Positions 1-64,000 of a DNA stretch of 64,000 bases are shown one piece after another; positions within the stretch are counted from its first letter, which is position 1; every line of letters begins with the position of its first letter. The notes under the pieces were generated by a model, which saw nothing but the letters and a program-made list of their open reading frames with translations, made no database searches and was not told where the DNA came from. The position numbers and the translations under genes were made by a program. The DNA comes from the human T2T-CHM13v2.0 reference genome, Homo sapiens: assembly GCF_009914755.1 (NCBI RefSeq), contig NC_060940.1; one strand, written 5' to 3'.

Positions 1-85
1 TGGAACCTGGGAGGCGGAGGTTGAAGTGAGCCAAGATCATGCCATTGAACTCCAGCCTGGGCGACAGTACGAGACTCCGTCTCAA

Positions 86-125
<40 letters not shown>
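1..125 (+). mobile_element. Alu 3' end with (TAAA)n tail
   Basis: Alu right-arm sequence followed by tetranucleotide tail. Confidence 0.92.
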
Positions 126-126
<1 letters not shown>

Positions 127-896
127 AAATAATCAATAAATCTTATTTCTTATTACAACTATAATTTTCCATCATTGGCCTGTGATTCATCCTATTTGAA
201 GATTTTCAATTTTATTTAGCAACAGATTCCTTTTAAAAAAATAAAATAAAATACTACGTGGCACCCAGTATGAATAGTTTACCCCTGTAGGCACTCTGCC
301 AGGGCACCTCCCTTGGCCCCTACCAAGACACTTGCAAGGAGCGTAATTTTTAAAATCCTCTTTAATCAAATTCCTTTCATTCACAGAGAAGGAAAGAAGT
401 TGAGGTCCAAATATGAAATATGATTTGCCCAGCATTCCATAGCAGTCTGGACTGAGACCATTCCTGCTCTCTGGCACAACCACCCTGCCTCTTTGAAAAG
501 TAGAGACTTTAATATTTGATTCACATCTGAATCATCTACATCAGTTTAATGGTTGAATCTGATTCACATCACAATCATAGCTCTAAGCAGCCTCAAATTC
601 CTGGGCTCAAGCGATCCTCCCATATCATTTAATTCTTAGAGTACTATTAAACCCATTTCACAGATGAAAATATTGACACCTAGAGAGGGACTATCAATTT
701 CCCAAAGCCAGGCTTAATAACTCACTCAAGCTCATACAACTAGTAAGTGACAGAGCTGGGGCTTGAACCAGGCAGTGCTTTGACTCTGTCCCCCACTGGC
801 CAGGGCATAACCATCATTTATGACAAAGTCTAGATTTGAACCTGGGCTCCAGAATTCCTGGCTCTTCCATTGGGCAACCCTGATTCCCAGCCCTCA

Positions 897-1265
<369 letters not shown>

Positions 1266-1292
1266 CTAGTCTCCTTGATAAAAAGCTGCCTG

Positions 1293-1602
<310 letters not shown>

Positions 1603-1862
1603 TTAAAAACTCCCTGTGCAGCCTGAACAACGAGCCAATTAATCATCTTTTCTTTATAAATTAGAAAAAAAAAGTTACAACAGCAATGACCATTCATGCG
1701 CATATGTCATGTGCCAGACCCCGAGTGGAATACCCCTCCTGAGTCATAGCATTAGTTCCTTCAGTGACCCTAACAAGTGGCGCTGCCACATCCCTGCTTC
1801 CCAGACAAGAAGACAGAGATTCATAGTAACAGAGTCACTGAGGGATTGCCCACAATATGTGA

Positions 1863-2642
<780 letters not shown>

Positions 2643-3001
2643 TAATGCTCTGCTCACACAAACATTTACCTCTGGGTTTCATTTGAGGAGGCCTCTGTAG
2701 GTGAGGTCCTGATTCTCTGTACATTAAGGATACAGACCTTGCCTTCCAGGACCACTGGAGACAAATAGACTAGTTTCTGAACCCAATGCTGATGCCTACT
2801 GGCTGAGACAATCCCTACTATGGCCCTACTTTTCCCATCTGTAAAATGGAGAACTATCACCATGAATTGCTTTCTTTATTTGAAGCTGATGTTTATTGAG
2901 CACTTACTGTGTGCAGTCACTGTCCTAATCACTTTAACACATTAACTCATTCAATCCTCTTAATACACCTGTGGAGTAGGTACTATTATTTCTCCACTTT
3001 A

Positions 3002-3346
<345 letters not shown>

Positions 3347-3650
3347 TTAGGTGGGATTGAGGACGTGTGTCTATAGCTTGGGGGCCCAGCACATCCCCAG
3401 GGGCCAGGTCCAGCTGGCTGGGCTGACCACCATCTGGAAGTGCTCAGCATAGCCTTGAGCTGATCTGTCCCCTCCCAATGTGATGGGGACTCAAGATTGG
3501 ACCTCTGACATCAATGGATACATCCACTGACCAACCACTCAGTCTTGGGTTCCCCTAAATGTGGGTTATATACCAAATGCAGGACGGTTTTGGGGGGTTT
3601 TGATGTCCCAGCATTAAATAACAATGAATACTCGTTTAAAAAAATAAAAA

Positions 3651-3912
3651 GGCTAGATGCGGTGGCTCATGCCTATAATCCTAGCACTTTGGGAGGCCAA
3701 GGCAGACAGATTACTTGAGGTCCAGAGGTCAATTTCCTTGTCTATAAAATGAGAATACGCATCTCCCACAGTAGTAATAGTAGCCAAAGGAGATGATGCA
3801 AGTTACATATGTATACATATGTAACAAACCTGCACGTTGTGCACATGTACCCTAGAACGTGAAGTATAATAAAAAAAAGAAAGAGAGAAAGAAAGAAAGA
3901 AAGAAAGAAAAA
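3651..3912 (+). mobile_element. Composite: truncated Alu head + 88-bp local copy + L1PA 3' terminus with GA-rich tail
   Basis: Alu 3651-3720; copy of 10448-10535 at 3716-3803; L1 3' end 3808-3878. Confidence 0.9.
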
Positions 3913-4019
3913 GCAAGCACGCTGCAATTACTTTCTACCCTTTTCACATCAAGGAGACAGTCCCAGCTTGCCACTAATGTCTTTAATGCCATGTACTCAC
4001 TAACTTCCCTCTCTCTCTC

Positions 4020-4399
<380 letters not shown>

Positions 4400-4810
4400 T
4401 AATTTTTTAAAAATTGAAGTATTTTTCTAATTTTTAGTATTTATTTTTTAAAATTTGTTTTATGGAAGTATTACACAACTGCTGAAATTTAGTAACCTTC
4501 TTTTCTTTTTAGTAACTTTTATTTTTACAGTTAACTTTCTGTCTAAGGTAAGCATAACTTGCCACAGACAGATGAAGTCCTGACCATCAACATTCCAAAT
4601 TTGCTTAAGAGATTCAGTCCATTAGAAGAAAAACAACTTAATAAAAGTCATGGCACAGGTAACACTTGGATAAAGCAAGTGAACCAGGGTGCCAATTGTA
4701 AAGTTGGCACTTGGATGTAACTAAAATCATGACTGAAGTCTGAAAATACTATTTTCATCTTCAATAATTGTACCTATGAGAAATCTGAGGCTTGTGCCTG
4801 GCCCGGAGTA

Positions 4811-4870
4811 CTGAGCTGATTGGTGGACTGGTCATCAGGCCTGAGCTGATTGGTGGACTGCTCACCGGGC
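4811..4870. repeat. 2 x 30-bp tandem repeat containing CCAAT boxes
   Basis: 27/30 identical units starting ctgagctgattggtggactg. Confidence 0.9.
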
Positions 4871-5188
4871 CGGGCTTGTGTTCTGGTGCTGCAGGAATAG
4901 GGCTCAGATGGTCTTTGGCTCCCAGATGGCAGCAACGTGTGTGCCCACTGTGGTGTGGGCCTCAGAAAGAAGGCTGGGTGCGAGGAGGTCCCCAAATCTT
5001 TGGCAGCTTTGAAGTCAACTAAAGGGAGACTCAGGGAGCCTCAGAGAGCCTCTTGCCGGCTTTAATGGGTATTAGTGGATCTTCTGTTTTCACTCAGGTT
5101 GGATATATATCCCCTGCGTCATACCCATATGGCCCCAATCTCACAGGGGAGGAATGTGTCCCTCCCCCAGGCAGTGACAGGTTTCTCA

Positions 5189-5353
<165 letters not shown>

Positions 5354-5356
5354 TCA

Positions 5357-6229
<873 letters not shown>

Positions 6230-6409
6230 TCAGGGTTTGGGCAGCTGGGCCCATGGCCACCCAGAGATCCTTCCCTCATTCTCCAGGGAACTCATTATTT
6301 TTAAGACTTATTCCCTAGAGGGCTCCCTCCAAAACAAGGAAAGAAGCAAAGAAACAAAACTCCTCTGATGATGTCAAGCCTCCACCGTTCATTCTGTGTT
6401 TATTTCATT

Positions 6410-6609
6410 GTATTTTTTAACTTTATTTATTTTTTTGGAGAGGGGTCTTGCTCTGTCGCCCAGGCTGGAGTGCAGTAGTGCGATCATAGCTCACCATAGC
6501 CTCCAATTCCTGGGTTCAAGCGTTCTACTCCCTGAGTTCAAGCCACCACCGCACCCTGCCTCAGCTTCCCAAAAAGTTGGGACCACAGGCACGTGCAATC
6601 GCGCCCAGC
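6410..6609 (-). mobile_element. Partial AluJ-type element with internal rearrangement
   Basis: Alu right arm; cctg(g/a)gttcaagc occurs twice. Confidence 0.85.
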
Positions 6610-6782
6610 TCCACCATTCATTTTTTGTGTTAAGCATTGCTTTCAAGCTGTCTTCTTTTAAAATAGCCACATTCCCACATTCAGAAAAGTAATGCGCAGA
6701 ATTCCTATACTTTGGTAGGATTTACGGTGAACCTGTTGCCCCTCCCTTTCTTTGCACATTTTATGTTTTCTGCCAGATCTGC

Positions 6783-6881
6783 TTCCCTGGCTGGTGAAAT
6801 CTTCATCAGGACCCTGCTCAGTGTCGCCTCCTCTCTGCGGAGTCCTCCAACTCCACCTGGCTGGGCAGTTGTACTTTGTTC
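6783..6881 (-). CDS. UMOD: Candidate 99-nt in-frame cassette exon in UMOD intron 2 (adds RTKYNCPARWSWRTPQRGGDTEQGPDEDFTSQG)
   Basis: T-rich tract + cggag|GA acceptor, open in phase 1-1, but the donor would be a non-canonical GAA|gcagat; matches my recollection of a 33-aa-longer UMOD isoform. Confidence 0.45.
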
Positions 6882-7359
6882 CTCCGTAATAAAAATAACC
6901 ATTAAAAAAAAAAAGAAGCTGTTGTTTATTAAGCAATTACTATATGCCAGGCAATAGGATGTGCACTTTTCACTCACTATCTTGTTGAATACTTCCCAAG
7001 GGCCTCGTGAGGTCAGTTTTTTATGTATCCTTATTTTAAAGATGAGGAGACTGAGGTTCAGAGGGATTAAGCCCCTTACTCCTTTGGTAAGAAGTAGAAC
7101 CAGGATAAAAACGCAGATGGCAGGACCACAGAATATGTGCTTTTAACCAGGACACCGCAATAGTATTCATCGTGCCCCAATGTACTCCAGGGAGAAAATG
7201 AAAGTGGGGTGACAGCAAATCTCAACCCAATGGAATGACCTCTTAAAGTTGAAAGGGAAGGTGTTTGGATCCTCCTGCATGGGTTCAAATCTCCTATGTG
7301 ATAGAGTATGTTTCTGACTTCCAATAAAGGGCCTGCAGGCCTTAGAGATGTTCTAGCCC

Positions 7360-7515
7360 CTTGCTTTTCAATGTGTACTCCAGGGACCCCAGTATGAGCA
7401 TCGCCTGGAAGCTTGTTAAAAATTCAGCATCTCAGGTCCTACTGCAGATCTGCTGAACCAGAATATGCACTTTAGCAAAATTTCTAAGTCAGTCCTGTGC
7501 ATATTGAGTCTAAGA
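7360..7515. mobile_element. MER5A-like hAT MITE
   Basis: agcatcgcctggaagcttgttaaaaattcag...ctgctgaaccagaatatgcactttagcaa signature. Confidence 0.65.
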
Positions 7516-7656
7516 AATGGACTTAGAATGAAGACAATGCAAGTCTCAAGTGCGATAGGAGGATTGAGATCACCTCTGACAGGTGCTACATTGCTTCCCC
7601 CACACATTCACACATACACGTGCATACACACATATACAATGCACACACACTTTTCA

Positions 7657-7953
<297 letters not shown>

Positions 7954-8747
7954 TTATATGGACTAAAAAATTGCATAACACTGCAGCCCTTGTTTTGCTG
8001 GGACTTTACCCCTTGTACTCCCCCTCCTTACCTCACCAACATCCCAGTCTTGGCTCCCCAATTCTCAGCACATTGCACATTTTGAAGAACTCAGTCATTT
8101 GGAGCAGGAAGTAGCCAGATGGAATAGTGTTCTGGACTCACCACTTTACTGAAGGCAGCTTTGGATTTTAACTGATCCTCTGCCTGGAAACTTTCAATTT
8201 GCCTGGATCACTTATTCATTCAACAAACATCTATTGAGTAGCTACATTGTGCCAAACAGGGAGCTAGTCACCATGGAGAACAATGAACATGGCAGTCTGC
8301 TCCTTCATGCAACTCACATATCGTAAAGAAGTGGCTTGAGACGAGCAACTTGAGAGGTAATTAACCTTCACAATGCATTTAAATGTTTCTGGAGTGGTCA
8401 CTTACTATTTCTTCCAATTGGAAAAATAGTCCAGGGTGGATGCCAGTATTACCCCAGTGTTTATAGCAGCAAAATAGGGTGGCATGTTGGTTAAGTATGT
8501 AGGAGCTGCAGCCTGCACCTGAGGTTCAAATCCCTGCTTTACTGATCACTAACACTGTGATGTGGGTATTTCAGTTTACTAAGTCTCCGTTTTTGTCTGT
8601 GAAATGGAGATTGTTGCTTTCACAAACTGAATATCTATGATGGGCCAGGCTCAGTTCAAAGACATTCATGTGCTCAAAGGCATTGGGTCCTAGAGCAACG
8701 TTTTCCAGATCTTCGTGACCATGATGTACTAAAAGAAAAACATTTTA

Positions 8748-9151
<404 letters not shown>

Positions 9152-9700
9152 TTAAGTGATTTAATTCTTACCACAACCCTATGAGATAAGTATTATCCTA
9201 GTTTGCAGATGAGAAAACAGGGGGACAAAGAGGCTAACTGCTTGCCTCAAATTTGTATTGCTTACTGACATATTCTATTATATTTAATTAAAAGAAGTCC
9301 CTGGATATAACCCACAAAAGGAATGATTTTATGACCCGCTAATAAGATGCGACCTAAAACACTGCATATTGTCACTGGGATTAACTAAGATGACATATGT
9401 CGAGCAGGGCCCAGCACATAGCAAGTTGTTCATTGTTGTAACCCTGGTACCTGGCACATAATAGGTGCATAACTAATATTCATGGAATAAGTCAAAAAAT
9501 AGTAGTCATTGTTACTAGGACAGAGAGGATCAAAGAGAGGAAAACTAACTTACTAAAGATCATGAAGCCAATAATTGGCAGAATAATGACTCAAATCCAG
9601 GTCTGACCCCAGTGTCCAAGGTCTTAATTTCCTCTCCTACCTCCCTCAAATAGGATGGGGAGAAGCTGGGCTAGGAGAAGACAGCTACAGATAGCCTTAC

Positions 9701-9727
9701 CTGAAGCCAGAAAGGTAGAGTTAGTCT
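9701..9727 (-). other. UMOD: UMOD non-coding exon 1 (5' end approximate)
   Basis: Strong donor CAG|gtaagg at 9701/9700, starting about 30 nt downstream of the TATA box 5' end. Confidence 0.85.
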
Positions 9728-9747
9728 GGTCATGATGTGCCTCATAC

Positions 9748-9756
9748 TTATATATA
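9748..9756 (-). promoter_or_regulatory. UMOD TATA box (TATATATAA)
   Basis: + strand ttatatata at 9748-9756 at canonical distance from exon 1. Confidence 0.85.
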
Positions 9757-10002
9757 CACATTTGCCCCAGGCTGGCAATCTCTCCTCCAATTAGTCTCTA
9801 GTTCTGTTTTTTGATATTGTTTTCTTGGGGGTGGAATATTTTTTCCTCCTGGCATAATGTTTGCCTTGTCCAAGCTGTGAGGTTGTTGTTGTTCTTTTTC
9901 CTAATAGCTAGAGACCCCAAATGATTGACATTGGGGGGTCACACCTGTGCCCGGAAATACAAGGTCACTGTTTCGCACCTTCTAACAGCAAGAGATTCCA
10001 TA

Positions 10003-10015
10003 GTTAGAAATTAAC
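10003..10015 (-). promoter_or_regulatory. HNF1-like site GTTAATTTCTAAC in UMOD proximal promoter
   Basis: 10/12 match to GTTAATNATTAAC about 280 bp upstream of the TSS; UMOD is an established HNF1B target. Confidence 0.55.
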
Positions 10016-10772
10016 TGGGAAAGCAGTGCCAAGGTGCTGGGCTTCTTCTTGGTCACTGACAAGGGCAGGGTGGGATCAAGGAGCCAGGCAGAAGCCAGTA
10101 TCTGAAGCCAGGCTGCATAAGGACAAAAGGGATATTCACTGCCCCAGATGGGAGGTGCACCTGTCTTGGAGAGGGCACCCTTCTGAAACACCCATTCTCA
10201 TGAGATCAGCCTTAGAATCCAGACACAAGCAAGAGAGGAGCTGAGAATGGCTGAAAGTCAGAACCAGAAGGTAGTTCGGACATCACTGGACCTGACCCAC
10301 TCTGTACAACAAAGAATCAGGTCTGATGACTGGGAGGTCCCTTTGGAGGCGAAATAAATTTGCACTTAAATAGACTGACTTTGGAGTCAGTCTGCCTCCT
10401 TTATCTGGTGTTTATTGTGTGGCAGTGGGCTCATTTCTTAACCTTCCTGAGGTCCAGAGGTCAATTTCCTTGTCTATAAAATGAGAATACCCATCTCCCA
10501 CAGTAGTAATAGTAACCAAAGGAGATGATGCAAGTAAAGTCATATAGTAATGATTATATTCATGGAAGTAGTGAAAATTCTGCTTTGCTGTTGTGCAATC
10601 ACTGAGGTAGAAAATGACAGAGCCTGAGTTAAAACCATGTCTTCAGACCCAGTTCAACATACATGACATTCCAAAAGTCAGTGTGAGAGTGGCTGTCATC
10701 ACGTTGAGAAAAATAAAATATGTGTGAACTTGGGCTGAGCAGGAAAATATCACCATGATCACTGCATTGATC

Positions 10773-11210
10773 TTTTTTTTTTTTTATACTTTAAGTTTTA
10801 GGGTACAAGTGCACAACGTGCAGGTTTGTTACATATGTATACATGTGCCATGTTGATGTGCTGCACCCATTAACTTGTCATTTACATTAGGTATAACTCC
10901 TAATGCTATCCCTCCCCGCTCCCCCCATCCCACAATAGGCCCCTGGGTGTGATGTTCCCCTTCCTGTGTCCAAGTGCTCTCATTGTTCAATTCCCACCTG
11001 TGAGTGAGAACATGCGGTGTTTGGTTTTTTGTCCTTGCGATAGTTTGCTGAGAATGATGGTTTCCATCTTCATCCATGTCCCTACAAAGGACATGAACTC
11101 ATATTTTTTATGGCTGCATAGTATTCCACGGTGTATATGTGCCACATTTTCTTAATCCAGTCTATCATTGATGGACATTTGAGTTGGTTCCAAGTCTTTG
11201 CTATTGTGAA
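10773..11210 (-). mobile_element. 5'-truncated L1PA (3'UTR) about 1 kb upstream of UMOD TSS
   Basis: poly(T) then tatactttaagttttagggtac...; L1 3'UTR and ORF2 end; attg(a/c)tcttttt on both flanks. Confidence 0.93.
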
Positions 11211-11734
11211 TTGCTCTTTTCAGGACATTTCTCCATCCTGTCCCACTCAGTGGTAGGGTAACCACTGGCACTGGTGTTGTCATCTCCTCAGGATTATGTC
11301 CAAGGAGTGGAAATTCTGGGTCAAAGAGGTAGCACAGCTGTAGGGATATTGACTCCTCTTCCCAAACAGCACCCCAGAGAATTATTAAAAATTGGTTTAC
11401 AATCCCACCAACACTACTCACCAGTTCTGAGCATTGGTAACTTGCTTTCATCTTTGCCAAAAGGATAAGTGGAAACGATCTCATTATTGTTCATTTTTGC
11501 AATTCTTTGATGAAAAGGGAAGTTATCTCTTCATTTATTTACTTTTTTTTTTCTGAACTAGTCGTTTTTATCCTATACCTTTTTCATGAGGCCTTGTCTA
11601 AACCTTATTATGGGTGTCTTCAAAGGATTAAAGACAGTGACCCCAGGTGGCTTCTGGAGTTTTCTTGACAAAGACTTGGGCAGGAAAATGGGGAGTTTGG
11701 GTTGGAATCTATTCATAAGTGTAATCACCATGCT

Positions 11735-12235
11735 TTCTAGTTTCTGTATTTGGTGCTTGTACATTTTGGGGCCTTACTGATCATGGAGGGACTGCCCCTC
11801 CCAGGGCTCAATAATTACTAGAGATCAAAAACGACTTATCTGTGAATGTGCCTTTCCGACTGCAAATCAATCAATCCAGACCACATACCCCCAACCCTTG
11901 GCCTCCTTTTTGGGGCTTTTACACTTAGGGTCACTACTTGCTGCTTTAGATCACCCCAAGGGACCAGGTACCAGACAACTAGAGACAACTCCTATGGCCC
12001 AGAGGTCTCTGAAATTATTCAAACTAAGCCAATCCTAAATCTGCTTACCTTGCCTCTCCCATTCCTTCCTGCAGAAACTACAATAAAGGCTCTTTCCTGC
12101 CTTTTCCCTTGCTCTCTTTGCTTCCTGACCGACCCTGGTACTTCCCAGCTGCTCTTCCTCTCCCTTCAGCCCCTCTGCCCAGTGTGGTGTGTCCCCTCCT
12201 CTTGGGATCTGTGAGTATAACAAGTTGTCAGTGGC
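11735..12235 (+). mobile_element. ERVL-type solo LTR (MER54/73/74-like)
   Basis: ggggccttactga...gactgcccctcccagggc...gaaattattcaaacta...caataaaggctc signature. Confidence 0.6.
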
Positions 12236-12394
12236 CATAATTTCCTGCTCTGTTGCTCATCAAGTTCACCAAAGACATCCATGTTACCAAATTCAATCAA
12301 TATTTTTCTCTTTATCTTACCTCTAGGACAGTGCACAATAAATATTTGTTTTTGAACGAACCTTAATCTCTCAGCACTTCGCTCTTGAAACACT

Positions 12395-12714
12395 CTTCTT
12401 TCTTTCTTTCTTTTTCTTCTTCTTTTTTTTTTTTTTTAATGGAGTCTTGCTCTGTCACCCAGGTTGGAGTGCAGTGGCTCAGTCTTGGCTCACTGCAACC
12501 TTCACCTCCCAAGTTCAAGTGATTCTCTTGAATCCTTGAATCCTCAGCCTCCCGAGTAGCTGGGATTACAGGTGCATACCACCATGCCCGGCTAATTTGT
12601 GTTTTTTTTGTACACATTGGCCAGGCTGGTCTCGAACTCCCGACCTCAGGTAATCTGCCTGCCTCGGCCTCCCAAAGTGCTGGGATTACAGACATGAGCC
12701 ACCACAACCAGCCT
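12395..12714 (-). mobile_element. Alu
   Basis: Reverse Alu with small internal deletion. Confidence 0.93.
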
Positions 12715-13194
12715 GAAACACTTTTCTCTCTTAACTTTCAAACATGGGTAGGAGACTTGATCTTAATAATGCTGAGAACAATCACCCACTGAGCACTTCT
12801 CTTGGGTCAGACACTGTGCTCGGTGCTTTTGCCTCCATTGTCTCAAACAATGAAACACAACAACCCACGTCACAGGGAAGAAGACAAGTTCAGAGAGGTG
12901 GAGTAACTCCCCCAAGATTACACAGCTAGCGAGTGTTAAATCCAGACTAAAACTCAAATCTCACTCAGATTTACCTGCATTCCTTGGGTTACAGAACATT
13001 CCATGCTCAGCCATGACAGGGTCTTAGAAGGATAAGTGGTTTTAGGTAGTTTTGGAAAGAGTGAAACTAAAGGGTGGAGAGTTTTGAAAAATTGATCAAA
13101 CAGAACACAAAAACTTAGAATGAGAGGTTGGTGTGTGTCAGAAAGCGGCAAAAAATGAGCCAAGGGAGAAGATCCCCCAAAAGAGGGGTATTAC

Positions 13195-13313
13195 CTGTCC
13201 CACCTACCTCTCTGAGCACACACCTCCTGAGGCTCCAGTTATGCCTGGGGGACCTGGAGGTGGCACACCCATTCTCTGGCTCGTGGCCTGTCAGGGGCTC
13301 TATGCCACATGAT
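13195..13313 (-). other. UMOD: Candidate distal alternative first exon of UMOD (5' end approximate)
   Basis: Donor CAG|gtaata at 13195/13194 in unique GC-richer sequence; recollection that UMOD annotation extends about 3.6 kb upstream. Confidence 0.4.
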
Positions 13314-13687
13314 CTAGTCTAGGCAGCCCCCCGTAATCCTCCTTCAACTGGCAGCCACATGACCTCAAGGCCGAGGCAGGTTAGCCTTACACCGTGTCCT
13401 GAATACTAACACCTGCTCCTGTTGGGGAATTCGGCTCAGGTGAGTTCCAGAGCCGCAGGCTGTTCCCTGCTTCCTCTGGTTGTGGACAGGCCAGGTTCAG
13501 GGTGAGGGGCATGGGAGCTGTCTCTGGAGGTATGAGAAAGCACAAATAGCCTTTGCCTTACATGACAGGTGAGGAGTGGAGAGACCCAGGTGGTTTCTAG
13601 AGACCTCAATTTCTAAAAGAATGCTGCCCTTCTTTTCTCAAGAGAAGGCCTGGCTGAAATGAATGACACAAATCCATGAGTTAAATC

Positions 13688-14122
13688 TGTGGTAGGCTGA
13701 ATAATGACCCCCAAATACGTTCACCTCTGAATCCCCAAACCTGTGTGTGTTGCCTTTTATGGCAAAAGGGACTGTGCAGTGTGATTACAGATCCTGAGAT
13801 GGAGAGGTTGTCTGGGCAGGCTGGATGCAATCACAGTGGTGCCTATAAAAGTGATGCAGGAGGAGTCAGAGGAAGTAGGTGTAAGGATGAAATGAAAAGT
13901 CAGAGTGATTCTAGGACAGAACCATAAACCAAGGAATGCAGGGGCCTCCCAGAAGCTAGAAAAGGCATAGCAGGGAATTCATCCAAAAGGGACTAACTCG
14001 TGAATTTAGTCCAGTGGAATTGATTTCTAATTTCTAGCCTCCAGAACTCTAAGAGAGTAAGTTTGTGTTGTTTTAAGCCACTAAGTGTTAATTTGTCAGA
14101 TCAAAAATAGGGAACGAATACA
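13688..14122 (+). mobile_element. MLT1 (ERVL-MaLR) solo LTR
   Basis: TG...CA termini; tgtggtaggctgaataatg start and tgttgttttaagccactaagt end motifs. Confidence 0.8.
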
Positions 14123-14691
14123 GATTCCAGTTTGGATCTGGGGACAACACTGTCAGCACCTCTGCCTTTTGGGATGACTATGAAATTATGTATTTCTCAC
14201 CTAAAATGGAATATTTGATTGATCCACGAGCATTTATTGAGCATCTACTATGTGCCAAGCAGAGTTCTAGGCAAAGGGAATACGGCAAGAAAAAAAACAA
14301 TAGATATATCTACTTTCGTGGAGCTTACATATTAATTGGAGAATCAGGCAATATATCATTGCACAACAAAATAAGATGCTTTCAATTTTTAGTCTCCAGG
14401 AATGCCTTTTGGAGGTGGTGACAGGTGAGCTGAGATTTGAACCAAGAAAAGAACATGGCTATGTGAGGAACTGGGGGAAATGTATTTTGAAGGGAGTGCA
14501 TTTAGGCAGAGGGAACATGAGGAGAGAGTGAATTTGGCTTGTTCATAGAGTAGACAGGAAGTGTGGCTGGGGCCTAGAATGTGAGGGGGAGAGGGAGAGG
14601 AGGAGATCTGTGGGGCCAGACCTTTCAAGGTGTTGAAGGCATGGTAGGCAGACTAGATTTTATTCTAAAAGCAATAAAGATGCCATTACAG

Positions 14692-15073
14692 CAGCAGTCC
14701 CCAATCTTTTTGGCATCAGGGACCGGTTTCCTGGAAGACAATTTTTCCAGGGATGGGGGTGGGAAGGTGGAGGGGGTCGGAGGGTGTCGTGGGGGGTCAG
14801 GAGGGAAATGGTATGAAACTAGGAAATAAGAAATGGGATGAACCTCTTCAATGGCACAGATCTAATGCCAGATCATCAGGCATTAGATTCTCATAAGGAG
14901 CCGGCAACCTAGATCCCTCATATCCCAGTTCACAGTAGGGTTTGGGCTCCTATGAGAATCTAATACCCAGGTGGAGCTCTGGCGGTAATGCTCACTCACC
15001 CGCCACTCACCTCCTGCTGTGCCGCCGGGTTCCTGACAGGACACCTACCCATACGGGTCAGCGATCCGTTCTG
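14692..15073 (+). mobile_element. MER1B-like hAT-Charlie MITE
   Basis: CAG...CTG ends, perfect 8-bp TSD cattacag (14684-14691; 15074-15081), MER1 internal motifs. Confidence 0.85.
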
Positions 15074-15327
15074 CATTACAGAATTAGACAAGGTGATGTT
15101 GCAAGTGCTTAAGGCTATGGGTTTTTAAAAGATAGCCTCAGTGATTGTATGGAATATGGAGGGGTTTGGGATGGGGGCTGGGAGGGAGGCACAGAGGGGC
15201 AGCAAAAAGACCAGTTAGGAGACTTCAGCTGAGAAATGGCGGGTGACAGTCAGTGGAGATGAAGGGAAGTGGGTAGAATTACATGGATGGATAAGCTACT
15301 TTTATGATAGTAAAAGAAGGCAGTTGA

Positions 15328-15684
15328 ACCCAGCATTTTCGGAGGTCAAGGCAGGTGCATTGCCTGAGCTCAGGAGTTCAAGACCAGCCTGTGCAACATG
15401 GTGAAACCCCATCTCTCCAAAAATACACAGAAATTAGCTGGGCATGGTGGTGCGTGCCTGCAGTCCCAGCTACTTGTGGGGCTGAGACGGAGGGATCATT
15501 TGAGCCTAGGGGGTTGAGGCTGCAGTGAGCCGTGTTCATGCCACTGCACTGAGTGGATTGATTCCAATAAAAGCATATATCATTGTGGTAGGGTAGGTGG
15601 GTGGCTGGATAGGGTAGCCTGGGTGACAGAGTGAGTCCCTGTCTCCAAAAAAAAAAAAAGAAAAAAAAAAGGAAGAAAGAAAAA
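15328..15684 (+). mobile_element. AluJ-type element with about 65-bp internal non-Alu insertion
   Basis: Alu consensus interrupted between ccactgcact and agcctggg. Confidence 0.92.
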
Positions 15685-16200
15685 GTCAGTTGTTGATGAT
15701 TCTGGAGTGATTGCTTGAGTGAATGGGCCACTTACTGAGATGTGGAAGTCTGAGGACAGGTTTGGGATTTGATCGTTTTCTTACTGTGCCCAAATGCAGT
15801 GTAAGCCAATCAATCCACCTTATTTGAAAGACAGCCAAACTCTGGGGACACCTAACCTCGTAGGAGATGGTAGCATAGTGGTTAAATGCACAGTCTTTGG
15901 AGTGTGATTGCCTGGGATTGGTTGCATCTCAACAGCTTTCTACCTGTGTGATCCTGACTGGTTGCTTAACCTCTCTGTGACTCAGTTTTTCCCATCTATA
16001 GAATGGGGATAAGGAACCCCAGCTCAGTGATGGTGTGAGAACTAGATGAATGCCGAGCATGTTGCACACACTCATTGAATGTTGCTACTGTGGCTTCCCT
16101 TGCAGTCGTGTCTGAATTCTAGGTCAAACAGTTCTTCTAAGACTGCACCAACCAGGAAAAAGAGGTCATGAGTAAAACAGAGCCAAGGACACTCAGAGGC

Positions 16201-16260
16201 TTTATTATCCACCCCTACCCCCGCCCCACCTACCCTACCACAATGATATATGCTTTTATT
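16201..16260 (-). terminator. PDILT: PDILT polyadenylation signals (AATAAA at 16255-16260 and 16201-16206)
   Basis: Two tttatt on + strand about 70 and 125 nt past the stop; GT/T-rich sequence follows the distal one. Confidence 0.8.
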
Positions 16261-16331
16261 GGAATCAATCCATTCAGAAAATGATGCCAGGATCTGGAAA
16301 ATAAGCATCTTTTTTCCTGGTATTGGAGAAG

Positions 16332-16580
16332 CTAAAGTTCTTCCTTGACTTTTGGTTTCTTCTTTTGCACTGGAGGTCCCTTTGGCTTAGCCACCACCAC
16401 CACCACCTCCTCAGATGTTTTCTTCTTCCCAGCGGGCTCTTCCAGCTTGGATACGTACTTGGTCATGTTCTCCAGCTCAGGCGACTGCTGTTCAGGTAAC
16501 CCTTTCCTCATCATAGGCACCTCCTTTTCCTCAGCTAGCACTTCCTCTTCTATCACTTCATTTTGCTCAACAGACAACAG
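16332..16580 (-). CDS. PDILT: PDILT exon 12 (acidic/basic tail ending KEEL-stop)
   Basis: ttcatag|CTG acceptor, TAG stop at 16332-16334, 249 nt; total CDS 1755 nt = 584 aa + stop; KDEL-like ER retrieval signal. Confidence 0.96.
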   Translation of the reverse strand: MLSVEQNEVIEEEVLAEEKEVPMMRKGLPEQQSPELENMTKYVSKLEEPAGKKKTSEEVVVVVAKPKGPPVQKKKPKVKEEL

Positions 16581-17580
16581 CTATGAAAGCAAAGGTGGAA
16601 GGAAGAAGGGAGGGAGGGAAGAAAGGGAGAAAGAAATAAAGAGGCAAGAAATATGTCATCATTGTGGTTGTAATAGTCAAGCCTACTTTTTCTGAAAGTG
16701 CCCAGAGAGAATCAGTCTTTGGACTGCAGGGTTTTCACAGATGCTGAAGATCCGTTTGGTTTCAGAGGTAAAGTGCCCAACTGTGGTTTCACCCTTCAGG
16801 TAAGAGGACCTTTGGGGGAACCAAAGGTTCTAAGTCTGTAGATGTGGCTCCTGCACCACTAGCTCCAGGACTGGACAGGTGACCAGTCTTAGCTAATGAG
16901 ATCTCTGTCCAGGACATTTTCTGGGACATCTAAGAAGTAGATGCTTGCTTTCTAAACTGGGAGGATGATAGTTTGGAGCTGTGGTGTAATCTTTGAACTT
17001 CTGTGGGGAAATGACTACTTGAGAATGAAACCAACATAGAGGAAAACAGAGATGGGAAGACAGAAAGCAAGTCTGGGTTCCGGATCCACCCACACCTGAT
17101 GTTCTACCAGTTATATGGGATAAATTCCCATTGTTGCTTAAAGCAAAGAGTAGTGTCTGAAATTTCCAGTGGAAGTCTTAATTAATACAGAGGGCACTGT
17201 CCAGCAGAGGGCCTCACTGAGGCATGGCTAGGGGAGAAAGGGGACTGTGGTCCTATGCATCAGGAGAGTAATGCCAGAGGGCAGAATCCCACCAAGACAT
17301 CTGGTCAGTGCCAGGGAAGCGGCCCAAGGCAAGGAGCTGTGTGTTACCTCAGAGCCTTGGTCTTTCTAGATGTTTCTAAAGTTTGCCATTTCTGCTTCCC
17401 ATAGTAAGTGCCTTTGAAATAAAGGTGACTAGTAGAGTCACCCAACCTGGATGCTTCTCCATCCATCCTCAACCATCTCCCAAGATTATGGAACTCCAGC
17501 CATACTCTTTTGTTGTCCATTAAGTTCCTAGGGATTCTGTGTGGGACAGAATAATTCAGAGTATTTCTGTTGCCCCTTAC

Positions 17581-17670
17581 CTCATCCTCATCCTCAATCT
17601 TAGTTTTGATGTGGCTTTCCAGGAAGTCAGAGAAGCCCTTCAGGGTGTGTTCTCCCTTATACAGGACAGC
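17581..17670 (-). CDS. PDILT: PDILT exon 11 ([30 protein letters not shown])
   Basis: tcctag|GCT, GAG|gtaagg, 90 nt phase 0-0. Confidence 0.95.
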
Positions 17671-18088
17671 CTAGGATGAAAATGGAACAGGGTCAGGATG
17701 GGATCCTCTTCCCGCAGAGATGCTCGAGGATTGCTACCTAGGTAAACCCAGGGTCAAATTCCTAACAACCCCGGGTATGTTATGCAGGTTCCCTAACCTC
17801 TCTTAGCCTCCAGTGCCATGGTTCCAAGGGAAGGATAATAAAAATGCTTCTGACATAGGGTTGTTATGCAGTGGATCAAAGCACGGACTGTAAAACCACA
17901 CAGCAAAGCCTTAAACTTTGGCTGCATTACTGCAGTGTGGTCTGCTTATTTAATTTCTCTGACTCACTTTTCCTATCTCTAATATGGAGACAAAATAGTA
18001 CCTACCTCGTAGGGTTGTTATAAGGATTAAATGAGGTAATGTATGTGAAGTATTGAAAACAGCGCCTGGTTCATGATAAGCACGATAG

Positions 18089-18493
<405 letters not shown>

Positions 18494-19416
18494 ACTCCCT
18501 TTCCTCTTTAGGAAAGTTCAGAAGCTGCTTAATGCCCACAGGTCACCTAAGCTTCTTTTCAGATAATTTGAGATTACTACCTTAGCCTCATCCTCTCAGC
18601 CCAGCCTCAGTAACACAACTCCCCGACATGCATCCTCTGCAGTGCAGACTGAGCAAAGAGTGGGTCACAGTGGAATCTTGCCACAGTGCTGGGGTCACCC
18701 TTCTGCCCACCTCTTTGTTCAGACCACACTTCCTACCTGTAGTACACAGTCCCTCCTCTAACCTGATTTAAGTCCCCACCATTCTGCAGAGTCCTGGGTC
18801 TGCATGGAGACTTGCAGCCATATCTGCCCTCCAGAAGCTCTTCCTCCCCCTTGATTTCAATTGCATTCATCCATACTCTTCTAAGGAGCAGGAACCTGGG
18901 CTCACATTTCTTTGACTGATGCTCTTTCCCATGCATGGACATGGCATGGAGTGTGGGTTGTATCAACACTGGTTATGGCCAATGACTGTAATCCCAAGGT
19001 GGAAATGACATTGTTTGTCTCTAGCATGTATTTTTGCCTTCACCTGGTAATACCCCACATCCAATATTCTCATGGAGATTCCTCCCACCTTATTTCAGAT
19101 AGTTAGGGCAGAGCTCAGCCCCAATGCTAGCAGGAACCATATAAAACCAGGCCTGCCCATCAAAACACCCACATCCACTTGGCCACAGTGGTTGGGTCAG
19201 GGATATGCAAGCTACACCCAATGATAGTGAGTCTCAGGACTTTGGTGCAAACTACTGGAAAATAATCTTTGAACTTGAATGTGAGAGGATGGATAGTGGC
19301 TACAGCTGAGAATAAAACTGGTTTGGTAGAAAGCGCAGCTGGTGGTAGGGAGAAACTGAGTCCCTGATAATAACATAACATTGTTTTCAGCCATGTGCGT
19401 CCCAAGAGCCCCTCAC

Positions 19417-19595
19417 TTGTTGAGAGCCGCTGGGGAACAGCCTGAAGAATGGGTACCGGTCCAGGTACATCAGCTGAATGTCATTTGCTGTGACATCGAT
19501 CTTGGCAATGATAATTGTGGAGTGGTTTTGATATTTTCTGCCCAATTCCTCCAACAGTGGGAACAGCATCTTGCACTTTTTAGACCAGGGTGCAT
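19417..19595 (-). CDS. PDILT: PDILT exon 10 (a' thioredoxin-like domain, YAPW-SKKC)
   Basis: ttccag|AT, CAA|gtgagg, 179 nt; PDI-type APW..C and [11 protein letters not shown] motifs. Confidence 0.96.
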
Positions 19596-19804
19596 CTGGA
19601 AGAGAAGGTCCATGGCTCAGGCTCACATTGATGAAGATCCAGAAAGCTGGCGCCACCCTACACATGGCATCGCTGTGTTCCACTTGTGGTCCTGCTGTTT
19701 TGCCAATTGCACTCCCTCCTTCTTTTAATCATATATTAGATTATTTTTACATTTCAGCAATAGTTCCCAATTGTTATTCGATAAATTAGAAAAAAAATAG
19801 TTTT

Positions 19805-20349
<545 letters not shown>

Positions 20350-20460
20350 CTTTTTTTCTTTTTTTCAAATTCCTTTCTTTTAACATAGTGTTCCACTCTA
20401 GTAGAAGAAGAAAGCCAAGAACAATATTTACGCTAGATGACTTTAATGTTCTTCCAAAAA

Positions 20461-20520
20461 GTGTGTGTGTGTTTTTGTGTATGTGTATGTGTGTGTGTGT
20501 GTGTGTGTGTGCATATGTGT
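20461..20520. repeat. Interrupted (TG)n microsatellite
   Basis: Direct reading. Confidence 0.9.
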
Positions 20521-22429
20521 TACAGCACACGGGGGTTTTCACAATAGAGGTTTGGGAACTTGCCCAAAGCTATGCAGTAATTGCACTTTTCAGACCAGAG
20601 TAATTAAGCAGAAGAAGTGGGGTTTAAAGACAGGCTGCTTTGACCTGTGACCACTATACCACAGGTAGGCATTAATATAACATAACATATAGATATTATG
20701 TTATGTTATGTCATGTCATTTATAGGTAATTACATGTCATGTTATTATACATATATAATTCAGAGGAGGAGAACATCCCCAAGAAGTGTGACAGGTATAA
20801 TTACTCTTGGACAGGGGACACTGAACTTTCTTGTGGACAGTTCTTTGGTCTTTGAGTGTGGTCCAGGCTCCTGGGCCTCTGGAAACCAGAGACCAGCTCC
20901 AACCCAAGGGAAAGCAAATCTTTCCTGCTTTCCTTCTACTAGAGCTCAAAGCTCAGTTTCTGGCTCTGTAAGCGAAATGGCCTCAAAAGCCCCCAGACAC
21001 ACCACTTTTGGATGATCATACCCCATTTACAAGCCAAGTGTCTCCATGGCCATCCCCCCTGCCTGCAGCATCTCTGGCAGCCCCCCTAGCACTCAGCGGG
21101 TCCTGGGTCAGAACAGGAGGGGGCATAATGGCTGCAGCCCCAGGGGGCCAATCCCGTGGCCCTACTTCCAAGAAAATGAAGCTGCTGTTGCCTTTTATCA
21201 AAATGAAATGGACAGTCTTACAATTCTGGGTGTGACTTAAGTACAGAACAGCTGCATCTAGCCTCTCATTGAAAGGCAGCGGATCTTGGTGATTCAGCCA
21301 CAGACCTTAAGCACCTCACTCTGTGAATAACAGTCCCTTTCAGAGTGATTGTAAAAGGCCTGCATGATGCAGTGTAGCCCTTGTCTTACCCTCCAGAAAG
21401 TAATAGCACTAGAGCTTGTGTTAAACTTCTTGTCTTGCTACTTACTGTGTGACCTAGGGTAAGATCATTAACCTCTCTGAGATGGGGTTCCCTGATCTGT
21501 GACATGGGGAAAACCACCATACCTTCCTCACAAACTTGTTACACAGCTCATTAGAGCAGGTGTGTCAACAGCAAACTCATGCTTGACTCATTGTAAGGGC
21601 TCATTAAATGTTAAAATAAAAGAAATGTCTGAAGGAACTTCAGTATCACCTTTCTCTGTGTCTCAGGGTGGGAGAGAACATCTCTGGCTTTGTCTCCCAC
21701 GTGCAAATCAGAAACAATGGGAAAAGGGCAATAGTCCTTAGATAAGCCCTGGAAGTAATTATAATGATAGGAATAACAACAGCAGTAGCAATTGTCACTT
21801 ATCAAGTGCTTACAATATGCCAGACGCTGTGCTAAGTACTGTACATGGAGGATTGGGGTCCCCACCTCCTATGGGCCATTTGATAAGTCATCTAAAGCCA
21901 GAAGCAAAGAAATCCTGTACAGCAGTTAGGAGTGTAGGTGCTGAAGTCAGATGCCTAAGTTCAAATCCCAGTTCCGGCACTTACTGACTGCAAGATAATG
22001 GAAAAATGTCTTCTCCTCCCTGAGACCCTATTTAGTCATCTGCAAAGTCTGAGCAATAAAAGTAGCTACTTTCAAAAGGATGTCGTTAGGATTAAATGAG
22101 ATAATGTATGCAATGGCTTAGAATAAAGCCCAATATACTACAGCATCCAAGCAAACATTGTCAGCCATGAGCATTATTGTTTTTACAAACAGCCATAGGC
22201 CTGGGTTATGTGGAAGGCATTGCATACATTCCAATAATTACATTTCTGGGGGAAAGAGTTGCATTGTTCCTGATAGCATCTTGAGTCAATCCCTTTGGGT
22301 ATCTGAAGACCATCCTTGGCATGGTGCATTGATGGGTTTTAGAGATTTCAGTGCCCAACAATTCAGGAGAAACACTTGAAACATAATTTTGGCACCCGTT
22401 GCCTCAGAACCCCTCTTGGAGATACTTAC

Positions 22430-22550
22430 AGAACATCACAAATACGTCCTTTTCTTTGTCAAAGACGACTACGTTGAAGTTCTTCCCCACGAGCTGCTTA
22501 ACCAGTCCCTGGTCCCAGTATTTTGGAATCTCTTCACTGGATTGATGTTT
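22430..22550 (-). CDS. PDILT: PDILT exon 9 ([40 protein letters not shown])
   Basis: tcctag|AAA, TCT|gtaagt, 121 nt; PDI x-linker and a' start (LVGKNF). Confidence 0.96.
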
Positions 22551-22810
22551 CTAGGAAGCACATTTGAGAGGCCTAAGAGTCTTCATAAAGGGTCTTGAAG
22601 TTGTGGGGCTCCCCACCTTGATTGGAAACCACTAAAGGTTTTCTCGTGTTTTTTTCACAAGAGCCTTAGGAAAGGGTTTGAAATACTGAGATGGATCATG
22701 AGCTTGATGTCAACCCTGGATGGTTCAGGGCGATTTGGGGTCAGGGGACTGAGGAGCAGACAAAGCTTCAAACTGGGATGGATTCTCAGATTTTATAAAA
22801 AGAAGATTTA

Positions 22811-23122
22811 AGCCGGGCGCGGTGGCTCACGCCTATAATCACAGCACTTTGGGAGGCCGAGGCGGGTGGATCATGAAGTCAGGAGTTTGAGACCAGCCTG
22901 GCCAACATGGTGAAACCTCATCTCTACTAAAAAAAGAAAAAATACAAATATTAGCTGGGTATGGTGGCATGCACCTGTAATCCCAGCTACTCAGGAGGCT
23001 GAGGCAAGAGAATTGCTTGAACCCAGGAGGCAGAGGTTGCAGTGAGCAGAGATTGCGCTACTGCACACCAGGCTGGTTGACAGAGCAAGATTTCGTCTCC
23101 AAAAAAAAAAAAAAAAAAAAAA
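22811..23122 (+). mobile_element. Alu
   Basis: Dimer + poly(A). Confidence 0.95.
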
Positions 23123-23794
23123 TTAGTTGTCCTCAATTACTCTAAGAATCAAGATCAAGACCATTTGCATGACCTATAAAACCTTGATCACACTTTGATT
23201 GGTTCCTGCAATAAAGGAAGTCTTCTCTTTTCTTTCCTCAGCCATGTTGGTCTTCAGCTTAACCAAATGGCCAACCTTCCTCCCAGCTCAGGCCTTTGTT
23301 AATGCTGTTCCCTCTGGCTGACAGGCCTCCCCACTCCTGATTCCTACTCTCCCTTCTTCATCTGGGTAACTCAAAATGTATGTCTCAGAATGACCCAAGG
23401 GAGGACTTCCTTGACCCTCCCCGCATCTAGATGAGGACTTGCTGCCATAAATTCTCATAATGCTCAGCACTTTTTCTTGTATCACTTATTCACGTTTACT
23501 ATTTATATTTATTTTTCTAATTATTTGATTAATGTGTCTCTACCATAATAGATGGAATGTCATAAGAGATTTTTCTTTCCTCGCCATTGAGCATCCATTG
23601 CCTGTTACATAGTAGATCCTCAATAAATGTTTTGCAACTGAATGAACAAAAAATGAGCTCAGCTTTTGCTTCTTTTTGAAGTAAGTGTTGGAAACCTCAA
23701 AACATATTTTTTATCTACAACCATTGCCTCCTGAATGTCTCCTGAATCCACATCATTTTCTCCATCTGTGTGGTTACTGACCAAATCCAGGTAG

Positions 23795-24313
<519 letters not shown>

Positions 24314-25595
24314 CTTGCTGTGCAGCCTCTGTCTGGCTCACAGCCTCTTCTTCCACAGTGTCCTCCCTCACCACACCCGCTCTAGCCTCTGGAAAGCACT
24401 TAAAGATTCTTTCAGTGGGAGCACACATGGGGTGGCCATGGGGCATGGGAGATAGAAAATGGTGACAATTGTGGGGAATTGGGAATGGCTCAGATCAGGT
24501 GGATCTCATAGATCTTGTAGAGGATGCCCATCTCTCCTCTAACAGCATAAGAAGACATGTTGGCCTTTGCGAGGGAGACGGACACCACCTCAGATCTAAC
24601 TGCAAGGAAGAGAGAGAGGATAGGTAGGATTTTAGATGTGGTAATGGAAAGTGAGGAGGCCTCCAATGTGAGGACATCTATTTTCTTAGTGATCTAGGGG
24701 TACAGTACTCAGCTGAGAGTGAGTGGGAATGGGATATGAGGAGAGAGAGACTCTGAGATTTAAAAATGAACACACTAACTGAAATTTCCATATGGATGCC
24801 AGGACACTTTTCAGAGTCCATGGGAGCCTGGTTTGCAATGCCATGAAGCCAGTCACCCTCGTGGTGATGTTGGTCTGGAAGCAGGGAAGTTAAGGGGGTT
24901 CAACCAGAGTTGGAACTTGCCTGGTGAGTACTATGGGGTATACAGGAGGTGGAAGATGGAGGGGATAAAGGAGGTAAGGGAATCATCATCAGAGCAATGA
25001 ATGATGGAATGCAAGTTCACAGAGGGGGCACTAAAGAGAAATGGGATCAGGAGGGTGAGGGCAATGAGAAGGATGAGGAATCGTAGCCATGTGTGTCCTG
25101 GAGGGAAAAATCAGGCATTGGGAGGTACTGCAATCTCCGGGTTGTGGGCATGGGAGCAGGGAGCTGACATGGCATGGACACGTCAGCTATTGGAGAAGAG
25201 AGACCAGGGTCGTAGACACTGACATCTCTGGAAATGACAGCAGAGTTGGGGCTAGGGAAAGGCTGCCATCAGGAGCCTAAGTCCTCAGAGAGTGAAGGCA
25301 GATAGTCAGAGGACAGCAACAAGGAGGTGGGAGCACAGGGTCAAAAAGCATGGGATCCAAGGCATCTGGGGTTTCTGAAGATGAAAGAAGGAAAATGGGT
25401 TGGAATTGGAAAGAAGGACAGCAGCCTCACCGCTCAGCCCATGAAAATGCTGTGCACACGAGACAGCTTCCACAGAAAAGGCTATAGGGGCAGCTGTGTC
25501 TCTGGGAGAATGGACAAAAGGCTGTAGAAGACTCAGGTAAGGGGACCATCATTTGGGTTTGTCTGGAGTCTCGATTTACTTCTATTGTTCCAGAC

Positions 25596-25885
25596 TTTTT
25601 TTGGGGGGGTGGTGCTGGACAGGGTCTTCCTCTGTGGCCCAGGCTGGAGTGCAGTGGTGTGATCGTAGCTCACTGTAGCCTTGATCTCTAGGCTCAAGCA
25701 ATGCTCCTGCCTCAGCCTCCTAAGTAGCTGAGACTACAGATGCACACCACCACACCTGGCTAATTTTTAAATTTTTTGTCAAGATGTGATCTTGGTATGG
25801 CCTCGAACTCCTGGGCTCAAGTGATCCTCTCACCTCAACCTTGCAAAGTGCTGGGATTACAGGCATGAACCACCGCACCTGGCCC
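25596..25885 (-). mobile_element. AluJ-type
   Basis: Reverse Alu; TSD-like ttccaga. Confidence 0.9.
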
Positions 25886-26492
25886 ATTCCAGAATCCTTT
25901 ACTCCCATAATGTCCCAATTTGGAAAATTAATAATATGGTTACCTTACTCAGCAGAGTAGCTGTGGAGACATAGACAGTGGGTGACTACGTGTTCCATGT
26001 GTTTCTGCAGCCTCTCCTTCCTGTCAGCGAAATAGACTATGCCCTTTCTAACCCCATCCAACCAAAAGGTCCCTAAAGCTTTTAAGGCTACATCTTGATT
26101 GCCCTGTGGCTCCATCTCCCTTCTCCTCCTCAAAGCAAGCATCTACTCTTGGACCAAGTAGATCTTTCACATTGGAGGTGATAGGAGAAGAAGAGCCTCC
26201 TTTCAGAGTGCAAGTTAACACTACTGAGTGCCTGCATTTCTATTGTGAATTCCTGCAAAGGAAATGCCTCCACTTTACAACTAAGAATAAGTGGAGGAAT
26301 TAAAGGCTTGGGATAGGTCAGAAGTTGGATAGATTTGAGGTGGGGAGATGGGGGATTTCCCCACATTGAGCCACAAAGTTGATCTTTATTCTGCCTCCAC
26401 ATACAGGTGAGGAGAATTATCAAGGCCAACAGAATTATGAGAAGGAGATGATTTTGAGGTTCTGGATAAACCTTGTCCAAGAAAAAACCTAC

Positions 26493-26690
26493 TGTGGCAT
26501 TTTTACTCAGGAAGCTGCGGCCAAATTTCTTGAGGCTTTCGTAGGTTATGTCATCTGAAGGCATTTTGTACCTGGCGTCAGAGCTCAAGTTTAGGATTTG
26601 GACGGATGGGATATCGACCTCTGTGACCCGGAAGTACTTGAAGACACGTCCATTTCTGGGTTCGTCTGCATCCACAAGGATGAAAAGGAT
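26493..26690 (-). CDS. PDILT: PDILT exon 8 (b' domain)
   Basis: tggcag|ATC, ACA|gtaggt, 198 nt; [20 protein letters not shown]...SKNAT. Confidence 0.95.
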
Positions 26691-27594
26691 CTGCCAAAGA
26701 AAACAAAACCCTTGTCTCTCTGGATCCTTTGCCAGTGGAGAAAAACTGCTGAAAGGCTGTGGACTAAGGGGATGCACATGGTGGGGTCTGTGGAGCACCT
26801 CTGCAAAATGTAACAAAGGCAGGTGGAGCTCTGCACCGAAATGCATGGCAGGCAGTAGCCACCAGCCTGGCTTCAGCCTCCTTGTGGTGTGCTCCATCCA
26901 CACAGTTTCAGGAGGTCAGGAAGTCCTGAGCTTTCATTCTGTTTCAAACTGTTTCATCAGTTTCCTGATCTGTAAAATGATTATCATAGTGACTATCATA
27001 GGGTTGCTGTGAGAATTAAACAGGACAATGTATGGAAAGGCTTAGTTCAGGGACTGGCAGGTAGAAAGTGTTCAATACATGACAATTCTTATTATTTTTT
27101 ATTTGAATAATTATTATTCAAAATTATTCTATCAAGGAAATTCATGACTTCATTCACTCATTCATTAAACAAACATTCATGGAGTGTCTACTATGTGTGA
27201 GCCATTTTACTCAGCACTGAGGACACAACCCTGCCCAAAGCAGACAAAATCCCTGCCCTCAAGGAGTTTATGTTCTAGTGGAGAAGACAGGCAACAAATG
27301 AGTGAATGAACTTACAAAGCCAAACAGCAATGAGTGCCAGTTAGACAATAAAACAGGGCAATGTGATAGAGAGTAACTGCCCCGATGGGGTAAGGTAGGG
27401 GCTCAGGATTAGGTAGGGTGGTCAAGAGGAGAACCTGAGGAGGTCACATTTCAGCTGGGACATAGTTGATAGTAACAAGTCATGGAACACTATTCCGGGT
27501 GGTGGAAACTGCCAGTGCAAAGGCCTGAAGACAAAACAAACACCTAGAGAGCTTAGAGTGTTCTGGGAATAGAAAAGAAAAGTCAGTGTGGCTT

Positions 27595-28142
27595 TGTCAG
27601 AGGTGTTTAAACCAGAGCAACTTCATCTTGAATACAGGCTGGGTAAAATGAGGCTGAGACCTACGGGGCTCCTTTCCCAGACGATTTAGGTATTCTTAGT
27701 CACAGAATGAGATAGGAGGTCGGCACAAGATACAGGTCATAAAGACCTTGCTGATAAAACAGGTTGTAGTAAAGAAGCCAGCCCAAACCCACCAAAACCG
27801 AGATGGTGACGAGAGTGACCTCTGGGCATCCTCACTGCTACACTCCCACCAGCACCACGACAGTTTACAAATGCCATGGCAATGTCAGGAAGTTACACTA
27901 TATGGTCTAAAAAGGGGAAGCATGAATAATCCACTCCTTGTTTAGCATATAATCAAGAAATAACTATAAAAATGGCAACCAGCCGCCCTCGGGGCTGCTC
28001 TGTCTATGGAGTACCCATTCTTTTATTCCTGTACTTTCCTAATAAACTTGCTTTCACTTTACAGACTGGCTCTGAATTCTTTCTTACACGAGATCCAAGA
28101 ACCCTCTCTTAGGGTCTGGAACCGGACCCCTTTCCAGTAACA
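27595..28142 (+). mobile_element. MER41 (probably MER41A) ERV1 solo LTR
   Basis: tgtcagaggtgtttaaaccagagcaac...ggacccctttccagtaaca, 548 bp, TG..CA, 4-bp TSD gctt, internal AATAAA. Confidence 0.88.
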
Positions 28143-29802
28143 GCTTCAGCACCATGAGGGAGAGAGACAAAGGAGAAAAGGTCAGAGACTGTCGAAGATG
28201 AGGTCAGAGGTCCAGTAAGGAGCTTGGGTTTAGTCTGAATATAATAGTGGGCCACTGAAGGATGGTAAGCTAGAAAGTGACATGATAATAATTTTGAGAA
28301 GGTCATTCTGGTTGCAGAGAAGAAGCAAAAGTGGAAGCAGGGAGATGAGTTAGAGGCCACTGCAGCCACCTAGGGTCAGATACTTGCAGTTCATTCATTC
28401 ATCAGAAGATTAAAGGCCTCACTGTGTGCTCCTCTTCTAGGTGCCAGGGAAATTGAAAAACACAGCAAACATATTAAAACCATCCTTGTGTACTTTCAAT
28501 AAATATTTGCTACCTTCTGTTGGCACTGGAGCACAGAGGTGAACAAGATAAGAGGTGCAATCTGTTGAAACAGTATTAATTCAACTGTTTAGCGTTGTCT
28601 GTGAAATGGATCACAGTCTATAAAAGGCATTTGGGGAATTCACTAGGGTGACTGAAACTTAGAACTTCATCTTCTGATGTAAGCCAAAATAAATACCAGG
28701 GAGATTGAAGAGTTAAAAAAAATGGAACAAAATAATGGCTAAGCATTGACTACTGTAAAATAGGAGAAACAGAGAAAAAGCAATCAGGTTGCAATCAATT
28801 TAACTATATCCAAAAACTTAGAGTAAAATTGGAAAAAAAAAGACCCCCAAGACATATATTTAACAAGAGGAATTATTTCTGTGATTTGAACCATCTTTTT
28901 TGAAAATAATGTGGTGGAATGTAGCATGACCATTACTTGTGTTATATTCTAGTGGCTTTCTTTATTTTAGGTTACAAAGTTCTCAATTGTTTTATTTAAT
29001 TTCAGATTAATTTTTTTAAAAGAGAAAAAAAACCCTGCCATGATTATACTTCCTATAAAGATGAAGAGAAAAATTAATCAACTAGCTTCCATAGTTCAGG
29101 TACTTCTAACTACCTTAAATACAGGAACAGCGCTTAGGGGAAACCTTTGTTTCTAATGGTGATGATGATAATAATAAAAAGCACCATTGATTGTAAAGCT
29201 CATTGCTTTGCATATATATTTTCTAATTCTTACTACAACAGTCCATTTCATGCATGAGGAGACCTCAATATGGGGTTAAGAAACTCACCTAAGACAGTGT
29301 AGTTTGCCAGAGAAAGAGAATTTGAACTTGGGTCTGCACAATGTTAAAGCCCAGAATCTTAGCAATTACTTGCCAGACAATCTGTGCTACTCCCCACCTT
29401 CAGGCTTTCATAGTCCTTGACCTCAAACAGCAGTGGTCTTTCCTGCCCCCACCTCCAGGCCAAATGATACCACTCTTAGTGTATGGAGTCCACTTAGTGG
29501 TCCATCAAAAAAGCAGGCAAGCCTTCATGTTCTCAGAGTAGACTCATTACAAAGAAGAGTGAAGAAGTGTAGATTTGGCATGGAAGAGACACTGGGCAGG
29601 AAGAATGGAGAAGGCATATTTAAAATTAAATAGTAAATGATATGTGGCATTGACATGCAAATCAGAAAACTGACAGGCAATTGCAAGTGCCAATCTTTCC
29701 TGATTCAATTTATAATAAGCAGGGCAGGCAAATGGGCTCAGGGTCTGCAGGTCTTGGATCCTCATCCAGGAGTCCCAGAGAGCAATGGTGCACTCTACAA
29801 AC

Positions 29803-29928
29803 CTTGTTTTGGAATTCCTTTGATGCCAGCTTATAATGCTGAATTATGATACCATATGACTCGGAGCTTTTGGAGACAAACAGCAGCATGTGACTCATGA
29901 TGTGCAACTCGGAAATCAGATCCTTATT
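29803..29928 (-). CDS. PDILT: PDILT exon 7
   Basis: tttcag|AAT, AAG|gtttgt, 126 nt; NKDLISELHIMSH...KEFQNK. Confidence 0.94.
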
Positions 29929-30012
29929 CTGAAATGACCAGGAAAATATGTCATCCCAAGCACACACAGTGGCCCCAGCTCCCCTTCCTCCGGGGACCAT
30001 TTACTCACTGAC

Positions 30013-30123
30013 CTCAGTGTTGTATTCGATCACAAAATCTGTAAGGTGCTGTTTTATGACACGATTGAGTTCCTGTTTGTTGGTACTGTCATTAATAAGC
30101 TTTTGGCGGTTCACAATTTTTCC
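30013..30123 (-). CDS. PDILT: PDILT exon 6
   Basis: tacaag|GGA, GAG|gtcagt, 111 nt; [37 protein letters not shown]; followed by an 84-nt intron. Confidence 0.93.
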
Positions 30124-30530
30124 CTTGTACAAAAGGAGAAACATATTGGAGGACAGTAGCTTTCATGATATAGCCACTTAATAAATATAAATAGCACAAT
30201 TTTCTCCTTGGATAAAAGGAAAGCACTGAGGAATGGTATCAGGTGTAGTCTGTAATCTAGGTAGTTAATAACTAGGAGGGGCTGGCCAGATTAGTCAGTG
30301 GGTAGAATCTGGGTAGGTGACAGCCATGAAAATCTCAGATCTACGGCAGGCCACAAGGAGTGTAATTGACTTAACAGCCCCAGCCATTGTCATGCTGTGT
30401 AATCCATCAAATATTAAAATATCTGTGCCAGGGCTGAGAAATTTCTCACATACTGCTCCAACTAATGATTGACGGCTCATTCATATTAAGACAAACCCAG
30501 TCCCAGGAGATTCAGGACTTCTCTGATAGG

Positions 30531-30925
30531 TGTTAAATCAAGTTTAGCATAAAGCTGCCTCCTTACATGTTTTAAGTTCAGCCTAAACTTTTCACTATAC
30601 ATAGTGAACTATAACCTAAACGGAGGTGTAACTAGACTGTCATAGCCTACACTTGTGCCAATCACTGAGTTTTGGCCAATCAAAGGTGGCCAACTGTTCA
30701 ATCATTGTTAAAATAAGGCAAACACTGAGCTGTAACCAATCTAGCTGTTTCTGAACCTCACTTCTGTTTTCTGTACATCACTTTGCTTTTTCTGTCCATA
30801 AATCTTCCACCACTTGGCCTTGGTGGAGTCTGTCTGAGCCTACTCTGGCTTGGGAGCCTGCCTGATTCATGAATTGTTCTTTGCTCAATTAAGCTCTTCA
30901 ATTTAACTTGTTTTAAGTTTTTCTT
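30531..30925 (+). mobile_element. MER57-like ERV1 solo LTR
   Basis: tgttaaatcaagtttagcataaagctgcctccttacat start; repeated CCAATC boxes. Confidence 0.75.
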
Positions 30926-30929
30926 TTAT

Positions 30930-31175
30930 CTTTATTATTCTTTTTATTTATTGTATTTCTTTTTGAGACAGGGTCTTGTTCTGTTGCCCAGGCTGGAGTA
31001 CAGTGGTTTAATCAGCACACTGCAGCCTCAACCTCCCAGATTCAATCCTCCTGCCTGAGCTTGCTGAGTAGCTAGGACTGCAAGAACTTGCCACCATGCT
31101 TGAATAACTTTTTTTTTTTTAAAGATGTAGACTCACTATGCTGCCCAGGCTGGTCTCGAACCCTAGGCATAAGGC
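30930..31175 (-). mobile_element. Diverged AluJ-type
   Basis: Reverse Alu. Confidence 0.85.
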
Positions 31176-31818
31176 TTCTTCCCTCATTTTATACTGTTGA
31201 TCTAGGATGGTATCAATAAAGATAGAAATGAATGGTTAAAGAGATATTTTGGTTATAAAATCAGTAGGGTTGTGGTGATGGATTGCTTATGAGAGGTGAA
31301 GGAGAGGGAAGTGTTAGGATGTTGCCTGGGTTTTCTGGCTTGTTTAACTGGATGGGAGAGGTGGTTGCATCATTCCTGGAGCAAGAGAAAACACTGGGAG
31401 AGGACCTGGAGAGGAGATTATGACTTTGGGCTTAGCCATTTTGAGATGCCTGGTGTTGCACATAAAGGTCTGCAGATTAGAGAAATCTCACTGGAGATGG
31501 ATATTTATAAGATGTGTGTATAGCATAGATGGTAATTGCTGATGAAGGGTAGAAGGGGAAGCATGGAGTAGAAGAAAAGAGGGCATAGGATTGAGCCTTG
31601 ATGAACTGCATTTACTAGTTAAGTAAAGAGAAGGAGCTTAAGATGGTAAATGGCTGGAAAGGTTGGAGCAACACTGGGAGACTGTGACTTCACAGAAGTC
31701 AACTAGTCCAATGCCACTGAGTTCACAAGTGGCAGAACCAGAATTTGTACCCAAAGCTCATACGATTCCACTACTTTGAACCAGAGACCCCTCACTAGCA
31801 ATAGGATCAAAATCCTAC

Positions 31819-31956
31819 CTTTTTGAACACCAGGACGCTGTCAAGGGTGACGTGGAAACGCCCAATGACATTGCCAATCGTTATGACTCCAAACGTTAGC
31901 TCTGGAAAGTCTTTGATCACATCATAGAACAACTCTGCTACTTCTTCCTCTAAATC
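31819..31956 (-). CDS. PDILT: PDILT exon 5
   Basis: aaatag|GAT, AAG|gtagga, 138 nt; [23 protein letters not shown]...SVLVFKK. Confidence 0.94.
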
Positions 31957-33064
31957 CTATTTGGGAAAGGATGTTTGGAAAGGCTTTGGTAGAAATCAAG
32001 GTGCCTGGTTTATATAAGGGAAAGACGGCAGTGGTGGCTGATTCGTCTCTTCACTTTTTCAAGTTCTGGGGTTTGCCTGGGTCACCCAAATCCTCTTTCA
32101 TGAGTATTTCATACTCAAAATGCTTCTCTGGCTATGAATAAAGCCAAAATAGGCAAGTCCTCAGAGATCAACAGAGAGAAATGATAAATGTGACCTTTTC
32201 CAATCTCTAAAGGGTGTTCTAACCCAATGAGACTTTTAACATTTATTCCTTAGTTACTTTCAGAAGAGGCAATTGATTTTACCACATGTAATACAAAATG
32301 TGAACTTAATGTCAAGAATTTCAGCCTTCATTCTTTAGCTTGAAAGAAAATCAAGGCCAAACACCTCTCAAAGAAGTAACAAGGGGTGAGGGAGAGAGGC
32401 AGATAGTCTCTCTGTGTTAAATATAATGCCCAAGTTCTGCCTTCTACTGGGAGGAGAGAAGTCACCAACTTATAGCAAAAGAATTAGGACACATGAGAAA
32501 CTCATTCTCCTAAAGCAAAAACAATTAGCAAGTTATTTATAAACATTAAAAAATCTACATGAAAGGCTATTATGAGACGTTTCATGATTGTATCTAAGTT
32601 ACTTATGTTCTTCCCCAAACATCTCCTACTGCACCTCTAAGGGTTGGTGTATTTTCGAATGAGTGCATGTTTATCCTGTGCTATCGGTTTTAATATATGA
32701 GGATGCTTGGAAAGAGGTTAGGGAGAGAAACTGGCCTGGCCCAAGCATGGCTGGTGGCCTTCAGATTCATAGAGAACAATGGCTCTGAAACCAGAAACTA
32801 AGACATCCTTTTATTAAGTGATGTTCTAAATGGACCCCTAAAATGATTAGCCACACTGTTAAAACCCATTAAATACAGATGCCAATCTTCTCTCTTTTCT
32901 TTCCATTCCTGTTCATTTGAACCCTTGGAGCTTCCCCTAAAAACCAGATCATTGGATGGAGAAAATTGGGCAATCAAAACGGAAGAGTCTCCTCACACCA
33001 CCCCCTCCCAGACACAGCACTTCTCATCAGTTGAAAGCCTCCTCCCACCTCTTGGTCCCAGTAC

Positions 33065-33198
33065 CTGGAAGAAGCCAACGATGACCAAGGGCCTGGATAT
33101 CACAAACTCTGCCACCTGCTCGCTGCTGTTGAACAAAAATGCTTTCTGGCTAATTTGTCGTCTCAACCAAACGACTAAGGCAGCAGATTCAACCACTC
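33065..33198 (-). CDS. PDILT: PDILT exon 4
   Basis: ctccag|GA, CAG|gtactg, 134 nt; [14 protein letters not shown]...VIVGFFQ. Confidence 0.95.
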
Positions 33199-33999
33199 CT
33201 GGAGAAAGACACAGTCAAATAGATACCAGAGAAGTTTCCTCTTGAACCAAAGCAAGAAGCTGGTCTTTCTCAAGTTTAATGCATAGAACCTTCTTGTCTC
33301 AGGCTCCCACCCCTTGAAGGCCAAAGTCAGTTCCTCCATTCCCCTCTTCCCCAAGCTCCAAGCACGAACATTAACAACAGCAGCTAAATGTTACTGAGCA
33401 CTCAACAAGGCCCAGACACTGTGCTGAACGTTTTGCATATATTAAATCTTCACAATAATCCTATGAAATAGACACTTTTACTCTCCCCATTTTGCAGATG
33501 AAGAAACCAAGGTTCAACTGCCAACAGGCACCCAACTAGAGAACCTGAAGATCAAATTTAGGAGGAGGCATTTCCAGACTTCTTTTCTTATGAACTCTCC
33601 AAGGTGACAGGAAGATTGATTTATATTTTAAAATCTCAATAAAATATAACTGGAAAGACCACATAGCTCTGTAACCTTGGGAAAATCCTATTATCTTCCT
33701 GCAGCCCCCATTCCTCAGCTGAGATCCAAATGCCCTTTAAGGTCATCCACTCCTGACTGCCATTTCTCAGCTATAGCATGGTTGGTGTCAAGCACACAAA
33801 AGTCTTAGCTTCCAAAATTAAGACACATATACTATATCTGGGAAGACAAATTGGTGAGCCAGAAGGTACAGAAGGCTATACACAGGTGAACGTGTGTTTT
33901 TCTAGGATTATCAGTTTCACATGATGGAAAGTAATGTAAAATATTATATATTTGTATCTGCTATAGAACATTAAAACTGAACATTTTAAATAAGTTTAT

Positions 34000-34286
34000 G
34001 AGCTAAGCATGGTGGCCTATGCCTATTTCCCAGCACTTTGGGAGACTAACGCAGGAGAATCACTTGGGGCCAGGAGTTTGGGACCAGTCTGGGCAACATA
34101 GCGAGACACTCAGCTCTACAAAAAACAAAAGAAAATTAGCCAGGCATGGTGGCATGTGTCTGTAGTCCCGGCTACTTGGGAGGCTGAGGCAGAAGGATTG
34201 CTTGAGCCCAGGAGTTCAAGGCTGCAGTGAGCTACAATCAGCCTGGGAGACAGAGTGAGACCTTGTCTCTAAAATAAATAAATAAA
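34000..34286 (+). mobile_element. AluJ-type
   Basis: Alu dimer. Confidence 0.9.
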
Positions 34287-34668
34287 TTTATGAGATAAAG
34301 CAATATTCGTTGTGAGTAGCTTTGAACTACATCCACAGACTGTTATTCATTTACGCACTCATTTATTTCTTCCCTCATTTATTTACTTGGCAAATATGTA
34401 CCGAGTGCTTACTATCAAGTGCTGTACTCAGCCCTGGAGATATAAGGATGAACAGAAACAAACACATTACCACCATTTCACAGCTCTCATTCTGTCGAGG
34501 AAGACAACAATCAAATAAATGCATGAACAAGGGCATCATTACACCCAAAGGAAATGTTTGAAATCAAAGTTCTGCGAGTCTGTAGCAAAGATGCCTGACT
34601 TAGGCTGTGAAGTCAAGGAGGACTTCCTGGAGGAAATTATGGATGAGCTGTAAAATAAAGAATGCACT

Positions 34669-34998
<330 letters not shown>

Positions 34999-35375
34999 CT
35001 AGGAGGCATTAAGGAGAGGGAAAGTCTTCTAGGAGAAACAGCCTATACAAAGTCCTGCAGCAGGACAAATTGCTACCTGAGGCTGGATGAATGCACCCTG
35101 AGCTACTAAATCAACTGCAAAGGCTCTACCTTCGTTATATTTGTTTTATTTCATGAGAACATGAAGGCTTTTCAAAAACTTATAATAAAGTATATTTACA
35201 TGCAGAAAGGTGCATAAATGATAATGTATGGTTAGATGGATTTTTACAAAACGAACACACTTGTGTGACTACAACCCAAATCGAGAACTAGAACATCACC
35301 AGATCCTCAGCAGTCCCTGTTGTGCCCACTCCCAGCCTCTACTCCCCTCAATCCAAAAGTAACCACCACTCTAAC

Positions 35376-35812
35376 TACTTCTTCTTCTCCTTCTTCTCCT
35401 TCTTGTTCTTCTTCTGCTTCCTCTTCCTCTTCTTCTCCTTCTTCTTCTTTTTATTTTACCTTAAGTTCTGGGATACATGTGTAGAACATGCAGGTCTGTT
35501 ACATAGGTATACATGTGCCACGGTGCTTTGCTGTACCTATCAACCCATCACCTAGGCTTTAAGCCCCGCGTGCATTAGGTATTTGTCCTAATGCTCTCCC
35601 TTCCCTCGCCCTCCACTCCCAGACAGGCCCCAATGTGTGATGTTCCCCTCCCTGTGTCCATGTGTTCTCATTGTTCAACTCCCACTTATGAGTGAGTGTG
35701 TTTGGTTTTCTGTTCCTGTGTTAGTTTGCTGAGAATGATGACTTCCAGCTTCATCCATGTCCCCGCAAAGGACACGATCTCATTCCTTTTTATGGCTTTG
35801 TAGTATTCCATT
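35376..35812 (-). mobile_element. L1PA 3' fragment with (CTT)n-like tail, inside an older L1M
   Basis: ttaagttctgggatacatgtg...gtagtattcca L1 3'UTR. Confidence 0.88.
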
Positions 35813-36016
35813 GCCACCTTAACTTGTAACAGATTACATTAGTCTGCCTGTTCCTGAACTTCATATAAATGTTCTTGGCTCTGGTTTCATTATGTTTGTG
35901 AGATTCAGCCACAGTTTTTCATGTACTTGAAGATTCATTTCCACTGCTGTGAATATCCCACAACTTATTTGTCCATTCTCTGCTAATGGGCATTTAGTTG
36001 CTCTCATTTTAGGGCA

Positions 36017-36622
<606 letters not shown>

Positions 36623-37310
36623 TGAATGAATTCTTGTGCATGTCTCTGGGGCACACTGTATGCACTTCTGTTGGGTGTATAGCCAGCAGGAGAATTTCTG
36701 GTCATAGCAGATGCCATGTTCAACTTTAGTAGATATAGTTAAGGTCATGTTAAAAGCCACAATGAGTCAAACCTATGGAAATTCATGTGAAGCTGATATG
36801 GTGGCTTCAAGAGAAGAGAGAAGGAGGAGGCATCATGCCACCCTCAGACCTTGGTACCCCACATCTGCTGTAATTCCCTCCTCTGAGATATCAGCCTCAA
36901 CACTGAGTTTCTGTACAGTGTTTCCAGCCATCTTTAGGTAAAAATAAGTCACACTTGGAAACAAATGGTTTCTCTTATATGCTTTTGTCTGGCAAAAGTA
37001 TATTGTAAGTGATCCAAAAGGAATTGATTTACAAAATCTGAAAATATCCAAAAACAAAACCTGCCAAATGAATTTAAATTTCAGGTCATCAGAACCATTG
37101 CTCTGATGTCACTTTGTGCCACCCTCTGCCCTTTCCACACTCCAACGTTACAGTTATCTTCCAGAACACTGGCTTCAGCCTTGGCTTGTCCCTCCTGATG
37201 GGCTGCCCTTTCCTCAGCTCTTCAAGGGCAGTGCCTTCTTCTGCCTGTTCAATTCTCAGTTGGTTCTTCTTTTCTTTTAGCCAATCACTCTCTGTCTTAT
37301 GACCTGTTCT

Positions 37311-37633
37311 ATTTTCTTTTCTTTTATTTTCTTTTTCTTTTTTTCTTTTTTTTGAGATGGAGTCTCACTCTGTTGCCCAGGCTGGAGTGCGGTGGTGTGA
37401 TCTCAGTTCACTGCAACCTCTGCCTCCTGGGTTCAAGCAATTCTCTGTCTCAGCCTCCGGAGTAGCTGAGATTACAGGTGCCCGCCACCACACCCAGCTA
37501 ATTTTTTGTATTTTTAGTAGAGATGGGGTTTCACCATCTTGGCCAAGCTGGTCTTGAACTCCTGACTTCGTGATCCACTCGCCTTGGCCTCCCAAAGTGC
37601 TGGGATTACAGGCGTGAGCCACCGTGCCCAGCC
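37311..37633 (-). mobile_element. Alu
   Basis: Reverse dimer. Confidence 0.95.
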
Positions 37634-38018
37634 GAGCTACCCTATTTTCTTCATTGAGTCTATCCCTTCTTGAAATTATTAGAATGATTTTTCACTAGCT
37701 TGTTCAGTGTGAGCTCCCAGTAAGCTCCTGTAATGCCTGGCACATAGTAGATGCTTAAGAAATCTTTCTAGAATGAATGAATGGGCTGAATGAATCATCA
37801 GGGAAGCTGGCTTGAGGAAACTTGATCTTGGGCCATCTTCTTGGGGACGTGTGAGCTCCATTTGCCCCTCTGGCCCCTGTGGGACCGAGGTAGTTATGAA
37901 CTCTGCAAATTGTTGATTCCTTTGTGCCTGCAGATCAGGCACTGCCCTTGTCAGGGACCTCCTTTGGTGCTTGGCTCTGTGCCAGAGGACACGGTGACAA
38001 CTGAGGTGTGAATGCAAT

Positions 38019-38031
38019 GTCAATGATTGAC
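38019..38031. promoter_or_regulatory. HNF1-like palindrome GTCAATGATTGAC in PDILT intron 3
   Basis: Perfect 6-1-6 palindrome, 10/12 to HNF1 consensus. Confidence 0.5.
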
Positions 38032-38352
38032 TAGGACCAGCACTGGGCTGCATATTTCCAGGCACAGACTGTGGCTGCATCATTAATAGAGGCCTAGAGG
38101 CAACCTGAGTCTCCCTCCTTCCAGAGCAATGGCCATGGCCAAGTCTCCTGCCATCAATCCTTGGAGATTAGATGAGAATGGGACTGGGGCTTTGACCCTG
38201 CAAGGACTAAATCCCACCAGTGTCCTAAGAGGAGTTTTCATCAAAGTCACATTGCAGAAGATGCGTAAAGCACTGTCTCCTCTCAGCTCAGAGGAGCCCT
38301 GGCAAGTAGGCAGAACTGGCCTTACTCATCCTGTTTAGAAAATGAGAAATTG

Positions 38353-38707
<355 letters not shown>

Positions 38708-38894
38708 TCATCCTAAAATCCAGGCATCCTCAATCCCTGTCCCAGCTTCATCCTGGCATTCCCTTTGCCCTTTCTCTGGTTAGAAGTAATACTGAGGAAG
38801 CAAGCCCAGCAGAAATATGGGTGGGTACTTTACCCTATGCCCACCTGCAGTGGGTGCTTCCAATTCCATTGTATTCAAAATCTAAAACTTTTAT

Positions 38895-39195
<301 letters not shown>

Positions 39196-39319
39196 CAAAA
39201 ACTATTTGTTAAGAACTTAATTGTTCCAGGCATTGGAATAGAATGAGAAAACTAATAGTCTGATAATAATAATGAACACATCTGCCTCTTGCTTAGAGTA
39301 CAGCGCAATGTAAAGCGGA

Positions 39320-39532
39320 TTTCAACATACTATAGCCTGTAGTCCAAATCTGGCCTGCTGTTTGAATGTATAAATAAAACTTTATTGGAACACAGTCATT
39401 CCCATTTGTTAACACGTGGCTGCCTTCACATTGCATCAGCAGATCTGAGTAGTTACAACAGAGACTGCCTGGCCTGTAGGATCTGGAATATTAATAATCT
39501 GGGCCTTTGCAGAAAACATTTGCTGACTCCAC
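39320..39532. mobile_element. MER58-like hAT MITE
   Basis: caaatctggcctgc...taaaactttattggaacacag...tttgcagaaaacatttgctgac signature. Confidence 0.75.
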
Positions 39533-41642
39533 CACTACTCACTGGGCAGCTTTGAGGAAGTTATTCTACCTTTCTGTGCCTCAGTTTCTCCATCTGTAAA
39601 AGCACCTCTTATATTGGGGTGTTATGACATAGGAGAAGGGTCTAGAACAATGCCTGGAACACAGTATATGCTACAGGTATGTGTCAGGCCGTGTGCCTTG
39701 CAAACATCATTTTATCTTCCCAACAGTGTAGAGGGGTAGATCTTTTCACCATCCCCATTTAACAGATGGAAAAACTGAGATTCGACGAGCGGCAGTGATT
39801 GTTTCTTAAGCCTGTGGTAAGGATTTGGATGCAGAGGGGAGTGCTGTCAATTCTGGCAGTCTCTTTAGAGGACCCAGGAGTGCAAGTGAGATCAGCCACT
39901 GCCCTTGTGATGCTCTCTGTAGAGAACAAGCAATAAGTAGCAGATGTAATTCTTTGAGGCGAGGGCCTTGATGGGGAAAACACAGATGCTGTGAGGCCAC
40001 AGAGGTGGAGCAGGCACCCTGGCCTGAGCAGTCAGGGGAGACTTCCTAGATGGGGTGATGATGAAGCTTCCTGTATGGCAGACGAGGTCCCAGGCACTGG
40101 TTTCCCTGATGAAGGGGGCTCAGAAGTCAAATGCCTTGGGGACCTTCTCTGCTAGTTTCACCCACAGTCTGGAAGTTGCCATATTGTTACTTTGTCGCCT
40201 CTAAGTGGAGTCAGCTCTCTCCTGCCCTTCAGGAGGGAAGGTCATTGCAGCACCTGGGCCACTCCATTAGCAGTCATGGGCTCCGATGACCTAGGGCCTC
40301 TCATTTCCTCACAGCTCTCCCCAGAGCAAACACATCACAAAGGGCTCCTTGCTGGTGTCAGCGAGTCCCCCTTGTTGAGGGTCATCCCCTGGTATCTATA
40401 GGAAACAGCATCCTCTGTTGCTTCTCTCACTGCTCCCGCCCTCCCTCCCCATCTCTTCTCTGGCGCCCGCAGCCACCACCCTCCCACAAGCCTGCTGGGA
40501 GCTGCAGCCCTGCCCTTAGGTGATTGCTCCGAGGTTCTCTTGTGGCGCCTTTCTCTGGGTCTATCCTGTGTCTTTCATGCCCTCTTGTGTCCATTCTGAG
40601 AACTGCAAAGCATCCTGCAGCCCCTGGATGTGTGTTTCTTGCAAATAACACTGAATCCAGCTTATTGGAAGCTGGTTATACACCAGATCCAGTGGAAGGC
40701 AGTTTCCGTTACTCAAGACTCAATAATTTAACATATATAATGGGAACATTCTACTGGCATGGCTGTTACAGGCACTTCTGTGTTCATCAGTTTTGTTACT
40801 TCCATCCTTCCATCCATTTATCCATCCTGCATCCATGAATGCCTTCATATATGTAACTTTCTAAAAGTTGGGACTACCATATGTGCCATACTAGTACCTT
40901 ATTCTCCACACATCCTCAACATCAAGATAGGGCTTGGCACATGGTAGCTTGTCAATAAATGGATGCTGAATAAATGAATGAACGAGTTAATCAATGAATG
41001 AAAAATATGATAGAACGTAAGGTGTTTGGTAGACATTGCATCCCAAGCCTGTCTTGTTCCATCATCTCCCAATTTCCCTTTTGGCTAAATAGTGCTTCCC
41101 TAGTCCTAGGACTCTGTCAAATCATTCTAAAGTCAAAGATTGGGAGTGGGAAGTGGAGTTAGAACTTAATCTCTGGTGTCTGATAGTTTCTAAGCCATGC
41201 ACCCCACCCTCCCACTTCTTGGTGTTTCTAGGGCCCATCAGCTGAGCTTCAAGCTGTAGTAGAAGCAGCCACATATTCACTAAACCCGTTTTCTTTCTAA
41301 AAACAGAGCTGAACTGTATTTCTCCGCCTTTCTTGCAGCTGGTTCTGGCCATGTAACAGAATTCTGGTCAATGGGATGTGAATAGAAGTGATACTTACCA
41401 CTGTTCATGGCCAGGGCCATGAACAGTACCCGTGGTGACCTTCTACCCCTTACCCCAACTGCTGGCTGGATACAGAGGAAAGAGCAGGTGGCTCCAAGGC
41501 CCTAGAGAAGGGCAGAGTCACAAGCTGGAGGATCCTGGGTCCCCGAGAAGCTGCATGGAGCAGAGCCTCCCACCTTTACCCTATAGCTGTTAAGTGGACT
41601 TTCCATGAGCATGAAACAAGTGTGACACACAAGCACCATTAC

Positions 41643-41849
41643 CTTTGCAGCTGATGGGCTCTGACCTGTTGCCCTCAAAAAACAGCTTCAACTCCGGGGC
41701 CTTGGTAATCCCAAACTCCTGCTGAAGCTCCTTCTCTATGGTAATGTCCACTTTGCCAAAGCCGATCCCATTCTTGCCTTTGCCCATGATCTCCACAGCT
41801 TTGCCCAGCTCTTCCGCCAAGTTCCTGGATTGCTTTGAGGATGGGTTGT
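41643..41849 (-). CDS. PDILT: PDILT exon 3 (a domain, SKQS in place of CxxC)
   Basis: tttcag|AC, AAG|gtaatg, 207 nt; [15 protein letters not shown]...FGKVD...PELKLF. Confidence 0.96.
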
Positions 41850-42514
41850 CTGAAAGAGTATGAAGACAAAATTTGAGAGGCCTTTCCTCGCTCCCCATCT
41901 CCAACAGTAGATTATTTGTTGGGCCTGCTTAGCTCCCGGAACCTTTCTTGTGCTCAGCGGTTAATGGCTGAATTTTCATAAATGTGACAAGATGTGAGAC
42001 ACAATGGTTCATGAAATTAGACAATCTGGGAGATGTCTATCAAGGTTCTTTGGATTCAGTAGCATTGGAAACAACACAACCATGGGCAACTTTACTCCAT
42101 CTCTCTGAGCTCCACTTCTCTTGTGTAAAGTGGGTGAAAATAATAGTGGTTACTTCAAGGAATCGTCAGAGTTAAATGAGATTTATGTCACAACCAGCTA
42201 TAATTGCTTATTGTTTTCTAAGAGTTTTACGTGCATTAAGCCATTTACTCCTCTCTATAACTCTGTGGGATAGGTATTATTATTATCTCAATTTTATACA
42301 TGAGGAAGCTGAAGCACAACAAATGACTTACTTGCGCAAAGCCCTGTGACAGTGAGAGGTAAGGCCAGGATAAGAGCCCATTCTGTCTGGCTGTAGAGTT
42401 CTTTTCTAATCTCCACTAGGCATGTAAACCACTTGGTATAATGCCTGGCACAAGTTAAGTACATGCTGCGTTCTTATTACTGCTTCCATTATTATAGTAA
42501 AATTTCTGTGGTCA

Positions 42515-42750
42515 AAGCAGGACCCAAGCAATGATTACACAAAGGCATGCAGAGTGGTATAATGGACATTGGAGACTCAGATGCGGGGAGGCTGGGTGCA
42601 GGGTGAGGGATCAAAAAAAACTGCATATTGGGTAGAAAGAACATGACTAAGGTGATGGGTGCACTAAAATCTCAGACCTCACCTCTACACAATTCATCCC
42701 TGTAACCAAAAGCCACTTGTACCCCCAAAGCTATTGAAATAAACAAAAAC
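42515..42750 (+). mobile_element. L1PB/L1MA-type 3' fragment
   Basis: gcactaaaatctcagacctcacc...ccacttgtacccccaaagctattgaaataaa. Confidence 0.8.
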
Positions 42751-42921
42751 AAACCACTCAATAGCATAGACACGATGATCACATTTATGGAATTGTTAAA
42801 AAGTGTATGCCCAGGGCAAAAGAAGTCTAGAGGGAAATTTTCCAAACTATTAAAATTTTTTGTTTTAAAAAAATTCTGTGGTCAGAAATTATGGAGACAG
42901 AGAGGAAGCATGAGAGCTCAT

Positions 42922-42940
42922 GAGCGCCATCTGGTGGAAC
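42922..42940 (-). promoter_or_regulatory. CTCF motif (CCACCAGATGGCGC)
   Basis: 14/14 match to CCASYAGRKGGCRS core at 42924-42937. Confidence 0.75.
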
Positions 42941-44602
42941 GTCCTGGAGCTAACAGGCCAAATTGAGCCCCTGCAGTTGCCCTGCATGTAATTGGACAGG
43001 GGACTTTCGCAGGTAAGGAAAACCAGGTGTGGGGAGGGCGGGGATAGGGGAGGTTGTGGTGTTCCCCTGAGTCCACCCTCTTGTCTCGAAGAGACCTGGA
43101 ACTCTCCATTAAGAGATCTGATCTGGACGCCTTGGCCCCTCACGTTGCTGGGCAGTGGGGAGGGACTGGGGAAGCCCTTTTCTGGAAGCGGTATCAGGGA
43201 GCTGGCACGTGACCTTGGCAGTGCAAGAGGCTTTTCTGGCTAAACGGAGGGGACTAAAAGGCGCCCAAGTGTGCCTTTCTTCCTCCTGATAACATTGTGA
43301 GGCTGCAGGTTCCTCGCTACCCCATGACTGAGGAAGGGGGGCTGAGCCAGGGCAGGGGGTCATTGATTGCCTTTCAAGCCAGAACATTTTATCTTTTTCA
43401 CTGCCGCCCACCCCCGTGGTCCATCTGGAGCACTTGGAGAAAGTGCAAATGACCTCTGCTGCAGAGGGCAAGTTCCAAGTCCAACAGAGAGGTCTTTTGT
43501 AAAGTGCCGCTCAGAAAGCAGGGCCCCGGGACAGCTGGCGAGGGCCCCGTTGCTGGTCAGCACGCCTGCTCCTGCAATGGGATCGGAAAGTGAATGATCG
43601 CTTTCATTAAACTCCCGGTCAATGGACCGGAAGCGGGGACTTTGTGCCTCCCTCCTGGATCGATGCCCCTCCACTGCCTGCTTTGTCACCGTCATCGCCT
43701 TCGATATCCCCTGATATCCCCTATCCATCATCACCAGCATGCACTGGCCAATTGCTGGCTGCTCTGGTCCATGGGGCTCTCCCCGGCTTCCTCGTGGATG
43801 TGGCCATGCTGGGCTCAGGATTGCTGATTGACATAGAATCCGAATCTGAGTTTCTGAGGGCGGAAGCTCAGGGCAAGAGAAACACTTGGAATGATTGTCC
43901 AGATGGTAAAGCAAATTTTAGAGGTTCCACACACAACCCAGTGCCCCTGGGTGTCTGAAATGGAAGTGACAGAGAGAGCTTGTGGCAACCGGAGTGCTGG
44001 GGTCTGAGAGCTAGATTGATGGGGCCTATGATAATAGTAATGGAGATTCATTCATTCGTTTTATGCATTCATTCATTTATTCATTCATACAATGAAACTT
44101 TTAGGATATGCCATGTGCCAGGCACTGTCCTAGGGATTGGGGATATAACAGTGAACAGATAAAAACCCCTGCTGTCACTTGAAAAGGCAGAAAATAAGCA
44201 GAATAACAAAGTAAAATATGTGCTGTGTTAGATAATATGTGCTTTGGAAAAGAACAGGAGAGTTGGAGGTTGGGAGTATTAGGGAAATTGCAAGTTTAAG
44301 TAGGAGGCTAAAGATGGCAATGTTTTAATAAAGATGGAAAGAAATGAGAGCGCAAGCCATGTAGACATCTAGCAGGAGAGAATTCCTGGTAAAGGGCCAG
44401 TGTATGCAAAGGCCCTGAGGTGGGGCATGTGTGACATGTTCAAGGTATGACAAGAAGTCCATTGGGTCTGGAGCAGAGTGAGCTGGGGCCAGGGGACAGG
44501 TGATGTAGGGTCTCGCAAGCCACTGAATAGACTTTGACTTTTCCCAGAATATGGAATGGTACCAGAGGGTTTGGAGCAGAGGTGGAGGTGATCTGAGTTA
44601 CT

Positions 44603-44857
<255 letters not shown>

Positions 44858-45626
44858 GTGATCTGAGCTACTTTTTAACTGGATTTCTCTGAATATTATA
44901 TGGAGATTAGACAAAAAGGGAAAGAGAAAGGATGCAGGTAGACCAGTCGGAGGCTACTACAGTAATCCAGGCAAGAGATGGTGATGGCTTTGGGCCAGGA
45001 GAGTGGTAATGGAGGGGCTGAGAAGTGATTCCATTCTAGAGAGATTTGGGAGGAGGAGTTTGGATATGGAACATGGTGAAAGAGAAGAGTCAAGGGTGTC
45101 TCTGAGGTTTTTATCTGAGTGACATAGGATTATGTAGGATCTTCTATGGAAAGATGATGATGATGTCACTATCATCGCCATAATGATGATGATATTGATG
45201 GCGATGTTGATAATGAGAATAGTAATAATAACAACACGTATTGATCCCTTACTGTGCTAAGTACTTGCTTAGTGTTCCATGCATTACCCTGGTTAATCTT
45301 CAGAACAATCCTGTGAGTTATCTGTGATTACAAGCAGGAATATCACAGATAAGGAAATGGAAACCCAGAGGTCTTACAGCTAGTATGCAGTTAGGCTGAG
45401 AGTCAACTCGAAGGCTGACTGGCTCCAAGGTTCATGCTCTAAATGACCAAATTGGCCAGCTGGTCTGAAAAATCTTTTTCTTGGAGCAGATTAATGGGGG
45501 CATGTTTTTCATTTCTTCTGTTCCAGGTGGTTCCCATCAGAGCAGAGACAACCTACACAGCCAACGCCACTCTTTAAAATTTAGAGTCCGATTTTCTGGC
45601 TTCTTTCTTTAAAAATTTTGTAAATT

Positions 45627-45925
<299 letters not shown>

Positions 45926-46860
45926 TTGCAAATTGGTTTTCCTTCTGGGCTCTGGAACCTTGAATTCCAAGTTTGTAGGTGTGAAATGAATGCATACACT
46001 CCTCAGGTCTCAGCATTTACATTCTGCCCTGGTCAACTGGAAATGCCAGTTTGGCCAGGTATGGAGACAATTCACGTGTATATTGGCACTTAGGCTGAGC
46101 AGTGCCCAGTGGGCTGTAGATAGGCAGAGGCCAAGGGTGCCCATGGACCCAACTTCTCTCAGGCCCTAGCTCATTGTCTGCCATATACTAGATGCTCAAT
46201 GAATGTGAATTCCTTAGGCTATCTCATCAAAAAGAGGCAGTTATGGTGGTTTACTTTCCTTGTGGCCCAGGAAAGTTGTTTTTATTTTTTTAAGTCTCTG
46301 TGACTCAGTTTCCTCATTCATAAAAAGTGGGGTTATTAATAGATCCTACGTCTCAGAGTGATCCTACAAAATAAGACAAGGTGTGCAAAACTTTGGTACA
46401 AATAAACATTAGCTATTTTGATGACATAGGTGGAGACTCTTTGGTCTTGCTCTGACCAGATTCTCTCTGGGAAGGGAGGGTCCCATGGCAATGTCAGGAA
46501 CCCCAAAGATCTTCCGGCTACTGATGAAAGGGAACAACAGTGACCATCACCAAACCATCCACCACAAGTTCTAGGCCTATTATGGAGCTCTCACATGGGT
46601 TTCAGGGTAAGCACACGGGACTCAGGGCCATGTTAGAATAGGCAATGGCTCCCTGACTGTCTGCTTGGTGTGTAGATGTGTTAATGGCTGATGGACCTAG
46701 AATTAACGTTTGCCTGGTCTTTAGTAGAAAACCCCAGGTTTCCTTCTCTGAGCAGTGAATGTGAGTCAGAGGAGGGGCTGATGGGTGATGGGGAGGTGAT
46801 GAGTATAGGGACTGGAGTTTGATCCCAGCACAAGGAAGTTGAGTCTGCCTTTCTTTAGAC

Positions 46861-47062
46861 CAGTGGTTCTCAATGTCGGACGTTTTGCAAGGTCTGGAGG
46901 CATTTTTGGTTGTCACAGTTGGAAAAAGAGATGCTACTGGCATTTAGTGGGTAGAGGCCAGGGATACTGCTAAACATTCTACAATGCTCAGGACAGCCCC
47001 CAGCCCCACAAGCAAAGAATTATCTAGTCAAATGTCCGTAGGGCTTAGGATAAGAAACCCTA
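46861..47062 (+). mobile_element. MER20 hAT-Charlie MITE
   Basis: cagtggttctcaa...tgctactggcatttagtgggtagaggccagggatactgctaaacat; TSD ctttaga(c/t). Confidence 0.85.
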
Positions 47063-47927
47063 CTTTAGATCCAACTTCTGATCAAGCATGAAAAAAATAT
47101 TCTGAGAATAACCCTCTGCCCATTCCATAGGGCCATGTACAGTATACAGAGGTACTCACAGCTGATAGGGACTTCAGGATTGTCATCAATCTCTTCTTGT
47201 TTCTCAGGGGCCAGCCACCAATTTGTTCTGACCATTGCAATGGCCTTTAAGTTTTTAAAAGATCTGTACCTCCCTATTTTTCTGGCCTCATTTCTTAGTC
47301 CTCTTCTCTTCAGAAACCCTATATCTTTAGCCAAATGGGCACAATCTCCCTCACCCCAGGGTATTTTTACTCTCTGTTCCTTCTGCCCTAAATCTGCATG
47401 GATCACTGCCTCACCACCTTAAGATCTTTGCTAAAGTGTTACCTTTCCAGGGAGGCTGTCCCTGGCCATCCTATTTAATACTACAGCCCCATCTCCATCC
47501 ACCCCATGCATTCCCTATCACTCTTGTGTATTTTTCTCCATAGTACTTTTAACCGTAGGAAATACTATATATTTTACTTATTTTTCTTTTGTCTTCTCTC
47601 ACTAGGATGTCAGTTCCAGGAGGGCAAGGATGATCACCTGTTTTGTTCACCACTATATCCTCAGTGCCTACAATATATCTGGGAAATAACCGTATTCAAT
47701 AAATACTGAAGGAATGAAGGTTCCAATGATCAGCACAGTGCAAGAAGATGAATTTAGCACCAGTTTTGGTGTCAAGCTTGGTCTCAAATCCAGTCTTCAC
47801 CACTTACCAGTTGTGTGACCTTGGGCAAATGATCTAACCTTTCTGACACCTACGTGCTTCATATACAAGATGGGGACAAGGTTTTCAAGTGCCGTGCCTG
47901 AAACACAGGTGCTTGATAAATGGCCTT

Positions 47928-48425
47928 TGTTATCATCACCATTGTTGTCATTATCATCACCATAACCATCATCACCAGCACCATCATCACCACTGTCATC
48001 ACCATCACCATAACAATCATCGTCACCAGCACCATCATCACCATTGTCATTATCATCAGCATAGTTAATAATCATTATTACCAGTACCATCATTGCCATT
48101 GTCATCATCACCATCATAACAATTATCACCAGCACCATCATCGCCATTGTCATCATCATCACCATAGTTAATAAGCATGATCACCAGTACCATCATCACC
48201 ATTGTCATCATCATCATAATCGTCATCACCAGCACCATCATCGAAATTGTCATCATCACCATAGTTAATCATCATCATCATTAGCACCATCATCGCCATT
48301 GTCATCATCACCACTATAATTAATAATCATTACCATCACCATCATCACCATTGTCATCATCATCATCATCTTCATCATTATTCCATCCACATTACCGTCT
48401 CCACATCATGCTCACCATCATCATC
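47928..48425. repeat. (CAT/CAC)n-derived minisatellite with about 50/100-bp higher-order period
   Basis: Recurring accag(c/t)accatcat and atagttaat anchors. Confidence 0.9.
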
Positions 48426-51400
48426 TAACCTACTCCTAGGACAGAATCTTGTCACCTCTGCCTTAGGGACAAGTGATAAAGGACCCTAGACAGCTCCTAA
48501 TCTTATCTTGACCTCTCTCCACTAATGGTAGTGAGTCCTTCTCTCCTTGATTCATTCAAGTTAATGTGGATGGAGAAAATTATGGGCCAAAGGAAATCTC
48601 ATTCATTCATCTATTCATTCATTTAACATCTATGGAAGCCTACCATGCTCCAAGCACAATGCTGAATGTTAGGAATCAGGAGATGAATAAGATTTGGCCC
48701 CCAACATCATGCAATGTACACGATGAAAAGCAGTTTTGATACCATATAGCGAATGCTGAGAGAGAGAGGTTAAAAAGAAGGCAGTGGGAGCATAGGAAGG
48801 CCTCCCAGCCAGACTAAGTGGGAGTGAAGGTGGGTACAGCCTACCAATGAGGGGCATAAACTTCACAATCCAGGTGAAGGAGTGTAGGAAGGATACTATG
48901 GAAGCTGCAAGTGCAAAGGCCCAGAGGCTGTAGCTGTGGGCTAGATCAAGCAGAAGACCTTAGCTACTGAATGACCTGATCAGATTTGCATTTTAGAGGA
49001 AGTCTCTCTGGATGCATTGCAGGACAGCATTGGAGAAGGCAGGGAGACCATCTCAGAGGCTGCTGCAGTGGTTCAGGTGAGGAATAATGAGGCCTGAACC
49101 AAGGCAGTGGTGGTGGGATGGGGAGAACAGAGATTGCAAAGGGATTTAGAAAGTGGCATCCACAGGACGTGGTGATGGATTACATGTGAGAGTAGAAGAA
49201 TCAAGAACAACCTTGAGGTTTCTGACTTTGATACTGAGTGGATGGTGGTACTTTCAGTGAAGGCAGGACATAAGGAGCAGCAGATTGTTGGGACCAAATC
49301 AAAGATGCTGAGGTCTGTCGTGGACATGTGGCAATGTCCACATGTGGACAATGTGGGACTGCAAAGAACATTGAGAGGAAAGCTCCCCCAACCACTGGCT
49401 CTTGGCCTGGAGTTCTCAGAGAGAAGAGAAAGCTGGTCACCCATTAAGGATCTGAGACTGGGGTGGTCCCTGGGGGCAGTGTCTGAAAATAATCTCTTTT
49501 GCAAAGAGCCCATTTACCCTTGAAGAAAGCTTTCATAGTGCTTTCCCCAAGTGATTTGTTTTTCCAAAGGCCACTTTAGAAGGCCGGCTAGTTTTTTTAA
49601 GAACTCATTTTGAATTTAATTATGTATTGGCAGGAATCAAAGATGCAAATGTAATGAGATTAATTGAGTGTCCCTTTTAGATAAGAAAATTTCTGCTGTT
49701 GTTGAGTTCACTGCTTTGAAATACCTGCTAGTGGAAAGGCTTTAGGTTTAAAGTATGCATGTTGGTTGTGTCGAATGCAATTCAAGAATGTGAAATTGAT
49801 TGGTTCCCTCTGTAGCCTCAGATTTAGTGTCAGTTCTTAAGTCATAAGAATTAAAGAACCATGAACTCACCCTTCTGCCCTGGTTAAAACAGAGCAGAGC
49901 CTTCTATTCTCATGTGGACTGGACAGGTTTCCCAGCCTTATCCATCCACTGCACCATTTTTGGAAGGGGAATGTGTTGAGGTGTGTTATGTGTTTGTGTA
50001 AATGTATGGCTCTAAGCCTTTTAACACCTCCATTGAGGGTCTCAGATTAGAAATTAGGGCTGCAGCAAAAGAGATGGTTTGGATGTTTTATCTATGTAAA
50101 CCATTAGTTTACCAATTCCACAGCAAGTGGAGTGAGACTGCAAGTTTCTCTGCTCCTCCCTGTAAAAGTCACCATGAAATAGATGCACAAGTGCTGGCCT
50201 GAATTCTAGTGTGGATGAGGGATGTGCAGAACTAGCTGGAGGAGTCTTTCAGCAAAGTGGAAATGCCTGCCGTGCTCACAGGCTCATGTAAAGAAAATGG
50301 CCTAGGCTGGATTTCTCTTACAAGGTATTGCTCGAAGGGCTTTGAAGTAAAATCAAGCTGGCATCCTGAAGAACAGCCTGAGTTAGAGGGAGGTCACAAG
50401 CTTGGAACTACATTGATGAAACTTCAAGCAACACGCATGTTCAATATTGGATGGAGGCAAAAATGACCCAATTGGACATTCCTTGTGGGAACTATAAATG
50501 TTAACGGTAGAAAAAGAAGGTGATTCATGCTTCTATGAAGTGGCAGCATAACCTAGCAGGGGAGGCACCAGGACTCAGGGGGGCTGAGTTGTTGATGCTC
50601 CCATATCCCCAAATTTCCTCATTTAAGTGGCACCACTCACAGAGTATACCTCAAATGAGAAGGACAAGGATTGAGGAAGGAGCTTTGGAAGACCGAATTT
50701 CTGGCAGGGGACATAGACTCAAATGTCATGGGGGTAAAGCAGAGAGTGTGACAGTGTGAGGTTGGCTGGATAGGAATATGGCAAATTGATAAGCATGTTC
50801 TCTGACCACAAGGAAAAATCACAACTCAGCTTCAGCCAATTGTCACCTTGCAGGACTGTGGGCCAGAGCTTCCAGGTCTTCTGATTTTTTGAAGAGCTGA
50901 TGCACATTCAGTTTTAACTGTGACATGTTTCATTTCTTTTAAACACTGCATGGGCCAGCTGCCAGCTCATGGGCTCAGTTCCTGGGCTTCCTGTTATATC
51001 CTTAGTTTCAATGTTATGGGAAAGAGGAGGAGTCATAGAAAAGAACTGTGAAAAAGGAGCCAGAGAGATACACAGGAACCAGAAGAGACTGAGTTCACTG
51101 AAACCAGGCACTAGGGGGTCTTGGCATGAATATGCAAAGAAGGTCAAGGAAGGTGAGGGCTGTCCAGTGTCCACGGGATTTGAGAAACAGCTGTCCCTTG
51201 AAAGTTAGCCTGAGCCAAGGCAATCTCTTGGAGAAAATAGTTTTTGACATTCCTACCCAGAAGAGAACTCTTTCTGGTGGTTCACTGTCTGAAAGAGCTT
51301 ATTCCACCAGGCTGCCTCTCAGCCTGCCCAGCTTTGAGTTGTTTCTGAACAAAGGTCATTTCAAGGCTTTTATAGCAAAAAGCAGGTGCAATGTGACTAA

Positions 51401-52597
51401 AGGAAGGCAATATTGTGGGTTCCCCAGGCCTGGTTTCTTTTTCCTCTTGGTGTATACAGCCATACTACATTTCCCAGCCTCTCTTACAGATAAGCACGGC
51501 TATAGGGCAGTGATCAGGCCAATGGAATGTGGGTAGAAATGATGTACACCAGTGCTTCTCACACTTTAATGTATGTGAATCACTTGAGAATCTTGTTAAA
51601 ATGCAGATTCCGATTCAGTGCTTCTAGGATGAAACCTGGGAGTCTGCATTTCTATGAGCTCCTGAGTGAAGCTGACATTGCTGGCTTATGGCCTACACAT
51701 TGAGTAGCACAGATGGGCATCATTTCCAGGCCTAGCCTGACCCAGAGGCACATCCTCGTCTCCCTCCCACCTTGCTGGCTGGAGGCAGAGGTTTCTGTGG
51801 AGTACTCTAGGCCCTAAGGGGTGGCTGAGGTCCTAGGTAGAAGGAGACTGGTTGCCTGAATGATTGTATGGAGCAGAGCTTCTCTGCAGACCCACCTGGG
51901 ACTAAGATGATATGGACCCTTATGAACCTAGATTTGGTGATTGTTATAGCAGTTAGCTTTCCCAGTAAACACAGTGATCTTTAAGATAACTAGTCAAAAT
52001 TAGAGCAAAGAAGAAGTTTGAGTATTAAAGTGGGTAATACATATATAATTTATTTCTTTAAGGGATTTCATTGATCTCGTATTAATTGACCCCATGATAT
52101 GTAAAGAACTAATAAGATGCTTGACACATTTAAGTTAGCCTATAACCTTGGATCTTATGGCAAATACTGAGAATCAGCCATTTATAACCTCCTTTTGTTT
52201 TGCTTTCTCAACTAAAGAGGTTGGAAACCTAAAACATTCACCATTCCAGACTTCTCAGTTAGAAACATCCATGGGCCTAAGTTCTAGCCAATAAGATGTT
52301 ACCAAAGTGATTGGGTGCAGCTCTGGGAAAGTTTGATTTTTTTAAAGGGACATAGGTGGCTGACGTATTTTATCCCTTTGTTGTTTGCCCATCCCTTTTT
52401 ATTTCTAGCTGGAACGTGCAGTGCAATGCAAGAAGCATAGCAGCCATCTTGTGACCATCAGTTTTAATGTGTCAAGGATGAGGGAGTCAGAAAATAGAAG
52501 AAGCCTTGTCCCTGACACTGTGGAGTTGCTATGTCAGGCATTGACTTCCTGTCCCACCTCACACAGTGTGTGAGATCAACTCTTGGAGTAAGCCACC

Positions 52598-53007
52598 TGC
52601 TATAGTTTGGTTAGTTCGACTTTCTTTAAATGTCATGTTGAAATTTGTTCCCCAGTGTTAGAGTGGGGCCTAATAGGAGGTGTTTGGGTCATAGAGGTGG
52701 ATCCCTCATGAATGTTTTGATGCTGTCACCAAGGTAACGAGTGAGTTCTCACTCTATTAGTTTCTGCAAGAGCTGGTTGTTGAAAAGAGCCTGGCAGCCG
52801 CTGCTCCTCTCTCTTGTTCCCCTCTCACACATGATTGCTGCACACACCAGCTCCCCCTTCACCTTCCACCATGAGTAGAAGCAGCTCGAACCTTTCATCA
52901 GATGCCCAACTTCCAACCAGCAGAGTTGTGAACCAAATAAAGCTTTATTGTTTATAAATTACCCAGCCTCAGGTATTCCTTTGTAGCAACACAAACAGAC
53001 AAAGACA
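52598..53007 (+). mobile_element. MST-type MaLR solo LTR nested in an MLT1
   Basis: tgctatagtttgg...tataaattacccagcctcaggtattcctttgtagcaacacaaacagacaaagaca; TSD (c/t)cacc. Confidence 0.85.
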
Positions 53008-54129
53008 TCACCATTAGCAGATTCTTAATTACTTGTAGTTGAACTCTGTCTTAACTGACACAGGGTTGATGAACTGCATTTGCCTCAGTGCCACAGGGTA
53101 AGGGAGAATGGGAACTCATGTTTATTGAGCAACTTCCACATGTCAGGTGATAACCTCTCAGTTAATCCCTATAATGACTATACCACTTTCAATATTCTCG
53201 CTTTACAGGTGAAAGTGAGACAACAAGAAACTCACCCAAGGCCACATATCCAGTTTATGGAAGAACTCGGCTTTACACTCAGTCTTGCCTGGATCCCAAT
53301 ATATGTTACACCAAACCTTGATGTTGCATAAGAACCAAGATGCATGAATGATTCAGGTTAAGAGAGATTCTTTAGAACTTACTAATGCTTGGCATGAGGT
53401 CTTTGATTAAATATTGATATCAACAACCATAAATTTCAACGACTTCTACTAACTCTTTGGCTTTGATTATCTATCACTGGGCATTACGTGGAAGCCCAAC
53501 AGATGCTGTCTCTCACTTCAAGGCAAACTTCAAGCTTCCAGATGCATTTGCATTGGCCTGGGAATCCCTCGTGCACTCAAAGACATGAGGGAGCAGGAAC
53601 CAAGCCAGAGAACGTCACTCAGCTGCTGCAGTTGAAAGAATCACTTCTGAGGACAAGTTCAAACCATTACTTCTCCACTTCAGAGCACCCAAAGTATACA
53701 GTTTAGACTATTTTAATTGCATGACTTTATCACACTTTGTTTTAAAGGGTTTCTCATGCCTTGTGACATTCCTGGCTTAAACTGTAAAGTCCTTGAGAGC
53801 AGAAACCAAGACACTCATAGAGCCCACCCATTGCCTGGCATTGAGCTGCATAAGTGTGGGGTGAATAAGAACCCAATGGTGATAGCTTCTGCCTGTGGAA
53901 GTGCCCCCTGTGACAGGGGACTGCATATCTGAGCCCACTTTCATCACCACAACAACCTGCAAGGGAGGAATTATTAACCTTGTTGTACAGGTGAGAAAAC
54001 TGGCGAGGATGATGATAGTGGAAGCCAACATCTTCTTAAGTTCTTATTACGCATCAGTCACTGTGCTAAGCACATTATTTCACTTAATCCCCACAATAAC
54101 CCTAGGAGTTATAAATTTTATGTATGTAC

Positions 54130-54441
54130 ATATTTATTTATTTATTTATTTTGAGACAGGTTCTCGCTCTGTCAGCCAGGCTGGAGTGCAGTGGCATGAT
54201 CACGGATCGCTGCAGTCTTGACCTCCTGGGCTCAAGCGATTCTCCCACCTCAGCCTCCCAAGTAGCTAGGATTACAGGTGTGTGCTACCATTCCTAGCCA
54301 ACTTTTGTATTTTTCTTTTTGGTAAAGATGGGGTTCTGCCATGTTGCTCAGGCTGGTTCTTGAACACTTGAGTTCAAGAGAGCTTCCCACCTCGGCCTCC
54401 CAAAGTGCCGGGGTTACAGGCATGAGCTACCATGCCCGGCC
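54130..54441 (-). mobile_element. AluJ-type
   Basis: Reverse dimer. Confidence 0.92.
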
Positions 54442-55338
54442 TATAAATGTTATTAAATTCCCCATTTTACAGTCAAGTAAACAGAAGTTCAGAATGCTCA
54501 AGATCACCAGCCCAAGGCCACCAGTCCAGTAAGTGGCAGAACTCAGCCTTTGAACGTAGGACTGTGAACCCCTGAAGCTGACCTCATCACACTACATTGC
54601 ACTGGTTGGACTAGAAATAAAAGGGAGTCTGTAAATGGTTCTGGTCAGAGGGCAGCACACAGAGAAGGGAGAAAGGGCTGTCTCAGAACAACAGCCGCGA
54701 GGAGGAGCATAGGGGAGTGTGGGTGGAGGGGCAGCTTGGGAAGCAGGTGAAAACCAAGAAGGGAAAGGCACCCTGCCTCCCCTGCCCTGCTCTTCCCTGG
54801 AACCTTAGGCTCTGCCTAGCCTCTGGGAACCTGGTGCTGGTCAGGCACGTCCTGGAAGCAGGCCTTAGGGACTGACACGGAGCCAGCAATTTTCCAGGAG
54901 TGGCTCTGAACACAGGATTCCAAATCCAGTGTTCACACCTGCGGTCTAATTCTCCAAATCCTACCATACAGAACATGGGACAACATGGGGTCTGTGGTCG
55001 CCACTTGTGCTGTGTGACCTTGGGCAAATTGCTGATCCTTTCTGAGTTTCTGTTTCCTCAACTATCAAATAGGGAGATGACTAGTACCCATCACACGGGG
55101 TTGTGAGGATCAAATGATGTCACATTTAATGAAGCACTTAGGACAGTGCCAGGCACACCATGAATGCTCACTATGGGGAAGTTGTTATGAAAATCCCTTA
55201 CATTCTGTCCCAGGGCATGGCTTGGTCCCAATGCCTCAGGAAGAAGCAGCCTGCTCTGTCCCCCAAAATGTCTGCTGATGCAAAATGTCCAAAGAACAAA
55301 AGTGGCCATGCAAATCTGACAGCAAGAGTGATGGTCTC

Positions 55339-55644
55339 GGCTGGGCACAGTGGTTCACGCCTGTAATCCCAGCAGTTTAGGAGGCTGAGGTGGGCAGATC
55401 ATTTGAGGTCAGGAGTTCGCGACCAGCCTGGCCTACGTGGTGAAACCCTGTCTCTACTAAAAATACAAAAATTACAAAAGTTAGCTGGGTGTGGTGGCGG
55501 GTACCTGCGATCCCATCTACTCAGATGTATGAGGCATGAGAATCGCGTGAACACAGGAGGTGGAGGTTGCAGTGAGCTGGGATTATGCCACTGCACTCCA
55601 GCCTGGGAGACAGAGCAAGGCCCTGTCTCAAAACAAACAAAAAA
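55339..55644 (+). mobile_element. Alu
   Basis: Dimer; TSD-like agtga(t/c)ggtct. Confidence 0.93.
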
Positions 55645-56097
55645 GTGACGGTCTAAAAACTGTCTCCAGAGCTTGCCCCAGGCTGCCATCATTTATTTCT
55701 CTCTAGATGTGTTCCAGGAACTTATCACATCTCATTTAATCTTCACTATAATCCAGTGTGTCATTAGGTTCACACCCATTTTACAGAGGAGAAAGACTGA
55801 GGCTCGGAATAATACAGACACCTCGGGTTAAAGCCTGGCTCCTCTTCAGTGGGACAGAGGAGCCACATACAAATCCAAGACTACAGGGATGGCATAATAT
55901 ATTGCAATTTGCTTAACCTCCCTGGAGTATTCTCATCTGGAGATTGGAGATGATGCTGTCTATATATATTAAATGTCTGTTTTAAATAATATGTGTTCTT
56001 ATGTGTTTAGCAATATATAAAACTCTTCTGGTCCCCACACACAAGGAGGCAGGCCTCATCCCATCTATCATCCATCACCCAGGATGGGGGCACTCAC

Positions 56098-56299
56098 GGA
56101 AAAGCACCATGAGGAAGCGGGTCTGGTTCAGCATCTGGGTCAGGCCAGCGGGCGTTAGCACTAGGAGACTGCGTTCCTCCAGGATGTGCACAGGCTTGGT
56201 TATGTGGATGCTGGAAACACCGGCGTTAACCTCTGGTGAGCTGTGGACAGCAGAGACACAAGCGGCCACCAGCAGCAGGGGCATCCAGAGTAGGTCCAT
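56098..56299 (-). CDS. PDILT: PDILT exon 2 coding part (start codon, signal peptide); exon starts at 56306
   Basis: ctgcag|gacagccATGG strong Kozak, donor TCC|gtgagt, 202 nt; [20 protein letters not shown]... Confidence 0.96.
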
Positions 56300-57007
56300 G
56301 GCTGTCCTGCAGGGGCCGGAGAAGGAACAGAGACCTTATCAACACAGGTGGTGGAGCCCCACGTCATCACCCCCACTTCCTTGTCCAGCTGGTCCATGTA
56401 GGGTGAATGTGGCCTGAGCATTGCCTCCCAGCAATGCCTGCAGCTTGGCAGCAGCCCTGGAGAAGAAGCAAAGTATTAGGTCGACCTCAGGCCCAGTAGT
56501 GACTGTATGGGGAAAGCTTAAAGCAGCAAGAACCCACTGGGAGCAGCTGGATGCTGAAGCAAACGCAGACCACTCAAGCCCACTGACTTCCCAGCCACGA
56601 GGTGAGACTTGTGCAAAGATAAGGTCCCATTTCAGAGTCCTAGGGTGAGCCTCTGGATCTCAGAGATAACTGGTTCAATCCCCCATCACAGCCCCCCAGG
56701 AATCCCCCTGCCTACAATGCCCCCACTTCACCCTCCTCCAGCTCCTGCTTGAATGCCCCTGTGAAGGGAAGCTCACTACCTGCAGTGTACCCTGTTTAAT
56801 TTTTGAACAAATTTTATCAAGTGTAAATATTTAAAAAGTCATAACTATAATACACACTTGTAAAAGTTTCAAGCAATACAATACAAATGTCAAGAAGGAA
56901 GTAAAAATCTCTCCCATTCTCTCACTGCTGAGAAAGTGACTCTTAGAGAAGTATGGAATGAATCCTTACAGATATTGAAAATATCTATGTAAACATACCT
57001 TTGAATA

Positions 57008-57011
57008 TATC

Positions 57012-57060
<49 letters not shown>

Positions 57061-57378
57061 ATATATATATATTTTTTTTTTGAGACGGAGTTTTGCTCTT
57101 GTCACCCAGGCTGGGGTGCAGTGGCACGGTCTCACCTCACTGCGACCTCTGCATCCTGGGTTCCAGAGGCTCACCCTAGTGATCCTCCCACCTCAGCCTC
57201 CCAAGTAGTTGAGATTACAGATGCCCACCACCACACCTGGCTAATTTTTGTATTTTTAGTAGAGATGGGGTTCCACCATGTTGGCCAGGCTGGTCTCGAA
57301 CTCCTGACCTCAAGTGATCTGCCTGCCTCAGCCTCCTAAAGTGCTGGGATTACAGGCATTATCCACTGCACCCAGCCT
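57008..57378 (-). mobile_element. Alu with (TCTA)n(TA)n tail and a short internal insertion
   Basis: STR 57008-57072; reverse Alu 57073-57378. Confidence 0.93.
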
Positions 57379-59254
57379 GAATGTATATTTTTAAATATAA
57401 ATGGAATCAGATGATACTTTTTTTTTTTTTTTTTTTGCAGCTTGGTTAGCTCTTTTTAACCCTGGATACACATGAAAATCCTCTGGGGAGCTTTTAGGAG
57501 AATACTGACACTCAATCTCACTCCAGACCAATTAATTCAGAATTGCTCAGGATGGGGTCTGGATACCTACACGTTTCAAAAGCTCCCCAGATGATTCTTT
57601 TGTTTTATTTCAACTTCTATTTGGGAAATTTTGAATATGTACAAAAATAGAGAGATGGTACAAGGTACCCCCAAGGTACCCATCACTCAACTTCACTTAT
57701 TGTCATGACCAATGTTATTTTATTTATATTCTTGACTCCCTGCCTTGGATTATTTTGAATCCATTCTGGGAATCATGTCATTTCACCCATAAATATTTTA
57801 TTATAAATATTTAAAAGGTAAGGATTTTTCAAAACAACACAATAACCACAATACTATGATCATACTTAATGAAATGCACAATAATGTCATCATATCATCA
57901 AATATCTAGACAGTGTGCGAATTACCCTGATGGCCTCATAAATTTTAAGTCTGTTTAAATCAGGACTCAAATGAAATCCATGAATTGTCATTGCTTGTTT
58001 TGTCTCCTGAGCCTCTCCCAGGTAAATCTATCATTCAGTTTGTAGCTTGAGAAGCACATGGTCAAATGAAACCAACAAAGGGCAAGTGGAGAAAAGGAAG
58101 AAGGGCAAGTGGATAACCTGGTTTTCTGGACAGCTAAATGATACAGACCATTTAAATCTGTGTCTCAGCCAAAGGGCTCATTACTGTCAGCCCAGCCTTG
58201 AGTCCTTGATGATCTCAAGGTCCCAGAATTCACCAGGTGTCATGCCACTTATCAGCCCGGACTAAGTCTGGTACAGCATGATGACTATTAGGTAGAACCC
58301 TTGTTCTTAGAAATAATTTACTTCCTTGTTTATTTGTTCTTTGATTCACTTACTTGTGAGAGAAACGGCTGCCTAAGAATTCTTTGCCCAGCTGGAGACA
58401 TCAAAGTACTAGAGAGTTAGTTTTTATTCTACAGAAAGTCACTTGAATAACCCCTCCTTTGTGACATAAACGTAAGGTAGGGAGGGTCACCCAGAACCGT
58501 CCTAGGCCTGACAGTCCCTTCAAACCTTCCAAACCTCCTCGGTGCCCAGAATCCCTTGCCTGGCAGGAAAGGGCCAGATCTGCAAAAGCCTCAAGGGGCC
58601 TTCAGAGAAGAAACCTTGAAATTCAAGATTGTGAGACCCTCTCTGAGGGGTGTGGATGGCACTTGCTGGAGGACAGAGGACACTGGGCCAGTGACCCTGA
58701 GTCAGCTGGACACCTTCAGGGTACAGAGCTGAACCATGGGCCCAGCTCAGCCACCGTGGAGGGCTGAGCCTCTGAGCAAAAGCCAGGCGGGAGGAGCTAC
58801 AGTGGGCTCCCTCTCATGTCCTCGCCTCCCAGGCCTTTGGCAGAGTGTTCGCCCTGAGTTCCTGATCAAGGAAGGGGCAGTGGGAGGTGTCAGGTTTCCT
58901 GCTAACCTGGGCAGGCTGGATCATAAGCCTCAAATGTTTCCAGTGATTCATGTCCAACAGGACGGAGATCAAGCCCCACTGGCTAGTGAGCAGAGCCCTC
59001 CACAGTCGGTCAGACTCTGGCCACCAGGCTTCCCTTTGGCTCCACGGAGCCAGCCACAGCTCCTCTTTACTCACTTGCTCACTCATTCATTCATCAAATA
59101 TTTTTGAAGTCTTAAAACATGTTAAGTACCATTCTAGGTGCTAGGGATACAAACAATATTCCTTACATCTTAGTAGTGGGAAATGCAGTGAGATAAATAG
59201 ATGCAATCAATGGTGTGTCAGATGATGGTAATGCAAAGGAGAAAAGGTGGATAA

Positions 59255-59614
<360 letters not shown>

Positions 59615-59815
59615 TAAAATAGGGTGACCGTGGGAAAGCTTCATTTAGAAGTTGACATTTGACTAAGGGAAGCAAAGAAGTGAACTACTGTATTTGCATT
59701 TCTGGGAGTGTGGGAGAAATAGTCTCTCTCTGCCCTGCTGCTGTTTTTTCTCCCAATCTCTCCCACAATACCTGGCTCAGCTCTGCAGCATCCCAGGGCT
59801 CCCCTGAGACTGTAG

Positions 59816-61172
<1,357 letters not shown>

Positions 61173-61503
61173 TGAATGAATGGCCTAATTTAACTCTTAC
61201 AGCAAACCCCATTGGTTCATTTCAGTGGTTCTCAACCATGACTATGCTGAGAATCTCTTGGAGAGTTTAATAAAAAATACTGATGTTCAAACCCAAACCC
61301 AGTAGGTTCTAATTTAATTGATCTGGGGTTGGGTGAGTCTGGGCATTATTATTATTTTTTAAAATCCTCAAGTTGATCCTAATGTGTAGCCATCTATACA
61401 CCAAAACTGACACTTAAAACTTAAACTGGTGACTCCTGGTAGAGAAAAGCCTCCCAAGGCAGGGCCCATCAGTCAGATTTCCCATTTTCACTGAAGCTCA
61501 TAC

Positions 61504-61750
61504 CTGCAGGAAGCCAAGGCCACTCCCAGGGTTCCTGGGGCCAAGGTGGGGCTGTGCTGGGGGTGGGGCCACAAACTCTGTGGCCCTTAAGAAGGAAGGT
61601 TGTAGCCTGAAGAGGAGGCTCCTGGCTTCTCCTTGTGATCAGGGCAGGACCCGCAGACGACTGGGCATTCTAAAGAATCCACAGGCAGAAATGAAGTCCC
61701 TTCCTGGGCACACAGAGGCCACAGCAGCCTCAGCAGCAAAGTTCTGAGTT
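61504..61750 (-). other. PDILT: PDILT non-coding exon 1 (5' end approximate)
   Basis: Donor CAG|gtatga at 61504/61503 in unique GC-richer sequence; exon 2 has only 7 nt of UTR so an upstream exon is needed; fits recalled gene span. Confidence 0.7.
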
Positions 61751-62036
61751 CTGGGGTTCTAGAGGACCAGGGGTGACCCTGTAGAAGAATGGGCCATTGT
61801 TGAGTAAGAGGGGGCCCTGCCTGGCAGCCCTTGCTGAGTTTGCTTGAGGGGCTAGAAACAAAACTCAGTGTGGGGTGCTGGGTATGGCCCAGGAGGGCTC
61901 TGAACTCAGTGCCTATAGATTGGAATTTGAATCCCAGCTCTGTCTTGAACAGCTGTATGGCCTTGAGAATGTCACTTACTCTTTCTGAGGTTCAGTTTCC
62001 ATGCCTGTTACATGGCATCTAACTCATGGGGGTGTT

Positions 62037-62542
62037 GTAAGCAAAGTAAATTATGTGGAATTTAGAAGATAATTAATGATATGAAGAAAAATAAAACCTG
62101 GAAGGATGATGAGGAACGCCTGACAGGGGGATGGGATAAAATAAGAGGATTTATGCAAAACGAGCAGCTCAGTACCTAGAAGGCAGGAGCCCCTCACGCA
62201 TCACCACCCTGGCCTCATCTCCTAGGGGAGAAAGATCTCCACTCACCCTGCTCCAGCCACACTGGTGTCCCTGCCAGTCCTCCAATACAATGTCTGGGCC
62301 TCTACACTTGTGGTTTCCCCTGTTAGGGAGGCTCTTCACCCAGGTGGACTCAGGGTTCACCCCTTAGCTCGTTCCAGTCTTTGCCCAAATGTCACTTCCA
62401 CAGTTGGGCCTTTCCTGGCCACTTTGTTTAAATTTGTAAGTGCCCCATCCCCCTCTCAGGCGTTCCTCATCCTCCTTCCAGGCTTTATTTTCCTTCATAG
62501 CATTAATTTTCTTCTAAACTCCACATAATTTACTTTGCTTAC
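62037..62542. repeat. 99-bp inverted repeat (62037-62135 / 62444-62542), 308-bp spacer
   Basis: Manual ungapped alignment 92/99. Confidence 0.93.
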
Positions 62543-62739
62543 CTGGTGATAGGTGCTCAGTAAATATTTGTTGAATGAATAAAGAAAAGGCTGTTGATAT
62601 TATTAGCATCGTTATTACTGTCAGAGTTTGCAGCCTTTGGCTATCTGCTGCCCAACTGTTATTAAATACTGATGGAGATGACTAACATTCATTTCACTAA
62701 ATTTTAACATCTGTGGGTTTTAGTCCTAGCGCTTTGCTC

Positions 62740-63126
<387 letters not shown>

Positions 63127-63533
63127 TGATCAATTGATTACATTTACTATTAAGACCGTTTTCCATCTGCCTATTAGAAAAGCTCTTTTTGGTTGAACCA
63201 CACTCACTGAATATCTGAATGTCTTAATTTGAACTCATCATGTCCCTTTCAACTTTTCTTGGCAATTATTCCTTTTCTGGATGTTGTGTTTGCAAATAAT
63301 TCCTGGGATGTGTTTGACTCTTTTTTCTCCCAGGCCTAAATCAACAATCTAGTCTGGCATATATTATTTTGACATCTTTCACACTTGTCAACTGTTAGTC
63401 ACAAACTAAAACACTTGGGTTATTATCCCAAATGTCCTTCATTCATTTTCCTTCACTCTTGCACACAGTTGTTTCTTGACATAACATAGGCACTTTTATG
63501 ATGATACTCATTTACTGATAAAGCTGCTGCTGC

Positions 63534-63826
63534 TTTTTTTTTTTTTGACAGAGTCTTGCTCTCTTGCCCAGGCTGGGGTGCAGTGGTGCAATCTTGGCTC
63601 ACTGCAACCTCCGCCTCCTGAGTTCAAGTAATTCTCCTGCCTCAGCCTCCTGAGTAACTGGGATTACAGGCATGCACCACCACGGCCGGCTAATTTTTGT
63701 ATTTTTAGTAGAGACGAGGTTTCACCATTTTGGCCAAACTGGTCTCAAACGCCTGACCTCAGGTGATCCACCTACCTCGGCCTCCCAAAGTGCTGGGATT
63801 ACAGGCGTGAGCCACTGTGCCCGGCT
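63534..63826 (-). mobile_element. Alu
   Basis: Reverse dimer. Confidence 0.95.
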
Positions 63827-64000
63827 TAAAGCTTCTTTTTATAAAATAACATTAATTTCTTTCTGATTAGAAAAGAACAGGATTTAATTTCTAAAACATA
63901 GAACATACAGAAAAAATGAGTTAATTGAAATCATACATCATCTTACTTAGAGAAACATTCATATTTTGTTACGTATGGGATTAATATATACTTTTTAAAA

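What the first reader, a model, noticed from the sequence alone, without database searches (positions are those of the whole stretch)
15549..16277. Inverted copy of the PDILT 3'UTR poly(A) signal embedded in a downstream Alu
The Alu is split at ccactgcact|agcctggg by a reverse-complement copy of 16225-16277 (52/53, plus about 14 degenerate nt). The copy covers the proximal AATAAA and the first G-tracts but not the distal AATAAA. Inference: nascent PDILT RNA reading about 620 nt past the 3'UTR arm could form a 53-bp duplex that masks only the proximal signal, acting as a polyadenylation switch or ADAR substrate. It also places an AATAAA on the + strand (15566-15571) between PDILT and the UMOD upstream region.
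Basis: partly seen in the sequence, partly recalled or inferred. Interest (0 to 1): 0.72.

Follow-up and report, generated by a model that had tools for sequence, protein, structure and literature searches.

The report
Inverted PDILT 3'UTR copy inside Alu
An old Alu just downstream of the testis gene PDILT carries a much younger 65-base insert, mostly a backwards copy of the gene's own 3' end, which looks like an ordinary DNA copying or repair scar rather than a shown regulatory switch.

Summary
Window 15549-15601 is a 52/53 reverse-complement copy of 16225-16277 in the PDILT 3'UTR, 623 nt away. These are the only two copies in the whole T2T genome. The copy lies in a 65-nt insert that splits a target-site-duplicated Alu with loss of 2 Alu bases. 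It contains the proximal AATAAA and the first G-tracts but not the distal AATAAA, the one that fits the RefSeq 3' end at 16188.

The insert is much younger than its host. The Alu shows 38/228 non-CpG differences from an in-window Alu consensus, against 1/53 for the copy. The junctions have 2-nt microhomologies. The 14-nt tail is not a clean continuation of the copy and looks like a mosaic of further short templated patches.

My best reading is a templated inverted insertion from replication template switching or break repair, a known class of mutation.

A read-through RNA would fold into the duplex in silico at -92 kcal/mol. No tool here can test poly(A) site choice, editing or primate presence/absence, and no paper on this was found. 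Interest is low to moderate.

The parts
15312..15326 (+). Left target-site duplication of the host Alu
   Evidence: Read: 12 of 15 bases match 15678-15692 (my count by eye, not a tool count).
15329..15550 (+). Host Alu, left piece (5'-truncated, + orientation)
   Evidence: 27 blastn alignments to other Alus of the window start near 15329, and 22 of them stop at 15548-15554. Aligned to the in-window consensus.
15549..15601 (+). Inverted (reverse-complement) copy of the PDILT 3'UTR, 52/53. It reads in PDILT mRNA sense on the + strand. Its first two bases (CT) are shared with the Alu as junction microhomology.
15566..15571 (+). AATAAA hexamer brought onto the + strand by the copy
15602..15615 (+). 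14-nt tail of the insert; not a clean continuation of the copy and probably a mosaic. The 7-mer at 15603-15609 is the reverse complement of the Alu bases at the break. The 8-mer at 15610-15617 matches the source again at 16230-16237 and overlaps the Alu by AG.
   Evidence: 13 of 14 nt are covered by 7-mers or longer from the two templates; 347 of 20000 shuffles do as well (a post hoc test).
15616..15677 (+). Host Alu, right piece with its A-rich tail
   Evidence: 3 blastn alignments start at 15616-15618.
15678..15692 (+). Right target-site duplication of the host Alu
   Evidence: Read (12 of 15 with 15312-15326, counted by eye).
16225..16277 (-). Source arm in the PDILT 3'UTR (last exon 16188-16580, coding part ends at 16332)
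   Evidence: gene table supplied with the finding.
16255..16260 (-). Proximal AATAAA of PDILT, inside the arm; no annotated transcript end corresponds to it
   Evidence: gene table.
16212..16235 (-). G-quadruplex-type motif (four G-tracts) between the two hexamers. The copy ends at 16225, inside its second tract and just before the longest G-run.
   Evidence: Regex hit.
16201..16206 (-). Distal AATAAA of PDILT, 13 nt upstream of the RefSeq 3' end at 16188; outside the duplex
   Evidence: gene table.

Best explanation
This is the scar of a single, fairly recent mutational event: a templated inverted insertion.

**Proposed sequence of events (inferred)**
1. A replication stall or double-strand break occurred inside an old Alu that had lain about 0.6 kb downstream of PDILT for a long time.
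2. The free 3' end paired through 2 nt (CT) with the opposite strand of the PDILT 3'UTR, 0.7 kb away.
3. It copied 53 nt and came off as it entered the strongest G-run of a G-quadruplex motif.
4. It made one or two further very short copies, one from the break site itself and one from the same source.
5. It rejoined the Alu through 2 nt (AG), with 2 Alu bases lost.

This is the replication or repair template-switch class, variously called FoSTeS, MMBIR, MMB-TI or long-range template switch mutation.

**What is shown and what is inferred**
- Shown here: the anatomy, the uniqueness of the copy, the direction of copying (3'UTR into Alu) and the age gap between insert and Alu.
- Inferred: the enzymology and the order of the steps.

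The complementarity to the proximal poly(A) signal is most likely a by-product with little or no effect on PDILT.
For: - **Insert within an Alu.** The insert interrupts a repeat whose uninterrupted form is known from 22 other copies in the window. Exactly 2 Alu bases are missing, and the Alu has its own flanking target-site duplications.
- **Local, unique source.** Only two copies exist in the genome, 623 nt apart and in inverted orientation.
- **Microhomology.** There are 2 nt of microhomology at each junction.
- **Tail.** It is not a diverged continuation. Six or more mismatches in 14 nt at the divergence of the other 53 nt has P = 1e-7. It can be tiled from the same two local templates: 13 of 14 nt, with 347 of 20000 shuffles doing as well.
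- **Age gap.** The Alu shows 38/228 = 16.7% non-CpG differences from the in-window consensus, against 1/53 between copy and source. P(<=1 difference) is 0.0014 to 0.03 even if only the insert side had changed.
- **Known class.** Passages of PMC8421209 describe germline insertions lying near their template, in inverted orientation and flanked by microhomology. They report about 100 events of >=25 bp per person, some drawn from up to five templates.
- **Not exceptional locally.** The same 64-kb window holds a second unique short local copy, 3716-3803 copied from 10448-10535.
Against: - The ancestral, insert-free allele was not seen, because no primate or other human genome is reachable with these tools. 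'Insertion' rests on the Alu family alone.
- The template is 623 nt away. The tool in PMC8421209 looks only within 100 bp, and the four-point model of PMC5453318 explicitly leaves out long-range and multiple switches. Frequencies for this exact geometry are therefore not documented in what I read.
- The mosaic reading of the tail is post hoc. Two other readings are not excluded: an error-ridden continuation through the distal hexamer that rejoined at the shared AGCCT, or unrelated filler.
- Neutrality is assumed, not tested.
Confidence: 0.7

Rival explanations
1. In PDILT pre-mRNA that has not yet been cleaved when polymerase is about 0.7 kb past the gene end, the downstream arm pairs with the 3'UTR arm. 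This hides the proximal AAUAAA and half of the G-quadruplex motif, shifting cleavage to the distal site. Alternatively, the duplex draws ADAR and is edited or retained.
For: - The duplex dominates the predicted fold and is very stable at -92.4 kcal/mol.
- It covers only the proximal hexamer.
- No further AATAAA/ATTAAA hexamer lies between the distal site and the downstream arm.
- Cleavage half-lives of about 36-42 s in fly cells (passages of PMC10870368) would allow some transcripts to reach the arm.
- Long-range RNA pairing has been linked statistically to 3'-end processing (passages of PMC8052449).
- Only the distal end is annotated (gene table).
Against: - There is no expression, 3'-end or editing datum of any kind.
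- No paper links PDILT with polyadenylation choice, read-through or A-to-I editing. One search found 12 papers, none on this by title or abstract start; two searches found 0 papers each.
- Both hexamers are made 0.6-0.7 kb before the partner arm exists, and they lie only 54 nt apart.
- Use of the distal site needs no masking to be explained.
- The pay-off would be a 54-nt difference in a 144-nt 3'UTR.
- The boundary of the copy coincides with a likely polymerase stop.
- One difference in 53 nt says nothing about selection.
Confidence: 0.08
2. Same kind of scar, but copied from RNA. A piece of PDILT transcript, possibly one cleaved at the proximal site, was reverse-transcribed into a break in the Alu by L1 reverse transcriptase or polymerase theta.
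For: - The copy ends 30 nt after the proximal hexamer, at the outer edge of where a proximal-site mRNA could end.
- PDILT is a germ-cell gene (testis-expressed by its name in the gene table; the cell type is my recollection), so its RNA is present where heritable events arise.
- The second local copy in the window does abut a young, high-copy L1-like 3' end with a poly(A) tail.
Against: - The insert has no A-tail, no L1 piece and no new target-site duplication; instead the Alu lost 2 nt.
- A source only 623 nt away in cis is what a DNA template switch predicts and what an RNA in trans does not require.
- The tail includes a patch complementary to the break site itself.
Confidence: 0.12
3. The PDILT piece was picked up when the Alu itself was retrotransposed. 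The reverse transcriptase jumped from Alu RNA to PDILT mRNA and back, so the insert would be as old as the Alu.
For: Both pieces lie in the same sense on the + strand (Alu sense and PDILT mRNA sense), as such a jump requires.
Against: - Age gap: 16.7% non-CpG divergence of the Alu against 1/53 for the copy. P(<=1) is 4e-7 to 3e-4 if both arms had aged with the Alu, and 0.0014 to 0.03 if only one had.
- Landing 0.6 kb from the donor gene would be a coincidence.
- Only later gene conversion between 53-nt arms could rescue this reading.
Confidence: 0.03
4. Chance similarity, a shared repeat family, or an assembly artefact.
For: None found.
Against: - 0 of 100 shuffles give any match to the 30-nt core.
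- Only two copies exist in 3.1 Gb.
- Among 1391 self-blast alignments of the window, only 2 pairs that are not simple repeats reach >=30 nt at >=94% identity.
- An artefact cannot be excluded formally with a single assembly.
Confidence: 0.01

Closest known systems
Microhomology-mediated templated insertions (MMB-TI; MMBIR/FoSTeS-type template switching), as described in PMC8421209 (passages read)
   Same: An insertion lying near its template, in inverted orientation, with microhomology at the junctions. It is germline, and sometimes built from several templates. The size class (>=25 bp) fits.
   Different: The template is 623 nt away, whereas that study searched within 100 bp. The ancestral allele was not seen here. 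The microhomologies are only 2 nt.
Short template-switch mutations, four-point model (PMC5453318, passages). Follow-up papers on hairpins and de novo miRNAs made this way are PMC8794818 and PMC10710096 (search listing and abstract starts only).
   Same: [quoted passage not shown] No selection is needed to explain the perfect pairing.
   Different: Those events are short-range and single switch-and-return. The authors state that they do not model long-range or multiple switches. Here the stem has a 623-nt loop and one arm lies beyond the gene's poly(A) site.
Polymerase-theta end-joining templated insertions (TINS; PMC7165422, passages)
   Same: Repeated cycles of priming at tiny microhomologies, short aborted synthesis and re-annealing, with direct or inverted copies of nearby DNA. 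The 14-nt mosaic tail looks like this.
   Different: TINS are 3-30 bp, single synthesis tracts are rarely more than 10 bp, and they come from DNA flanking the break. A 53-nt tract from 0.7 kb away does not fit.
RNA structures that affect poly(A) site recognition: long-range complementary regions (PMC8052449, passages); the HIV-1 poly(A) hairpin and inverted-Alu 3'UTR duplexes edited by ADAR (both recalled, no call)
   Same: A stem that includes or loops out a poly(A) signal, and a duplex long enough for ADAR.
   Different: The catalogued structures are conserved and intragenic, or local hairpins, or Alu-Alu pairs within one mature transcript. Here one arm is outside the mature mRNA, the element is young, and no effect is shown.

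Membership tests
Alu SINE (host element) | Similarity over most of its length to many dispersed copies of about 300 nt | tested here: met
   27 alignments to other copies in the window; aligned with 22 of them.
Alu SINE (host element) | A-rich tail and flanking target-site duplications | tested here: met
   A-tail at about 15647-15677. Direct repeats 15312-15326 and 15678-15692 match at 12 of 15, read by eye.
Templated inverted insertion by template switching (MMB-TI / FoSTeS / MMBIR type) | Inserted bases are a reverse-complement copy of a nearby sequence | tested here: met
   52/53, 623 nt away, unique in the genome. 'Nearby' is wider than the 100 bp used in PMC8421209.
Templated inverted insertion by template switching (MMB-TI / FoSTeS / MMBIR type) | Microhomology at the junctions | tested here: met
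   CT at 15549-15550 and AG at 15616-17, each shared by Alu and template. At only 2 nt each, this is weak on its own.
Templated inverted insertion by template switching (MMB-TI / FoSTeS / MMBIR type) | Derived state: an allele or outgroup without the insertion | not testable with these tools
   No primate or second human genome is held. The only support is indirect: the Alu family consensus and the age gap.
Polymerase-theta templated insertion (TINS) | Insert of 3-30 bp built from tracts of about 10 bp copied from DNA flanking the break | tested here: not met
   A 53-nt uninterrupted tract from 0.7 kb away, against passages of PMC7165422. Only the 14-nt tail fits.
L1-mediated chimeric retrocopy (reverse-transcriptase template jump) | Same age as the element it is fused to; poly(A) tail and target-site duplication belonging to the composite | tested here: not met
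   The insert is far younger than the Alu, and there is no A-tail at the insert.
Regulatory RNA stem masking a poly(A) signal | Thermodynamic capacity to pair across the signal | tested here: met
Regulatory RNA stem masking a poly(A) signal | Change of cleavage-site use when the stem is broken and restored; conservation or covariation of the pairing | not testable with these tools
   No expression data and no orthologues. RefSeq shows only the distal end (gene table).
ADAR substrate | Observed A-to-I sites in the arms | not testable with these tools
   No editing database is held. 0 papers contain both PDILT and A-to-I.

The most novel reading that the evidence does not exclude
A template switch in the ape or human lineage created, in one step and without selection, a 53-bp long-range stem between the PDILT 3'UTR and its read-through region. 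In spermatids this stem would act on slowly cleaved pre-mRNA. It would hide the proximal poly(A) signal and compete with the G-quadruplex between the two signals, or it would draw ADAR onto the hexamer. If so, 3'-end formation of a fertility gene differs between primates with and without the insert, and a regulatory RNA structure was born by mutation mechanics alone.
Probability: 0.07. Interest if true: 0.55.

Novelty: new member of a known kind. Interest (0 to 1): 0.24.

Why it matters
- **As a mutation.** It is a clean, well-delimited example of a long-range (0.6 kb), multi-step templated inverted insertion in the human germline. The published short-range detectors I read about would miss this geometry.
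- **As biology.** It would matter only if the stem changes PDILT 3'-end formation. That would be a small, lineage-specific effect on a testis gene.
- **Locus context.** It lies between PDILT and UMOD. From memory, with no call behind it, this block is well known from kidney-function association studies. Nothing here links the insert to UMOD.

Tried and rejected
- **Chance or repeat family.** Rejected.
- **Tail as a diverged continuation of the copy.** Not supported: 7 of 14 in register, 836 of 5000 shuffles do as well, and P = 1e-7 at the divergence of the other 53 nt.
- **Insert acquired when the Alu retrotransposed.** Rejected on age. One caveat applies. The consensus was a majority rule over 22 Alus of this window, so subfamily differences inflate the 16.7% figure; I therefore also give P for 11.7%, 10% and 7%. 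At 7% with one side only, P = 0.12, which is not significant.
- **A second human or primate copy as contamination in prokaryote assemblies.** 0 matches.
- **Literature on PDILT polyadenylation, read-through or editing.**
  - One search found 12 papers containing both PDILT and polyadenylation. Judged from titles and abstract starts only, none is on this topic.
  - Searches found 0 papers each.
  - One search listed none of 12 papers containing PDILT.
- **Supplementary tables not opened.** The conserved complementary regions of PMC8052449 and the dsRNA predictions of PMC11838218 could list this duplex.
- **Not done.** No structure-probing, 3'-end, editing or population data are reachable here.

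Full report
**1. The observation**

- The + strand at 15549-15601 is the reverse complement of 16225-16277: 53 nt, one mismatch, 623 nt between the arms.
- A 30-nt core occurs exactly twice in the window, and 0 of 100 dinucleotide shuffles gave a match.
- In the whole 3.1-Gb assembly, the 66-mer 15549-15614 and the full 144-nt PDILT 3'UTR each find only these two places. The arms are therefore not members of a repeat family.
- In a self-comparison of the window (1391 alignments), 12 pairs reach >=30 nt at >=94% identity. Ten of them involve the AAAG-type simple repeat at 3872-3910. Only two pairs are not simple repeats, and this is one of them.

**2. The host**

- The flanks are an Alu on the + strand. 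There are 27 alignments of its left part to other copies in the window, and 22 of them stop at 15548-15554. Three alignments of its right part start at 15616-15618.
- All six other Alus inspected have two bases at that point, CC in four of them. The majority consensus of 22 copies agrees, and these two bases are missing here.
- The insert is therefore 65 nt (15551-15615) if the shared CT is given to the Alu, with a 2-nt loss.
- The Alu has an A-rich tail and flanking direct repeats at 15312-15326 and 15678-15692 (12 of 15, my reading). It arrived by ordinary retrotransposition.
- Because the Alu continues on both sides of the insert, and the 3'UTR continues as unique sequence on both sides of its arm, copying ran from the 3'UTR into the Alu.

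**3. Anatomy of the insert**

- The first 53 nt are the copy. Its first two bases (CT) are also the Alu's last two.
- The remaining 14 nt (15602-15615) are not a straightforward continuation of the source:
  - 7 of 14 match in register.
  - The local alignment score is equalled by 836 of 5000 shuffles.
  - At the divergence of the other 53 nt, six or more mismatches in 14 nt has P = 1e-7.
- I see three possible readings of the tail, and I cannot separate them without an outgroup:
  - **Mosaic.** A 7-mer at 15603-15609 is the reverse complement of the Alu bases at the break (consensus). An 8-mer at 15610-15617 repeats source bases 16230-16237 and overlaps the Alu by AG. Together they cover 13 of 14 nt, and 347 of 20000 shuffles do as well. 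This test is post hoc.
  - **Error-ridden continuation.** A 9-mer matches 8/9 the bases just before the distal hexamer, and the source and the Alu share AGCCT after it. Copying may have run through the distal signal with errors.
  - **Filler.**

**4. Age**

- The copy contains no CpG (my reading of its sequence).
- The host Alu differs from the in-window majority consensus at 38 of 228 non-CpG positions (16.7%). The other 22 Alus range from 7.0 to 19.3%.
- If the insert were as old as the Alu, 9 changes would be expected on the insert side alone, and about 18 counting both arms. One is seen.
  - P(<=1) = 0.0014 counting one side, and 4e-7 counting both.
  - At 10%, P = 0.03.
  - At 7% counting one side only, P = 0.12.
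- The insert is thus much younger than its host.
- One difference in 53 nt gives a pairwise divergence of 1.9%, with a 95% range of 0.05-10.5%. This is too wide to name a lineage.

**5. What it most likely is**

- Every feature fits a templated insertion made by template switching during replication or break repair: a unique local source, inverted orientation, tiny junction microhomologies, a small loss at the target, a mosaic tail, and an origin long after the host element.
- Passages of PMC8421209 describe this signature: an insertion near its template, inverted, and flanked by microhomology.
  - They report about 100 germline events of >=25 bp in each of two people.
  - Some events draw on up to five templates.
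  - Their search is limited to templates within 100 bp.
- PMC5453318 models the single short-range case and states that long-range and multiple switches are left out.
- Polymerase-theta insertions are 3-30 bp, with tracts rarely above 10 bp (PMC7165422). That pathway fits the tail but not the 53-nt tract.
- The copy stops inside a four-tract G-quadruplex motif (16235-16212 on the minus strand), just before its longest G-run. This is a plausible place for a poorly processive polymerase to fall off. It explains, without any function, why the proximal hexamer is included and the distal one is not. This last step is inference.

**6. The functional idea**

- On the minus strand the only AATAAA/ATTAAA hexamers in 15000-16400 are at 16260-16255 and 16206-16201. 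The second lies 13 nt before the RefSeq end 16188 (gene table).
- A 781-nt read-through RNA folds with the long stem in both its minimum-energy and centroid structures: -272.4 kcal/mol against -214.5 +/- 8.2 for shuffles, z = -7.1, with 0 of 20 shuffles as good.
- The arms alone give -92.4 kcal/mol, and -118.3 with their partly paired extensions. Before the partner arm exists, 27 of the 53 arm bases are in weaker local pairs.
- Median cleavage half-lives of 36-42 s were measured in fly S2 cells (PMC10870368, passages). Some transcripts could therefore reach the downstream arm uncleaved. How that transfers to human spermatids is unknown.
- Against a switch:
  - Both hexamers are exposed for the same time before the partner arm is made.
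  - They are 54 nt apart.
  - Only the distal end is annotated.
  - After cleavage the arms lie on separate molecules.
  - No data or paper bears on PDILT site choice, read-through or editing.
- The + strand AATAAA at 15566-15571 is real, but no + strand transcript is annotated there.

**7. Comparison and verdict**

- The element works like, and by its tested features belongs to, the class of templated inverted insertions. It is a new instance with an unusually distant template and a long tract.
- It resembles poly(A)-masking stems and ADAR substrates only in its capacity to pair. The defining tests of those classes could not be run.
- I rate it as a real, non-random and well-explained feature of modest interest.

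Noticed in passing
window 3716-3803 and 10448-10535: A second short local copy. 3716-3803, in a UMOD intron, is a direct 86/88 copy of 10448-10535, upstream of the main UMOD start. These are the only two copies in the genome. The upstream copy looks like the source, because the old dispersed repeat it lies in seems to continue on both sides; that is my reading, and the repeat's name (MIR) is recalled. The derived copy sits between the first ~68 nt of an Alu, with a shared TGAGGTC at the junction, and a piece at 3804-3872. That piece matches at least 40 scored places of 460 candidates genome-wide at 96-99% identity, followed by poly(A) and an AAAG repeat. It looks like a young L1 3' end (name recalled). 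The whole may be an L1-associated insertion with a locally templated patch.
   Followed up: partly
window ~15860-16020 (+): Between the two arms lies an old dispersed repeat. 33 other genomic places match parts of it at 71-93% identity. It resembles a MIR element (name recalled, not tested).
   Followed up: partly
window 16212-16235 (-): A four-tract G-quadruplex-type motif lies between the two PDILT poly(A) hexamers. G-rich elements downstream of a poly(A) signal are known auxiliary elements (recalled). This would bear on whether the proximal signal is functional.
   Followed up: no
window 18249-18446 (-) and 15329-15550 (+): The host Alu has an oppositely oriented Alu partner in the last PDILT intron region, at 76% identity over 203 aligned positions. 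Unspliced read-through RNA could therefore also form an Alu-Alu duplex around the insert.
   Followed up: no
window 62037-62135 and 62444-62542: An inverted repeat of 99 nt, 93% complementary, with 308 nt between the arms. It is the most similar of the 25 longest inverted pairs shown, after the finding itself. I did not examine it.
   Followed up: no
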